A DNA stretch of 64,000 bases from a bacterium (GTDB taxonomy: Bacteria; UBA8248). Below, one piece after another: positions 1-64,000 of this stretch (position 1 is the first letter of the stretch; each line of letters begins with the position of its first letter). Below the pieces are notes generated by a model. It saw nothing but the letters and a program-made list of their open reading frames with translations, had not been told where the DNA came from and did no database searches. The position numbers and the translations under genes are program-made. The stretch is taken from positions 4,256,001 to 4,320,000 of the forward strand of contig OZ242260.1 of assembly GCA_965207065.1 (NCBI GenBank). The letters are read 5' to 3'.

Positions 1-1
1 G

Positions 2-772
2 TTCTACAGCCCGACCATGGCGGCCTGGAACTGGGGCGATGAGGCCATCCCCAAGTACATGAAGACCCACGTCTACTGGCGCGACATGAATCGGGATGAC
101 AACGAGTTCGACCTGCTGCCGAACTATCGCCTCGCCACCCTCATCCATACGCGCTCGGCCGTGAAATGGCTCTACGAGATCACCCACAACAACCCGCTGT
201 GGCTCCACACCGACGACGCCAAGCGACTCGGGCTGAACACGGGCGACCTGGCGAAGGTCGAGACCGGGATTGGCCATTTCGTCACGAGATGCTGGGTGAC
301 GGAGGGACTGAGGCCGGGCATCGTCGCCATGGCGCATCACCTGGGCCGCTGGCGCCTGAGCGAAGATCAGGGCGCGCCCAAGATCGCCTCCGCCGTCGTT
401 CGCCTCGACGAGAAGAATGATGGGGAATACACCATGCGTCAGGTGCACGGCGTCCAGCCCTTCAAGAGCGACGACCCGGACACGGAGCGCATATGGTGGC
501 GCGAGGTGGGCGTGAACCAGAACCTCACTTTCCCGGTCAACCCCGACCCGGTGAGCGGGATGCACTGCTGGCACCAGAAGGTGCGGGTGACGAAGGCGGG
601 GGCGGCGGATCGCTACGGCGACATCAGCGTCGACACGAAGAAGAGTTTCGAGCACTACAAGCAGTGGCTCGAGATGACAAAGCCGGCCCCCGGCCCCGAC
701 AACCTCAGGCGCCCGCTGTGGTTCGCCCGGCCCAACAAGCCCCAGGCCGAGGCCTACACCATTACCGAATGA
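2..772 (+). CDS. Molybdopterin-dependent oxidoreductase catalytic subunit, C-terminal part (5' end outside window)
   Basis: Frame open from base 2; molybdopterin dinucleotide-binding domain motifs (IHTRSA..WLYEI..NPLWLH..DAKRLGL..GDLAKV..GIG; VTEGLRPG); followed by TorD-like chaperone. Confidence 0.85.
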   Translation, partial: FYSPTMAAWNWGDEAIPKYMKTHVYWRDMNRDDNEFDLLPNYRLATLIHTRSAVKWLYEITHNNPLWLHTDDAKRLGLNTGDLAKVETGIGHFVTRCWVTEGLRPGIVAMAHHLGRWRLSEDQGAPKIASAVVRLDEKNDGEYTMRQVHGVQPFKSDDPDTERIWWREVGVNQNLTFPVNPDPVSGMHCWHQKVRVTKAGAADRYGDISVDTKKSFEHYKQWLEMTKPAPGPDNLRRPLWFARPNKPQAEAYTITE

Positions 773-1407
773 GCCTTCGCTGGAAGCGCCGCGCCTCACA
801 CGCTGAATACGCCGAGCAGGCGAGGCTCCGCGCGCAACTCTACCGGGTACAGGCGCGGGCGATGCTCGACCCGCTCGACGCGGAACTCGCAGGCTTCCTG
901 CGCGAGAACTACCCGTTCCTCTTTCCCGAAAAATTCGAGGTCACCGAAGAGGCCCTACAGAAACTGAGGGTCGATTTCACGAACCTGTTCGTGCTCTCCT
1001 CCCCTCCCTACGAAGCCGCCCTGATGGATGAGAGCGGGCACCTGAACTCGAAGCGGACGGATGCGGTCGCCGATTTCTACCGCGCCTGCGGCTACAACCC
1101 CGGGCGTGGAAGCGCCGCTCTCTCCCAGTCCAGCGTGCTGGCGGTGGATCACCTGAGTGTGGAACTCGAATTCCTGGCCCGCCTCGCCACGGAAGAAGCG
1201 GACGCCTGGGAGGAGGGCGACGCCGACCTCGCGCGGGAGAAACTGGGTTTGTGCGCGCGGTTCATGGATGAGCACCTCATGGGCTGGATGCCCGTTTACA
1301 CTTCGAGCATGGAAGAGGACGCGGAAACACACCTCTACCGCGCACTCGCCGGATGGATACGCGAATTCGCCTTCTCGGACAGGAAATACATCGCAGGGAT
1401 ACTTTAG
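769..1407 (+). CDS. TorD/DmsD-family molybdoenzyme maturation chaperone
   Basis: ATGA overlap with upstream stop; PPYE and DHLSVELEFL motifs; F..EHL..W helix. Confidence 0.85.
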   Translation: MSLRWKRRASHAEYAEQARLRAQLYRVQARAMLDPLDAELAGFLRENYPFLFPEKFEVTEEALQKLRVDFTNLFVLSSPPYEAALMDESGHLNSKRTDAVADFYRACGYNPGRGSAALSQSSVLAVDHLSVELEFLARLATEEADAWEEGDADLAREKLGLCARFMDEHLMGWMPVYTSSMEEDAETHLYRALAGWIREFAFSDRKYIAGIL

Positions 1408-1427
1408 GAGAGGGGAGGCGATTCCTG

Positions 1428-1820
1428 CTACGGGGCTTCCTCTTTCATGGCGCTCGCCCACTTCTGGGCCTGCGTGAGGTGGCGTCTTAATTCCCGCGTC
1501 TTTTTGCTCCAGTCGCGCCATGCGGCCCTGGACGGCGGGCACGCCTTCGACCAGGCGCGGTACCGGGCGAGGTTCTCTTCCGCCACCCCGTCGATGCGAG
1601 CGAGCAGTTCCTGAACCCGGCCGTCCGAACCCGCCTCGCGGAAAAGATTCTCCAGCATTCTGGCCCGGTTCTGGACACCCGCGCGCAGACCCATCTCCCC
1701 TGCAAGCGCGCGGATGCGGCTCCTCGTCAGGAAAATACCCGAGCGGGCGGGCGTCACCAGAAATTCCGCCAACTCGTGCAGGTTCCCGCCCTCGAATGTT
1801 CGCGTGATGTCGGAACTCAT
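1428..1820 (-). CDS. Hypothetical protein (130 aa)
   Basis: ATG-started ORF, protein-like composition, convergent with torD-like gene. Confidence 0.6.
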   Translation of the reverse strand: MSSDITRTFEGGNLHELAEFLVTPARSGIFLTRSRIRALAGEMGLRAGVQNRARMLENLFREAGSDGRVQELLARIDGVAEENLARYRAWSKACPPSRAAWRDWSKKTRELRRHLTQAQKWASAMKEEAP

Positions 1821-1893
1821 AACGCGTCCATATTACGCCAAAACGGACCGGATGACACCGCCCGAAAGGCTCAGGCGCGAATCCGGCGGCCAA

Positions 1894-2250
1894 AGGGGGT
1901 GTTTGAAAAAGCCCGTGCGGATCGGGATGAACAACTCCCCGCTTGAGGGGTTGTAAATAAAGCCCCCCTAACAGGGTAAAGGCAACCCTCTTGAAGGGGA
2001 AACCCCATAAAAGCAACCCCCCCTACCCCCCCTTGTCAGGGGTCAATTCCGACCGAGGAGGGAGGAATTGCAAGCCGATGCGTTTCCCGCCAATGGCTTC
2101 TGCAAACGCTCGTTCCTCACTCGCGTTTGACCCCTGACAAGGGGGGGTAGGGGGGGTTGCTTCTGACGAGGAGAATCGGGGGTTTGTGCGAAAGCGGCCT
2201 TCCCGCTAGAGGTGATGCCCCCCGACAAGGACTTTTTCAACAACCCCTTC
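1894..2250. repeat. Nested MITE-like palindromic element
   Basis: Perfect 36-bp inverted repeat 2011-2046 / 2127-2162 (AAGCAA-C7-TA-C7-TTGTCAGGGGTCAA); outer GGGGTTGTTGAAAAAG-type ends at ~1894/1946 and 2230-2249. Confidence 0.75.
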
Positions 2251-2280
2251 TTTAGAGGGAACGATTTCTCCTGAAGGTCC

Positions 2281-2356
2281 GTAGGGACAGGCCCCCGTGC
2301 CTGTCCTATATCGGAGTGAATATGACCGACGGGCGGCCACAGAGGGCCGCCCCTAC
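2281..2356. repeat. Inverted pair of GTAG-type REP hairpins (REPIN-like)
   Basis: GTAGGGACAGGCCCCCGTGCCTGTCC on + at 2281 and GTAGGGGCGGCCCTCTGTGGCCGCCC on - ending 2356. Confidence 0.75.
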
Positions 2357-2646
2357 GGTGGAATCCCAACCGATCCGCAAGGAGGGAATGGTTCATTTCA
2401 CTTTCGTGGCTTATGCAATCGCTCCCTTCTCGGTCGCGATTGACCTCCCAAAACGCAAAATATTCTTTCGCAAGCGCCTATTGTCGGAATTTCGGCATCC
2501 GCACCCGGTTCGTTTATGGCAGGCCGGGCTTCTTCGTGCTATGAGGAAGAAAAGAGTGAAGCCCGCGTCGGGGCGGCATGATGAATTTTGCCCCCGGGCG
2601 GGTGAGCCACCGAATTCCTGTTTTCGCGATATGGTGATTCCGCCTC

Positions 2647-3474
2647 ATGGACGAGCCTGTTTCTCTGGAAGAAAACGCCGATTTCGCCGTCATCCTCGTA
2701 CGCCCGGGGGGTGCGGGCAACGTGGGCGCCATCGCGCGCGTCATGTCGCACTTCGGCCTGTCGGACTTGCGCCTCGTCGCGCCGCGGTGCGACGTCAAGA
2801 GCGTGGAGGCGCGCTCCATGGCCATGAAAGCGCAGCCCCTGCTGGCGGGCGCGAAGCATTTCGCCAGCCTGCGCGAAGCCTCGCACGATTGCGGCTGGCT
2901 GGTGGGGACGTCGAGGCGCCTTGGCAGGAAACGGCAGCCCACCATGCGCCCGAGAGAGGATGCGGGCGCACTGCTCGCGCGCGCATCGGGCATGAAAGTC
3001 GGGCTGGTGTTCGGGCAGGAGGACAAGGGCCTGTTCACCGAAGAGTTGAGCCTGTGCCAGGAGAGGCTCCTCATCCCGGCGCTCCCCGACGGCGAGTCGT
3101 TCAACCTCTCCCAGGCCGTGCTGATCATTTTGTGGGAGTTGTTCTGCCAGAACCAGGAGATCGCCCGGCCCGGAGTCGGCGATGCGAAGCGCGAGCGCGC
3201 GAATGAACTTGAACCCGCATCGCGCGAGGAAATCGAGGGCCTGGTGGATCACCTCATCGAATCCATGGAGCAGATCGGCTTCGTCCCCCACAACGACCCG
3301 GATCGCGTGGCCCGGACCTTCCGGAAGATGCTCGACAGGCTGGGGCCGGACGAGAGAGAGGTCCGCGTGTTGCGGGGCGTGCTGCGGCAGGCGATCTGGA
3401 AACTCTTTCATCCGGGCGAAAAAGACGAGCCGCAAGAGTCCGCCGTTTCGTCCCGCCCGGTTGAAGAAGACTGA
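2647..3474 (+). CDS. trmJ: TrmJ/LasT-like SPOUT RNA methyltransferase
   Basis: GNVGAIARVMSHFG, LVFGQEDKGL, SFNLSQAV motifs. Confidence 0.85.
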   Translation: MDEPVSLEENADFAVILVRPGGAGNVGAIARVMSHFGLSDLRLVAPRCDVKSVEARSMAMKAQPLLAGAKHFASLREASHDCGWLVGTSRRLGRKRQPTMRPREDAGALLARASGMKVGLVFGQEDKGLFTEELSLCQERLLIPALPDGESFNLSQAVLIILWELFCQNQEIARPGVGDAKRERANELEPASREEIEGLVDHLIESMEQIGFVPHNDPDRVARTFRKMLDRLGPDEREVRVLRGVLRQAIWKLFHPGEKDEPQESAVSSRPVEED

Positions 3475-3519
3475 TTTCGGGCATCGTTCCGAAGGCAACC
3501 TGCGCAGAGCGTGAAACGC

Positions 3520-4551
3520 ATGAAACTCGATGACTTCGACTACCACCTGCCCCGAAACCTCATCGCCCGATATCCGCCGCCGAACCGGGAAGACGCGAGG
3601 ATGCTCCATCTCTCAAGAGAGGGTGATGCGCTCGCGCACCTTCAGGTCATCGACCTGCCGCGTTACTTAAGTCCGGGGGATCTGGTCGTCATCAACGACA
3701 CGAAGGTCAACCCGTGGCGGATTCACGGCAGGCGCAAGAGCGGGGGCCGGGTGGAGATCCTGCTGCTCAAACAGCTCTCCCCCGGAAAATTCCGCGCCAT
3801 GGCGCACGCCAACCGCCCCCTGCCCGAAGGGGAAGAAATCGTTTTCGACGATGCGCACCGCGCCACGCTCGGGCCCCAAGGTCTGGAAAGGGAACTCGAA
3901 TTCGCGTCGCCTGATGGTCTCGCCGAATGGCTGGAATCTTTCGGGGAGATGCCGATACCGCCCTATCTGGAGCGGTGCGCCGAGGAGATCGACAAGGAGC
4001 GCTACCAGACCGTGTTCGCCCGAAACCCGGGCGCCGTCGCCGCGCCCACGGCGGGGCTGCACCTGAGCGAAACGATGCTCGAAGACATATCGGCCGCCGG
4101 CGCGCGCATCGCCAGGCTGACCCTCCACGTGGGAGCCGGGACGTTCCGGCCCGTTCAGACGGAAAACGTCGAAGAACACAAAATGGACGCGGAAAGCTAT
4201 ATTCTTAATGATGAGGCCGTCGCCACCATCCACGATACCAGAGCGGGCGGCGGGCGCATTCTGGCCGTGGGCACGACGGTGGTCCGGGCGCTGGAGGCCG
4301 CATACATCGAGGCGGCGGCCCGTGGCCGGACGCTGCAGGCGGGAGAGTTCAGCACCCGCCTGTTCATCCGGCCGGGTTTTCGGTTTCAAGCCGTGGATAT
4401 GATGCTGACGAATTTTCACCTGCCGCGCTCGACCCTGCTCATGCTCGTGTCGGCGTTCGCGGGCAGGGAGAAAATCCTGAGCGCATACGCGCAGGCGATT
4501 GAAGCGGGATACCGATTCTACAGCTACGGGGACGCCATGCTGATAGACTAG
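3520..4551 (+). CDS. queA: S-adenosylmethionine:tRNA ribosyltransferase-isomerase
   Basis: DFDYHLP, AAPTAGLH, TNFHLPRSTL, YRFYSYGDAML. Confidence 0.97.
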   Translation: MKLDDFDYHLPRNLIARYPPPNREDARMLHLSREGDALAHLQVIDLPRYLSPGDLVVINDTKVNPWRIHGRRKSGGRVEILLLKQLSPGKFRAMAHANRPLPEGEEIVFDDAHRATLGPQGLERELEFASPDGLAEWLESFGEMPIPPYLERCAEEIDKERYQTVFARNPGAVAAPTAGLHLSETMLEDISAAGARIARLTLHVGAGTFRPVQTENVEEHKMDAESYILNDEAVATIHDTRAGGGRILAVGTTVVRALEAAYIEAAARGRTLQAGEFSTRLFIRPGFRFQAVDMMLTNFHLPRSTLLMLVSAFAGREKILSAYAQAIEAGYRFYSYGDAMLID

Positions 4552-4572
4552 GCGAACGGGAGATTCACCGGT

Positions 4573-4866
4573 TCAGTGAAATTTCACCTCGGCGCCGTTC
4601 ACCGCATCCTTGAAGTGCTTGCCCGCCTTGAAGCGCACGACGCGGCGCGCGCTGATGGGCGCTTCCTGACCCGTCTTGGGGTTGCGCCCCACGCGGGCGT
4701 TCTTTTCTCTCACCTGAAATGAACCGAAGCGCCTCAGAATGACGGAATCACCACTTTGGAGGGATTCCTTGATGGTGTGGATAATCGTCTCGACTGCTTC
4801 TTCCGCTTTTACTTTACTGAGACCCGTATCGTCCGATACGAGGTTGATGATGTCGATTTTCGTCAA
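4573..4866 (-). CDS. HU/IHF-family DNA-binding protein
   Basis: TTG start after AAGGGGGGAG; TKIDII...FGSF..R...GRNPKTG...VVRFKAG. Confidence 0.93.
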   Translation of the reverse strand: MTKIDIINLVSDDTGLSKVKAEEAVETIIHTIKESLQSGDSVILRRFGSFQVREKNARVGRNPKTGQEAPISARRVVRFKAGKHFKDAVNGAEVKFH

Positions 4867-5067
4867 AGGACTCCCCCCTTCTTGCCCAGACTTACCCACA
4901 ACTCCGCCCTCGTACAGGGGGCAAAGCCGGGGTGGAAAATTCTTTGATTCCCTATGCAACGTTTATCAAAAATCCGTGTAACCTCTTGAGTTCAATCAAG
5001 TTTACCACTAGCCTTGCAGGGGAGCAACTACTTAAAAATCAATTAGAAACCCGAAAGGTCAAAAAAC

Positions 5068-6219
5068 ATGAAGGAATTTTCCGTCCCGTCGCGCATCTCG
5101 GACATCAAGCCTTTCCTGGTGATGGACATCATGGAGCGCGCCCATCAACTGGAGGCCCAGGGCCGCGAGGTGATCCACCTGGAAGTGGGAGAGCCCGATT
5201 TCGACACGCCCGAAGTCATCATCCGCGCCGCCGAGAGCGCCCTGCGCGCAGGCCACACCCACTACACGGCGGCGCTGGGCATTCCCGAGCTGCGCGAGGC
5301 GATAGCGGATTATTACAACCACAAATACGGCGTATCCGTATCGCCCGAACGCGTGGTCGTGACGAACGGCACGAGCCCGGGCCTGTTGATGCTCTTCTCC
5401 GTTCTGGTCGATGCGGGCGATGAGATCATCATTTCAGACCCCCACTACGCCTGCTACCCCGCTTTCATCCTCTCCGCCTGCGGGAAACCGGTGCGTGTCC
5501 CCACCCATGCGGAGAAAGGCTTCGCGCTCGAGGCCGATGCCGTCCGCGAATACATCACCCCGAAAACGAGGGCCGTCCTCATCAACTCGCCCTCGAACCC
5601 CACGGGCGCTTCGCTTTCGCGCCGGGACATGGAGGCGCTCGCCGAACTGGGAAAACCCCTCATTTCGGACGAGATTTACCACGGACTCAGCTACGAGGAT
5701 GAGGAGCACACGGCGCTCCACTTTGCGGAGGATTGTTTCGTCATCAACGGTTTTTCAAAGTATTTCGCCATGACGGGCTGGCGGGTCGGCTATCTCATCG
5801 CGCCGCCCGAATACGTCCGCCCGCTGGAGATACTGCAGCAAAACTATTTCGTCTCGCCCAATTCCTTCGTCCAGCACGCGGCGATAGCCGCCCTCAAAGA
5901 CGGCCTGCCCGAAGCGGAGCGCATGCGCGGGGTTTATGACGAAAGACGAAAAATCATGCTCGCGCGCCTCGAGGATATCGGCCTGAAAATGCTTCATGAG
6001 CCGACTGGCGCGTTCTACGCCTTCGCCGACGCGCGCGCCTATGGGACGGACAGCCTGGAACTGGCAAAGGAAATTCTGGAGGCCACCGGCGTGGCCGTGG
6101 CGCCGGGAGCGGATTTCGGACCCGGCGGGGAAGGGTTCCTGCGGTTCTCCTACTGCAACTCGGTCGAAAACATCGAAGCCGGAATCGAAAGAGTGGGGGC
6201 GTTCCTCAGGAAGCAATAA
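5068..6219 (+). CDS. PLP-dependent aminotransferase class I/II
   Basis: GEPDF, NSPSNPTG, SDEIY, GFSKYFAMTGWRVG. Confidence 0.95.
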   Translation: MKEFSVPSRISDIKPFLVMDIMERAHQLEAQGREVIHLEVGEPDFDTPEVIIRAAESALRAGHTHYTAALGIPELREAIADYYNHKYGVSVSPERVVVTNGTSPGLLMLFSVLVDAGDEIIISDPHYACYPAFILSACGKPVRVPTHAEKGFALEADAVREYITPKTRAVLINSPSNPTGASLSRRDMEALAELGKPLISDEIYHGLSYEDEEHTALHFAEDCFVINGFSKYFAMTGWRVGYLIAPPEYVRPLEILQQNYFVSPNSFVQHAAIAALKDGLPEAERMRGVYDERRKIMLARLEDIGLKMLHEPTGAFYAFADARAYGTDSLELAKEILEATGVAVAPGADFGPGGEGFLRFSYCNSVENIEAGIERVGAFLRKQ

Positions 6220-6249
6220 AAAACCGCTGCCCGGTGAACGGGGCAGCGG
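6218..6249 (-). terminator. Intrinsic terminator hairpin between convergent genes
   Basis: CCGCTGCCC-N8-GGGCAGCGG with a 5' A-run (U-tract on - strand, after rpoZ). Confidence 0.7.
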
Positions 6250-6272
6250 CCGGCTTGCGCTTTCAAGCGATA

Positions 6273-6548
6273 CTACGCCTCGTCGTCGAACCCGACATCC
6301 ATGAATCCCTGGTCAATATCGGTCAAATCCATGGCCGACGCTGTCTTTCGCCACTCCAGTTTTTCTTCGATGATTTCGCGAAACACGATCTGCTCGGGCG
6401 TCTCGTGGGACTGTGAGGGAACCAGAGGCTCCGCACCCCGCCTGAGTTGGGCCACCCGCTTGGCGAGCAGCACCGAAAGCAAGAAACGATTCTTGACGAT
6501 ACCGAGCGCTTCTTCGAACATCTCGTCATAAGACGTAGACACGGTCAT
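6273..6548 (-). CDS. rpoZ: RNA polymerase omega subunit
   Basis: NRFLLSVLLAKRVAQL..GAEPLV...IVFREI. Confidence 0.85.
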   Translation of the reverse strand: MTVSTSYDEMFEEALGIVKNRFLLSVLLAKRVAQLRRGAEPLVPSQSHETPEQIVFREIIEEKLEWRKTASAMDLTDIDQGFMDVGFDDEA

Positions 6549-6628
6549 GTAATCTCCCGCAAGAGGTAATTAAAAAGGACCATTGGGGATGACGCGCATC
6601 AGACCGGCGCCTCGCCGATCCTTCGGAC

Positions 6629-7159
6629 CTAACCGAACCCAACCTCCCGAACATATATCATTTGCAAATCAGAGTGAACCTGATTCAAAAGCTGTTCCTC
6701 TTCCTCAGAAAGATTGCCTTGCATCTTCTCCTTGAGAACGCCGAACAAATCTACGAATAGTTTCGAGCTACGCGGGTCCGCCGCTCCGATGCGCTCCCCC
6801 GTCTGGGGATGAATGCCCATCGCCGCCAGGGTGTTTTGCTGCACGATGGCGATGAGCATCTCGAAACTCCTGTCTTCCTCCTCTTCCTCGTCCGCCTCAT
6901 CACCCTCAGGCTGCGCTCTTTCCTCGGCTTCGGGCTGCGGAACTTCCGGAGCCCGGGGTGGAACCGGTTCGGCTTCCATCGGCTCGGGTTCCGGGGAAAA
7001 CGCGCCGGTTTGCGGACTCATCTCTTCATCGGCCGCTCCCGGAGAGATTACCTGTCCTTCACCTCCCGAAGGGGGCGTTTCTTCATCCTCATATCCCCTC
7101 ACGGAGAATCTCCGGTCGGAAACCTTGAACCCCTTTTCTTCCACGTTTTCTTCTTCCAT
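6629..7159 (-). CDS. DUF1844-like protein
   Basis: GFKVSDRR N-terminus, acidic linker, C-terminal LKEKMQGNLSEEEEQLL...LQMIYV. Confidence 0.75.
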   Translation of the reverse strand: MEEENVEEKGFKVSDRRFSVRGYEDEETPPSGGEGQVISPGAADEEMSPQTGAFSPEPEPMEAEPVPPRAPEVPQPEAEERAQPEGDEADEEEEEDRSFEMLIAIVQQNTLAAMGIHPQTGERIGAADPRSSKLFVDLFGVLKEKMQGNLSEEEEQLLNQVHSDLQMIYVREVGFG

Positions 7160-7228
7160 CGCTTACCCTCCGGCGTCCGGTGCCGGGGCTATCGGACCCC
7201 GCCTCTTTTCATTTGCCTGAATGTGCGC

Positions 7229-8374
7229 TTATGCCCAAAGAGAACTCAACTTGCCGAGAATGCCCTTTCCGGCCCCATTTTCCCCGGCTCCTCCAGCCCC
7301 GTTCTTCTCCGCCTTTTCACGTTCGATCTCCGACAATTCGCCAAAGAGCTTTTCCTCGTCCGGCGTTAATTTTGTCGGCGTCTGGACATGAACCAGAAAC
7401 ATGTGATCGCCGCGCCCTCTCCTGCCGAGGCGCTGGAATCCCTCGCCCTTGAGCCTCAACACGTCCGAGGACTGCACCCCCTGGGGTATCTCGAGCTCGG
7501 ACTCTCCGTAGAGCGTCCTCACCTTCACCATATCGCCCAGGGCGGCCTGCGAGAACGAAACGGATACCTGGCTCGCCACGTCCGCCCCGTTGCGCTCGAA
7601 TTCCTCGTGCGCGAGCATGGAGACGACGACGAACAAATCGCCCGCCGGCCCGCCCTTGGCGCCCCCTTCCCCCTCTTCGCGAAGACGCAGCCTGGCGCCC
7701 TCGTCCACGCCGGGAGGAATCTTCACCTTCACCTTCCTCTGCTCCAGACGGCGTCCGGCGCCATCGCATTCCGCGCAATGCTCGGTGATCCGCCTGCCCG
7801 CGCCGTTACAATCCGAGCAAGTGGTGGAAAAGGTCATGAAACCCTGGCGGTAGGACATCTGGCCGCTGCCGCCGCACGATGTGCACTCGCGAATCGCGTC
7901 GGGCGACTTGGCCCCGCTGCCGCCGCAATAGACGCATTCCGTGGGCCGCTCGAATTCGATTTCACGCTCGACCCCAACAGCCGCCTCCTCGAACGTCATC
8001 TCCAGTTGATAGGCCAGATCCCGGCCCTGGCGCGGCCCGTCGCGGCGCGCGCGAGAACCTGCGAATGCGCCGCCGAACAGATCGCCGAAAATATCCCCGA
8101 ACGAGGAGAAGATGTCGTCGAAATTCGAAAACCCTTGATGCCCCATGCCACGAAGCCCGTCGTGGCCGAAGCGATCATACGCGCTCCTCTTCTCGGGCTC
8201 GCTCAATACCTGGTAGGCCTCGGAGGCTTCCTTGAACAATTCCTCGGCCTCCGCATCGCCGGAATTGCGATCCGGATGATGCTGCATCGCCAGCGTGCGA
8301 TACGCCTTTTTGATCTCGGCGTCGCTCGCATCGCGGCTTACGCCCAGCACTTCGTAGTAGTCACGCTTGCTCAT
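7229..8374 (-). CDS. dnaJ: Chaperone DnaJ
   Basis: J-domain HPD, G/F region, four CxxCxGxG repeats. Confidence 0.97.
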   Translation of the reverse strand: MSKRDYYEVLGVSRDASDAEIKKAYRTLAMQHHPDRNSGDAEAEELFKEASEAYQVLSEPEKRSAYDRFGHDGLRGMGHQGFSNFDDIFSSFGDIFGDLFGGAFAGSRARRDGPRQGRDLAYQLEMTFEEAAVGVEREIEFERPTECVYCGGSGAKSPDAIRECTSCGGSGQMSYRQGFMTFSTTCSDCNGAGRRITEHCAECDGAGRRLEQRKVKVKIPPGVDEGARLRLREEGEGGAKGGPAGDLFVVVSMLAHEEFERNGADVASQVSVSFSQAALGDMVKVRTLYGESELEIPQGVQSSDVLRLKGEGFQRLGRRGRGDHMFLVHVQTPTKLTPDEEKLFGELSEIEREKAEKNGAGGAGENGAGKGILGKLSSLWA

Positions 8375-8433
8375 GCTTTCCCTTTATCCTGAAAATCGAA
8401 AACACGCGACAATACTATGCGCACGAATCCGGT

Positions 8434-9141
8434 TCAAGGGCGCGAGTCCGGCTGCCCGCCCGCATACTTGCCCACCGAGACGCGCGCGGGTCGTAATACC
8501 GCATCGCCCAGCTTGTAGCCGCAGGCCAACTCCTCCACCACCAGGCCGTCCTGCGCCTTATCGTCCACCTCGACCAACCGCACCGCCTCGTGCTCTTCCG
8601 GGTTGAAGGCGGCGCCCATCGCCGGGAGAGGCTCCACGCCCAGGTTCGAGAGTTCCTGAAAGAACCGGCCCTGAATCATCCGGACCCCCTGCACGAGGGT
8701 TTCCAGCGCGCTGTCTTTTTCCCCCTGAGAGGTTCCGCTATCGACGGCCGCCGTGGCGCGCGCCAGATCGTCGGCGATGCTCAAGAATCCGGAGACCGCC
8801 TGTTTCTTCACCTCCTGGGTCCTGCGCTCCATCTCGCGCTCCTGGCGCGCCCTGAAGTCAGCCGTGTCCTTGTCGATTTTCTCGACATATTCCTTGAACT
8901 TCTCCTCGGCGGCGGCGACCTTCGCCTGGAGCTGCTCCACGTAGGCGGGCACGCGCGGGGTTTCTTCGGCCTCCTCGCCGCTCACCTCGCCGTCTTCGCG
9001 GACGCGCCGCCTGTCCACGACGCGCGGCTTCTCCTTGGTTTCCGCCTCCGCATCGCCCGTATCCACCGACTCCGCTGCTTCGGCTTCGGCCTTCGCGCCA
9101 CCGCCGTTTTCCGTCTCGACTTTTACATCCCTGGCTTTCAT
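8434..9141 (-). CDS. grpE: Nucleotide exchange factor GrpE
   Basis: FNPEEHEAV, GYKLGDAVLRPARVSV. Confidence 0.93.
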   Translation of the reverse strand: MKARDVKVETENGGGAKAEAEAAESVDTGDAEAETKEKPRVVDRRRVREDGEVSGEEAEETPRVPAYVEQLQAKVAAAEEKFKEYVEKIDKDTADFRARQEREMERRTQEVKKQAVSGFLSIADDLARATAAVDSGTSQGEKDSALETLVQGVRMIQGRFFQELSNLGVEPLPAMGAAFNPEEHEAVRLVEVDDKAQDGLVVEELACGYKLGDAVLRPARVSVGKYAGGQPDSRP

Positions 9142-9162
9142 GAAACGACTTCCTCCCAGAAC

Positions 9163-10023
9163 CTAGTATCTCATTTCCATCAGCCGCCGAATCCGCTCTT
9201 CCATCGGCGGGTGCGTGCTGAAAAGACGCGCCAGACCTCCGCCCGCAAGGGGGTTGACGATGTACATGTGGGCCGTCGCCTCGCTCGCACAGTGAAGTTC
9301 CTCGCGGTGGGCGGCCTCATCGAGGCGATGCAGGGCGTTCGCCAGCCCGACCGGCGTGCCCGCGATCTGCGCGCCCGTGGCGTCGGCGAGATACTCGCGC
9401 GAGCGGCTCACCGCCATCTGAAGAAGCGTCGCGGCGATGGGGGCCACGATGGCGGCGACGATGATCCCCAGCAAGCCTCCGCCACCACCCTCCTCGTCGT
9501 CGCCCCGGCCGTATGCGCCGAAAAAAGCGGCGAACTGCGCCATCTGCGCGAGATACATGATGGCGCCCGCCAGGGATGCGGCGACCGTGCTCAGAAGAAT
9601 GTCTCGGTTCTTGATGTGGGCGAGTTCGTGCGCGGCCACGCCTTCGAGTTCTTCTCTATTCAGGTCCTGCAGAATTCCCTCGGTGAAGGCGACGGCGGCG
9701 TTCTCGGGGTTTCTGCCCGTGGCGAAGGCGTTCGGCGCATTTTCGGGAATGACGTAGACGCGCGGCATGGGCAGGTTCGCGCGCCGGGCGAGGTCCGCCA
9801 CCATGCCGTAGAGTTCGGGCGCATGTTCGGGAAGCACCTCGCTCGCGCCCGTGCTGGCGAGAACGATCTTGTCCGAATACCAGTAGCTGTAGCCGTTGAT
9901 GCCCACCGCGAGCACCAGGGCGATGACCAGCCCGGTCGTCCCGCCGAGAAGATTGCCGATGAGCAGAATCAGCCCCGTCAGCAACCCGAGCAGCAAAAAG
10001 GATTTTATGGAATTCGTGCTCAC
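9163..10023 (-). CDS. htpX: Zinc metalloprotease HtpX
   Basis: [30 protein letters not shown]. Confidence 0.95.
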
Positions 10024-10427
10024 AACCGCCTCCTCCTGATATGCACGAGTTTGGCGGCGACCGAAGGTATCATGGCCTGCATATCGGGCGTTGCGTTGCT
10101 CATCTGCTCGCGGAATTCCTCGAACGCCCGGCTCTCGATCAACTCCTCGAGTTCGCCGAGGCGTTCGAGCGCGCTCATCAGCTTCTCGCGAAGCTCGATG
10201 ATGACCTGCACACCCGCCAGATTCACGCCCATGTCCCGCGTGAGCGCCATGATGATTTCGAGTTGATCGATATCTTCTTCGGAATAATAGCGCGTCCCGC
10301 CCTCGCTGCGGCCCGGTTCGATGAGACCCTGGCGCTCATACATCCTGAGCGTCTGCTGGTGGATCTCGAACATCTCGGCCACCGCGCTGATGGTGTAGCG
10401 CCCGTCTCTCACGCCTCTACGCGCCAT
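10020..10427 (-). CDS. hspR: MerR-family heat-shock repressor HspR-like
   Basis: [39 protein letters not shown]...MGVNLAGV; directly downstream of dnaK-cbpA. Confidence 0.88.
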
Positions 10428-10488
10428 TATCCTCTCCAGAGCCTATCGTCATATGTCTGCTCACGCCCATACCCGCATACGCCCATCA

Positions 10489-11442
10489 TTACATGCTCAC
10501 GCCCGTCATGTTCGCCCGAGGCGACGTGGGGTTGCGACTTTCGAGCTCGCGGACGATTTCCTTGCTTTCCTCATCCATCTGATCCGGCAACAAGACCTGG
10601 ATCCTGACGAACAAATCGCCCTTGCCCGAGCCCTTGAGTTTCGGAGCTCCCTTGCCCGAAAGCCTGAAAACCTGGCCGTTCTGGGTCGAAGGGGGAATTG
10701 TCATCTTCGTCACCCCCTCGAAGGTGTTGATCTCCACGCGCGCGCCCAGAAGCGCCTCGCCGAGGCTGACGGGAAGCTCGAGATACAGGTTATCCCCTTT
10801 TCGCTCGAAGAATGGGTGTTCGCGCACCTTTGTGACGATGAAGAGGTCCCCCTGCGGCCCGTCGTTCAGCGAGACTTCTCCCTTGCCCGCCAGACGGATG
10901 CGCGAGCCGTTCGAAACGCCGGGCGGTATCTTCACCTGAATGCGCTCGGTGGTGTGCTGGATTTTCCCGTTTTCGTTCGTGGTCTTGGGCACGGTGATGG
11001 TGGTGTTGAGCCCCTTCAGGGAATCGTCGAAACCTATCTCCATCGAGTAGTTCACGTCCTGACCCCGCCGGGGGGCCTGGGGCTGCGCGTGGAAGCCGCC
11101 GCGTGCAGCACCGCCGCGCGCGCCGCCGAACACGCTACCGAAAATATCGCCCAGGCCGAATTCGCGCAGAATGTCTTCCATGCCGGGCGGGGCTCCCCCG
11201 CCCCAGGGACTGCCCCCGCCGAAGGCCGCATGCCCCATGGCGTCATATTTTCTGCGCTTCTCCGGATCCGAGATGACGGCGTACGCCTCGCTGATTTCCT
11301 TGAAGCGCTCCTCCGCCTTCGCATTCCCCGGGTTGACGTCGGGGTGATACGTCCGCGCCAGCTTCTTGAAAGCGCGTTTCAGTTCCGCTTCCGAAGCGCT
11401 CCGGTCGATTCCCAGCACCTCGTAATAATCACGCTTGGCCAT
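10489..11442 (-). CDS. DnaJ-class II chaperone (CbpA-like, no Zn finger)
   Basis: J-domain HPD plus DnaJ C-terminal domain, lacks CxxCxGxG. Confidence 0.92.
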
Positions 11443-11466
11443 ACCATCCTCATCCGGGCAGGACGC

Positions 11467-13386
11467 TTAAGGCTTGTCCTTGTCCACTTCCTCGAACTCG
11501 GCATCCACGACGTCGCCCGCGGGCGCGCCGTTCTCCCCGCCGCCGGCCTCCGGTGTTTCGGCGGCGGCACCGTCTGCCTGACTCGCCTGCTCGTACATCG
11601 CCTGCGCGAGCTTGTGCGAGGCCGCCTCGAGTTTTTCCTGCGCTTCCTTGATCTCCTCCACCGTCGCGTCCTCTTTCTCCAGAACCGCCCGGAGCGCGAC
11701 GATGGCGTCTTCTATCTCTTTCTTGTCTTCGGCCGAAACCTTGTCCTCGTTCTCCTTGAGCATCTTCTCCGTGCTGTACGCCATGCTGTCGGCCATGTTT
11801 CTCGCCTCGACGGCCTCGCGCCGCTTCTTGTCCTCCTCGGCGTGCTCGTCCGCATCGGACACCATGTTGTTGATCTCCTCCTCGGAGAGGCCGCTCGAGC
11901 TCGTGATGGTGATCGCCTGCTCCTTGCTGGTGCCCAGGTCCTTGGCGGAGACGTTCACGATGCCGTTGGCGTCGATGTCGAACGTCACCTCGATCTGGGG
12001 AACCCCCCGTGGCGCGGCGGGGATGCCGACGAGATGGAACTTGCCCAGCGAGCGGTTGCCCGAAGCCATCTCGCGCTCGCCCTGAAGCACGTGCACTTCG
12101 ACGGAGGGCTGGTTGTCCGCCGCGGTGGAGAAGGTTTCGCTCTTCTTGACGGGTATCGTCGTGTTGCGCTCGATGAGCTTGGTGGACACGCCGCCCAAGG
12201 TCTCTATCCCCAAGGAGAGCGGGGTGACGTCCAGCAGCAGAACGTCCTTGACGTCTCCGGCGAGCACGCCGCCCTGCACGCCCGCGCCGACCGCCACGAC
12301 CTCGTCGGGGTTCACGCCCTTGTGGGGCTCTTTGCCGAAAAATTTCTCCACCGTCTCCTGCACCAGCGGCATTCGCGTTGAACCGCCCACCAGCACGACC
12401 TCGTCGATGTCGCCGGGCTGGACCTTGGCGTCATCCAGCGCGCGGCGGCAGGGCGCCAGCGTCTTCTCCACCAGATCGCCGGTCAACTGCTCGAGTTTCG
12501 CGCGCGTGAGCTTCAGGTTCAGGTGCTTGGGGCCCGAGGCGTCCGCCGTGATGAACGGCAGGTTGATGGTCGTCTCCATGGAACTCGAGAGCTCGATCTT
12601 CGCCTTTTCGGATTCCTCGCGCAGACGCTGAAGCGCCATGGGGTCGCCCGAGATGTCGATGCCCTGGTCTTTCTTGAACTCCTCCGCCATCCACTCGATG
12701 ATCCGGTGGTCGATGTTGTCGCCGCCCAGGTGCGTATCTCCGTTCGTGGCCTTCACCTCGACCACGTTGTCCCCCACCTCGAGGATGGAGATGTCGAACG
12801 TGCCGCCGCCGAAGTCATAGACCGCGATGGTCTGATCCGCCTTCTTGTCGAGTCCGTAGGCGAGGGCGGCGGCCGTCGGCTCGTTGATGATGCGCTGGAC
12901 GTTGAGCCCTGCGATTTTTCCGGCATCCTTCGTCGCCTGGCGCTGGCTGTCGTTGAAATACGCGGGCACCGTGACGACCGCCTCGGTCACCTGCTCGCCC
13001 AGGTAGTCCTCGGCGGCCTGCTTGAGCTTTTGCAGCACGCTCGCCGATATCTCGGGAGGGGCGTGCTCCTTGCCGTCGATCTTGATGCGCGCGTCGCCGC
13101 TGTCCGCCTTCACGACCTCATAGGGCACGATGGTGACTTCCTCGGGCACTTCCGCGAAACGCCTGCCCATGAAGCGTTTTGCGGAATAAATGGTCCTGGT
13201 CGGGTTGGTCACCGCCTGGCGCTTGGCCACGAGGCCGACGAGTTTCTCCCCGTCGTCGGTGAACGCCACGACGCTGGGCGTCGTGCGGTTGCCCTCCTGG
13301 TTGGCGATGACCGTAGGCTGCCCACCCTCCATGACGGAGACGACCGAGTTGGTGGTGCCCAAATCAATTCCGATTACCTTCGACAT
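11467..13386 (-). CDS. dnaK: Chaperone DnaK
   Basis: [38 protein letters not shown] tail. Confidence 0.99.
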
Positions 13387-13494
13387 CAATCTTTCTCCTT
13401 ATCGGGATAAACAATCAAAATTTCACAACAAAATTTCTGGTTTTTTCGTTCTCATGGATGTGGAATAGAAAGTTCCGTCCGCATCCGGGAGCAT

Positions 13495-16125
<2,631 letters not shown>

Positions 16126-16275
16126 GAACGTGTGCTCCGGTTTCTTTCGTGAAAATCCACGTAAATATCGATAAATTACGATAAATTTCCACTGAATTTC
16201 GATAAATTTTCCGGCGCCTGAAACCCCGTCAATTCCGATATACCGGAGGCGGCCGAGGCTTGATGACACAAGGGA

Positions 16276-16305
16276 AATATAATATCTTAGTCATGGACTG
16301 TCAAG
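16276..16305 (-). promoter_or_regulatory. sigma70-type promoter of clpB overlapped by HAIR-like operator
   Basis: TTGACA(16304-16299)-17 nt-TATATT(16281-16276); overlapping CTTGACA-N7-ACTAAGA resembles HAIR CTTGAGT-N7-ACTCAAG. Confidence 0.7.
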
Positions 16306-16521
16306 TTTTATAATATTAAAATATGCAGACTTTTTTGATTTGCACCGGAGTACGCCTCGCCGACCTGGAAGGAAATAAGCGGCTTATTGCGTGAACAAGC
16401 CTGTATTTCAAGGATATATCGGCCTCAAGCCTTTGCAAAAAGACAAAAAAGTAGTATATTCAGGGTGTGGATATCACAATTAATCTTGGTTGCCATTAAC
16501 AAGGTCAAGGAGAAACAACAG

Positions 16522-16905
16522 ATGACGGATGGAACGGTCACTTTATTCGATCAGTCCCAAGAAAAACCACAAGCCCTTGAAGGCATTATGGTTACGCCGC
16601 TCGCCCGCCAGAAGGTGAGCGAGATTCTCGAGGCGGAAGGCAAGACCGGCCACGGGCTGCGTCTGGCCGTCACCGCCGGCGGCTGCTCGGGTTACAACTA
16701 TGGCCTGTATTTCGAGGAATCCGCCAATCCCGAGGATAAAGTGTTCTCCTCCGATAGCTTCGACGTGTTCGTGGACCCGCAGAGCTATCCCGTCATCGCG
16801 GGAACGGAGATTGATTTCGTCGACAGCCTCCAGGGCTCGGGCTTCAAGATCAACAACCCCAACGCCATGGGCATGTGCGGCTGCGGCAAATCGTTCACCA
16901 CTTGA
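16522..16905 (+). CDS. A-type Fe-S carrier (IscA/ErpA/HesB family)
   Basis: GGCSGYNY, IDFVDSLQGSGFKINNPNA..CGCGKSF. Confidence 0.95.
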   Translation: MTDGTVTLFDQSQEKPQALEGIMVTPLARQKVSEILEAEGKTGHGLRLAVTAGGCSGYNYGLYFEESANPEDKVFSSDSFDVFVDPQSYPVIAGTEIDFVDSLQGSGFKINNPNAMGMCGCGKSFTT

Positions 16906-16922
16906 ATAAACAATACCTTACG

Positions 16923-16955
16923 AGCCCCGGGCATCACGCGCCCGGGGCTTTTTTT
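16923..16955 (+). terminator. Intrinsic terminator
   Basis: AGCCCCGGGC-N7-GCCCGGGGCT followed by T-run. Confidence 0.85.
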
Positions 16956-16977
16956 ATGCCGGACGAGAGAGCCTGCC

Positions 16978-18432
16978 GTGAACCGAAACGATAAGGCATC
17001 CGAGTGGCGCGCCCCCGGCGCCGTCGTTCTCATCTCCTGCTACGAGTTGGGACATCAGCCCCTCGCCGTCGCCTCGCCCCTGGCTTTTTTGCGCGAAGCG
17101 GGCTTCCGTCCCCGGGCAATGGACATCGCGGTTGAGGATTTCTCAGAAGAAAATATCGCAAACGCGAAATTCGTCGGCATCAGCGTACCGATGCACACCG
17201 CGCTCAGGCTCGGCGTGGAGGTGGCGGCGAAAGTACGCGAGACGAACCCCGAGTGCCACATTTGTTTTTACGGCCTCTACGGCCTGCTCAACAAAGACTA
17301 TCTACTTGAAAACGGCGGGGATTCGGCCATCGGCGGCGAGTTCGAGCTGCCGCTCGTGAAGCTCGTTCAAGGACTGTCCCAAGACTCCGGCGCCACCCAG
17401 GTTCCCGGCGCGGCCACGAGAGAGCACACGTCCGGCCCGTATCTCGAGAAAATCCCGCTTCTCAAGCCCGAACGAGAAGGGTTGCCAGCGCTCCAGGCGT
17501 ACGCCCACCTCGTAAATGGAGAAAATCACTACCCCGCAGGAGCCGTCGAGGCGAGCCGCGGCTGCAAGCACTTGTGCCTCCATTGCCCCATTCCGCCGGT
17601 CTACGATGGCCGTTTCTTCATCGTGCCCCAGGATAAGGTTTTAGAGGATATCGAAGATTTGGCGGCGCAAGGCGCGCGCCATATCACCTTCGCGGATCCG
17701 GATTTCCTGAACGGCCCCTCTCATGCGCTTCGAGTCGCCCGCGCCATGCACGAGCGGTTTCCGGCGCTCACCTTCGATTTCACGGCCAAGGTGGAACACC
17801 TCATCAAACACGAGGAACTTCTGCCGGAGTTCAGAGAATACGGATGCGCGTTTTTCGTCACCGCGGTGGAATCTTTAAGCGACCTCGTCCTCCGTCATCT
17901 GGACAAGGGACACAGCAGGGAAGACGTTTTTCGCGCCGTGAAAGCCGCCCGGGAGGCGCGCGTTTCCATCAGGCCGTCACTGGTCGCATTCACGCCGTGG
18001 ACGAGCGCTCAGGACTATTTCGATCTGCTGGATTTCATCGAAGAATACGCACTAATCGACGAGGTCGACCCCATTCAGATGGCCATTCGGCTGCTGGTGC
18101 CGCCGGGGTCCTACCTGCCCGGCTCCAAACAGATGGAGAGATACATCACCGAACTCGACGCCGAGAATTTCATCTACCGATGGGAGCATCCGGACAGAAG
18201 GATGGACAAACTGCACGAGGAGGCGCTCATCTTGGCCGAAGATGCGGCAGCGCGCCAAGAGGATGCCGCCACAACATTCATGAGGATTCGCGAATTGGCG
18301 GCCGACGTTCTCGAACGCCCCGAACAGGCGCGGCCAAAAGCCACTTTCGCGCCCGATCGAATCCGCCCGCCTCGCCTGACCGAATCGTGGTTTTGCTGAG
18401 CGGAGCCCACCCAGGGCCAGTTGGCCCTCTAA
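16978..18432 (+). CDS. Radical SAM protein with C-terminal C-U-A-E-P tail (probable selenoprotein; TGA 18397-18399 = Sec)
   Basis: CKHLCLHC radical SAM motif, B12-binding-like N-terminus; read-through gives RLTESWFC-U-AEPTQGQLAL-TAA; hairpin AGGGCC-AGTT-GGCCCT 13 nt after TGA. Confidence 0.85.
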
Positions 18433-18448
18433 GCCGCCCAGATAATAT

Positions 18449-18799
18449 TTACGTCAATATCCTGGTGTAGGTATCTTCATCGAAACCGACGATGAGGGTG
18501 CTCCGGTGTTTGATGACCGGCGCTCTGAGCGTGCCCGAGCGGCCCATCACTAGCGCCAGCACGTCTTCGCGCGCAGGTTTTTCTTTTTTCATATTCAGGT
18601 GAATGACTTTCCTGCTCTTGGTCGAATACAGGTCCGCCACGCCATCCAGAAGCGAATCGACGTTGCCCTCATCCACTACGTCTTTCCTGGAACTGGCCTG
18701 CTCTGTAACCTCGATACCGTTTTCCGCAAGAAACGCTTGCGTTTTGGCGCAGGTCTTTCAGCCTGAGCGATGGTAGTACCAATCCACTGTCTTCGACAT
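18449..18799 (-). CDS. ArsC/Spx-like thioredoxin-fold protein with UxxC motif (probable selenoprotein; TGA 18760-18758 = Sec)
   Basis: ATG 18799 after GAGGAG; MSKTVDWYYHRSG-U-KTCAKTQAFL... continues in frame into the 18449-18676 ORF ending GRSGTLRAPVI...LIVGFDE. Confidence 0.85.
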
Positions 18800-18913
18800 G
18801 TCTCAAAATCTCCTCACAAAACGAGAAACCCTCTCGTTGAAAAACCATATCGGCGGCTGAGCGAATCGGGGGATGCCCGCCTTCAACTCACCCCTGATGA
18901 AAGCGCAATTGAT

Positions 18914-19627
18914 TCAAAGATTCATAACTGCGACGGCCCGTATGGGAGAGCCCGTGCCATCGCGAATCTTCAGCGGAAGCCCCACATAGAGGAATTCCTC
19001 CCCCGCCACGGCTTCGATGTTCGCCAGATTTTCCGTGTTGTGGCGCTGAAGCTCCCGGCAAAGCACATGGCAGGGAAACGTGAGTTCTATGGTGTTCACG
19101 CCGGCGTCGATGCTGGGCGCATCCTGGCCGATGTTCACCACGCCGCACTCGCGATAGAGGAAATTCGCGGCGTCATAGCCCAAACCCGGGTACGTGCTGA
19201 GATAATCATCCGTCGGGTAGGTGCGCTTGAAATGGCCGCCCGTGAAGAGGAGCGTGCCGTCCCTGGGGGGCGTCAAGTCCGCTGCGGAAAGTTCATCCTG
19301 CAAGAGCTGCAAGGAAATCTCCTCCATCGGCTCCACCTTGCCCGTGAAATCCAGCGCGACCGCCCGTGTAATGAACCACTCGAGCGGCGCCTGATCGATG
19401 TTCGGAGCCGTTTCCCGCTCGTCGATGTGGCTGACCGAATCGGTATGCGTCGGACCGTGATCGCACATGTGGAGCATCATGGCCGCATACGTGATGTCCT
19501 TTGGTTTGATAGGCGCATTGGCCGCATCTTCGTGCCGGGCGACGTATTCGATTTCCGTCCCCGGATGCCCGGGAAACCTGGGCGCACCGGTGTAAATCTC
19601 CTGGCTCAGATCGATGATTTCGTACAT
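18914..19627 (-). CDS. Cyclase / kynurenine formamidase-family metal hydrolase
   Basis: IIDLSQEI, HGPTHTD (HxGTHxD-like), ENLANI, GTGSPIRAVA. Confidence 0.9.
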   Translation of the reverse strand: MYEIIDLSQEIYTGAPRFPGHPGTEIEYVARHEDAANAPIKPKDITYAAMMLHMCDHGPTHTDSVSHIDERETAPNIDQAPLEWFITRAVALDFTGKVEPMEEISLQLLQDELSAADLTPPRDGTLLFTGGHFKRTYPTDDYLSTYPGLGYDAANFLYRECGVVNIGQDAPSIDAGVNTIELTFPCHVLCRELQRHNTENLANIEAVAGEEFLYVGLPLKIRDGTGSPIRAVAVMNL

Positions 19628-19690
19628 GCTCATCTCCTCAAAATCTATCCGAAAAGCCCCCGCATGCGGTGGCATCCTCGTCAAAAATAA

Positions 19691-20935
19691 TCAGGCGACG
19701 CCGCCGACCGTTACGCCGTTCGACACCGGACACTCCAGGTCGGGCCATATCTTCGTCATGAACGTTTCCAATTCGTAAATGACTTCTTCCTTGGGGCATT
19801 GCGCATAGTGCCAGATCAGGGTGATGAACTCAGAAGGCACTTTCTCGTACGTTTCCTCCCACTCGCGCTTGAGCTTGTCCACCGGACCACCCAGGAAGAT
19901 GCCGCTTTCCTTGATGTTCTGGATCCAGTCGATGCTCTCCGTATCGTCGGGGAATTGCGGGAAGAAGGGCACGTAGAAGTTCTGGTAGATGTCCTGATCG
20001 TATTTCCTGAGTTTCTCGTCGTACTCTTCTTCTGTGTCCGTCACATGAATCCACCGGCAAACGCATTGGCGCTCGCCATGCGCAAAGTTGTGGCCCGCTT
20101 TGGCCGCTTCTTCAACGTAGAGGTGGGAGAATTCTTCCATCTTTTCAAGCTTTGTGAAATAAACAGGCCGGAACCCGTGCTTCGCCGCGAATTTTATGGA
20201 ATCCGGGCTCGCGCTCACGGCCTGGAACATGGGCGGGTAAGGCTCCTGATAGGGCTTGGGAACAACGCTCACCCTCCGCACCCGATTGTCATCGCCGACT
20301 TCGCCGATTGCGCCGGCGTCCCGTGCGCTCTTCCAGGCCGGATAATCGATGCCATCCTCATACGGGTAAGGAATCTCGTAGTAATCGCCCTTCACTTCCA
20401 CCGAATCTTCCTGCCAGAATTTCAGGAGCATCTCGACGCGCTCTTCAAAAATGTCGCGGTTCTTCACGTCGTCGGCCCCGCCGAGGGCGTCGGAGACGGT
20501 GGCCCGGGTGTCGCTGAACTGCCCGAGCACGTTCGACCACCTGGACTGATACCCTCTTGCCAAACCACAGAAGAACTTCCCCTTGGTGATGTGGTCGAGT
20601 ATCGCCGTCTCCTCGGCCACGCGAATCGGATCTTGAGTCGCCATGACGTAACCCAGCGCGCCCACCCGCGCATTCTTGACATGATTGGCCCACCAAGCGT
20701 TGAGAACGCCCGGATTGGGACCAACCTCGTAACCCTCCGAATGCAGGTGGTGCTCGATGGTGCTGATACCCCAGACACCCATCTCATCGGCGGCCTTTAC
20801 GATATCGACCCATTCATGAAGCACGTGATGGTACAAATCCTTGTCCCTGGCCAAGGGCCGTTTCTGCTCGCGCTCCTCCCGGTTTTCCGTCGGCAGCATG
20901 GGATATAGCTGGATGATCACTTTGGGTTTCGCCAT
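19691..20935 (-). CDS. LLM-class (luciferase-like) flavin-dependent oxidoreductase
   Basis: EHH, DPIRVAEETAILDHITKGKF..GLARGY, VPKPYQEPYPP. Confidence 0.9.
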   Translation of the reverse strand: MAKPKVIIQLYPMLPTENREEREQKRPLARDKDLYHHVLHEWVDIVKAADEMGVWGISTIEHHLHSEGYEVGPNPGVLNAWWANHVKNARVGALGYVMATQDPIRVAEETAILDHITKGKFFCGLARGYQSRWSNVLGQFSDTRATVSDALGGADDVKNRDIFEERVEMLLKFWQEDSVEVKGDYYEIPYPYEDGIDYPAWKSARDAGAIGEVGDDNRVRRVSVVPKPYQEPYPPMFQAVSASPDSIKFAAKHGFRPVYFTKLEKMEEFSHLYVEEAAKAGHNFAHGERQCVCRWIHVTDTEEEYDEKLRKYDQDIYQNFYVPFFPQFPDDTESIDWIQNIKESGIFLGGPVDKLKREWEETYEKVPSEFITLIWHYAQCPKEEVIYELETFMTKIWPDLECPVSNGVTVGGVA

Positions 20936-20968
20936 CGCCTTATTCTCCTTTTTCGACAGAGATATTCT

Positions 20969-21511
20969 TCATCCTCGGGCGCCGGAAGCCGGCGCCTGTT
21001 TTGATAAATTCATTTTATTCTTCACTTTATGGAGGAGCCTGGATAGTCTCTCTCTTTCATCGTCCTCCAAATCATTCATGAGGTCCGCTATGCGTGAGTA
21101 ATAGTCCGGGAAAATGGCGTGCAGGCTCTCTTTTCCCTTGGGCGTCAGGCGCACGATGACTTTCCTCCTGTCTCCTTCGTGGCTGAAGCGCTCAATGAGC
21201 CCGTCGCGCTGAAGTCCCTTCATCAACCCGGTCATCGTCGCGCGCGTCACGCCCGCCTGCCCGGCCAGTTCGGACGGGCTGAGGCCCGAACCATTGTTTC
21301 TCACTTGCGAACGCAGCAGCAGCAATAAAACGATGAATCTGCCCTGCGATACGCCGTGATTGGCCAGATACGTTTCAAAGGCGGTAAGCATATCGCTGCC
21401 TACCTGCAAGAAAAGATAAAAAAGCATGACGGAAGAAGTATCCAGAGAGGAATACTCCGGTACGAGTGGCCTGAAATCTTCCTCGTTGGGCAGTTCTTTC
21501 ATATAGAACAT
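20969..21511 (-). CDS. MarR-family transcriptional regulator
   Basis: SPSELA..AGVTRATMTGL..GL.RDGLIER....DRR...VRLTPKG. Confidence 0.93.
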   Translation of the reverse strand: MFYMKELPNEEDFRPLVPEYSSLDTSSVMLFYLFLQVGSDMLTAFETYLANHGVSQGRFIVLLLLLRSQVRNNGSGLSPSELAGQAGVTRATMTGLMKGLQRDGLIERFSHEGDRRKVIVRLTPKGKESLHAIFPDYYSRIADLMNDLEDDERERLSRLLHKVKNKMNLSKQAPASGARG

Positions 21512-21535
21512 GGGTTTGCTCCGAGAATCAAATGC

Positions 21536-21575
21536 TATGGGGCCTAATTATATGGAGCCTTACAACCCAAGTCAA
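21536..21575 (-). promoter_or_regulatory. sigma70 promoter of marR operon with two putative operator boxes
   Basis: TTGACT-17-TATAAT on - strand; boxes TATGGGGCCTAA (21536-47) and TATGGAGCCTTA (21551-62) flank the -10. Confidence 0.7.
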
Positions 21576-21790
21576 CCAGCTCTTTCTCACGGATGTTTCG
21601 AAAGCGCAAATAGTGGCGTCGCTGCAAGAAAACACATATTCGGGTCTTGAAACATTCATCAAATGGGATATATTAGCGTGAGTATGGTGATATCCTCGAA
21701 TTCAGAGGGTATGAATCCACAGAATCGTGAATATTCTTTGGCCGCTTCGCCTGATATACGAAATGATTGGGCATCCAGGAGGATTTTGAA

Positions 21791-22501
21791 ATGCGCTCTC
21801 AAGACTTCACTCGCTCGACCGGGCAACGCGTTATCGCCCAAGACGCCGCCGCATTCATGCAGCGCGTCTATGGATGGATGACGCTGGGGCTCTTCGTCAC
21901 GGGCTTCAGCGCCCTCTACGTCGCATCCAGCCCCGCCGCCATCCAGTTCATCTTTGGAAGCTCCATCTCGGTATTTCTGGTTATCGGCGTTCAACTCGCC
22001 CTGGTTTTCTCCATCAGGCCTGTGATGCGCAGCAAAGGCTGGCAAGCGGGCGCGATTCTGTTCCTGCTCTACAGCGCGACGCTGGGCGTCACCGTTTCCA
22101 CCCTGCTCCTGCGCTACACGTTCACCTCCGTGGCCCAGGCGTTTTTCGTCACCGGCGGCGCGTTCGGCGGACTGACCCTCTTCGCCTTCGTGACGAAAAA
22201 AGACCTGTCGGGTGTGGGCAACTTCTGTATGGTGGGACTCATCGGCATTATTCTGGCCAGCGTCGTCAACATTTTCGTGGGCAGTTCGGCCGTTCATTTC
22301 GCCATCAGCGTTCTGGGCGTTCTCATCTTTGCGGGTCTGACGGCCTATGATACCCAGAAGATGAAGGAATACGCCTACTCCCAGGACACGGACAACGAGA
22401 CGGGCAGGCGCGCCTCCATCATGGCGGCGCTCGAACTCTACCTCGATTTCATCATGATGTTCATTTACCTTACACAGCTACTGGGCGCCTCAAGAGATTG
22501 A
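21791..22501 (+). CDS. Bax inhibitor-1/YccA family membrane protein
   Basis: FMQRVYGWMTLGL, FAGLTAYDTQK, ALELYLDF; multiple hydrophobic segments. Confidence 0.93.
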   Translation: MRSQDFTRSTGQRVIAQDAAAFMQRVYGWMTLGLFVTGFSALYVASSPAAIQFIFGSSISVFLVIGVQLALVFSIRPVMRSKGWQAGAILFLLYSATLGVTVSTLLLRYTFTSVAQAFFVTGGAFGGLTLFAFVTKKDLSGVGNFCMVGLIGIILASVVNIFVGSSAVHFAISVLGVLIFAGLTAYDTQKMKEYAYSQDTDNETGRRASIMAALELYLDFIMMFIYLTQLLGASRD

Positions 22502-22520
22502 AAAAGCAGCTTCCGTCAAC

Positions 22521-22550
22521 AAGCCGGGGCTTCGGCCCCGGCTTCTCTTT
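22521..22550 (+). terminator. Intrinsic terminator
   Basis: AAGCCGGGGC-TTCG-GCCCCGGCTT then CTCTTT. Confidence 0.8.
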
Positions 22551-22646
22551 ACTATCGTTTATCCCTTCCAATTTCCTGACAATAAGTGTTAAAATTAGAA
22601 TGTTGAAACATGAAACAACAATTATCGCCCTGGTAGGAGAATAGTT

Positions 22647-24644
22647 TTGGGCCTTCGTATCTCCATAGGGGCGATTATCGCCGTCCTCCTTGGCGGTGGT
22701 GGATACTTCGCCCAGCAATCCCAATCGACAAAAAGTCTGCTCCAACAACGAGAGGCTGAACTCCTAAAAGAAAAAGAGAGTTCCGCCAAGCTCAAAAGCG
22801 ACATCCTCCGCTTCAAAAACCTAGATCAAAAGATGAAGGGTCTGGAGTCACAACTCGCAGACGTGAGCACTTCCGCCAAGACGCGGATGGAAGAGTTGAG
22901 CAAACTCGTCACCGAGAAAAACGCCGCAATCTTGCAGGAGAAAGCCAAACTTCTGAGCCTCGCGACCGCTCTCGAAGAAAACCAGGCTACCCTCGACAAT
23001 GAGCGCAAGGCGCGCGCCGAGGCGACGAGCCGACTCATCGCGGAGAAAAACGCAGCCACCAAGCAGGAAAAAGCAAAAATCCGAAACCTCGAAACCACAC
23101 TCGACATCCTCAACAGCACGCTCAATAACGAGCGTAAGATTCGAACCGAAGAAGCGAACCGACTCATCGCAGAGAAAAGCGCCGGCATCAAGCAGGAAAA
23201 AGCAAGAATCCGAAACCTCGCGGCCACGCTCGACATCCTCAACGGCTCGCTCGAAAATGAGCGCAAGGCCCGCGCCGAGGCGGAAAAGGCGAACACACAA
23301 AACAGCGAACTGGCGGCCAACCAGGCCGAAGAGATAAAGCGTCTCGAAACTCAGGCCAAAGAGACGAGCCGACTCATCGAGGAGAGAAACGCCAGGCTCG
23401 AACAGGAAAAAACGAAAGCCCGAAAATTCGAAATCGCTCTCAAACAACTCCAGGCGAACCTCAAGAGCGACCGCAAAACACAGGCGTTGGTCGACAAATT
23501 GAGCCGACAAAGCATCGAGTTCGCAGCCGTCCGGGCCAGAGAGATTAAACGCCTTGAAAGAGTCCGGGGAATTCTTGAAGCCCAGGTCCTGAGAATGGAC
23601 AAGCTCATCGCTTCCGAACAGAAAGAAGCGAAAAAAAATGACATCACCGCTAAAACCAAACCAGCAGCAACAACAGCAAAGGTGAAAGCGTTAAATGGCG
23701 AACTCGCGAGAAAACGAGCCGAGGAAATCGCCCGCCTCGATAAAACCAGAACGCTCCTCAAGACCCAGGTTCAGGAAATGGGGCGGCTGATTGCGGAGAA
23801 AAACGCCGGCATCGCGCGTGAAAAAACAAAAGCGCAAAGCCTTGAACTCGCGCTCAACCAAATCCGCACAAGCCTCGACAACGAGCGCCAGACGCGGGTG
23901 AAGTCGGAAAAAGCGAATGCGCGAAACGCAGAACTCGCGAGAATAAGAGCCGAAGAGATAGGGCGCCTCACGAAAGCCAGGGAGCTTCAAAAGGCGCAGA
24001 TACAGGAAATGAGCCAACTCATCGGCGAGAAAACCTCCGTGGCCGATCTCATCAAGAACAAGCTGGATCAGACGAACCTGAGCCTGGCGGAAACGATCAA
24101 AAAACACACGCTTGCGATCGCGCGCTCGAAAGTCCTGGAGAAAAGAGCGAGCGAAGAGGCCGAACGGGCGAAAAGGCTGGAAGCAGACCTGAACGAGTTG
24201 GACGCCAAACTGAAAAAACAGACCGTCAATCTGGAGCAGACGAGAGACCAACTCCGCGTCACCTTCGTAAACAGTCTTTTGTTTGATTCGGGAAGCGCCA
24301 CACTCAAGGGAAAAGGTATTGAGGCGCTCTCGACAGTTGCGGATTTTCTGCAGAAACAAAAAGACAAGATGATCCGAATAGAAGGGCATACGGACAATAA
24401 ACCCATCAAAGGCAATCTACTCGATCGCTATCCCTCGAACTGGGAACTCTCGTTCGCGCGTTCCATTGCCATCGTGAAATTTCTGGAATCGAAAAACATA
24501 TCGCCCGCGCGCATGTCGGCGACCGGCCTTTCGTTTTACCGTCCCGTAGCGAGCAACGACACGGATGAAGGCCGCGCCAGGAACCGGCGAACTGTCATCC
24601 TGCTAGACAGCCCACGTCCGACGGTGGAAAGGGCAGTTCGCTAG
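22647..24644 (+). CDS. Membrane-anchored long coiled-coil repeat protein with C-terminal OmpA/MotB peptidoglycan-binding domain
   Basis: N-terminal TM helix; 43-aa repeats; LFDSGSA, IEGHTDN, NWELSFARS, GRARNRR. Confidence 0.88.
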   Translation: MGLRISIGAIIAVLLGGGGYFAQQSQSTKSLLQQREAELLKEKESSAKLKSDILRFKNLDQKMKGLESQLADVSTSAKTRMEELSKLVTEKNAAILQEKAKLLSLATALEENQATLDNERKARAEATSRLIAEKNAATKQEKAKIRNLETTLDILNSTLNNERKIRTEEANRLIAEKSAGIKQEKARIRNLAATLDILNGSLENERKARAEAEKANTQNSELAANQAEEIKRLETQAKETSRLIEERNARLEQEKTKARKFEIALKQLQANLKSDRKTQALVDKLSRQSIEFAAVRAREIKRLERVRGILEAQVLRMDKLIASEQKEAKKNDITAKTKPAATTAKVKALNGELARKRAEEIARLDKTRTLLKTQVQEMGRLIAEKNAGIAREKTKAQSLELALNQIRTSLDNERQTRVKSEKANARNAELARIRAEEIGRLTKARELQKAQIQEMSQLIGEKTSVADLIKNKLDQTNLSLAETIKKHTLAIARSKVLEKRASEEAERAKRLEADLNELDAKLKKQTVNLEQTRDQLRVTFVNSLLFDSGSATLKGKGIEALSTVADFLQKQKDKMIRIEGHTDNKPIKGNLLDRYPSNWELSFARSIAIVKFLESKNISPARMSATGLSFYRPVASNDTDEGRARNRRTVILLDSPRPTVERAVR

Positions 24645-24663
24645 CATTTTCGGGAATAGCAGG

Positions 24664-25917
24664 CTAAATCTTCAGGACCGCCTTAAGTTCGGAGCCGAGT
24701 TCCCGCTCCGCGATCACGGCGGCGGTGAGTCCCTCTTCCAGAAAAACCTCATTGGCTACGCGCTGAATATCTTCCTCATTCACGGAGTCGATATCCGCCA
24801 GTTCTTCCTCCACGGGGTAAATGCTGCCCCGTAGCATGAGGTTCGAACCGTTCCGGCCCGCATGGTATTGCGAACTCTCGTGTATCTGGAGATTTCCCTT
24901 GATGTGGCGCTTCGCTTCCGCGAGTTCCTGCTCCGCAACGGGTTCGCTCTTGAATTTGCCCGTTTCGGAGAGCATCACCTCGGTCGCCTCCACCGCCTTC
25001 TCAAGAGCCACGCCCGCTTTCAGCTCAACCATACCCGCATCGGTGTAACGGTGCGGTGCTGCGCCCACGCTGTAGGCGAGCCCCCGCTTTTCGCGCACTT
25101 CGGTGAACAACCGGCTGCTCATCTTCCCGCCCAGTATGTTGCACATCACGCGGAGGGGGGCGGCGTCTTCGTGATTCAGGCCGAAAGCGCGAAACCCCAT
25201 CGCGAGGTTCACCTGATCCGTCTGGCGGGCCTGATCCACGATTTTGGCTTTGCTCTCTTCCGGCAAACCGGGAGATTGGGGCTTCTCCTCGCTGCCGGCT
25301 CGTTCCCCGAAGTGTCGTTCGGACAACTCCAGTACATCTTCGTGTTTCACGCCGCCCGCCACGGAGATGACCGTGTTGCCGGGGGTGTACCATTTCTCTA
25401 TCAACTCGCGCATATGCTCGGGTTCGATCGCGTTGATGGTATCGCGGTTGCCGATCACGCCCATCTGCAGGTTGTAGACGTTGGTCTCCAGCATATCCGA
25501 CACCCAGATACGCGGCATGTCCTCATACATCTTCAACTCTTCGAGGATGACCATCCGCTCCCGGTCCCACTCTTCCTTGTCCAGCAGGCAGTTGTTCACC
25601 GCATCCGCATAGACTTCCAGCACGGTGGCGAATGCATCGGCCGGCGCCGTGAAGTGATAGCAAGTGCGCTCGGGCGCGGTGTTGGCGTTGATGGACGCGC
25701 CGTTTCCTTCCATCTCGCGCGCGATGTCGAGCGTCGTTCTCGTAGGCGTGCCCTTGAAGACCATATGCTCCAGCGCATGGGAGACGCCCACCACCTCGTC
25801 GCGCTCATGCCGGCCGCCGCAGCCAAAATAGATATGGAACGCCACGGCCGCCGATTCCGCCCGTTCGGCCGTCACCAGACGTATCCCGTTGGAAAGTTTG
25901 TCCTCGACGATCTTCAT
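24664..25917 (-). CDS. M16 (pitrilysin) family zinc peptidase
   Basis: HALEH inverted zinc motif, SSRLFTEVREKRGLAY. Confidence 0.93.
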   Translation of the reverse strand: MKIVEDKLSNGIRLVTAERAESAAVAFHIYFGCGGRHERDEVVGVSHALEHMVFKGTPTRTTLDIAREMEGNGASINANTAPERTCYHFTAPADAFATVLEVYADAVNNCLLDKEEWDRERMVILEELKMYEDMPRIWVSDMLETNVYNLQMGVIGNRDTINAIEPEHMRELIEKWYTPGNTVISVAGGVKHEDVLELSERHFGERAGSEEKPQSPGLPEESKAKIVDQARQTDQVNLAMGFRAFGLNHEDAAPLRVMCNILGGKMSSRLFTEVREKRGLAYSVGAAPHRYTDAGMVELKAGVALEKAVEATEVMLSETGKFKSEPVAEQELAEAKRHIKGNLQIHESSQYHAGRNGSNLMLRGSIYPVEEELADIDSVNEEDIQRVANEVFLEEGLTAAVIAERELGSELKAVLKI

Positions 25918-25970
25918 GAGGTCTCCTGAACGGGAAAAAGAGCAAGCTTTTCCCGATTGATTTTTTTTAT

Positions 25971-26057
25971 TGGTGCCGGAGAGAGGACTTGAACCTCCAC
26001 GGGCCGAAGCCCACTAGAACCTGAATCTAGCGCGTCTACCAGTTCCGCCACTCCGGC
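25971..26057 (-). tRNA. tRNA-Leu (anticodon CAG)
   Basis: GCCGGAG acceptor stem, D-loop GGAACTGGTAGAC, anticodon arm CTAGA-TTCAGGT-TCTAG, long variable arm, GGTTCAAGTCC, encoded CCA. Confidence 0.97.
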
Positions 26058-26203
26058 GAGAAGAATGGTAGTCACTTCCTATATCGGGGGGCGAATGCGT
26101 TGTCAAGGATTCGAGTCGATGAATAAAACTATCTCGTCATTTGATATAGTCGGAAGAAGGTAAGACGACCTCGAAAACAGGTTCCGGCAAAGAGTGGAAA
26201 GAT

Positions 26204-26449
26204 ATGCGCAAAATAACGTTTTATACGCGAAACGAGTGTCATCTATGCCACGAGGCGAAAGCGGCGATAATGCGGCACTTCCCGAACCTCGCGATTGAAG
26301 AGGTCGACGTGGATACGGATCCCGAACTAACCCGCCTCCACGGCGAGGAAGTGCCGGTCGGCTATCTGGGGGAAACCAAGGTTTTCAAGTATCACCTGGA
26401 CGTCAAGCGGTTGCGCCGCCTGCTCGATGAGACAGAACCGCAGGCATGA
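26204..26449 (+). CDS. Glutaredoxin-like protein (DUF836-like)
   Basis: FYTRNECHLC, VDVDTDPEL..GEEVPV. Confidence 0.85.
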   Translation: MRKITFYTRNECHLCHEAKAAIMRHFPNLAIEEVDVDTDPELTRLHGEEVPVGYLGETKVFKYHLDVKRLRRLLDETEPQA

Positions 26450-27072
26450 GCCTGCTCGCCTTTTACGGATTCATCACCGTCATCTCCCTGAGCGGCGTCA
26501 TGTCGCCGGGACCTCTGACGGCGTTCCTCATTTCGCGCGGCAGGCAAAGCCCCTGGGCCGGAATCTGGGTGACTTTCGGACACGCACTCGCTGAGGTTCC
26601 GCTCATCATCGCCTTGTACGCGGGGCTTCAGCCTTTTTTTGAAATTCAGGGGATACGCGAGGGCGTCTCCCTCCTGGGCGGGGGCGTTCTCATCTACCTG
26701 GGAAGCGGCGTGTTCCGGAGTTTCCGGTCCACCGCGCCCGAAGAAAAGAGCATCTTAGAGTGCAACTCCCTCACCGGCGGCGTCCTGCTTACGGTTCTGA
26801 ATCCCTACTGGGTTTTGTGGTGGCTCACCATCGGCGCGAGCCTCATCGCGCGAACGAGCGAATTCGGGTGGCTGGCCGGTCTCGTGGGCATGACGGTCGT
26901 TCACCTGCTGGCGGATGGGATATGGGCCGTATTCATCACGTGGTCATCGAACCAGGGAAGCCGCATGATCGGCGAAACCGGGTGGATGAGAATCGAACAA
27001 GGCTGCGCGTGGGTGATGCTGGGCTTCGGGGTATTTTTCGTTTACGACGGGCTGACGGGGATTCTGGCCTAA
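26446..27072 (+). CDS. LysE-family translocator
   Basis: SPGP motif, GHALAE, NPYWVLWW; hydrophobic. Confidence 0.88.
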   Translation: MSLLAFYGFITVISLSGVMSPGPLTAFLISRGRQSPWAGIWVTFGHALAEVPLIIALYAGLQPFFEIQGIREGVSLLGGGVLIYLGSGVFRSFRSTAPEEKSILECNSLTGGVLLTVLNPYWVLWWLTIGASLIARTSEFGWLAGLVGMTVVHLLADGIWAVFITWSSNQGSRMIGETGWMRIEQGCAWVMLGFGVFFVYDGLTGILA

Positions 27073-28001
27073 ACGCTCAACTTTTTCCGCCCGTTTTCGA
27101 TATCCAGGTGAATTTGCCGAACGAGTTCTTCGGGGCCCGAGAATTTCTTCTCCTCGCGCAGGCGGGAGACGAACTCCACCCGAATGGATTTTCCATACAA
27201 ATCGCCATCCCAATCCAGCAGGTGGGTTTCGAGAGTCACCTCTTTTTTATCGAACGTGGGGCGTTTTCCGATATTCGTTACGGCGGGATACCGCGGGCCT
27301 TCCCTTCCATCGATTTGCACCTGGCAGGCGTACACCCCGTTTTCGGGAATCAGAATGGGCGGATAATCCACGTTGGCCGTCGGTATTCCGATTTGACGGC
27401 CCCGCCCGTCGCCACGAACCACCTTTCCTTCTATCAGATGGTGCTGCCCGAGCCGGCGCGCCGCTTCGTCCACCTCCCCGCCCAGAAGCAGTTTTCGTAT
27501 TTCCGTGCTGCTGACCCGCCTTCCCTCGTACATGTAAGGCTCCAGCACGTGCGTTTCGAACCCGGCGCCGGCCCCTACTTCCTGCAACAGTTCGACGTTT
27601 CCCGCGCGGCCTTTTCCGAATCGGAAATTGAAGCCAACCGCTACCAGCGAGGCTTTGAGTCCATCGCCGATTATCCGCCGAACGAAATCCCGCGCCTCAG
27701 TTTGCGCGAGATCAGGCGTGAACTTCTCGACCACCACGGCGTCGACGTTCTGATCTTCCAGACGGGACAACTTTTCTTCAATGGTCGTCATCAGGGGCGG
27801 GCGTCTTTCGGGGGCGACCACGGACAGGGGGTGCGGCTCGAACGTAAATATGACGCTCCGGCCGCCGCGCCGTGAGGCCTCCTGATTGATGAATCGGCAA
27901 ATCTCCCTGTGGGCGAGATGAACGCCGTCGAAATTCCCGATGCTCAACACCGAGGGAGAATCCTCAGGATCAAAAGCGTCCACTCCCTCAAACACTTCCA
28001 C
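27069..28001 (-). CDS. ribF: Bifunctional riboflavin kinase/FAD synthetase
   Basis: GNFDGVHLAH, TFEPHP, GRQIGIPTAN, NIGKRPT. Confidence 0.97.
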   Translation of the reverse strand: MEVFEGVDAFDPEDSPSVLSIGNFDGVHLAHREICRFINQEASRRGGRSVIFTFEPHPLSVVAPERRPPLMTTIEEKLSRLEDQNVDAVVVEKFTPDLAQTEARDFVRRIIGDGLKASLVAVGFNFRFGKGRAGNVELLQEVGAGAGFETHVLEPYMYEGRRVSSTEIRKLLLGGEVDEAARRLGQHHLIEGKVVRGDGRGRQIGIPTANVDYPPILIPENGVYACQVQIDGREGPRYPAVTNIGKRPTFDKKEVTLETHLLDWDGDLYGKSIRVEFVSRLREEKKFSGPEELVRQIHLDIENGRKKLSV

Positions 28002-28300
28002 CGCTCGCTCACCTCAAAAGAATCGCGCATTGCGCGAAGTAAACCAGAACCGAAGGTTTCTCCCGAAAAGCTTTCTAACAGAGCGCCACGCATTTGCGCA
28101 AGAAAAGATGGAGCAGCGTCCTATCTGCCTAATTTACAAAGAGTAATCGCCGTGGAAGCAAAAACGTATTTCCATTTTCACCCCGATGCGAGTAATATGC
28201 CCCCTTGTTACCGGAAGCCCGGTCTTGGAGATTGGAATGTAAAATCATGGTAAAATCAATTCGCGATTCAAGCCGCCAGTGACGTGGAGCAAGATTGTTC

Positions 28301-29914
28301 ATGAGACCGCCCAAATCGTTTTCTCTGTGTTTCGGTGTGCTGTTCATATTCCTATCTCCTCTCTTCCTCACCCACACCGCCTCGGCTGCGGAAACCGACA
28401 CCTCCGCGGAAACTTCTTTTGATCGCCCGCGCAGCAACGTGCCGCCGCCGGCCATCAAGGGGCCTCGCCTTGCGCTTTCCATACGAGAAGCCGTAAGTAT
28501 CGCCCTGGCGCGCAATTTCGACATCACCATCGCCGGTTTCGACCCCGACATCGCGGAAAGCAACGTCGTCGGGGAACGCTCCGCCTTCGACCCGCAGGCC
28601 TTCGTGGACACGAGTATCAGCAAATCCAAGCTCGGTTCTGCGAACAACGCATTCAACGCGGCCGGGGGCATACGCGATACCGATTCCCTGGGTATCGCGG
28701 CCGGCATCCGCCAACGAATCATCACGGGAGCGGAGTATTCACTCATCCTGCGAAACATCCGGGAATCGACGAACTCTACGCAAAACGCATTCGACCCGAC
28801 CTATCAAACCAGCCTCACTTTCACCATAGAGCAGCCCTTGTTCAAAAATTTCGGCATCGACATCAACCAGGCCAGAATCAAGGTGGCCATGGCCGCGAAG
28901 GAACAAACGCTTCACGCTTACAGAAGCAAGGTCATCCAGACGGTGGACGCGGTGGAGCAAGCCTATTGGGACCTCGTTTTCTATATCCAGAATCGCAAGT
29001 TCAGGCGACAGTCTCTCGTTCTCGCGAAGGACCTGTTGCGCCGGAACAAGATTCAGGTCGAGGTCGGCACCCTCGCCCCGATCGAGATAACGGAGGCGGA
29101 AGCCACCGTCGCCTCCCGTGAAGAAGCCCTTCTCGTGGCGGAGCGCGAAGTCAAAGATCGCGAAGACACTTTGAAAATGCTGCTGAACGTCGCGGACAAA
29201 CCCTCCGCCTGGGGCATCAATATCCAGCCCAGCGATAAACCGGAGTTCAAGGCGGTACAGGTGGACGAGATGCAACTTATGCTCAAAGCCTTGCGCAAGC
29301 ATGCGGCGCTGGAGAGCGCCCGCATCGAAATCGATAAAAGAAAAATCGACATGAAAGTAGCGAAACAAAACCTGCTTCCCGAATTCAACCTGAACGCATC
29401 GGCTTCCAACAACTCACTGGCGGACACTGAAGGGAAGGCTTTTGAGCAGCAATTCAAAAACGAGAGATACTCCTTCTCCGGCGGGGTCTCGTTCCGCATC
29501 CCCATCGGAAACCGGCGAGCGGAGGCGGACTACCGCCAGACGCGACTCCGGCACGCCCAAACGATAGCTTCCTATCATCAAACGCAGCAGACCATCATGG
29601 AAGAAGTACGCCGCAACGCGCGCAGTGTCCGCGTAAACATCAAGCGAGTCGAGGCGACTCGCGTCGCCAGAAGGCTGGCGGAAGAACGCCTCGACGCCCA
29701 GGAGAAAAAATTCAAGGTCGGGCTCTCGACGAGCAGAGACATTCTCGAAGACCAGGATAGGCTGGCCAACTCCCTGACGCAGGAAACCCGGGCGCTCATC
29801 GACTATCACAAATCTCTCGCCTCATTGGATAGGGCGTCCCATTCCACACTCGATCGGTTCCAGATCGAAATGTTCTATCCCGGCGAGGTCAAGGTGAAAA
29901 CAACCACAAAATGA
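28301..29914 (+). CDS. TolC-family outer membrane protein
   Basis: Signal peptide; two OEP-like repeats (VEQAYWDL, FKVGLST). Confidence 0.88.
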   Translation: MRPPKSFSLCFGVLFIFLSPLFLTHTASAAETDTSAETSFDRPRSNVPPPAIKGPRLALSIREAVSIALARNFDITIAGFDPDIAESNVVGERSAFDPQAFVDTSISKSKLGSANNAFNAAGGIRDTDSLGIAAGIRQRIITGAEYSLILRNIRESTNSTQNAFDPTYQTSLTFTIEQPLFKNFGIDINQARIKVAMAAKEQTLHAYRSKVIQTVDAVEQAYWDLVFYIQNRKFRRQSLVLAKDLLRRNKIQVEVGTLAPIEITEAEATVASREEALLVAEREVKDREDTLKMLLNVADKPSAWGINIQPSDKPEFKAVQVDEMQLMLKALRKHAALESARIEIDKRKIDMKVAKQNLLPEFNLNASASNNSLADTEGKAFEQQFKNERYSFSGGVSFRIPIGNRRAEADYRQTRLRHAQTIASYHQTQQTIMEEVRRNARSVRVNIKRVEATRVARRLAEERLDAQEKKFKVGLSTSRDILEDQDRLANSLTQETRALIDYHKSLASLDRASHSTLDRFQIEMFYPGEVKVKTTTK

Positions 29915-30354
29915 GTCACCCCCGAATCATGGGAATGGACTTCGGCGAAAAACGGGTAGGCCTCGCCATCAGCGATTCGCTGGGTCTGACGTCCCAGCCT
30001 CTCGGCCTCATCGAAAGACAAAGCGACGCGCAACTGCTCGACGAGATTAGCAGCAGCATCCGTGAGCATGATGTTCATCTGCTGGTGGTCGGACACCCCA
30101 TCGGACTGTCGAACCGGGATACGGCAAGAGCGAAGCGCACCAGAAGGCTCATGAAATTTTTGCGAAGCAATTTAGATATCCCCGTCGAGAAATGGGATGA
30201 GCGCCTCAGCACGACGCAGGCGGACCGGGTTTTGAATGAAATGGAAACCAAGCCGAGCCGGAAGAAGAAAAAGCGCGACGTCATCGCGGCGCAACTCATC
30301 CTGCAAGCGTACCTGGATCATCAGAACATGAAGCGCTCGATTTCCCATGACTGA
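29911..30354 (+). CDS. ruvX: RuvX/YqgF nuclease
   Basis: GMDFGEKRVGLAISD, WDERLST, D.IAAQLILQAYLD. Confidence 0.93.
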   Translation: MSHPRIMGMDFGEKRVGLAISDSLGLTSQPLGLIERQSDAQLLDEISSSIREHDVHLLVVGHPIGLSNRDTARAKRTRRLMKFLRSNLDIPVEKWDERLSTTQADRVLNEMETKPSRKKKKRDVIAAQLILQAYLDHQNMKRSISHD

Positions 30355-31414
30355 AAACGAAAACTCCGAAGCACAACCCGAAGCGCCGGCATCAACTCCA
30401 CCTAGAGGAAAGGGGCGGTTCTGGAAATTCTTCGTCGCACTCTGCTCGTCCATTATCCTGGTCGGATTTATCGGCTATCAATATCTCGAAAATGATTTCA
30501 ACCGACCCGCAAACACACAAGCGCAAGAAACGAAGAACATCCACGTCCGCCCGGGGATGTCCTTCTCCTCAATCTTAGAATTGCTGGAGAATAGCCGTTT
30601 AATACGAAACCCCGGCTTGTTCCACCTCCAGGCCAGGCTCAGGGGTGGCGCAAAAAGCATACAAGCCGGCGTCTATGAACTCAAAGCATCCATGACGCCG
30701 CGAGAGATATACCGGCATTTATCAGAGGGCAGAGTCGCCCGTCGCACGTTCACCGTTCCCGAGGGCTACAACATCCGGGAAATCGCCCGTACGATCCAGC
30801 GAGTCAATCTCGCCAGTGAGAAAGAAATTCTACGACTCTCCCGGGAACCATCTTTTCTTCGGGAAATGAACATTTCCGCACCTACCATAGAGGGATATCT
30901 ATTCCCCGATACGTATCATTTCCCGGTGGGTGTTAAGGCGAAAAAAATTCTGGGGTTCATGGTTCGCACGATGCGGAGAAAATTTTCGCCCGCTCTCAGA
31001 AAGCAAGCGAAAGCGATGGGATTCACCATCCACCAGACGCTCACCCTGGCCTCGATAATCGAAAAAGAAACTTCCCTGGGCAGGGAACGGCCACTCATCG
31101 CTGCCGTGTTCATCAATCGGCTCAAGCGAAGAATGCGCCTCCAGAGCGACCCCACCGTCATATACGGGCTCCCCCATTTCGACGGAAACATCACCAAGAA
31201 AGATCTGCGATACGATTCACCCTACAACACCTACCTCTACCGGGGCCTTCCCCCGGGGCCCATCGCCAGCCCGGGGCTGGAATCCATCAAATCGGCATTG
31301 AATCCCGCCAAGGTGAAATACCTGTATTTCGTGGCCACCAAGGACGGCGGCCATCAATTTTCCCGCACGTACCGCGAACACCGCCGCGCCGTGAATCGAT
31401 ATCAGCGAAAATAG
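30347..31414 (+). CDS. mltG: Endolytic transglycosylase MltG
   Basis: EGYLFPDTY, LASIIEKE, LQSDPT, SPYNTY..GLPPGPIASPG. Confidence 0.95.
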   Translation: MTENENSEAQPEAPASTPPRGKGRFWKFFVALCSSIILVGFIGYQYLENDFNRPANTQAQETKNIHVRPGMSFSSILELLENSRLIRNPGLFHLQARLRGGAKSIQAGVYELKASMTPREIYRHLSEGRVARRTFTVPEGYNIREIARTIQRVNLASEKEILRLSREPSFLREMNISAPTIEGYLFPDTYHFPVGVKAKKILGFMVRTMRRKFSPALRKQAKAMGFTIHQTLTLASIIEKETSLGRERPLIAAVFINRLKRRMRLQSDPTVIYGLPHFDGNITKKDLRYDSPYNTYLYRGLPPGPIASPGLESIKSALNPAKVKYLYFVATKDGGHQFSRTYREHRRAVNRYQRK

Positions 31415-31570
31415 AGACTGGTTGACCCTGTAATCGAGGTGGTGGCATGATTATCCGCCAGTTACCTGGCGCAAAAGGCTCAAAAGTTCCAAAGATATTT
31501 GAGCGTAGACTGCTGACTCTTATCCTCCTTTCGGCTCATCCAGCGAACGCCCGGACGAGGAACCGAACAC

Positions 31571-32293
31571 ATGGCGACCAAATTACTCCTCCTCGATGAA
31601 AGCCTCCTCGTGCAGCGCGTCGTGGAATTGGCCTTCAGGGACAAAGGGGTCGACGTCCATATAGCGGAGACTGCCGACGAAGCGTTTGAAATCGCGGATA
31701 ATGCGCCGCCGGACATCGTCGTCGCCAGCCTGGATATGGAGAATTCCGACGGCCTGGACTTTTGCCGCCGCCTGCGTGAACAGCCTGATTTATCCCAAGT
31801 GCCTCTCCTCGTTTTAACGAGCACGCGCCAGAGCGTCAGCGACGAGGAAATCCGGGAGGTGCATGCGATAGCAAACATCGAAAAACCGTTCAAACCGGTG
31901 GTGTTTACCGAGGAAGTCGAGCGTATCATCGCTCCTGCGCATAGCGAGTCAACTCAACAGCCTGAAGCGCAGGCGGAGCCCGATTCCCCGGAAAACGGGA
32001 CGGAGGAACCGCCCTCCCCTTCAGTAGAAGTAACAGAGGAACCGGAAGAAACGCTCGGAGAGTCAGAGGTATCTCCGGGCGAAGAAGATGAACAACCTTC
32101 CTCTTCTCAAGCCACGCTCGCTCTCGATAGCGAAACACTCGCGCCTATCATCCAGAAACAACTGGAAGAGGCCGCAGACAAGATTGCCCCCACGCTGCTC
32201 AGCCACATCGAAGACGCCGTGGTGAAACAACTCCCCTATATCGTAGAGAAAATCGTCATTCGAGAAATCGAGAAAATCAAACGCGGAGAATAA
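31571..32293 (+). CDS. Receiver-domain protein with acidic Pro/Glu linker and C-terminal helix (RomR-like)
   Basis: REC fold ending IEKPF; expected phosphoacceptor Asp appears replaced (DIVVAS); tail VEKIVIREIEKIK. Confidence 0.75.
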   Translation: MATKLLLLDESLLVQRVVELAFRDKGVDVHIAETADEAFEIADNAPPDIVVASLDMENSDGLDFCRRLREQPDLSQVPLLVLTSTRQSVSDEEIREVHAIANIEKPFKPVVFTEEVERIIAPAHSESTQQPEAQAEPDSPENGTEEPPSPSVEVTEEPEETLGESEVSPGEEDEQPSSSQATLALDSETLAPIIQKQLEEAADKIAPTLLSHIEDAVVKQLPYIVEKIVIREIEKIKRGE

Positions 32294-32296
32294 CTT

Positions 32297-34918
32297 TTGC
32301 TGGAACCACGCTACGACCCGAAAGGGGCCGAAGATCGCTGGTATGCCGAATGGCTGAAGCGCGGATATTTTCACGGCGCGCCCAGCGAGAACCACGAACC
32401 TTATTCCATCGTCATCCCGCCCCCGAACGTGACGGGTTCGCTCCACATGGGCCATGCCCTGAACAATGCCCTTCAGGACATCCTCATCCGCTGGAAGCGC
32501 ATGAGCGGCCTGCGCGTCTGCTGGATGCCCGGCACCGACCATGCGGGCATCGCCACCCAGAACGTGGTGGAACGCCAACTCGCCGAGGAGAACCTCTCGC
32601 GCGAATCCCTGGGACGGGAGAAATTCATCGAGCGCGTCTGGAAGTGGAAAGCCGAGAGCGGCGGAACCATCATCCGCCAGCTTCACCACCTGGGCGCTTC
32701 GTGCGACTGGGAACGCGAGCGGTTCACGATGGACGAGGGGCTCTCCCGCGCCGTGCGCGAAGCCTTCGTGAGGCTCTACGAAGAGGGATTGATTTACCGC
32801 GATAATTACCTGGTGAACTGGTGTCCGAGGTGCGAGACGGCCGTATCGGACCTGGAAGTCGAACACGAAGACCACGACGGCCACCTGTGGAATTTCCACT
32901 ACCCGCTCTGGAACGGCGGGGACGGCGTCACCATCGCGACGACGCGCCCCGAGACCATGCTCGGCGACACGGCCGTGGCCATCCACCCCGACGATGAGAG
33001 ATACAAGGACCTCGTGGGCGAGTATCTGCGCCTGCCGCTTCTGGACAGGAAAATCCCCGTCATCGCGGATTCTTTCGTGGACGCCGATTTCGGCTCCGGC
33101 GCGGTGAAGGTCACACCCGCGCACGACCCGAACGATTTCGAGGCGGGCCTCAGAAACGACCTGCCGCAAGTCAACATCCTCACGCCGGACGCGAAGATCA
33201 ACGAAAACGGAGGTCCTTACGAGGGTCTGGACAGGTTCGAGGCGCGAAAGCGCATCGTCGCCGACATGGAAGCGCAGGGGCTGGCGAGAGGAGTGGAAGC
33301 TCATCGTCACGCCATCGGTGGATGCTACCGCTGCGGCACCGTGGTGGAGCCTTATCTCTCGAAGCAATGGTTCGTGCGCGCGAAACCGCTGGCGGAGGAA
33401 TCGATACGCGCCGTCGAGGACGGGCGCATCAGGATCATCCCCAAACAGTGGGAATCCACATATTTCGAGTGGATGCACAACATCAGGGACTGGTGCATCA
33501 GCCGTCAGATCTGGTGGGGCCACCAGATTCCCGCCTGGTACAACGACGAGACCGGAGAAGTCATCGTTTCGCGCGAAGACCCAGGCGACCCGAACCTGAG
33601 ACGCGAGACCGACGTGCTCGACACCTGGTTCAGCTCCGCTCTCTGGCCCTTCTCGACGTTCGGGTGGCCGGACGACAACCCTGATCTTAAATTTTTCTAC
33701 CCCACGTCCGTCCTCGTCACCGGCTTCGACATCATATTCTTCTGGGTGGCGAGAATGATCATGACGGGGCTCAAGTTCATGGACGACGTCCCCTTCCGCG
33801 ACGTCTACATCCACGCCCTCGTGCGGGATGAACAGGGCCAGAAGATGAGCAAGACGCGCGGGAACATTATCGATCCCCTGGAGATCATCGAGGAATTCGG
33901 CACGGATTCACTGCGGTTCACCCTTACCGCCATGGCCGCCCAGGGTCGCGACATACGCCTCTCCACCGAGCGAATCGCCGGATACCGGAATTTCTGCAAC
34001 AAAATCTGGAACGCGGCCCGCTTCACCCTGATGAATCTGGGCGACAGCGTTCCGCCCATGCCGCCGAGAGAATCGCTCTCGCTCGGCGACAGGTGGATAT
34101 TGAGCCGCTTGAACGGCGTGACGCGCCAGGTGGACGAAGCGCTCGAGGAATACCGCTTCAACGACGCCGCCCTGGCGCTCTACCACTTCACCTGGCATGA
34201 GTTGTGCGACTGGTATCTGGAAGTCATCAAGCCCGCCCTGACCTCGGGCGAGGGCGGCGATGCGAGCCGCGCCGTGCTCGCCGAAGCGCTCGAGCGCACG
34301 CTTCGCCTCCTGCATCCCATCATCCCCTTCATCACCGAGGAGATATGGCAGAAACTTCCGAACCGCAGCGGCGAGAGCATCATGGTGGCCGATTGGCCGG
34401 AGCCGCAGGATGGGTGGGACGACGCGCAAGCGGAAGAGGATTTCGAAGCCCTGACGGAGATGATAGGCGGCATCCGGAACATACGGGGCGAGTTGAACAT
34501 TTCTCCCAACAAGGAGATGCCAGCGCACATTCAGGTGCAAGACCCCGGCAAGCTCGACGTCATCATGCGCGAGTCCGAGTGGATACGCAGACTGGCGAGG
34601 ATTGCGCCCGACTGGAATGTCGGCCCCGACGTGGAGCGGCCCAAGGCGTCGGCCCACACCGTTTTCGGCTACGGGCAGGCGTTCGTACCCATCGGCGGAC
34701 TCATCGACGTCGAAGAGGAACTCAAGCGCCTCCACAAACAGATCGCCGACGCGAGCGATGTGATAGCGGGCCTCGAGAAAAAACTCGCCAACCCCTCGTT
34801 CATCGAACGCGCGCCCGCCGAAATCGTGGAAAAAGATAAAAACCGCCTGCGTGAGGCCCTGGAGCGCGCGGAAAAACTCCGCGAGAGCGCAGAGCGCATC
34901 GGAGAATATCAAAACTAG
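32297..34918 (+). CDS. valS: Valine--tRNA ligase
   Basis: PPPNVTGSLHMGH, DWCISRQIWWGH, KMSKT, C-terminal coiled coil. Confidence 0.98.
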   Translation: MLEPRYDPKGAEDRWYAEWLKRGYFHGAPSENHEPYSIVIPPPNVTGSLHMGHALNNALQDILIRWKRMSGLRVCWMPGTDHAGIATQNVVERQLAEENLSRESLGREKFIERVWKWKAESGGTIIRQLHHLGASCDWERERFTMDEGLSRAVREAFVRLYEEGLIYRDNYLVNWCPRCETAVSDLEVEHEDHDGHLWNFHYPLWNGGDGVTIATTRPETMLGDTAVAIHPDDERYKDLVGEYLRLPLLDRKIPVIADSFVDADFGSGAVKVTPAHDPNDFEAGLRNDLPQVNILTPDAKINENGGPYEGLDRFEARKRIVADMEAQGLARGVEAHRHAIGGCYRCGTVVEPYLSKQWFVRAKPLAEESIRAVEDGRIRIIPKQWESTYFEWMHNIRDWCISRQIWWGHQIPAWYNDETGEVIVSREDPGDPNLRRETDVLDTWFSSALWPFSTFGWPDDNPDLKFFYPTSVLVTGFDIIFFWVARMIMTGLKFMDDVPFRDVYIHALVRDEQGQKMSKTRGNIIDPLEIIEEFGTDSLRFTLTAMAAQGRDIRLSTERIAGYRNFCNKIWNAARFTLMNLGDSVPPMPPRESLSLGDRWILSRLNGVTRQVDEALEEYRFNDAALALYHFTWHELCDWYLEVIKPALTSGEGGDASRAVLAEALERTLRLLHPIIPFITEEIWQKLPNRSGESIMVADWPEPQDGWDDAQAEEDFEALTEMIGGIRNIRGELNISPNKEMPAHIQVQDPGKLDVIMRESEWIRRLARIAPDWNVGPDVERPKASAHTVFGYGQAFVPIGGLIDVEEELKRLHKQIADASDVIAGLEKKLANPSFIERAPAEIVEKDKNRLREALERAEKLRESAERIGEYQN

Positions 34919-35686
34919 ATGGATTCTATCGGCGCCGACGAGAAAACTCTCGATTGGCGGATTGAAACGCTTGACGAGACAAGCTCCACCAACGATCTGG
35001 TTTCGGCCCGCGCGCGGGATGGCGAAGCGGGCGGCCTCGTGATACGCGCAATATCCCAGACAAGAGGCAAGGGAAGAAGGGGACGCTCCTGGTTTTCACC
35101 GCCCGGGAGCGGACTCTACTTCTCGGCCCTGCTTCGCCCGAGCGGCGAAACCGGAATTTCATCCTTCCTGACGCTCCTGCTCGGCGTCGCCGCCGCGGAA
35201 GGACTCGCGGAAGCGACGGGTCTTCGAGTCGGAATCAAATGGCCGAATGACTTGAGGGTGGACGGAAAAAAAATCGGCGGAATCCTGTGCGAATACCTGG
35301 AACCACCGAACCAGCCTCCCGCCGTCGTCGCAGGCCTGGGCATCAACCTCACGACGCGGGAAGCCGACTTTCCCCCCGAACTGCGCGAGTCAGCATCCTC
35401 GGTTCTTCTCTCGGGAGGGCGGGTGCCCGACGCGGAACATCTGCTCATTCTCCTTCTTGCGCGCATCGCTTTCTGGTACAAGGAATATGAATCGCGCGGC
35501 TTCGGCGCCGTTCGTGATGAGTGGCTCAGGTTGTGCGACAATCTGGGCGAGCAGATCTCCGTTCATGTCGGGGATGAGACGTTTTCTGGAAAAAACAACG
35601 GGATTGACGAGGCGGGCCGCCTGCTGCTCGAAAAACCCGATGGGTCAATCGAGAGCATAACCTCCGGCGAGGTGGAACTCCCATGA
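34919..35686 (+). CDS. birA: Biotin--protein ligase (no HTH)
   Basis: SSTND, QTRGKGRRGRSW, KWPND, KIGGIL. Confidence 0.95.
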   Translation: MDSIGADEKTLDWRIETLDETSSTNDLVSARARDGEAGGLVIRAISQTRGKGRRGRSWFSPPGSGLYFSALLRPSGETGISSFLTLLLGVAAAEGLAEATGLRVGIKWPNDLRVDGKKIGGILCEYLEPPNQPPAVVAGLGINLTTREADFPPELRESASSVLLSGGRVPDAEHLLILLLARIAFWYKEYESRGFGAVRDEWLRLCDNLGEQISVHVGDETFSGKNNGIDEAGRLLLEKPDGSIESITSGEVELP

Positions 35687-36462
35687 ACCAGGGCTCCTAT
35701 TTGCTGGCCATCGACGTGGGCAACACGCAGACCGTCGTGGGGCTTTTCGACGGAGAAGAACTCGCCTCGAGCTGGCGGCTCGGCTCCGTGGCCCGCCGCA
35801 CGACGGATGAGCTGGCCATACTCATGGAAGGCTTGTTCCGGCTCGGGAAGCACCAGATGTCGGACGTGGGCCGCGTGGTAATCGCGAGCGTCGTCCCTCC
35901 ACTGGGGCCGAACCTCGAGGAGATGGCCATACGCTATTTCGGCGTGAAACCGCTGGTCGTCGGCCCGGGGATACGAACAGGCATCTCCATAAAATACGAG
36001 AACCCCCGCGAAGTGGGAGCGGACAGGATCGTCAACGCCGTCGCGGGCCACCACCTCTACGGCGGGCCCTTGGTGATCGTCGATTTCGGAACGGCCATCA
36101 CCTTCGACGCGATATCCACTGCGGGAGAATACCTGGGCGGCGCCATTTCGCCCGGCCTCGGCATCGCCCTGGAAGCGCTCATCGACAAAACGGCCAGGCT
36201 CCCCCGGGTCGAAACCGCCGTGCCGCCCTCCGTGATCGGAAAAAACACGGTCCACAGCATTCAATCCGGCATCGCGTACGGGTACCGGGGTCTGGTCAGG
36301 GAAATCGTCGAGCGCATGAAAACAGAACTCGGAAACGATACGAAGGTCGTCGCTACGGGCGGCCAGAGTCTGGCGTTGGGTGGAGAAGAAGGGGTTTTCG
36401 ACCTGATCAACCCCGAGTTGACCCTCCTGGGTCTGCGCCTAATCGCCGAGAGAAATCCTTGA
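35683..36462 (+). CDS. coaX: Type III pantothenate kinase
   Basis: LAIDVGNT, VGADR, VDFGTA, ATGG. Confidence 0.95.
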   Translation: MNQGSYLLAIDVGNTQTVVGLFDGEELASSWRLGSVARRTTDELAILMEGLFRLGKHQMSDVGRVVIASVVPPLGPNLEEMAIRYFGVKPLVVGPGIRTGISIKYENPREVGADRIVNAVAGHHLYGGPLVIVDFGTAITFDAISTAGEYLGGAISPGLGIALEALIDKTARLPRVETAVPPSVIGKNTVHSIQSGIAYGYRGLVREIVERMKTELGNDTKVVATGGQSLALGGEEGVFDLINPELTLLGLRLIAERNP

Positions 36463-36514
36463 CGGGCATCAGGCGGCGGCTATCTCACCGACCAGATACA
36501 GCCGCAAAAATTCG

Positions 36515-36874
36515 CTACTGAAACGCGTTCTTGAGCAACTCCTTCGCTTTCGGCTTTTTCCCCGCTTCGGCTTCTAAGAGCACCACGTCGAAACGACAGA
36601 CGGACGATTGCTCCCGGGGATGCGTCAGCAAATAGTGCTGCGCGGCCTGCGCGATTCTTCGCTGTTTCTCGCGACCCACGGCCTCGGCGCCGCTGAGAGA
36701 CTTGCCCGGCGCGCGGGTCTTCACCTCGATGAACGAGAGCACCGCGCCTTCTCGCGCGATGATGTCCACCTCGTAGCGCGCGCCCCGGTAGTTTCGCTCG
36801 ATGATTTCATAGCCGCGTCTGCGCAGGAATTTCTCGGCGGCGTCTTCCCCGATTTTTCCGCTCTCGCGGCTCAC
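36515..36874 (-). CDS. YraN family protein
   Basis: GEDAA..FL...GY.IIERN, EVDIIA, FIEVKTR, RFDV. Confidence 0.92.
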   Translation of the reverse strand: MSRESGKIGEDAAEKFLRRRGYEIIERNYRGARYEVDIIAREGAVLSFIEVKTRAPGKSLSGAEAVGREKQRRIAQAAQHYLLTHPREQSSVCRFDVVLLEAEAGKKPKAKELLKNAFQ

Positions 36875-36881
36875 GGCTTCC

Positions 36882-37484
36882 TCACGCTCCCGCTACGGCC
36901 GGCACGCCCCGGAACGTACGCCGGTGAATGCGGCAGGGACCATGACGCTCCAGAGCGGCCAGATGATCCCGCGTGGGATACCCCTTGTGCCTGCCGAACC
37001 CGTAGCCCGGGAAGCGCCCGTCCATCCGGGCCATTACGCGGTCCCGGTACACCTTGGCGACAACGCTCGCCGCGGCGATGCAGGCGCAGCGCGAATCCCC
37101 TTTCACGAGCGGGGTTTGCGGCAAGGGAGTGGGGATTCTCCTGTTTCCGTCGACGAGTACGTGGGCGGGCGCGGACCCAAGCCCTTCCACGGCGGCCGCC
37201 ATGGCGCGCAGGGAGGCCTGCAGGATGTTGATTCTCTCGATCTCGCGCGGCCCTGCCGCTGCCAGGGCGACGGCGAGCGCTTTCGCGAGAATCTCGGGCA
37301 AGAGCGCTTCTCGCTGGCGCGGGGACAGCTTCTTGCTGTCGGCAAGGCCGGCGATGGGATTCCCGGGGTCGAGCACCACAGCGGCGGCCACGACCGGGCC
37401 CGCCAGGGGGCCGCGCCCGGCCTCGTCCACGCCTGCGACGGGCGAGGCGCCTTCCCGCGCGATTTCGCGTTCGATGGAATACAT
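36882..37484 (-). CDS. rnhB: Ribonuclease HII
   Basis: AGVDEAGRGPLAGPV, DSKKL, KGD..IAAAS..AKV. Confidence 0.96.
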   Translation of the reverse strand: MYSIEREIAREGASPVAGVDEAGRGPLAGPVVAAAVVLDPGNPIAGLADSKKLSPRQREALLPEILAKALAVALAAAGPREIERINILQASLRAMAAAVEGLGSAPAHVLVDGNRRIPTPLPQTPLVKGDSRCACIAAASVVAKVYRDRVMARMDGRFPGYGFGRHKGYPTRDHLAALERHGPCRIHRRTFRGVPAVAGA

Positions 37485-37638
37485 GAAAAACCATTCCAGG
37501 CGGTGGATATCCGCAATATATCGATGATTCGGGGCTTCCTCAAGGCGTCGCTCCCCTGACAGGCTTGGGGACGGCTTGGAAATCTGAGAAGATGGGGTAT
37601 CCCTTGAACCGAAGATATTACCGACTGGAGAAGATACG

Positions 37639-38628
37639 TTGGCCAAATCCAAGCTGTTCCGAAAAGACCACCTCATCGACTCGCACGACGAAGGCATCAA
37701 GCTGCACCTGAGAGAGAAAAAACCGCGCGGCATGAAGAAGTCGGAAGCGGCCAATACCATGCTCATGGTCCACGGGCAGAGCACGCCCGCGCCCGTCGCC
37801 TTCGACTTGCCCCTGCCCGGCTACTCGTGGATGGACTTCGCCGCCGCACGCGGCTTTCACGTCTACGCCCTCTGCATCCGGGGCTACGGCCCCTCCACGC
37901 GGCCCCCTGAGATGCTGAGAAGCCCCGCCGGCCAGCCTCCGGCCGTGCGGGGAATCACCGCGGTGCGCGACATCGACGCCGCCGTCAGGTTCATCTGCGA
38001 GCAAAACGCCATAAACAAGCTGAACCTGCTCGGCTGGTCGTGGGGCACGACGACCACGGCCGCCTTCACCGCCGGAAAGCAGGCGCGCATCCGCCGCCTC
38101 GCTCTCTACGCGCCTTTTTACGCCTACGACAACCCCCAGGCGGCGGCGCTGTGGGAAGACCCCGCGCGCCCCGGACGCTGGGACCCCCGCAAGGGGGCAT
38201 GGCGCTGGGTGACTGAAAGCTACCAGCGCGAGCGCTGGGACGGGAGCATCCCCAAAGGACAGCACACGAAGTGGCGGACAGAGGCGGCTATCAAGCGCTT
38301 CTGGATCGAGCAGCAGAAATTCGACCCCGAGGGCGCCAAGCGAAGAACCCCCGCCGTCCGCGTGCCCAACGGCGCGATGGCGGACAGCTACGACCGCGCC
38401 CGCAACAAGCCGCTCTACGACGCGAGCAGAATCACCTGCCCGGTCCTGACCATCCGGGGAGACCATGACAGAAGCTCGACTGACGCCGTTTTCGCCGCCG
38501 TGTACCGCGCGCTCATAAACAGCCGGGGGAAGCGCTCGGTCACGCTGGGAGACGCCACGCACTTCGCCCAGTACGAATGGTGCCGCGAGGCCCTCTACAA
38601 CGAGGTGCAGAATTTCATCGAGGGTTGA
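37639..38628 (+). CDS. Alpha/beta hydrolase
   Basis: HG oxyanion motif, GWSWG nucleophile elbow, RGDHD, TH near C-terminus. Confidence 0.85.
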   Translation: MAKSKLFRKDHLIDSHDEGIKLHLREKKPRGMKKSEAANTMLMVHGQSTPAPVAFDLPLPGYSWMDFAAARGFHVYALCIRGYGPSTRPPEMLRSPAGQPPAVRGITAVRDIDAAVRFICEQNAINKLNLLGWSWGTTTTAAFTAGKQARIRRLALYAPFYAYDNPQAAALWEDPARPGRWDPRKGAWRWVTESYQRERWDGSIPKGQHTKWRTEAAIKRFWIEQQKFDPEGAKRRTPAVRVPNGAMADSYDRARNKPLYDASRITCPVLTIRGDHDRSSTDAVFAAVYRALINSRGKRSVTLGDATHFAQYEWCREALYNEVQNFIEG

Positions 38629-38816
38629 ATCGAGGGAAACCGGCGACAAGATGCGGTTTCGTTCATCATTCCGGCGTCGGACCCGATCTGGGAGGGAGGA
38701 TTTATCACTCCCCCTTGATGGGGGAAGTATTTCATTTCTCCTTGGGGTTATTTTTGGGAATTATAAACTTAACTATGCAAATTGCTTTTAAAAAATAAAA
38801 GGATTTGCTTTCATGA

Positions 38817-39719
38817 CTAGGCTATCACCTTCGCATCACTTATGTGCAATCGTTTCACGATGCCTTTTTGTATTTCGACCTTTGCTACGACAATAAATTC
38901 AGAATGATCGTTCAGTGCTTGTGAATATATATTTTGGCGTATACCTATCGCCGGGTCTGTTATTCGACCAGTTATATGTTCACCAAAAAATTCAACATCA
39001 ACAACACAATGCCCTGTGTCGAGATTGAGTTCCCTGATCCTTACGACCCGGTATTCAGTCGCGTCTCCTACTTCTATTTCCCCTTCATCGCGTATAGCTT
39101 TTGCGTCTGATTCTGTGATTTCCGATTTTGATTCAGACTCAGAAAATTGTTCGATGGCGGAACAAGATGAACCGATGGGTTTCACAAACTCACGGGCATA
39201 AGGTCTTGTGCTTTCAGCGAGCAGTGGTATCTGTTCAGTTAATTTTTCCATTAGTGCCGCTAGATTGTCATTCGCTTTTTGGTTCGCGGCCACAAGAACT
39301 TCCATGACTTTCGCATCTTGCTCCGCTTTTTCACGAATCACATCTACAAGTTCTTTCACTATGGCCTCCTGTTCACTTGGATGAGTCCATAATTTCAATA
39401 ATGCCTCAACTATTTTACGAAATATCCAACTTAATGGTTCCTTGAACATATAAAATACAACGCCAAATTCTCCGGCCTGAGCAGGTTCAATCCCAAATTC
39501 TTGTCCGAAAGACCCCTTTTTAGGAACTTTTGACACGCAGATAAATTTGTTTTTTGCATTTGGTTTAGGAATTTCGCCGTAGTAAATATATTCGGCGATG
39601 GTGATATATAATTTCGAAGCACCGATGAGAGATTCACCATATTCTTTCGAGTCAAGAAAATGGTGATCCGCGCTCTTGCCGATATAACGAACCATGAATG
39701 GAGAAACAACTTCCACCAT
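38817..39719 (-). CDS. Hypothetical passenger protein (300 aa)
   Basis: Long ORF in AT-rich DNA with a central helical segment; no motif recognised. Confidence 0.75.
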   Translation of the reverse strand: MVEVVSPFMVRYIGKSADHHFLDSKEYGESLIGASKLYITIAEYIYYGEIPKPNAKNKFICVSKVPKKGSFGQEFGIEPAQAGEFGVVFYMFKEPLSWIFRKIVEALLKLWTHPSEQEAIVKELVDVIREKAEQDAKVMEVLVAANQKANDNLAALMEKLTEQIPLLAESTRPYAREFVKPIGSSCSAIEQFSESESKSEITESDAKAIRDEGEIEVGDATEYRVVRIRELNLDTGHCVVDVEFFGEHITGRITDPAIGIRQNIYSQALNDHSEFIVVAKVEIQKGIVKRLHISDAKVIA

Positions 39720-39852
39720 CGATAAATTTTCCAGAAATGATTGCGGTATACGTTACGGACGGAGCTTTGCTTGCCGGTACGGACTGCATTGTATCTTATA
39801 CGTTGTAAGGTATGCAACACAGTAAGGAAACGATACCTTATCCCCTGCCTAA

Positions 39853-40131
39853 TCATCTACACAGTTCTCTCATTTCTTTCCTTGAAGAAAATGGTTCAAA
39901 TTCTTTATCAAAGTGCTTCGTAATGGCTCCATGTATTTTCTTTAATGAATGTTCCATATGAACATCGATGAGACTAATTTCATCTTTGATCTCAATTTCC
40001 ACTTTATCGATTTTGGATTCAAGTCTATCAAATCTTTTATCCATTTCATCCAGTTTTCGTAGAATCGCGTTCATATCTCTTTTAAGTTTCCTTATTTGTT
40101 CTTCCAGAGTCTTATTTCTATTTATACTCAT
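39853..40131 (-). CDS. Small coiled-coil passenger protein (92 aa)
   Basis: AGGAG RBS; heptad pattern LDEMDKRFDRLESKIDKVE. Confidence 0.7.
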   Translation of the reverse strand: MSINRNKTLEEQIRKLKRDMNAILRKLDEMDKRFDRLESKIDKVEIEIKDEISLIDVHMEHSLKKIHGAITKHFDKEFEPFSSRKEMRELCR

Positions 40132-40219
40132 TTCAAATCTCCTAAAAAGAAATTAACTTCAATCACTCCATTAATATCAATAGTTCTTCAAATAAAATAA
40201 GAATACCTTATAAAATAAC

Positions 40220-40248
40220 TTGACATTATTTATATTATTTGATATAAT
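40220..40248 (+). promoter_or_regulatory. Consensus sigma70 promoter for transposase
   Basis: TTGACA-17 nt-TATAAT with extended -10 TG; RBS GGGAGAGG at 40262. Confidence 0.85.
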
Positions 40249-40275
40249 TGTGTTATTGAATGGGAGAGGCAATCA

Positions 40276-41220
40276 ATGGCACACAAAGCACCCGGCAAAG
40301 CATTTAGAGAAGGCATTTCACTAATCGACCTTTTCAAGATGTTCCCCGATGAGGAAACTGCCACCACATGGTTTGAAGGCTTGAAGTGGGGTAAAGACCT
40401 GGAATATCTTTGTTGCCCTAGATGTGGTTGCATGGATAAGGTTAGGCCTGTTCCTTCCAAAAAACCCATGCCTTACTGGTGCGGCGATTGCCGACGCAAT
40501 TTCAGCGTAAGAACTGGAACAGTCATGGAGAAGTCAAGGATTCCCCTTCAAAAATGGGCAATCGCCATGTACTTGAATGTAACCAGTCTCAAGGGCGTTT
40601 CTTCAATGAAACTTCATCGAGACCTTGATATTTCCCAAAGGTCTGCTTGGTTCATGGGGCATAGAATCAGGGAAGCCATGAATAATGAAGGTGGAATGTT
40701 TGATGGCCCCGTAGAAATCGATGAAACTTATGTAGGTGGCTTGGAGAGAAATAAACACGGAAAGAAGAAACTCAAGGCAGGACGCGGCGCAGTAGGCAAA
40801 GCCGCCGTAGTGGGTATCAAGGAACGGAAATCAAACAAGGTTAAAGCTAAGGTAGTGGAAGATACCAAGAAAGAAACCCTGCAAGATTTCGTTAATGAGA
40901 ATGTGGTTGCAGAAGCCAAGAAATATACTGATGAAAATCGTTCATACAGGGGATTGAGCAATCACAAATCCGTCAATCACAGCATGGGCAAGTGGGTAGA
41001 CGAGATGGCCCATACAAACGGCATCGAATCCTTCTGGTCTATGTTCAAGCGGGGGTTTCATGGAACCTATCACAAGATGAGTCATAAGCATCTTCACCGC
41101 TATATCATTGAATTTAGTGAGAGACATAATCTCCGGCCAATGGATACTATTTCCCAAATGAAAACTCTTGCAGGTAACATGGACGGCAAGAGACTAACCT
41201 ACGAAGATTTGATTGCTTAG
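40276..41220 (+). CDS. IS1595-family (ISXO2-like) DDE transposase
   Basis: Zn ribbon CPRC...CGDC, VEIDETYVGG, YTDE, HTNGIESFWS, RLTYEDLI; uninterrupted. Confidence 0.95.
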   Translation: MAHKAPGKAFREGISLIDLFKMFPDEETATTWFEGLKWGKDLEYLCCPRCGCMDKVRPVPSKKPMPYWCGDCRRNFSVRTGTVMEKSRIPLQKWAIAMYLNVTSLKGVSSMKLHRDLDISQRSAWFMGHRIREAMNNEGGMFDGPVEIDETYVGGLERNKHGKKKLKAGRGAVGKAAVVGIKERKSNKVKAKVVEDTKKETLQDFVNENVVAEAKKYTDENRSYRGLSNHKSVNHSMGKWVDEMAHTNGIESFWSMFKRGFHGTYHKMSHKHLHRYIIEFSERHNLRPMDTISQMKTLAGNMDGKRLTYEDLIA

Positions 41221-41222
41221 AT

Positions 41223-41357
41223 ATGTCGAAAACAGAAAACGATAAGAAGAAAGAAGAACAGAAGAAGGCACGGGATTCTATCCCGTCGCATATCCATGAA
41301 GATGTGGAAGAAATAGCAAAAAAGATTCTTGGTGTTCCTGAAAGGAAGAAAAAGTAG
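41223..41357 (+). CDS. Small charged protein (44 aa) directly after transposase
   Basis: MSKTENDKKKEEQKKARDSIPSHIHEDVEEIAKKILGVPERKKK; ATG 2 nt after transposase stop. Confidence 0.55.
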   Translation: MSKTENDKKKEEQKKARDSIPSHIHEDVEEIAKKILGVPERKKK

Positions 41358-41418
41358 GAATCTCCCCGTTTAATTTCATCTTGACTTTAGCATTCGACCT
41401 CACATAGCATTGATTCCA

Positions 41419-41580
41419 GCCATTACCATAGAGTTTCCCGTCTACCAAGTCGGGTCACTCGCTAAATACAACAGCCTTGTAACCCGGCGCGGGGTAGCTC
41501 CCCATGCTAAAGGTGAATAGGCGAGATTACCCCAAGCATCTCTATGGTAATGGCATGACCCGGCCTTATGGGAAGGTCGG
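41419..41580 (+). ncRNA. Candidate structured RNA (three-way junction plus 3' hairpin) inside the IS1595 element
   Basis: Perfect 15-bp closing stem 41419-33/41540-54, two internal hairpins, 3' hairpin 41560-80; upstream TTGACT-18-TAGCAT. Confidence 0.6.
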
Positions 41581-41614
41581 AATTATGTTCATTCGCTGTA
41601 GAGAAACCAAAACA

Positions 41615-41848
41615 ATGAATTTAGATTCCATAATTTATTGGTTGGCCGCCAAAGATTGTCAAATTTTAGAATTTGTTGGCTTAAACAAAATTGCAACAGA
41701 TTTAGGTTGTTATCCTCTTTTCCAGTCTCGATTAGCGGCAGAATTGGACTTGTATTACTGGATGGGCGCATTGACTGGATTTGGATTAATCAGTGTTGTC
41801 TTGAGTATTTTAAGTTCCATACTCGGATTTTCAAAGAAAAAGGAATGA
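41615..41848 (+). CDS. Small membrane passenger protein
   Basis: C-terminal hydrophobic helix followed by KKKE; start uncertain (in-frame ATGs also at 41504/41555/41585). Confidence 0.55.
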   Translation: MNLDSIIYWLAAKDCQILEFVGLNKIATDLGCYPLFQSRLAAELDLYYWMGALTGFGLISVVLSILSSILGFSKKKE

Positions 41849-41852
41849 ATAA

Positions 41853-42398
41853 ATGAGAAAAACAATTTTGTTCCTGATGTTCGTATCTATTGTGATGTTC
41901 TCAAGTACAAGGGTTTTATCCACCGAAAAATCTGATTCTTTCCGACAGTTCATAAATTATTTCACCACAGGAAATCCATTTAAATCTAGTGGAGGTATTG
42001 CGACAGCAAAAATCTTCAATCGAAAAAATTGTGTGGCTGGCTTTGAAGATAATAAGGGAGGCTATCTGAAAATTTATTGGAATAACATTGATGTAAATTC
42101 TATTAAAATTCAAAATAAATTTCGAAAGCCTAATCGCTTTCTATTCGGAAGTGGTGATTCTGGAGAATGGCAGAAATATATTTCGTTTTCTGGACAACCA
42201 TATGTTGCAGATGTCGATGTTAAGAATTTTCTTTTAGCAATGAATTATGCCGCTAATGGTATTCCTAACGGACAACATTCTGCTGTATCCATACCTCTTG
42301 GCGCGCCGGATGGGATAGACGATGAACGGTTGATCAAGGCACTTAGATTACTTTATTCCAAACATTGTACTGGCTCAAAAAGAAAATCTGAATTTTGA
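41853..42398 (+). CDS. Secreted hypothetical passenger protein (181 aa)
   Basis: Signal peptide MRKTILFLMFVSIVMFSS; two Cys; AAGGA RBS. Confidence 0.75.
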   Translation: MRKTILFLMFVSIVMFSSTRVLSTEKSDSFRQFINYFTTGNPFKSSGGIATAKIFNRKNCVAGFEDNKGGYLKIYWNNIDVNSIKIQNKFRKPNRFLFGSGDSGEWQKYISFSGQPYVADVDVKNFLLAMNYAANGIPNGQHSAVSIPLGAPDGIDDERLIKALRLLYSKHCTGSKRKSEF

Positions 42399-42430
42399 TA
42401 TTAGAGAATTAAAATGAGAAAGGACAAATT

Positions 42431-42667
42431 ATGCAGAAGGTGAATTTCCCCTCATTCGACGATCATACAATTGACGCTCAATTTCCCGGCATTCTTCGGG
42501 TGTCAAATCTGGAGGTTCTCCAGACCAAGAACCGAGAAACTCTAGTTCTACAGATGGTCGTGAAACCCGATCCGGAAAATGAACAACATTCGACTCCGTA
42601 TGCTTTTTCTCGTGATGCTGTGGTTTATCTGGCGGAGCAAGTGAATTCTTTTTTAGCCTCTCAGTGA
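42431..42667 (+). CDS. Hypothetical passenger protein (78 aa)
   Basis: AAGGA RBS, co-oriented with upstream passengers. Confidence 0.55.
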   Translation: MQKVNFPSFDDHTIDAQFPGILRVSNLEVLQTKNRETLVLQMVVKPDPENEQHSTPYAFSRDAVVYLAEQVNSFLASQ

Positions 42668-42811
42668 TATCTATTATATCCATTTAAGCCTCCTTTCTAG
42701 TATTTATACAAGGAAGGAGTGCGTTAGATTTCTGCATAGTTAAGTTTATAATTCCCTTATTTTTTAACCCAAAGTAGCAGAGCTACGCACGACAGATCGC
42801 TATAGAATGCC

Positions 42812-43687
42812 TTACCTGCTCGCCCCGAAAGCGCCGGCGACGCCATCGCGATTGAAGGTCCCGCCCACCTCCTCGTGAGCCGGCCCATAGAAGATTCCGT
42901 GGATGCCGCCCGTATCGAAAGTTCCGTCTGACTGAACCTGAATGGGGTTCCATGTCATGTCGGAAAGCGCATCGCCCGTTTCCCGATTCGTGATGTTCGT
43001 GAAGGAAACATCCATCTGAGCGCCTGAGGGATTCGCCATGCTGAACTCAAGCGTTGCGTCTCCTTCCACGCCGTTCCCCTGCGCGCCTCCTTCGGTCGTG
43101 ATCACGCCGAGCATGACGCCGGCATAAGTGGCGTCCGCGTCGGGGTGCGAGCCAGTGGCGTTGCCGATGGAAAGCCCCGTTCCGAAATCGGCCGACGAGA
43201 TAATTCGATCGGAATATTTCCCCCAGGCCGCAAGGAAAAAGTTGTGGACCATCCAGCCGCCATATGCCGTGGCGCTGACGGTGCTGTCCTCCCCCAATGC
43301 GAAGCTGACTGAACCGCCATACACGGGGACGCCTCTCCTCGTCAGGATTGAATGCACTTCCTGTCTTAGATTTTCTATGCTGTCCGCGTCGGTAGTCTGG
43401 AGGTCATGCACGGATACGGATTCACTGATACCCGTCCTCGATTCAGTGAGCATACAGGTTGGCCCTGTGCAGTCCGATTCGAGGGTCAATTCCACAGGCG
43501 GCAGCCCCGGGACGGCCTGAATGCGAAGGTAACTGTTGCTGATGGAGAGCGCCGCATTCTCGTTCAGTACGACGCCTTCGGTGGAGCCGGTTTCCGGCAT
43601 GGTGGCGGGGGACTCTGAACTTTTATCATCGCCGCCACAACCGAAAAGAAGAATTGCCGTTAAGAGAATCGCCGGAATCCGTCCCAT
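42812..43687 (-). CDS. Lipoprotein with C-terminal TbpB-like beta-barrel
   Basis: Lipobox LLFGC; ATYAGVMLG, MDVSFTNI, GIFYGPAHEEVGGTF...GAFGASR. Confidence 0.75.
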   Translation of the reverse strand: MGRIPAILLTAILLFGCGGDDKSSESPATMPETGSTEGVVLNENAALSISNSYLRIQAVPGLPPVELTLESDCTGPTCMLTESRTGISESVSVHDLQTTDADSIENLRQEVHSILTRRGVPVYGGSVSFALGEDSTVSATAYGGWMVHNFFLAAWGKYSDRIISSADFGTGLSIGNATGSHPDADATYAGVMLGVITTEGGAQGNGVEGDATLEFSMANPSGAQMDVSFTNITNRETGDALSDMTWNPIQVQSDGTFDTGGIHGIFYGPAHEEVGGTFNRDGVAGAFGASR

Positions 43688-43846
43688 GCCACATCCCCCT
43701 TACCGTAAGGATTCAGGCCGATGCATCGTTCGCACCGTCCGGGCTCCTTACACATCGGTATGTGATGGGCGGAAGTTTTGTTGATTCAACAGTGAATAGC
43801 AAAAAAGAAAACATCATGGCCACAAGCGGAGAAATTGCGCTATTTC

Positions 43847-44194
43847 CTACCTCCAGCGGCGCTCCTTCACCTGGGCCGCCTTGCCCTTGCGGTCTCTCAG
43901 ATAGTAGAGCTTCGCGCGGCGCACGCGGCCTTTCCGGGTAACTTCTATCTTGTCGACCCTCGGGGAATGCACCGGGAAGATGCGCTCCACACCGACGCCG
44001 TAAGAAAGCTTTCGTACGCGGAACCTCTCGCGAAGTCCGCCGCCCTGCCTGCCGATGACGACACCCTCGAATACCTGGATGCGCTCCTTGTCGCCCTCGA
44101 CGATTTTCACGTGAACGCGCACCGTATCGCCCGGCTCGAAATCGGGAACATCCTTGCGCATGCCCTCACGCTCGATTTTATCGATTATGTTCAC
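43847..44194 (-). CDS. rplS: 50S ribosomal protein L19
   Basis: [33 protein letters not shown]. Confidence 0.98.
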
Positions 44195-44224
44195 CTGCCT
44201 GCTCCTTGTCCTGAAAAACCGGCA

Positions 44225-44797
44225 CTATACCTCTCTTTGGCCGAGAATGCGATCTACGATAATCGCCGCAGCACCACGAACCGAGAGGTGGTTGAAGCCC
44301 GTATCGGCATTCGCCTCCACCGGACACAATACCATCTCGGACATCTCCAAAACCTCATCCGCAAGACCCCAGCTCGTGCCGAACAAAATGACGAGCGGGG
44401 CGTCTGTCTCCTTCAACTCGCCGCGCAACTCCTCATACCCCACGGCGCCGGGCACCCGCCTGGCCGTCGTGGCGGCGAGTCGGGGCCTTCTCGATTCGGT
44501 GCACTCCACCTCCTCGATGAGCGCATCCAGAGACGGCAGAACTTCGAGGAATTCGAGCGTCTCTCCCCGTTGCGGGTGCAACGCCCGGCCCGGGCCCTCC
44601 GTGAAATGCCCTATCACCCGCTCGACGAACGCCCGCTGCGGAGCAGATGGATGTACCACAAATACGCCCGTGACGCCATAGGTGCGGCCCACGCGTGCGA
44701 GATCGTGCAAATCGAGGCCCGTGACGGAAGAAGTCACCACGTTGCCCTGGCGATTCAGCACCGGGTAGTGGATGAGCGCGAGATAGACGTTGCCCAC
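44225..44797 (-). CDS. SPOUT RNA methyltransferase (DUF2168-like)
   Basis: ALIHYPV, DLHDLAR, FGTSWGL, NHLSVR. Confidence 0.85.
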   Translation of the reverse strand: MGNVYLALIHYPVLNRQGNVVTSSVTGLDLHDLARVGRTYGVTGVFVVHPSAPQRAFVERVIGHFTEGPGRALHPQRGETLEFLEVLPSLDALIEEVECTESRRPRLAATTARRVPGAVGYEELRGELKETDAPLVILFGTSWGLADEVLEMSEMVLCPVEANADTGFNHLSVRGAAAIIVDRILGQREV

Positions 44798-44812
44798 TAC
44801 GCCGCCATCCTT

Positions 44813-45541
44813 CTAAGTCTGCGAAGATTCAAGCAGGCGCAAATCCTCATCGCTCAATTCAGCCCGTTCGAACAGGTCCCGGCGCCTCTCCCGCGTTCTC
44901 TCGAGCGCCTGGCGTCTCCTCCAGAGACGAACCGCCTCGTGGTCGCCGGATAAGAGTACGTCAGGCGCGCGGACCCCCTCGAACTCCGCCGGCCGCGTGT
45001 AGTGGGGATGATCGAGAAGGCCGTCAGTGAAGCTGTCCTGGGCGGCGGAAGCATCGTTACCCAGGACGCCGGGGATGAGCCTGCCGACCGCGTCAATGAC
45101 GGCCATGGCCGGTATCTCTCCTCCCGAAAGCACGTAATCGCCGACCGAGACCTCCTCATCCACGCACAACCCGCACACCCGCTCGTCCACGCCCTCGTAG
45201 CGGCCGCAGATGAGGAGCAGCCGGGGCGCCTCTGAATACCTGCGAGCGGTCGCCTGATCGAACAGCCGCCCCTGCGGCGTGAGCAGCACCTTGAGCGGTT
45301 CGGCACCGCCCTCTTCACGAATCGCCCGGACGCCCCTCAGGATGGGTTCGGGCTTCATGACCATGCCCGCTCCGCCGCCGAAGGGAGCGTCGTCGACCTG
45401 TTGATACTTCCCCTCGGCGAAATCGCGCATGTTCCAGACCTTGAGCTCGAGAAGGCCGCCCTCGACCGCGCGCCCCACGACGCCCTCTCGAAACGCCTCC
45501 TCCACCATCCGGGGCAATACGGAAAGAACGTCGATGCGCAT
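44813..45541 (-). CDS. trmD: tRNA (guanine-N1)-methyltransferase
   Basis: VDDAPFGGGAGMV, CGRYEGVDERV, GDYVLSGGE. Confidence 0.97.
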   Translation of the reverse strand: MRIDVLSVLPRMVEEAFREGVVGRAVEGGLLELKVWNMRDFAEGKYQQVDDAPFGGGAGMVMKPEPILRGVRAIREEGGAEPLKVLLTPQGRLFDQATARRYSEAPRLLLICGRYEGVDERVCGLCVDEEVSVGDYVLSGGEIPAMAVIDAVGRLIPGVLGNDASAAQDSFTDGLLDHPHYTRPAEFEGVRAPDVLLSGDHEAVRLWRRRQALERTRERRRDLFERAELSDEDLRLLESSQT

Positions 45542-45550
45542 GACGTCTCC

Positions 45551-46057
45551 TCAATTCTCGTCGGCGAACTTTGGCGGACGGAAAATCCAGCGATCCCCAT
45601 CACGCCTCAATACGACCTCGCGCGTGGCGGGCGCGAGCAGTTCCTCTCCACCGGGGGTGCGGATGACGATGACGTCGTTTCCACCGGCCCCGAACATGTC
45701 CACCACGCGCCCGAGGGGATTTCCTCCCTCGTCGATGACTTCACAGCCTTCGAAATCCTCGAAGTAGAGAACCCCCTCATCGGGGCCATCCAGGAATTTC
45801 CTGTCCGCCAGAAAAACAACCCCCCGCAGCGCCTCGGCGTCTTCGGGGGTGTCGATTCTCTTGAACTTCCAGACGACGGCTCCCTTGCCGCCCCGGTGAC
45901 AGGCCGCTATCTCGAACCTTCTCGCAGGCTCATCTCGCGAGAACACTTCCTCTATTCGCTCATAGGCGGCCAGGTCGTCGAGCCAGGGCTCCACCCGAAC
46001 GGCTCCCTTGATGCCGTGGGGCCTGAGTGCGACGCCCACGGCCACCCTGCCGCTCAT
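45551..46057 (-). CDS. rimM: Ribosome maturation factor RimM
   Basis: PHGIKGAV, GGNDV; between rpsP and trmD. Confidence 0.92.
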   Translation of the reverse strand: MSGRVAVGVALRPHGIKGAVRVEPWLDDLAAYERIEEVFSRDEPARRFEIAACHRGGKGAVVWKFKRIDTPEDAEALRGVVFLADRKFLDGPDEGVLYFEDFEGCEVIDEGGNPLGRVVDMFGAGGNDVIVIRTPGGEELLAPATREVVLRRDGDRWIFRPPKFADEN

Positions 46058-46066
46058 GTGGCTTCC

Positions 46067-46312
46067 CTAATCGTTGATGCCTGCCCTGTCGAGAAGGTTC
46101 CTGACCGTCCGGGTCGGGATGGCGCCCTTGTCAATCCAGGCCTTCGCCTTCTCGAGATCGATGTGAACGAATGCGGGGTCTTCCGACGGATCGTAGCGGC
46201 CGATGCTTTCGATGAAACGACCATCGCGCGGCATGCGCTCATCCTGCACGACGACGCGGTAGCGCGGCGCTTTTTTCATACCCCCACGGGCAAGTCTGAT
46301 TTTTACGGCCAA
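46067..46312 (-). CDS. rpsP: 30S ribosomal protein S16
   Basis: [28 protein letters not shown]. Confidence 0.98.
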
Positions 46313-46323
46313 AGTATATCTCC

Positions 46324-47658
46324 CTAGAAATTAAGCATTTGACGCATTCTCTGCATCTGTTTTTTCTTGCCGCCTTTTGAAAACTGCTTCATCAGTTTCT
46401 GCGTTTGCGTGAATTGCTTGAGCAGCCGGTTCACGTCCTGCACACGTGTGCCGCTCCCGGCGGCGATGCGTTTTCTGCGGCTGCCCTTGATGATTTCGGG
46501 CTTCGTGCGTTCGGCCGGCGTCATCGAATCGATGATGGCCACCGTGCGCGTGAGTTCGGTCTCGTCGATATCCACGTCGGGCATCTTGTTGCCCAGCCCC
46601 GGTATCATGGACAGGACATCACCCATCGAACCCATCTTCCGCATCTGAAGAATCTGCTCTTTCATCGTCACGAGGGTGAACGTCCCCTTGCCGAGGGACT
46701 CCACCATGGATTGCGCGTCATCGGGGGAGATGGCGGTTTCGGCCTTCTCGATGAGGGACATGACGTCCCCCATGCCCAGAACCCGGGAGGCCATTCTCTC
46801 GGGATGAAACTCCTCGAGCGCGTCGAGCTTCTCGCCCGCACCTACCATCTTGACGGGCACGCCCGTCACCGAGCGCAGCGAAAGGGCGCCCCCGCCTCTG
46901 GCATCGCCGTCGAGCTTCGTCAGTACGACGCCCGTGATGCCGATGCGGTCTGAAAACGCGGAGCCCAAGTTCACCGCTTCCTGGCCCGTCATGGCGTCCG
47001 CGACCAGGAGCACCTCATCGGGCCGCGCCGCTTCTTTCATCTCCTTCAACTCGTCCATCAGTGCGTCATCGATGTGCAGCCTGCCCGCGCTGTCCACGAT
47101 GCAGTAATCGAAATGCTCGAGCCGGGCGCGTTCCGCTGCCCGCCGGACGATTTCCACAGGACTCGTCATGCCTTCCGAATCGAACGCGTCTGCGCCCGTC
47201 TGCTCGGCCAGCCTCTTGAGCTGGGTGATGGCCGCCGGCCGCGCGACGTCCGCAGGCACGAGAAGAACGCGCAATCCCTTGCTTTTGAGCTTCAAGGCGA
47301 TCTTGCCGGCCGTCGTCGTTTTCCCCGATCCCTGTAGACCGACGAGCATCACGGTCGTGACGCCGCTCGAAGCGCGCTCGAGAGGTGCGCTCTTTGCGCC
47401 CATGAGTTCGGTGAGACGCCCCTGGACCGCCTTGATGACCTGCTGGGAGGGGTCCAAGTGCGCGACGCGCTCGACCCCGAGAAGATCCTCGCGGATTTTC
47501 GCCACCAAATCCCTGGCGACCCGGAAGTTCACGTCGGCTTCGAGCAGCGCCAGTCGAATCTCGCGAAGCGCGGAATCGACTTCTTTTTCTCCCAAAACGC
47601 CCCGGCTTCTCAAATCCTTGAAGATTCCGCCCAGACGCTCTTTCAAGCCGTCAAACAT
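46324..47658 (-). CDS. ffh: Signal recognition particle protein
   Basis: [32 protein letters not shown] domain. Confidence 0.98.
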
Positions 47659-47785
47659 CGAACACCCCAACTGATTGATATTCAATATGTTTTCGATTTT
47701 TCACCCGCAAGGCCGGGTGAGGAACCCCAACTTATAAGGATTTTATGCCGCGAGTGTCAACCGGGTGCGGAACGGGCCGCCCTCT

Positions 47786-48043
47786 CGGGGCTGTTGAATA
47801 ACCCCTCGTTGGGGGGAGTACTTCCTCCCGAAGATTCGTAGCGGCAGCCCTGAGGAGGGGCTGTCCCACAGGTCACGGACCTGTCCCTACGGCGGCGTCC
47901 CTCGATACGGCGCGCAAGCGCGCCTACTCGGGATGATGGAGGGGGTTTTACGGATACCGTTCGGGACAAGGGGGGTATTGCGCACAAGGGCGGCGAATGC
48001 GCCGCAGGCGCTTTCCCTCTCAAGGGGGTTTTTCAACAATCCC
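47786..48043. repeat. MITE-like element containing REP-type hairpins
   Basis: Ends GGGCTGTTGAATAACCCC...GGGGTTTTTCAACAATCCC; internal GTAG/CTAC hairpin pair 47838-47890. Confidence 0.65.
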
Positions 48044-48060
48044 AAGGCGGGAGGGTTCGA

Positions 48061-48381
48061 TTACCTGGTTCGTTCGATGAGCGCGCGCAGGGCCATGCGG
48101 CTTTCCGCCTGCCCGTCGATAAGTTCGCGCAGGGTCATGCGGCTTTCCGCCTGCCCGTCGATGAGTTCGCGCAGGGCCGCCATCGACTCCTCGTGCCTGA
48201 GCCGGGATTCGGCCATCGACTCCTCGTGTCTGCGCTCGGATTCGGTCATCGTCTCATTGTGCTTGCGTTCGGAGTCGGCGGCGCGCATTTCGGCGCCCTT
48301 CGCCATGACGCGGATTCCGTAGAAGATCAGCGCGAGGCCGCCGTAGGAGGCGATGAGGTTGAGGTATTCATACGTCGTCAT
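48061..48381 (-). CDS. Small membrane-anchored repeat protein
   Basis: GGAG RBS; TM helix; three 11-aa (xSxxxHxExMx) and two 14-aa (LRELIDGQAESRMx) repeats. Confidence 0.75.
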   Translation of the reverse strand: MTTYEYLNLIASYGGLALIFYGIRVMAKGAEMRAADSERKHNETMTESERRHEESMAESRLRHEESMAALRELIDGQAESRMTLRELIDGQAESRMALRALIERTR

Positions 48382-48475
48382 TCGTTTACTCCCTGGAGGA
48401 GGGTCCCTCATACGCCTCTCGTGTACGCTCTTGAGTATAAAAAAAGCGAGTGCGTCTCGTCAATTCTTCCCGCAT

Positions 48476-49123
48476 CGGGCCTGTTGAACTCCCTTCCAGG
48501 GGTTGTTGAAAAACCCTCGCCGGGGGGTAGCGAACGCTCCCTCCCCGGTCGGGTCAAGCCCTTATTCATCAATCGCGTTTTACCCCCAACCCCCCTGTGA
48601 AGGGGTCGTTGATAAAGTCCCGATTTTGTGATTCGGCGCATGTAATCAACAGACGAGAGAGAAGAATCACTCCCCCCTTGAGGGTCGGTCTATCCTCCTC
48701 GGGTAGACCGACGAAGAGCTGAGGGCGTAAGCCCGAAAGCGATTCGGTGGGGGGTATAACTCGGAGTGGCGATAAAACGCAATTCACCCCCCACCGATTC
48801 AGCCTTCGCACAAAACGCTCGGCTTCATCGTCGGGCATTCCCCTCGGGATGCCCGACCCTCAAGGGGGGAGTGATATCTCTTTTCTCGTCGGTTGCGTCG
48901 AATCCTCATTGATTGGGACTTTTTCAACAGACCCTTGTCAGAGGGGCTTTTCTTTCACCCCCTCGTCGGGGGGTATCCGCTTTGCCCCCCTGACAAGGGG
49001 GGACAGGGGGGTTTCTTTTCCAGTCAAGAAAGGCGGACACGCAGGTCCGCCCCTACAAAGCCATCACACACCCCGGTCAACTTCATACACCGAATCACGA
49101 AACCAGGGCTTCTTCAACCGCCC
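48476..49123. repeat. Cluster of nested MITE/REP-like palindromes
   Basis: GTTGAA-type ends at 48480/48500 and 48916-32/49106-23; perfect 23-bp IR 48666-88/48853-75; CCCCTGACAAGGGGGG motif shared with 2130 region; REP ending CTAC at ~49056. Confidence 0.7.
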
Positions 49124-49791
49124 CTGATGCCGCGTATGGCCTCGGCGTAGTCTTCCGCTCCGAATACGGCGGAGCCGGCCACCAGCGCTTCTGCGCCCGC
49201 CTCGCGTATCTCCGCCGCATTGCGCGGCGTGACCCCGCCGTCGACCTCTACCAGAACCGAAAGCCCGGCCGCCTCGATCTTCTCTCTCAGGCGGCGGATC
49301 CGATCCAGGGAGGCCGGGATGAATTTCTGGCCGCCGAAACCCGGATTCACGCTCATGACGAGGACCATATCCACCTCCGGGAGCAGAGCCTCTATTGCTG
49401 AGAGCGGCGTTCCGGGGTTGAGCGTCAGCCCGACGCCCAGACCGCGCCCGCGAATGCTCTGCAAGGTGCGGTGGATGTGCCTCGGCGCCTCCACGTGAAC
49501 CGTCAGGATGTCCGCGCCCGCGTCCGCAAACGCATCGACATAGCTATCCGGATCCGCGATCATCAGGTGCACGTCGAGCACCATACCGGGGGCGGCTCTC
49601 CTGGCCGCCTCGACGCCCAAAGGCCCCACGGAAATATTGGGGACGAAACGCCCGTCCATCACGTCGAAATGCAGCCAGTCCGCCCCGGCTTCGCGCACCG
49701 CCGCTATCTCCTCGCCCATCCTCTCGAAAGAGCAAGACAGCAGAGAGGGCGCGACCCGGATTTTCCCGGGCGCCATATCGGGCTTCGCCAT
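49114..49791 (-). CDS. rpe: Ribulose-phosphate 3-epimerase
   Basis: APSLLS, HFDVMDGRFVPN, MSVNPGFGGQ, VDGG. Confidence 0.97.
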   Translation of the reverse strand: MAKPDMAPGKIRVAPSLLSCSFERMGEEIAAVREAGADWLHFDVMDGRFVPNISVGPLGVEAARRAAPGMVLDVHLMIADPDSYVDAFADAGADILTVHVEAPRHIHRTLQSIRGRGLGVGLTLNPGTPLSAIEALLPEVDMVLVMSVNPGFGGQKFIPASLDRIRRLREKIEAAGLSVLVEVDGGVTPRNAAEIREAGAEALVAGSAVFGAEDYAEAIRGIRGG

Positions 49792-49804
49792 GTCGATTCC
49801 TTCC

Positions 49805-50764
49805 CTAATGCGTTTGTTCTTCGACCAGACGGCCATCCAGGAATATACGCGCTCTGGCTTCGCCCTTCACCCGCACCAGAAGATGAATTTCCTCGCCCGC
49901 GCTCACTTCGCGGGAGAGCTCCTCGCGCGTCTGGCCGTTCGATTCGAGTTCCACGCGAAGCGCGCGCCTGGGTTTGCCGTGCGGCACGCGGTAGCGCAAG
50001 ACGATGAAATTCCCCGCCATCTGGTCCGCTCCGCGCGCCACGTCCACATGCACCCGGTGGCCCGCCAGAACGCGCCGCCCGCGCGGCGGTATCTGCGAAA
50101 CGATGGAGCCCCTGAGGGAGCCGGGGCGGTCCACGTAGCGAACACGCCCAACAGCGAGACCAAGCGTGCGAACCTTGTCGAGGGCGTTGTTGACGGGCTC
50201 CCCGATCAGGGAGGGCATGACGTAGGCGCGCTCACGGGGACCCTGGCTGACGACGAGCACCACGCCTTCGCCGCGCCTGATGCTTTCACCCTCACCCGGC
50301 CAGATGCCCAGAATTTGGTCGATGGGCCGTTCGGGATCATACAACCGCTCCACCAGCCGGACGCGAAGACCATCCTGGCGGATGAGACTCTCCGCGCGGT
50401 TCAGGTTCTTGCCCACCACCGCAGGCACCGCCACGTCGCGCGGGCCCTTGCTGAGAACGAGCGATACGGTTCTTCCCTTGCGTATGCGGCGTCCGCCGGG
50501 AGGATTCTGGCGTACGACGTGGTTCATGGACACCGCATCGCTGAACACGCGCCCGGTGACCTGCATGGGTATTCCCTTCTCCCCCAGCAGTTCCAGCGCG
50601 CGAATCACGTCGAGACCCGCAACCCGGGGCAGGAAGACGCCCTCCCCTCCCCGGAAGAGGTAGAGGCCCGCAGCGCCCCCGGCGCCGCCCAGCGCGACCA
50701 GGAGCGCAATCCAGAAAACGCCCTTCAGTATCCCTTTCAGCAATTTCCGCCCTCTTTGCGCCAA
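49805..50764 (-). CDS. PASTA domain membrane protein
   Basis: TM helix plus three PASTA repeats (LPRVAG, VPAVVG, MPSLIG). Confidence 0.88.
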   Translation of the reverse strand: MAQRGRKLLKGILKGVFWIALLVALGGAGGAAGLYLFRGGEGVFLPRVAGLDVIRALELLGEKGIPMQVTGRVFSDAVSMNHVVRQNPPGGRRIRKGRTVSLVLSKGPRDVAVPAVVGKNLNRAESLIRQDGLRVRLVERLYDPERPIDQILGIWPGEGESIRRGEGVVLVVSQGPRERAYVMPSLIGEPVNNALDKVRTLGLAVGRVRYVDRPGSLRGSIVSQIPPRGRRVLAGHRVHVDVARGADQMAGNFIVLRYRVPHGKPRRALRVELESNGQTREELSREVSAGEEIHLLVRVKGEARARIFLDGRLVEEQTH

Positions 50765-52107
50765 CTCATGGCGAAAAAGCCGTCCAGCCCATCTCCCGGC
50801 GTTATACGAAGCGCCCCGTCCGGCTCAAGATACCTTTTCGCGCCTTCGGGAAGGGCGCCTCCACCGCGTATGGGGACGAAGCCGGGCTCTCGAAATGAAG
50901 CCGCCACCTCCCCTGTTTCCTCGGGCTCGTTCGTACAAACCGAATACACCAGTCTGCCGCCCCGGCGCACCGCGCGAGCCGCGCCTTGTAGAATCGCCGT
51001 CTGCCGACGCGCCTGCACGCCCAAGTCTTCCTCTCTCAATCGCCACCTCGCATCGGGATGCCGCCTGAAAACCCCCAGTCCGCTGCACGGCGCGTCCACG
51101 AGAACGAGGTCGAATTTTTCATGAAAGGGCGGCCTCATCGCATCCATTCTTAACAGCCGCGCATCCGCCCGAATCCTAACACAATTACGCTCGAGAAGAG
51201 CGAGCCGGCGAGGCGACCTCTCCCCCGCAACGACGTTGCCGCCCTCTCCCGCCGCCCAGGCGAGACAAGCCGTTTTCCCGCCGGGGGCCGCGCAGGCATC
51301 GAGAACTCTCTCACCGGGGGCTGCGCCTGCGAAACGCGAAACCAGGCTCGAACTCTCATCCATGACGATGAACCTGCCCTCGCGCCAGGCCGCCGTATCG
51401 CTGAAGCGCGCACCCGGCGCGCTCTCATCCGGCAGAAATACCAGACAATCCGGGTCTACGCATCCGGAACGCGTGGAAACTCCTTCGCTTTTTAATTCGG
51501 CCATCAGACTCCGGGCGTTCGACGCCCGGGGATTCACGCGAAAGACGACCGGAGCCTCCTCGTTGTTCGCACGGCATCTTCTCAGCGCCTCCTCTTCCCC
51601 AAGGTCACTTATCCAGCGTCTCACCAGCCATCTCGGATGGGATTCCCATATGGTGAGATAATCTTCGCGGCCTTCGGGCGGAGATACTACGACCCCGGCC
51701 ACCTTGCGCAACACCGCGTTCACCAGTCCCCTCGCCCAGCCCAGATTCGGGCGATCCAGCAAGGAAACCGCGCCGTCCACCGCGCTGTGCGCGGGCACGC
51801 GATCCATGAACAGCAGCTGATACGTCCCCAAACGCAACGCTTCGCGCACGGGAGGGGCCACGTTCGGCTTGTTCAGAAAGCGGCCGAAAACGAAATCCAG
51901 GCGACTCCGCCACCGCAGGACGCCATAGACCAACTCGCGCAGAAACGCGCGGTCGCGCGCGTCGAAATCCTTTGAGGAGAAGCGCTCGACCAGCAGGTCC
52001 GCCGCGAGGGGGGTTTTCCCGAAAGAAAGAAGAGCGGCGTGCGCCGCCCGGCGGACGAGGTCGGCGGAGCGCGCGCTTTTCCCGCCCACCGCGAGGTTCC
52101 GGCTCAC
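50737..52107 (-). CDS. rsmB: 16S rRNA m5C967 methyltransferase RsmB/Sun
   Basis: NusB-like N-terminus; DACAAPGGKT, DAPCSGLG, YSVCT. Confidence 0.93.
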   Translation of the reverse strand: MSRNLAVGGKSARSADLVRRAAHAALLSFGKTPLAADLLVERFSSKDFDARDRAFLRELVYGVLRWRSRLDFVFGRFLNKPNVAPPVREALRLGTYQLLFMDRVPAHSAVDGAVSLLDRPNLGWARGLVNAVLRKVAGVVVSPPEGREDYLTIWESHPRWLVRRWISDLGEEEALRRCRANNEEAPVVFRVNPRASNARSLMAELKSEGVSTRSGCVDPDCLVFLPDESAPGARFSDTAAWREGRFIVMDESSSLVSRFAGAAPGERVLDACAAPGGKTACLAWAAGEGGNVVAGERSPRRLALLERNCVRIRADARLLRMDAMRPPFHEKFDLVLVDAPCSGLGVFRRHPDARWRLREEDLGVQARRQTAILQGAARAVRRGGRLVYSVCTNEPEETGEVAASFREPGFVPIRGGGALPEGAKRYLEPDGALRITPGDGLDGFFAMSWRKEGGNC

Positions 52108-53051
52108 GCGCCCTCTCCGAGCATGAGGCCGGGCTTGCAGGGATATCCCCTCGCGAATGCGCCCGCGTCCATCTTCTTCCTGCCCGGCGGCTGAATTTCG
52201 AGAATCACCAAATTCCCCTCTCCCGTAGCCACGCGGATTCCCTCGCCCTCGGGCGATTCGGCCAGCCCCATGACCTCACCGGCGGCTCCGCCCGACCCTT
52301 CCGGAACCGGCCAGGCCCGCCATATCCGCACCGGGCCGCTCGGTATGTCCGGCCATGCAGTAACCGCCACAGGCCAGGGGTTGAGCCCCCGGATCTGCCT
52401 GTCGAGGCGGCTCGCGGGCAAGCGCCAGTCGAGTTTCGCTTCTTCTTTCTGGAGTTTTTCCGCATAGGTAACTTTGGCTTCATCCTGCGGCTCCTCTGCG
52501 ACCTCGCCGTTTTCGAGTGCGAGCAGCGTCGCCACCATCTGCCCGGCGCCCAAGGCGGCCAGCTTGTCGTGCAGCGCACCGGAGGTATCCCTCGCCTCGA
52601 TGGGCAGCGAGCGGCGCGCGAGCACGGCGCCGGCGTCGAGTTCGGGCGCGACCCGCATCACACAGACCCCGGTTTCGGCATCACCTTCCAGAAGAGCGCG
52701 CTGAATGGGCGCGGCTCCCCGCCAGCGCGGAAGAAGCGAAGGGTGTAAGTTCAACAGCCCCAGCCTGGGAACGCCGAGCAGTTTCCTGCTCAGAATCTGC
52801 CCGTAGGCCGCCACGACGCCCACATCGGGCCGGAATTCCGCTATGTCGGTCGAGCGGATTCGCTCGGGCTGCAGGACGGGCAGCCCCGCCTCGAGCGCAC
52901 ACGCCTTGACGGGCGGCGGCGTGAGCCTGCGGCCCCTGCCCGCGGGCCTGTCCGGCTGGGTGAAGACGGCCGCCACCTCGACCGACGAATCTACCAACGC
53001 CTGAAGCGTAGGCACGGCGAATTCGGATGTGCCGAAAAAGACCGTCCGCAT
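52104..53051 (-). CDS. fmt: Methionyl-tRNA formyltransferase
   Basis: FFGTSEFA, TQPDRPAGRG, HPSLLPRWRGAAPI. Confidence 0.97.
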   Translation of the reverse strand: MRTVFFGTSEFAVPTLQALVDSSVEVAAVFTQPDRPAGRGRRLTPPPVKACALEAGLPVLQPERIRSTDIAEFRPDVGVVAAYGQILSRKLLGVPRLGLLNLHPSLLPRWRGAAPIQRALLEGDAETGVCVMRVAPELDAGAVLARRSLPIEARDTSGALHDKLAALGAGQMVATLLALENGEVAEEPQDEAKVTYAEKLQKEEAKLDWRLPASRLDRQIRGLNPWPVAVTAWPDIPSGPVRIWRAWPVPEGSGGAAGEVMGLAESPEGEGIRVATGEGNLVILEIQPPGRKKMDAGAFARGYPCKPGLMLGEGA

Positions 53052-53137
53052 GGATTCCTCCCGGGAAAAGCCGCGGCATCCGCCGAACCACGCGCGGATA
53101 AATTTTCGGAAATATAGCACGAGCGAAGCGGGGTTTT

Positions 53138-53647
53138 CTAAGAGGCGGCCCTGGCCTGTTTCTTGAGGCGGCGCTTCACAAGGTCGCGCTTCGTCTTGTT
53201 GAGGCGATCCAGGATGAGTTTTCCGTCCAGATGATCGATTTCATGCTGCAAGACGAAGGCGAGCACCTCGCGCGCGTCGAGAATTACTTCCTCACCCTCC
53301 AGGTTCAGCGCACGCACGCGCACCGTCTCGCGGCGGCGGATGTTCTCGGTGACCCCCGGAAGCGAGAGGCAGCCCTCCTCCACGATTCGCTCGCCTTCGG
53401 CGCTTTCGATTTCCGGATTGACGAGAAAATGGACCTGTTTGGGGTCTTTCCCGACCGAGACGTCCACCACGATGAGGCGGATGTTCTCGCCCACCTGGGG
53501 GGCGGCGAGGCCGACGCCGGGCGCATCGTGCATGGTGTCGAGCATCGCGCGCGCGAGTTCCCGGGTCCGCTCCGTGACGCGCTCGACGGGCAGGCATTTC
53601 CGGCGCAGGGCCGGGGCCGGATACGTGAGAATTTCCAGAACGGCCAT
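53138..53647 (-). CDS. def: Peptide deformylase
   Basis: GVGLAAPQVG, EGCLS, QHEIDHLDG. Confidence 0.97.
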   Translation of the reverse strand: MAVLEILTYPAPALRRKCLPVERVTERTRELARAMLDTMHDAPGVGLAAPQVGENIRLIVVDVSVGKDPKQVHFLVNPEIESAEGERIVEEGCLSLPGVTENIRRRETVRVRALNLEGEEVILDAREVLAFVLQHEIDHLDGKLILDRLNKTKRDLVKRRLKKQARAAS

Positions 53648-54339
53648 GAGAGATTCCCCGGTGAAATGGAGGCGCAATCGGCTCACCCGCCGAGCGGGTT
53701 TTCCATCATGTAACCCATCCGAAGCGGGGAATCAAATTCGCGGGTCCATCTCGAACAGGGAGAGAGACCCCCTGGTTGAACGGGAAGGGATTCCCCCTGG
53801 CGGTGGAAGAGCATAACGAGAGAAAAATGAGGGATTACGCATACGCGGAAGCCCCAAAAAGCCGTGGGGATTTGTTACCGGGCGCGCGGCCTCCCACTTC
53901 TAAAGGCTCACTCTTTCTTCCCTTTCCGGAGCGGCGCGCATTTTCGCGCATTTGCCGTCATCGCGTTTTCCCCGATATGCGGCAGAATCCCCCTGCGAGG
54001 AGGGCGATCTCGTGCGTTCAAACCGTGGGGTGAAAAGACTATGTGGACAGAGGCGTCGAAACGATGGAACATCCCGGGCGCGTTCCGGTCTCGGGGTGTT
54101 GAGAATCAGGAATGCGCTGCCCCGAACCGAAAACGCCGCGCCATACCCAATACCGCCGCAGGCGCCTGCGCCATCATCATCCCACGAGCGAACGATTACG
54201 AACGTCTTGGGTGCGGAGCGAAAATGCCCGCCTCTAATTTCCGAAAAATTCGATAAATTCAGATAAATTCACGAAGTTTTCCGGTAAATAACTGAAAATT
54301 TATCTTGTTGTATTATCTATGGTTACGGCGTTACCGCCC

Positions 54340-55434
54340 CTATTTCGGCGTCGCCGCCTGGGGCGCTTCTTTTTCCTTCGCAACCGCTTTCGGCGCACCG
54401 ATTCCGACGGCGGCACGCACCTGACCGTCGATTTCCGCAAAAATATCCGCGTTCTCGCTCAAGAATCGCTTCACGTTCTCACGCCCCTGGCCGATGCGCT
54501 CCTCGCCGTATGAGTACCACGCCCCCGTCTTGGCGACGATGCCTTGTTCGACGGCCAGATCGAGCACGTCGCCTTCTCGCGAAACGCCGCGACCGAACAT
54601 GATGTCGAACTCAGCCGTACGGAACGGCGCTGCGAGCTTGTTCTTCACCACGCGCACCCGCGTCCTGTTCCCCACGTTATTCTCGCCCTCCTTGATCGCG
54701 GCGATGCGCCGGATGTCCAGGCGCACGGAGGAGTAGAATTTGAGCGCGTTCCCGCCCGAAGTGGTTTCCGGGTTGCCGAACATCACGCCGATCTTCATGC
54801 GGATCTGATTGATGAAGATGAAGCACGTGTTGCTGCGGTGCACCACACCCGTGAGCTTGCGGAGCGCCTGGCTCATGAGCCGCGCCTGGAGGCCGACGTG
54901 GTGATCCCCCATGTCGCCTTCGAGTTCCGCCTTGGGCACCAGGGCGGCCACGGAGTCAATGACGACCACGTCGAGCGAGCCGCTGCTCGTCAGAATCTCG
55001 GCTATCTCCAGAGCCTGCTCGCCCGTATCGGGCTGGGAGACGATGAGGTTGTCCGTCTGCACCCCGAGCGCCTTGGCGTAGGTCGGGTCCAGAGCGTGCT
55101 CCGCATCCACGAAGGCAGCCATGCCGCCACCCCGCTGCACCTCCGCGATGATTTGCAGCGCAATGGTCGTCTTGCCCGAGGATTCGGGGCCGAATATCTC
55201 CACGATGCGTCCGCGCGGCACACCGCCGCAGCCCAGGGCGGCGTCGAGCGATACCGAACCCGTAGAAATGGCCGGAATCGCCTCCATGCCGGGCCCTTCG
55301 CCCAGGCGCATGATGGAGCCTTTACCGAATTGGCGGTTGATCTGATTGAAAGCCATGTCCAGCGCCTTCTCGCGGCGCTCATGCCCTTTCGGGTTCTCGG
55401 ATTTCTCGGAGGGGGACCCGTTCTTGAGGTTCAT
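54340..55434 (-). CDS. recA: Recombinase RecA
   Basis: [33 protein letters not shown]. Confidence 0.99.
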
Positions 55435-55877
55435 CGGAAAACTCCCTTGGATGGAGGAATGCGCACCGGTTCGGGCGATGGCGGACATAGAATGAATGTA
55501 GGGGATCGATCCATTTTCTGCAATACAGCAGACACCACTGCTTCCAGACGTGCTTTTGTGGAGAAAACCCCATTCCCTTGTCTATCCATGGTTCCCAACT
55601 ACGGCGGCGGTTTACTTTCGCTAAACATACGTAAAATGGTTCCGCAAATCAAGTATAAAAAGCGAAAATATTGACAAAACAAGCTGTTTCTTCCCATATG
55701 GGTGGGCGATAGTGGGTAGTTTATGAGTGAATGGCGCTTCTTCAGGAGATTTCACACATCGCCGGTGTCACCTCCCCTCCCATGAAAATAGAGGGTTTCC
55801 ACACTAGCTGACGAAATTTCAGAGTCCTGATCTCAGGGTGAATGTCAGACGTAGCGAAGCGGATGTCTGCCCGTCGC

Positions 55878-56453
55878 CTAGTGAAAAGTCACTTTTTCAA
55901 GGGCTGTGTGAATGGCGCCGGAGGGATTGAGTTCGCTTCTGAACAAGACCGCCTCGTGCGCTCGGCAGATGAGAGGAGGCGTCAACCATCGCTGTTCAGC
56001 AATTTCAAGCTCTCCCTCGAGTCCTGCAGGTGGTCGGTCGCGGGACCGGCGACGCGCAATCGTTACATGCGGGTGAAAAATTCCTTGGCCAGGGGGAAAC
56101 CCCCCTTCAGCCAGATAGCGGGAAAGATTCGCTTCCAGTTCCACCAGAGGTTCAGGCGTTTCCGAGGGCCCTGCCCAGAGCACGCCCGGACGCTTGAGTT
56201 GCGGAAAAACGCCAAAGCGATCGATCGAAATTTCGAAAGCAGGCGCGCCTTCGCCCGCAGTGCGCAACGCCTTTGCGGCGGCCTCGGCCTGCGTATCCTC
56301 GATGTCACCCAAAAAGCGCAGGGTGAGGTGAATGTTCCGGGGCCTCATCCAGCGGAAATCATCAAGAGCCGGCAAGGTGGCAAGTGATTCCTGCAGCAAC
56401 TCCAGCTTTTTTTGCTCATCCGCGCTGAATGGAATCGCTACAAACGCGCGCAT
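55878..56453 (-). CDS. thpR: RNA 2',3'-cyclic phosphodiesterase
   Basis: Two HxT motifs (HLTLRFLG, PHVTIAR). Confidence 0.92.
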   Translation of the reverse strand: MRAFVAIPFSADEQKKLELLQESLATLPALDDFRWMRPRNIHLTLRFLGDIEDTQAEAAAKALRTAGEGAPAFEISIDRFGVFPQLKRPGVLWAGPSETPEPLVELEANLSRYLAEGGFPPGQGIFHPHVTIARRRSRDRPPAGLEGELEIAEQRWLTPPLICRAHEAVLFRSELNPSGAIHTALEKVTFH

Positions 56454-56546
56454 GGAGAACCTCCTTCCACAGGATCACTCACATCTACAGGGGCACGAGA
56501 ACACCCGCTTTACACAAGTAATGAGCCCTATCGCGCATCGTTTTCT

Positions 56547-57038
56547 TCAGTCCGATGCTTCCAGGGTATCGCGCGCCATCTCGAGCGCGGTTTGCGCCGT
56601 CTTGGCCTTCACCTCCAGACGGGAGCCATCGAACAGATGATGACGACAATTGGTGCCGGAAGGCGTCGCGACGGCCATATACACCGTGCCCACAGGCTTC
56701 TCGGCGCTTCCGCCCGTGGGACCGGCAATCCCCGTGACAGAGAGGCCTACATCGCTCCCCGTAGCCGCGCGCACGCCTTCCGCCATCGCGCGCGCGCAGG
56801 CTTCGCTCACCGCTCCCGGCCCGCCCTCGGTCGCCACGATGTCTTTCGATACGCCCAGAAGCGACATTTTCGCTTCGTTGCTGTAGGTGACAAATCCCTG
56901 CTCGAAATAAGCGGAACTGCCGGAAACATCCGTAATGCGGCTGGCGATAAGGCCGCCGGTGCAGCTCTCCGCAGTGGCGATGCGCCAACTCCTGTCACTT
57001 AGGTACGCCCCAAGCCATTCCTCCACAGATCCCGCCAT
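56547..57038 (-). CDS. CinA C-terminal / PncC-family NMN deamidase
   Basis: TAESCTGG, GSS.YF, GAVSE, TGIAGPTGG..KPVG. Confidence 0.92.
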   Translation of the reverse strand: MAGSVEEWLGAYLSDRSWRIATAESCTGGLIASRITDVSGSSAYFEQGFVTYSNEAKMSLLGVSKDIVATEGGPGAVSEACARAMAEGVRAATGSDVGLSVTGIAGPTGGSAEKPVGTVYMAVATPSGTNCRHHLFDGSRLEVKAKTAQTALEMARDTLEASD

Positions 57039-57058
57039 TTCCCTCCGCTCCCTAAAAA

Positions 57059-57529
57059 TCAGACCACCCCGATGTATGACAAACCATACAAGACTGCCCA
57101 GCCGAAAATTCCCGCGGCGACGTCGTCCGCCACGATGCCCACGCCGCCCGGAAAGTCTTCAAGACGTCGAACCGGCGGCAGCTTGATAATGTCAAAAATA
57201 CGAAAAAGGAAAAAGCCCGCTACCAGAGCGCTCGGGCTCGGCTCGACACCGATGAAGCAAATGAATTGACCCACCCATTCATCCACAACGATCTCCGGGG
57301 GATCTTGCCGGTTCATGCTTGCTTCAAATTTACCGGACCCCCAAACGGCGATGGGTGTCAGGAAGAACAAAAACAAGAGAGGAACATAGGGACTGATCTG
57401 ATAGAGCAGAAAATACGCCAGAACGGCGACGAGAGAAGCGACCGTGCCCGGGGCCACAGGAACCAGCCCGAGGCCGCCCAACGTGGCGACAAGCCGGGGC
57501 AAGGCCTTGCTCTCGTCTTGACGGCTCAT
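57059..57529 (-). CDS. pgpA: Phosphatidylglycerophosphatase A
   Basis: APGT, VVDEWVG, FRIFDIIK, GIVADD. Confidence 0.92.
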   Translation of the reverse strand: MSRQDESKALPRLVATLGGLGLVPVAPGTVASLVAVLAYFLLYQISPYVPLLFLFFLTPIAVWGSGKFEASMNRQDPPEIVVDEWVGQFICFIGVEPSPSALVAGFFLFRIFDIIKLPPVRRLEDFPGGVGIVADDVAAGIFGWAVLYGLSYIGVV

Positions 57530-57534
57530 TGGTT

Positions 57535-58704
57535 TTATTGGCTTGTGACGGTTCCGTTCAGCCGGGAGGAGGCGTACTCCCTCGCCCAGCGGTCCGCCTC
57601 CAGAATCGTCTCCAGATCATTCGCACTCATCTTCTCGTGAGCCTGCAATGCGGCTCCTACCACATCCGGTATATCCATGAATTTCGATGCGCCCGACAGG
57701 AACGAAGCGACGGCAATCTCGTTCGCAGCATTGAGGACGGCGGGGGCCGTCCCACCTTCGCTCATCGCGTCTTTCGCATGAGTGAGGCAGGGAAATCGCT
57801 CAGGATCCGGTGCTTCAAATGTCAGGGAACCAATCTGCCCCAAATCGAGTCTCGGTGCCTCGATGGGCAACCTCTCCGGAGAAAAAATAGCCTGCGCGAT
57901 GGGAATCCGCATGTCGGGCATACTCATTTGCGCCACATAGCTCCCGTCGACGAATTCCACCATGGCGTGCACGATGCTTTGCGGGTGAACCAGCACGTCC
58001 ACCTGTTCTGGCTTCAGACCGAAAAGCCAGCGCGCCTCGATGATTTCAAGACCCTTGTTCATCATGGACGCGGAATCGATCGTAATCTTGGGCCCCATCT
58101 TCCAGTTCGGATGATTCAACGCTTCTTCCAGGCACACTTTCTTCATCGCCTCGACCGAATGGTTCCGAAAAGGTCCGCCCGACGCCGTAAGCACGATACG
58201 CTCCACCTGGGACTTCGGCCTATCCGCCAGCGCCTGCGCCACGCCCGCATGCTCGCTATCGACCGGGAGCAACTCGACTTCTCCAGCCGAAACGCGCGAC
58301 GTCACAAGCTCGCCGGCCATGACAAGCACTTCTTTGTTCGCAAGCGCAATCGAGGCCCCAACGTCAATGGCGGCCAGCGTCGGCGGGAGTCCCGCCGCAC
58401 CCACCAAGGCGGAGACCACAAGGCCCGCTCCCGCGCCAGCAGCTACCTCCCTCAAACCCTCCTCCCCCGAAAGCACCTTGACTTCGGTAGAGAGCGCATC
58501 CTCAACACGCGCCGCGTCCGCATCATCGGCTACGGATACAATTTCAGGTCGAAACCGCCTCGCCTGCTCAACGAGCCGCTCCCAGTTTCTACCCGCAGCA
58601 AGCGCCACCACATCGATTTTCTCGGGAAATTGCGCCACAACATCAAGAGTGTTTTCCCCGATGCTGCCGGTAGAGCCCAATATGGCAACTTTTTGCGGCT
58701 TCAT
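57535..58704 (-). CDS. dxr: 1-deoxy-D-xylulose 5-phosphate reductoisomerase
   Basis: GSTGSIG, LANKE, PVDSEH, HPNWKMGPKITIDSA. Confidence 0.97.
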   Translation of the reverse strand: MKPQKVAILGSTGSIGENTLDVVAQFPEKIDVVALAAGRNWERLVEQARRFRPEIVSVADDADAARVEDALSTEVKVLSGEEGLREVAAGAGAGLVVSALVGAAGLPPTLAAIDVGASIALANKEVLVMAGELVTSRVSAGEVELLPVDSEHAGVAQALADRPKSQVERIVLTASGGPFRNHSVEAMKKVCLEEALNHPNWKMGPKITIDSASMMNKGLEIIEARWLFGLKPEQVDVLVHPQSIVHAMVEFVDGSYVAQMSMPDMRIPIAQAIFSPERLPIEAPRLDLGQIGSLTFEAPDPERFPCLTHAKDAMSEGGTAPAVLNAANEIAVASFLSGASKFMDIPDVVGAALQAHEKMSANDLETILEADRWAREYASSRLNGTVTSQ

Positions 58705-58732
58705 TGACGGCTCTCTCCCGATGCGCGGTGAC

Positions 58733-59524
58733 TTAATACCGTATCCAGTACAAGTAACAGTAAAACGCAGGACCCGCCATGAGCAAACCATCAATTCTAT
58801 CGAGCAGACCCCCATGACCCGGGATGATGTCGGACGCGTCCTTTTCCCCGGCCGCGCGCTTTAAGATCGATTCACCCAAGTCCCCTATAAGCGCGAACAG
58901 CCCGATACCACCCGAAACAGGAATCGCGAGCCAGGGGTCGACACCGGGCACATCCATATAGTACGTCGTGAGGATGCCCACGAGGACCCCGGCGAGGATT
59001 CCCCCGATCGCGCCTTCCAAGGTTTTACCGGGGCTGATTCTCGGCGCGATTTTTCTTTTCCCCAACGTCTTGCCTGTGAACATAGCCGCGATATCGTTCG
59101 CCCAGACGATGACGAACAAAAAGAAGATGGCCTCCATACCTCCTGGAATGGTCCTGATAAGTGCAATCAAACCACCTGCTCCGCCCACCCAAATCACGCC
59201 CAGAAATGACATGCCCGTCAAGGAAAGGCTTTCTCGAAAGGCCTGGTACGAAAACGCTTTCAGGAAGACACGAAGCAGAATGACCGCCAGGACCAACGGC
59301 GGCAATACGCCACCCACCCACACGGCGAGCACGAATGCACAGGCATCCAGGGCTCCTTCCCATGCTCTCACGCGCCACCCGCAATGGTTGACAAGGGTCT
59401 GGAATTCCCAGCCTGCGCGATAAACGAGCAGAAGCACCACACAGAGAAAAATAGTCGAGGAGGAAAAAAACAAGACGGCGAGAATGGGCGCCGCTAGCAC
59501 CAAGGCGCTTATGAGGCGGGTCAA
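58733..59524 (-). CDS. cdsA: Phosphatidate cytidylyltransferase
   Basis: SPGKTLEG, GDLGES..KR, PGHGGLLDRID. Confidence 0.95.
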   Translation of the reverse strand: MTRLISALVLAAPILAVLFFSSSTIFLCVVLLLVYRAGWEFQTLVNHCGWRVRAWEGALDACAFVLAVWVGGVLPPLVLAVILLRVFLKAFSYQAFRESLSLTGMSFLGVIWVGGAGGLIALIRTIPGGMEAIFFLFVIVWANDIAAMFTGKTLGKRKIAPRISPGKTLEGAIGGILAGVLVGILTTYYMDVPGVDPWLAIPVSGGIGLFALIGDLGESILKRAAGEKDASDIIPGHGGLLDRIDGLLMAGPAFYCYLYWIRY

Positions 59525-59527
59525 AAC

Positions 59528-60286
59528 CTAGTTTCTCCGAGTCGTGAACTGCTCCTCGGTGAGACCAAATTTCCGCACCCGGGATTGATAAGCGAGTATG
59601 GCGTCTTCGAGCTCGCGTTCTGCGAATTCCGGCCACTTGATATCTGTAAAATACAATTCAGCATACGCCGCCTGCCAGAGAAGATAGTTGGAAAGCCTCA
59701 GTTCGCCGCTGGTTCGAATCAAAAGGTCGAGTTTGGGCAAATCCGCCGTATACAGATGGCGCTCGATGTCACTCTCATCGATTTCCTCGGGCTGAAGAAT
59801 TCCCTTTTGCACTTCTTTGGAGATGGCCCTCGCCGCGTCTGTAATTTCCCGCCTCGCGCCGTAGCTGAGCGCCAGAGTAAGAACCATCCCGTCCCGGTCT
59901 GCAGTCTGCTCCTTCACACGCTGCACAATTTCCTGCGCAAACAAGGGCAAATCCTCTTCGTGCCCGATCGTGTTGAAACGGATACCCTCCCTGAGCATCC
60001 TTTGAAGCTCGCGTTCGAGGTAATCCGCCAGAATATCCATGAGCGCGTCGACTTCGTCTTTGGGTCTGTTCCAGTTCTCCAGAGAGAAGCTGTACAGAGT
60101 AAGGGCCTTGATGCCGATTCGGCGCGCATGCGCCACCACTTTGTCGACCGACTTCACGCCCTCACGGTGGCCAGCGACCCGAGGAAGAAACCGTTTCTGG
60201 GCCCAACGGCCGTTGCCATCCATGATAATGCCGATATGGTGGGGGAGCCGCTCAAGATCGATGCGTGGGTCGATGCGAGATTCCAT
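59528..60286 (-). CDS. uppS: Undecaprenyl diphosphate synthase
   Basis: IMDGNGRWA, FSLENWNRP, RTSGELRLSNYLLWQ. Confidence 0.97.
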   Translation of the reverse strand: MESRIDPRIDLERLPHHIGIIMDGNGRWAQKRFLPRVAGHREGVKSVDKVVAHARRIGIKALTLYSFSLENWNRPKDEVDALMDILADYLERELQRMLREGIRFNTIGHEEDLPLFAQEIVQRVKEQTADRDGMVLTLALSYGARREITDAARAISKEVQKGILQPEEIDESDIERHLYTADLPKLDLLIRTSGELRLSNYLLWQAAYAELYFTDIKWPEFAERELEDAILAYQSRVRKFGLTEEQFTTRRN

Positions 60287-60304
60287 ACGCGCTCCGTTGA
60301 AAAA

Positions 60305-60859
60305 CTAGACCTCCAGAATCTCTTTCTCTTTGGCTGAAAGCAAATCATCCAAATCTGAGACGAACTGATCCGTCAGCTTCTGGACATCTCCCTGTCCTTT
60401 CCTGAGGTCATCCTCGGTGATCTCTTTGCTTTTCTCGAGGTTTTTCATTTCATCGTTGCCATCGCGTCGAATGTTGCGAAGCGCGACCTTGTGTTCTTCG
60501 GTCATCTTCTTGAGCAGTTTCACCATCTCGTTGCGGCGTTCCTCTGTGAGCGCCGGCACCGGCACGCGGATGATCTTGCCGTCGTTCGACGGATTCAGGC
60601 CCAACTCCGCCGATTGAATCGCCTTTTCGATTTCGCCCAACGAGTTGATGTCGAAAGGCTGAACGATGATGAGTTGAGGTTCGGGAACGTTCAGGGTGGC
60701 GAGCTGATTCAGCGGCGTGGGTGCTCCATAGTAGTCGACCATCACGCCACTGATAAGATTCGTGGAAGCGCGCCCGGTTCGCACGCGGGCGATTTCGGAC
60801 TTGTATGATTCCACTGTGGCCAGCATTCTTTTCCTTAACGCAGCAAGAACCTCATCCAT
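60305..60859 (-). CDS. frr: Ribosome recycling factor
   Basis: RTGRA, YYG..TPLNQLA, LTEERR. Confidence 0.97.
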   Translation of the reverse strand: MDEVLAALRKRMLATVESYKSEIARVRTGRASTNLISGVMVDYYGAPTPLNQLATLNVPEPQLIIVQPFDINSLGEIEKAIQSAELGLNPSNDGKIIRVPVPALTEERRNEMVKLLKKMTEEHKVALRNIRRDGNDEMKNLEKSKEITEDDLRKGQGDVQKLTDQFVSDLDDLLSAKEKEILEV

Positions 60860-60941
60860 CGATCGTTTCCCCCTGTCGGATCATCTGCTCCCCCCGCCCA
60901 TGCCCTCACGCCGAATCCGGGCAAGCGCGACAAGCGCTGCA

Positions 60942-61676
60942 TCAGCCCTCGGCCGCTTTCACCAAAGTCCCTACCTTCTCACCTTCCACCACGCGGCGGA
61001 TGTTGCCGGGCTTGAGCAGGTTAAAGACAATAATGGGTAAATTATTATCCATGCACAAGCTGACAGCGGTGGTATCCATGACTGCGAGTTGACGATTGAG
61101 TACCTCGATATACGTCAACTGATCGATGAACTCGGCTGTAACGTCCTGATTTGGATCGGCGGAGAAAACGCCATCCACGTTCGTGGCTTTGAGTATGCAC
61201 TCGGCGCCTACCTCTATGGCCCTGAGGCTCGCAGTGGTATCCGTTGTGAAGTAGGGATTTCCTGTGCCGCCTGCGAAGATGACGACCCGGCTTTTTTCCA
61301 TGTGGCGTATTGCGCGCCTTCTGATATAGGGCTCGCATAATTCGGCCATGTGGATAGCGCTCTGGACGCGTGTGGCGAGGCCCGCCTTTTCGAGGGCATG
61401 CTGAAGCGCCAAAGCGTTGATGACCGTGCCGAGCATGCCCATGTAGTCGGCGTTGGTGCGCTCCATTCCGGCCTTGGCGGCGGCGGCACCCCGGAAAATG
61501 TTCCCGCCACCCACGACGATGGTGACTTCGACTCCCAACTGGTGGATTTCTTTGATTTCCTGCGCTATGTCGTCAACGACGTTATGGTCGATCCCGTACT
61601 TGAGATCTCCTCCCAAGGCTTCTCCCGAGAGTTTGAGCAGGATCCTCTTGAATCGCAAATCGCCGCGCATGGACAT
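60942..61676 (-). CDS. pyrH: UMP kinase
   Basis: [24 protein letters not shown]. Confidence 0.97.
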
Positions 61677-61731
61677 CCCCAAATTTTCAAGCCAATGACA
61701 ACGGGCGGTGCGAATGATGCGTCAGCAGGGC

Positions 61732-62601
61732 TTACCCTTCTTCCGACGCGGAAAGCTCGCCGAGTTGGAAGCGAGTCCAGGAAGAAACCCGGATTTCCTC
61801 GCCCAAGTCCGCGCTTCTGTCTTTGAGATACGCCTGAACCGTCTTGTCGGTGTCCTTGACGAATAACTGATCAAGCAGGCAAATCTCTTTTTTGTATTTC
61901 TTGATGCGTCCTTCGACAATTTTCTCCAGAATGTTCTCGGGCTTTCCGGAATCTTTCTGCTGGGCAAGAAGAATCTCTCGCTCACTCTGCAGGACCACTT
62001 CCGGCACCTGATCTTCCGAGAGAAATTGTGGACTGCTCGCCGCGATGTGCATCGCCAGATCGTGCGCAACCCCCGCGAATCCGGCGTCATCCGCCTTCCC
62101 GGACGTTTCACATCTCAGGTCAAGCAAAACGCCAATCCGGCCGCCCGGATGAATATAGGAAGCCACCTTGCCCGAGTCGCCATCTCCCAACGAGAGGCGC
62201 TCTCCACGGTTGACGACGATGTTCTCGCCCAGTTTGGCGATAGACTCCGTGGTCACCTCTTTCAGCGCTTCGGCGAGATTTTCCCCTCCATTGTCTTTCA
62301 CATGGCTCGCTACAGTTTCGAGAAGCGCCTGAAAATCCTCGGTCCGGGCCACGAAATCGGTCTCGCAATTTACCTCGACGAGGACGCCCATGCGTCCGTC
62401 TTCTCCAAGAGAAGCATATACCTGGCCCTCGCTTGCCGCGCGCCCCGCCTTCTTGGCTGCGCTGGAAAGCCCTTTTTCCCGCAAATAACGCACTGCCTCA
62501 TCAAAATCCCCCTCGTTTTCCTTGAGGGCTTCCTTGCAATCCATGATGCCCGCACCAGTACGGGTTCTTAACTCCTTGACCATCTGAGCAGTTACTTCCA
62601 T
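61732..62601 (-). CDS. tsf: Elongation factor Ts
   Basis: VKELRTRTGAGIMDCK, EVNCETDFVA. Confidence 0.97.
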   Translation of the reverse strand: MEVTAQMVKELRTRTGAGIMDCKEALKENEGDFDEAVRYLREKGLSSAAKKAGRAASEGQVYASLGEDGRMGVLVEVNCETDFVARTEDFQALLETVASHVKDNGGENLAEALKEVTTESIAKLGENIVVNRGERLSLGDGDSGKVASYIHPGGRIGVLLDLRCETSGKADDAGFAGVAHDLAMHIAASSPQFLSEDQVPEVVLQSEREILLAQQKDSGKPENILEKIVEGRIKKYKKEICLLDQLFVKDTDKTVQAYLKDRSADLGEEIRVSSWTRFQLGELSASEEG

Positions 62602-62649
62602 GCCCTGCACCTCTCCTCATGTAATCCGGCTATCGCTAAAATACTATGG

Positions 62650-63447
62650 TTATTTCTCCGCTTTTGTTTCCCCACTGCCCGCTGCGGCGGCCGCCATCAT
62701 CTCCGCCGCCACCGAGTCGCCCGATGCGACGACGGCTTCGACGTCCTCGGCCCCAGTCTCCTTGCGCACGGTGACTCCCTCGGCAATGGCCTCCGCCACC
62801 TGCGACACGAAGAAGCGAATCGAGCGTAAGGCGTCGTCATTTCCCGGCAATATGTAATCCACACCATCAGGGTCGGAATTCGTGTCCACTACTGCGATGA
62901 CGGGAATACCAAGCTTCTTGGCCTCTCGGATTGCGTTGTATTCATGGCTCGTATCGATGACGAACATGGCCTGCGGCAGCTTGTCCATATGCTTAATTCC
63001 GCCCAGAAACTTCTCAAGCCGAGCCATGTCCTTCTCGCGCCTGACGGCCTCTTTTTTCGCCAGAAGCTCGAAGGTGCCGTCGTTCTTCATCGTCTCCAGA
63101 TCCAGAAGACGCGCGATGGAGTTTTTAATTGTCTGGAAATTCGTGAGCGTCCCGCCGAGCCAGCGTTGGGTGACGTAAGGCATCCCAACGTTCCGAGCCT
63201 CTTCCATTACGATTTCCTGGGCCTGTTGTTTCGTTCCCACAAAAAGCACTTTGCCACCCTTCGCCGCAATATCGCGAATCACCTCCCGGACGGCGTTGAA
63301 CAACTTGAGGGTTTTTTGTAGGTCGATGATGTAAATCCCGTTTCGCGCACCGAAAATATAAGGGCGCATCTTGGGGTTCCATCGGGTGGTCTGGTGCCCG
63401 AAGTGGGCGCCGGCTTCCAGCAACTCGCGCAATGTAATCGGGGTCAA
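62650..63447 (-). CDS. rpsB: 30S ribosomal protein S2
   Basis: [25 protein letters not shown]. Confidence 0.98.
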
Positions 63448-63643
63448 GGGAACACTCCTTTTGCCCCGCCTTTCATCGAGGGGGGCCCTGCCAGCCTCTT
63501 GGCGGATGAGACCGAATTTTCAAGCATTTGATTTTGTTTGAGTAATTCGCCGAACAGTTCCGCCACCACGGCGTCCGCCACCGTTCGGCGCATGGAATGT
63601 CTCATAAGAACACCGACGATTCAAGTCTGCGAATCAAAAGCGT

Positions 63644-64000
63644 TCACGTCTTGTAGTCCGCGTTGAACCGCACATATTCCGCACTCAAATCCGTCGTCCA
63701 GAACACAGCCTCCGCATCACCGATGCCCAAGCCCAGTTCGAGGCCGTATTCGGGCTGCTTGAGCAAGGGAGCCAGGGTTTCCGCCCAACCCGGGACAGGC
63801 GCGCCGTCGCGCATTACTTCTACGTTCTCGATTCTGAGCGACATCTTCTCGGGCGCCACGTCCGCGCCGCTATAGCCGGCCGCCGCGAACATCCGGCCCC
63901 AGTTGGGCATCTCGCCATGAATGGCTGTCTTGACCAGCAGGCTTTCCGAAACCGACTTCGCGGCCAGATGCGCCTGCTCCTCGCTGGCCGCGCCCGTGAT
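63644..64000 (-). CDS. argJ: Ornithine acetyltransferase ArgJ, C-terminal part (5' end outside window)
   Basis: SLLVKTAIHGEMPNWGR, WTTDLSAEYVRFNADY. Confidence 0.9.
   Translation of the reverse strand: MTGAASEEQAHLAAKSVSESLLVKTAIHGEMPNWGRMFAAAGYSGADVAPEKMSLRIENVEVMRDGAPVPGWAETLAPLLKQPEYGLELGLGIGDAEAVFWTTDLSAEYVRFNADYKT

Follow-up and report, generated by a model that had tools for sequence, protein, structure and literature searches.

A putative riboswitch-like leader RNA in front of the passenger genes of an IS1595-family transposon

Why should a transposon carry, between its transposase and a set of passenger genes, a structured RNA with a promoter of its own? This question is raised by a short region near position 41,500 of the 64,000 nucleotides of bacterial DNA which were analysed here and which are called the window in the following. 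An original prediction, made from the letters of this DNA, had proposed a switch-like RNA that either controls membrane or secreted passenger genes (as an attenuator, antisense RNA or antitoxin) or binds the transposase. As is detailed below, a promoter-driven, structured RNA with mutually exclusive pairings is supported by the analysis, and the RNA apparently belongs to a widespread family of switch-like leader RNAs which is new to description.

The carrier transposon

The RNA lies, as had been assumed, inside an IS1595-family transposon, which is characterized by a DDE transposase, terminal inverted repeats of 24 bp and a target-site duplication of 8 bp (TTATTTTT); the latter is the size given for this family by ISfinder. 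The whole unit comprises 4,001 bp. Its parts, apart from the RNA, are:

38748-38755, no strand: target-site duplication TTATTTTT, left copy; the same 8 bases stand at 42757-42764, directly outside the inverted repeats
38756-38779, no strand: left terminal inverted repeat (GGGAATTATAAAC...), 24 nt, 100% complementary to 42733-42756
38817-39719, minus strand: passenger gene for a DUF7946 + DUF7947 protein of 300 aa (PF25678, 1.2e-18; PF25679, 7.8e-14)
39853-40131, minus strand: passenger gene for a 92-aa coiled-coil protein (ORF; weak coiled-coil matches only)
40276-41220, plus strand: IS1595-family DDE transposase, 314 aa (PF12762, 2.7e-38; NF033547, 185.6 bits at a cut-off of 75)
41223-41357, plus strand: Lys/Glu-rich ORF of 44 aa after the transposase (ORF list)
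41585-41848, plus strand: first ORF downstream of the RNA, 87 aa, with a C-terminal hydrophobic segment (ORF list; the start codon is our choice)
41853-42398, plus strand: 181-aa protein with a signal-peptide-like N-terminus (ORF list)
42431-42667, plus strand: 78-aa ORF without a Pfam family (ORF list)
42733-42756, no strand: right terminal inverted repeat, pairing with 38756-38779
42757-42764, no strand: target-site duplication TTATTTTT, right copy, repeating 38748-38755

When the passenger proteins were compared with PADLOC and NCBIfam, the transposase was the only match; the DUF7946 + DUF7947 protein is among those without one, and the 87-aa ORF matched no family of Pfam, NCBIfam or PADLOC. 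Homologues of the 92-aa coiled-coil protein occur in loci L051 and L117, a homologue of the 181-aa protein (37% identity) is located directly behind the RNA in L051, and a 77% identical copy of the 44-aa ORF was found in locus L002 only.

Promoter, conserved fold and distribution of the RNA

The predicted promoter is borne out by the sequence. It is of the sigma-70 type and consists of the -35 box TTGACT (41381-41386), a spacer of 18 nt and the -10 box TAGCAT (41405-41410), which is separated by 8 nt from the stem P1 of the window copy. The two arms of this stem (41419-41433 and 41540-41554), which had been described as perfect over 15 bp, are indeed 100% complementary and 106 nt apart, and the 5' end of the RNA is probably the 5' strand of P1, at 41419. 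For the plus strand, a fold energy of -71 kcal/mol was computed (z -4.6), and none of 200 shuffled sequences folded as well. The following features, all on the plus strand, are distinguished:

41381-41410, plus strand: promoter of the RNA (sequence; conserved in loci L003 and L051)
41419-41433, plus strand: P1 5' strand (inverted-repeat pair; 10 of 10 modelled P1 pairs covary)
41434-41448, plus strand: linker TTTCCCGTCTACCAA (CCCGCTNT in most copies), no covarying partner found (alignment A2)
41449-41457, plus strand: helix A 5' strand GTCGGGTCA, forming a pseudoknot with 41556-41564 (96.9% of cells paired)
41458-41463, plus strand: helix B 5' strand CTCGCT, pairing with 41520-41525 (both-side changes in 5 of 6 pairs)
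41464-41473, plus strand: conserved unpaired strand AAATACAACA, in the family GAATA[C/G]AACA (invariant columns in alignments A2 and A5)
41474-41476, plus strand: helix C 5' strand GCC, partner GGT at 41512-41514 (97.8% paired; 2 of 3 pairs changed on both sides)
41491-41503, plus strand: hairpin D, GGGG-TAGCT-CCCC (88.2% paired; 3 of 4 pairs changed on both sides)
41515-41519, plus strand: conserved unpaired strand GAATA, facing 41464-41473 (invariant or nearly invariant columns)
41520-41525, plus strand: helix B 3' strand GGCGAG (covariance model and covariation)
41540-41554, plus strand: P1 3' strand (inverted-repeat pair; covariation)
41556-41564, plus strand: helix A 3' strand TGACCCGGC, common to the 3' hairpin (pairing and covariation)
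41560-41580, plus strand: 3' hairpin CCGGCC / GGTCGG, mutually exclusive with helix A (sequence; found family-wide)
41570-41576, plus strand: GGGAAGG, the likely ribosome-binding site, partly within the 3' hairpin and 8 nt before the ATG at 41585

Homologous copies are numerous. A degenerate pattern of 26 nt matched at least 120 metagenome stretches. MAFFT alone could not align P1; for this reason, a covariance model (R1) was seeded with 11 sequences of equal register. RNAalifold, applied to the first alignment of five sequences, had placed helix A above P1, a result that was discarded because it was due only to the misalignment of P1. Run with E ≤ 0.001 on the 97 fetched source loci, R1 detected 95 copies in 89 of them. 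Four copies were found in the genome of the window, and copies were present in 18 of 22 genomes of the same genus versus 0 of 14 in sister genera, with up to 11 per genome; R1 also matched records labelled Acidobacteriota, Acidobacteria and Gammaproteobacteria. The pattern scan of viral contigs gave 0 matches, phage records contained none, and blastn of 41360-41620 versus plasmids and phages found no match. When the window was compared with L051, an identity of about 93% was found over the module that extends from the promoter to the 3' hairpin (41359-41580), and both flanks are unalignable. The whole stretch is contained in only two sequencing runs of one sample, other runs containing small shares; no RNA run is listed among those containing it.

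The proposed cmscan comparison gave no match of the RNA at gathering score to any Rfam 15 family: with this threshold, a tRNA (25974-26057) is the sole match in the whole window. At E ≤ 10, two chance-level rows with 12.9 and 20.8 bits, far under the cut-offs, were obtained for 41200-41800, and only noise for L039:880-1130; ten typical loci at E ≤ 0.1 gave matches to tRNAs only. In the literature, we did not find the RNA described; the supplementary motif lists of RNA-discovery papers might include the motif.

The analysis of covariation, which had been called for at the outset, showed that the structure is conserved and covarying among homologous copies. Paired cells make up 95.8% of 2,845, versus 79.6% in shuffles and at most 46.2% with slid partners; both-side changes occur in 22 of 32 pairs, and 0 of 500 shuffles reach any of the five measures, these covariation counts being inflated by the fitting of alignment A8 to the model for P1, B, C and D and by the relatedness of many copies. 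In the outer stem P1, all 10 modelled pairs show covariation. Its length is between 14 and 29 bp (median 19 bp), 66 distinct first-10-nt strands were seen in 73 copies, and the mean pairing energy of P1 strands from the same copy is -31.4 kcal/mol versus -16.7 kcal/mol for strands from different copies. The leader has a length of about 135-150 nt in the family, and a short variant in this genus has hairpin D swapped for a different single hairpin. Helix A corresponds to the alternative helix of the original prediction and is conserved across the family: a 5' strand GUCGGGUC(A/G) pairs with (U/C)GRCCCGRC directly 3' of P1. Although helix A is absent from the covariance model, its strands are paired in 96.9% of cells, and the C-A combination occurs in 0 of 90 copies. 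The preference of G-U pairs for the plus strand was confirmed with 329 G-U versus 51 A-C cells in 92 distinct sequences. In summary, the RNA possesses what is expected of a riboswitch in this respect, i.e. a conserved fold backed by covariation together with conserved unpaired nucleotides.

Other parts of the predicted fold did not survive the comparison. The hairpin P2 (41449-41458 / 41479-41488) can be drawn in the window copy, but it is a feature of about half of the copies and not a universal helix: the duplex of its internal CCCGGC box reaches -10 kcal/mol or less in 46 of 89 copies and is weaker than -6 kcal/mol in 22 of 89. In place of P3 (41491-41500 / 41523-41533) the family has helix B, helix C and hairpin D, and the second GCTAAA (41506-41511) is unconserved in alignment A2. 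The octamer GGAATTAT at 41579-41586, which had been regarded as a possible relic of the inverted repeat, is within chance; its 3 matches in the window compare with an expectation of 1.36, and as many were obtained in 19 of 100 shuffles. A purely coding reading (ORF 41504-41848) was rejected as well: the ATG at 41504 and the frame are unconserved, and the same RNA precedes unrelated genes.

Competing 3' pairings and downstream genes

The predicted 3' hairpin (41560-41565 / 41575-41580) is conserved across the family. Its 5' strand is the 3' strand of helix A, which can form the hairpin with the next 10-20 nt, and the partner strand of the hairpin follows a G/A change in the helix A 3' strand (7/2 versus 8/30, Fisher p 0.0025). 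Judged by sequence, one strand would be common to two mutually exclusive pairings, as is required for an expression platform. A copy-specific signal of the segment following helix A was equalled in 1 of 2,000 permutations; this signal may be inflated, as the two segments overlap in short leaders. The pairing TTCCCGT / ATGGGAA, which had also been proposed, is present in the window copy; a family-wide, copy-specific match of the linker to the ribosome-binding region was not found (-9.18 versus -9.10 kcal/mol; 718 of 2,000 permutations as good), and the linker was discarded as a general anti-ribosome-binding-site strand. The ribosome-binding site is located 3-30 nt past the competing hairpin in most copies. 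A hairpin followed by a U run, which characterizes a terminator-type transcription attenuator, is not typical of the family: a T run of at least 4, 10-60 nt downstream, was seen in 6 of 90 copies only.

The location of the RNA relative to promoter and gene is constant. Of 91 copies, 42 have a TAnnnT box with its end 7-8 nt before P1, and 48 have TTG in the -35 place; the background is about 1 per offset. Among the 70 copies for which both a ribosome-binding site and a start codon were called, 64 have this start 20-59 nt downstream of helix A; these ORF calls stem from a simple script, and some will be wrong in GC-rich DNA. Thus located, the RNA appears to belong, like riboswitches, to the 5' untranslated region of an ORF that follows directly on the same strand.

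The downstream products, which comprise 60-880 aa, are mostly exported proteins or lipoproteins: a hydrophobic segment at the N-terminus was seen in 51 of 76 distinct products and a lipobox-like motif in 22. At most 21 of 73 have a Pfam match; the families are Peptidase_M10 (5), TbpB_B_D (4), Glyco_transf_25 (3), Rhodanese (2), SNase (2) and five others with one member each. A further Glyco_transf_25 gene stands behind a copy in this genome. As far as can be judged from sequence, this gene set gives no clear hint to a ligand. An antisense or antitoxin role is not suggested by these data, as no opposite-strand target was seen and the products are of the size and kind described. The passenger genes for membrane and secreted proteins lie directly behind the RNA of the window, which is why attenuator-like control of these genes was kept as a reading.

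Proposed function and rival explanations

We consider it fairly probable that positions 41419-41580 act in cis, as a riboswitch-like translational leader on the mRNA of the passenger genes; the transcript, its ends and its switching are inferred. According to this model, the promoter would set transcription such that the RNA opens with the long P1, whose sequence is variable between copies. The two conserved unpaired strands, GAAUAcAACA and GAAUA, are held within P1 by helices B and C together with hairpin D. The pseudoknot formed by helix A would be fixed by a signal, for which a small molecule sensed by the RNA itself, as in a riboswitch, is the most likely candidate; this would shift the balance of the two 3' pairings and in this way set the translation of the downstream gene. 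In the window copy, the 3' hairpin takes up part of the putative ribosome-binding site GGGAAGG, so that translation would be switched on here by the pseudoknot state. Known riboswitch closing stems are far shorter than the median P1 of 19 bp; such a long stem would not be easily opened, and any switch must consequently act through helix A alone. Leader and gene would form a self-contained cargo module, which is moved between hosts by IS1595-family transposons. As a more tentative extension, which we regard as possible at best, the RNA may represent a new riboswitch class sensing a second messenger or a habitat or host signal and may act as a portable control unit, with which IS1595-family transposons would disseminate surface and secreted protein genes, already regulated, across bacterial phyla; control would be "plug-and-play" in that reading, because no host protein would be needed.

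Known riboswitches offer partial parallels. Cyclic-di-GMP riboswitches (GEMM-I and class II) exist in several copies per genome before heterogeneous surface, secreted or envelope genes, also on mobile DNA, and class II uses a pseudoknot. The RNA studied here resembles them as a multi-copy leader of heterogeneous surface and secreted genes, in its occurrence on mobile DNA and, with respect to class II, in its pseudoknot; it differs in its lack of an Rfam match, its P1 of 14-29 bp, its B-C-D arm and its GAAUA loops. SAM-II and preQ1-II/III are translation-controlling pseudoknot riboswitches with small aptamers, in which the ribosome-binding site is part of the pseudoknot, the access of the ribosome is set by a competing local pairing and a terminator is missing. 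Here too, a 3' segment near the ribosome-binding site is captured by an upstream strand, a local pairing competes and there is no terminator; however, the RNA is much larger, and its ribosome-binding site lies in most copies 3-30 nt beyond the competing hairpin.

The same cis-acting leader might do without a small-molecule sensor and be a docking site for a protein, or a 5' structure that stabilizes the mRNA at a fixed level of translation; we regard this as rather unlikely. 5' stem-loops such as the ompA leader protect the 5' end of mRNA, and the very long P1 starting from +1 resembles such a stem. Moreover, the heterogeneous genes suit a global regulator (a global RNA-binding regulator, a ribosomal protein or an RNase) as well as a second messenger. 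On the other hand, conserved unpaired strands and mutually exclusive 3' pairings exceed the needs of a stabilizing stem. A protein partner meets the difficulty that the family occurs on transposons and in records labelled as different phyla, such that a new host would often lack a host-specific partner; the only small ORF which the element encodes, with 44 aa, recurs in L002 alone.

A stand-alone, trans-acting small RNA of about 160 nt, which ends at the 3' hairpin and has the downstream genes as mere neighbours, is improbable. Its own promoter, the stable 3' hairpin and the conservation of exactly this module between the window and L051 would fit; yet 84 of 90 copies have no T run past the hairpin, 64 of 70 called cases show a ribosome-binding site and a start codon within the next 20-59 nt of the same strand, and a conserved single-stranded seed with an obvious target was not seen. 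The P1 C4 and P4 CI RNAs, which arise by processing of longer transcripts, base-pair in trans with targets nearby. The RNA shares with them the design of a stem-enclosed multi-helix RNA on mobile DNA; unlike in their case, no target complementarity was found, and viral contigs and phage records gave 0 matches.

We judge it very improbable that the RNA binds, guides or regulates the IS1595 transposase. The link between both is real though not exclusive. There is a clear enrichment, as 17 of 91 independent copies have an IS1595 transposase on the same locus (downstream in 8 of 25 copies with at least 4 kb of downstream flank), whereas the 4.48 Mb of this genome contain just 4 members of this transposase family; in addition, RNA, cargo and transposase are enclosed by inverted repeats in four elements (the window, L003, L044 and L090). 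Specificity for IS1595 was nevertheless not confirmed: 74 of the 91 independent metagenome copies are without a transposase on their locus, many loci being short, and none of the three other copies in this genome adjoins one. The transposase is convergent downstream, co-directional upstream or otherwise placed relative to the RNA, which lies 87 to about 620 nt from the element end or in the middle of the element. This variation argues against a transposase-binding or guide RNA, and the respective part of the original prediction was dropped. The closest relative of the element, L002 (transposase 88% identical), is devoid of the RNA. To our knowledge, IS1595 transposases are DDE enzymes with no known RNA requirement.

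IS10 RNA-OUT, the IS110 bridge RNA and the IS200/605 omega RNA either target the transposase mRNA or work together with the recombinase, and they have a fixed place beside it. The IS200 5' UTR RNA is another transposon-encoded regulatory RNA (PMC5435999). In common with these RNAs, the RNA of the window is structured, has its own promoter and lies within an insertion-sequence-type element. In contrast to them, it stands in front of cargo genes, has no constant place or orientation, and is mostly found without a transposase. Neither a fixed place beside a recombinase nor an IS110 or TnpB/IscB-type partner, as expected for a guide RNA, was found; the enzyme is an IS1595-family DDE transposase, unlike the partners of IS110 and IS200/605 RNAs.

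The pseudoknot, the invariant unpaired nucleotides, the sequence-variable stems and the presence of up to 11 copies per genome would also be compatible with a self-cleaving or otherwise catalytic RNA. We give this explanation very little credence: no Rfam 15 ribozyme family was matched, and the constant place between promoter and ribosome-binding site as well as the competing 3' hairpin suit regulation better. Least probable of all is a site acting at the DNA level, e.g. a recombination or capture site for cargo cassettes that is read as single-stranded DNA, since the motif does adjoin many unrelated cargo genes on their 5' side, occurs on mobile elements and has sharp borders in the comparison of window and L051, but its promoter is positioned for a start at P1 with a ribosome-binding site following, no recombinase besides the DDE transposase recurs nearby, and the P1 sequence differs between copies, unlike in sites recognised by sequence.

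If the reading as a riboswitch-like translational leader holds, the family is a well-supported orphan riboswitch-like class with a pseudoknot and a built-in competing hairpin, and its more than 100 natural variants would be enough for immediate biochemical ligand screening. RNA-based gene control would then be linked to horizontal transfer: the same leader, promoter included, would be carried by IS1595-family transposons before unrelated genes for envelope and secreted proteins, in records labelled as different phyla. This would offer a testable explanation for how transposon cargo stays regulated after arrival in a new host. Mostly uncharacterised exported proteins, for example matrixin-like proteases, TbpB-like lipoproteins and family-25 glycosyltransferases, would form a regulon answering one common signal. 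Should the more tentative reading as a portable riboswitch be true, a shared regulatory RNA would define the typical cargo of a transposon family, which would be the first case of this kind.

The carrier transposon and the predicted fold

The window contains an AT-rich island at 38.7-42.7 kb (about 0.28-0.50 GC, against 0.55-0.71 GC in the surroundings), which is a single transposon. It is bordered on the left and on the right by the identical eight bases TTATTTTT, and passenger genes sit on both sides of its transposase gene. The relevant features are (window positions):

38756-79 and 42733-56: terminal inverted repeats, 24 bp, perfect
38817-39719, - strand: passenger gene on the other transposon arm, DUF7946 + DUF7947 protein
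40276-41220: IS1595-family transposase gene (PF12762, 2.7e-38; NF033547, 185.6 bits, cut-off 75)
41381-41410: promoter-like TTGACT, 18 nt, TAGCAT
41419-41580, + strand: predicted leader RNA
41419-33/41540-54: outer stem P1
41449-57/41556-64: helix A (pseudoknot)
41560-65/41575-80: 3' hairpin

The DUF7946 + DUF7947 protein gave no PADLOC or NCBIfam match and has no homologue among the fetched loci. The original prediction had described a promoter-like TTGACT-18-TAGCAT ahead of a perfect 15-bp stem, and both are present: the 15-nt arm 41419-33 begins eight bases past TAGCAT, and its perfect complement lies 106 nt away. The complementary segments proposed for helix A and the 3' hairpin were likewise found. 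For 41411-41595, the + strand has a folding energy of -71 kcal/mol (z -4.6; 0 of 200 shuffles equal), whereas the - strand gives a better fold still (z -5.6), so that energy alone does not decide the strand. At the DNA level, the 220-nt stretch containing the RNA occurs once in this genome. Within 41555-41587, an ATG at the 'AAC' spacer position (41555) shares its frame with the ATG at 41585, and the same is seen in locus L051; as the other family members have no ATG there, it was treated as chance.

The suggested cmscan check matched the RNA to no known family: Rfam 15 gave none for it, either in the whole window at gathering thresholds or in 41200-41800 at E <= 10. A literature search gave no paper on the RNA among the titles listed.

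Relatives and conserved structure

By means of the transposase, 24 loci were fetched from a species-level genome collection. With 41360-41620 as query, nhmmer found the RNA in L003 (E 4.7e-32), the core alone in L016, and borderline matches in L013 and L021 (E about 0.015), which were both later confirmed by R1, the covariance model of the family. At these transposase-fetched loci both strands carry copies, some upstream and some downstream of the transposase; the sequence of the outer stem has changed yet its pairing is preserved, and the 41449-57/41556-64 pairing is retained. A degenerate 26-nt core pattern matched at least 120 metagenome stretches and had 0 matches in viral contigs. R1 (140 positions, 23 pairs) was built on a seed of 11 sequences with outer stems in register. 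At E <= 0.001 it gave 95 matches in 89 of 97 sources (the window and 96 loci, those with exactly duplicate copies being dropped); the other eight carry the pattern alone or a truncated copy. Among 21 further loci (20 transposase-fetched, and L147) there were three weaker matches, in L020, L012 and L147.

The structure was tested on 92 distinct rows of A8, the alignment of the copies, with the pseudoknot added by hand. In A8, where P1, B, C and D were fitted to the model and many copies are related, 95.8% of 2,845 cells hold standard pairs, compared with 79.6% in shuffles and 30-46% when the partners were slid by 1-3 columns. Changes on both sides occur in 22 of 32 pairs, and 0 of 500 shuffles reached any of five measures.

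Table. Pairing in the helices of the RNA family
P1 (outer 10 pairs modelled): both-side changes in 10/10 pairs; 96.8% of cells paired
Helix B: both-side changes in 5/6 pairs; 96.3% of cells paired
Helix C: both-side changes in 2/3 pairs; 97.8% of cells paired
Hairpin D: both-side changes in 3/4 pairs; 88.2% of cells paired
Helix A (outside the model, hence unfitted): both-side changes in 2 pairs, one-sided in 5; 96.9% of cells paired

In helix A, the combination of C with A is absent from all 90 copies. The P1 strands of the same copy form duplexes of -31.4 kcal/mol on average, those of different copies of -16.7 kcal/mol (73 copies, 360 controls); the median P1 length is 19 pairs, and the 73 copies have 66 distinct first-10-nt strands. 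G-U cells (329) far outnumber A-C cells (51), so the given strand is the folded one, which bears out the expectation that G-U pairs favour the + strand. The two inner hairpins originally drawn fared less well: only 46 of 89 copies have a strong internal CCCGGC box, which the first uses, and the second differs from the family fold. The conserved loop of hairpin D (window 41495-41499; family column 'GUAGCUC') includes the self-complementary AGCU, which could mediate a loop-loop contact of two copies or a tertiary contact.

Distribution and possible exchange of the module

Table. RNA in the genomes searched (samples of the groups, no censuses)
This genome: 4 RNA copies
Same genus: 18/22 genomes, 1-11 matches each
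Other genera of the family: 0/14 genomes
Another family of the class: 2/7 genomes
Whole phylum as sampled, this genome counted: 20/51 genomes
Other phyla: 0/15 genomes
Order around the Acidobacteria-labelled genome: 7/61 genomes
Order around the Gammaproteobacteria-labelled genome: 1/61 genomes

Copies number 2, 4 and 3 in genomes with records labelled Acidobacteriota, Acidobacteria and Gammaproteobacteria, respectively. The transposon-borne copy of this genome scores 99.5 bits; the three others (55.7, 43.9 and 39 bits) are of a shorter variant with one hairpin in place of C and D. These chromosomal copies, each with a good promoter ahead, are:

G000:C1:126399-126526: precedes a family-25 glycosyltransferase gene
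G000:C1:196763-196877 (-): precedes the gene of a 195-aa protein with a hydrophobic segment
G000:C1:1626206-1626322: shorter variant

Among the matches listed, 28 of the 120 loci that the RNA pattern retrieved encode a homologue of the window transposase, and 17 of 91 non-duplicate RNA copies have a transposase on their locus. Of the 25 copies followed by at least 4 kb of flank, 8 have it downstream, mostly convergent and past one cargo gene; in four copies it lies directly upstream, as in the window (same strand in three). Since this genome has only 4 such genes in 4.48 Mb, the enrichment beside the RNA is large, albeit by a rough comparison. Inverted repeats of the GGGAATTA type bracket RNA, cargo and transposase also in L003, L044 and L090; the RNA stands at variable distances, about 87 to about 620 nt, from an element end. 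R1 gave no match to the leader RNA in L002, the nearest relative of the element, whose transposase is 88% identical and which shares the 44-aa ORF. In the same place past the small ORF, L002:4103-4222 is a different GC-rich segment with a closing helix of some 16 bp, a fold z of -2.5 and no Rfam match. Our conclusion is that this transposon clade typically carries 'leader + gene' as cargo, outside its machinery.

Over the module, which spans the -35 box through the 3' hairpin, the window (41359-41580) and L051:2487-2700 (- strand) are about 93% identical, including all 15 P1 pairs; both flanks of the module are unalignable, and the transposases are only 70%, the 181-aa cargo proteins only 37% identical. 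Either the RNA module is under much stronger constraint than its neighbours, or it was exchanged more recently. In L003 (5735-5756 and 2891-2912) the truncated start of a coiled-coil gene adjoins the RNA promoter and the intact gene adjoins the transposase, while the intact gene of L051 runs divergently from the RNA; given these different placements, the modules of this element family have been reshuffled.

Gene context and a possible regulatory role

A TAnnnT box whose end lies 7 or 8 nt ahead of P1 is present in 42 of 91 copies, and 48 of 91 have TTG at the corresponding -35 place; other offsets have about 0-5. From this spacing, the RNA is predicted to start at P1. A T run follows the RNA in only 6 of 90 copies, and an intrinsic terminator is therefore absent. 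The start codon lies 20-59 nt past helix A in 64 of 70 copies with a script-called ribosome-binding site and start. According to a crude script, a hydrophobic N-terminal segment is present in 51 of 76 distinct downstream products, and a lipobox-like motif in 22. At most 21 of 73 products scanned match any Pfam family (Peptidase_M10 5, TbpB_B_D 4, Glyco_transf_25 3, Rhodanese 2, SNase 2, and five families once each).

Some loci hold more than one copy. In L013, tandem copies on one strand (4272-4411 and 4619-4778), 208 nt apart, stand ahead of a single ORF, an arrangement that may resemble that of some riboswitches. In L112, L125 and L090 there are two copies apiece, and every copy has a gene of its own; the second copy of L096 is on the opposite strand, and in L088 an inverted repeat, 30 nt of the 3' segment, is an unconfirmed candidate copy.

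The 3' strand of helix A can also pair with the 10-20 nt that follow it, as the 5' arm of a hairpin. This 3' hairpin was seen in most of 25 folds examined, with a mean duplex energy of -13.2 kcal/mol versus -10.3 kcal/mol for shuffles. Its partner is GTCGG rather than GCCGG where the helix A strand ends GAC rather than GGC (7/2 versus 8/30; Fisher p 0.0025, for copies that are related). Both pairings are thus conserved at the sequence level, and each precludes the other. In the window copy, the likely ribosome-binding site GGGAAGG (41570-76) lies partly within the hairpin, so that the pseudoknot state should free it; in the majority of GC-rich copies, the ribosome-binding site follows just past the hairpin. 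A pairing of the linker (41434-48) with the ribosome-binding region, generalised from the proposed TTCCCGT/ATGGGAA, left no family signal: there is no copy-specific match, and 718 of 2,000 permutations are equally good. The segment after helix A does match the ribosome-binding site copy-specifically (1 of 2,000 permutations), but the two segments overlap in short leaders, which may inflate this signal. From comparison of the copies, the RNA best fits, and probably is, a cis-acting, riboswitch-like translational leader with a putative signal.
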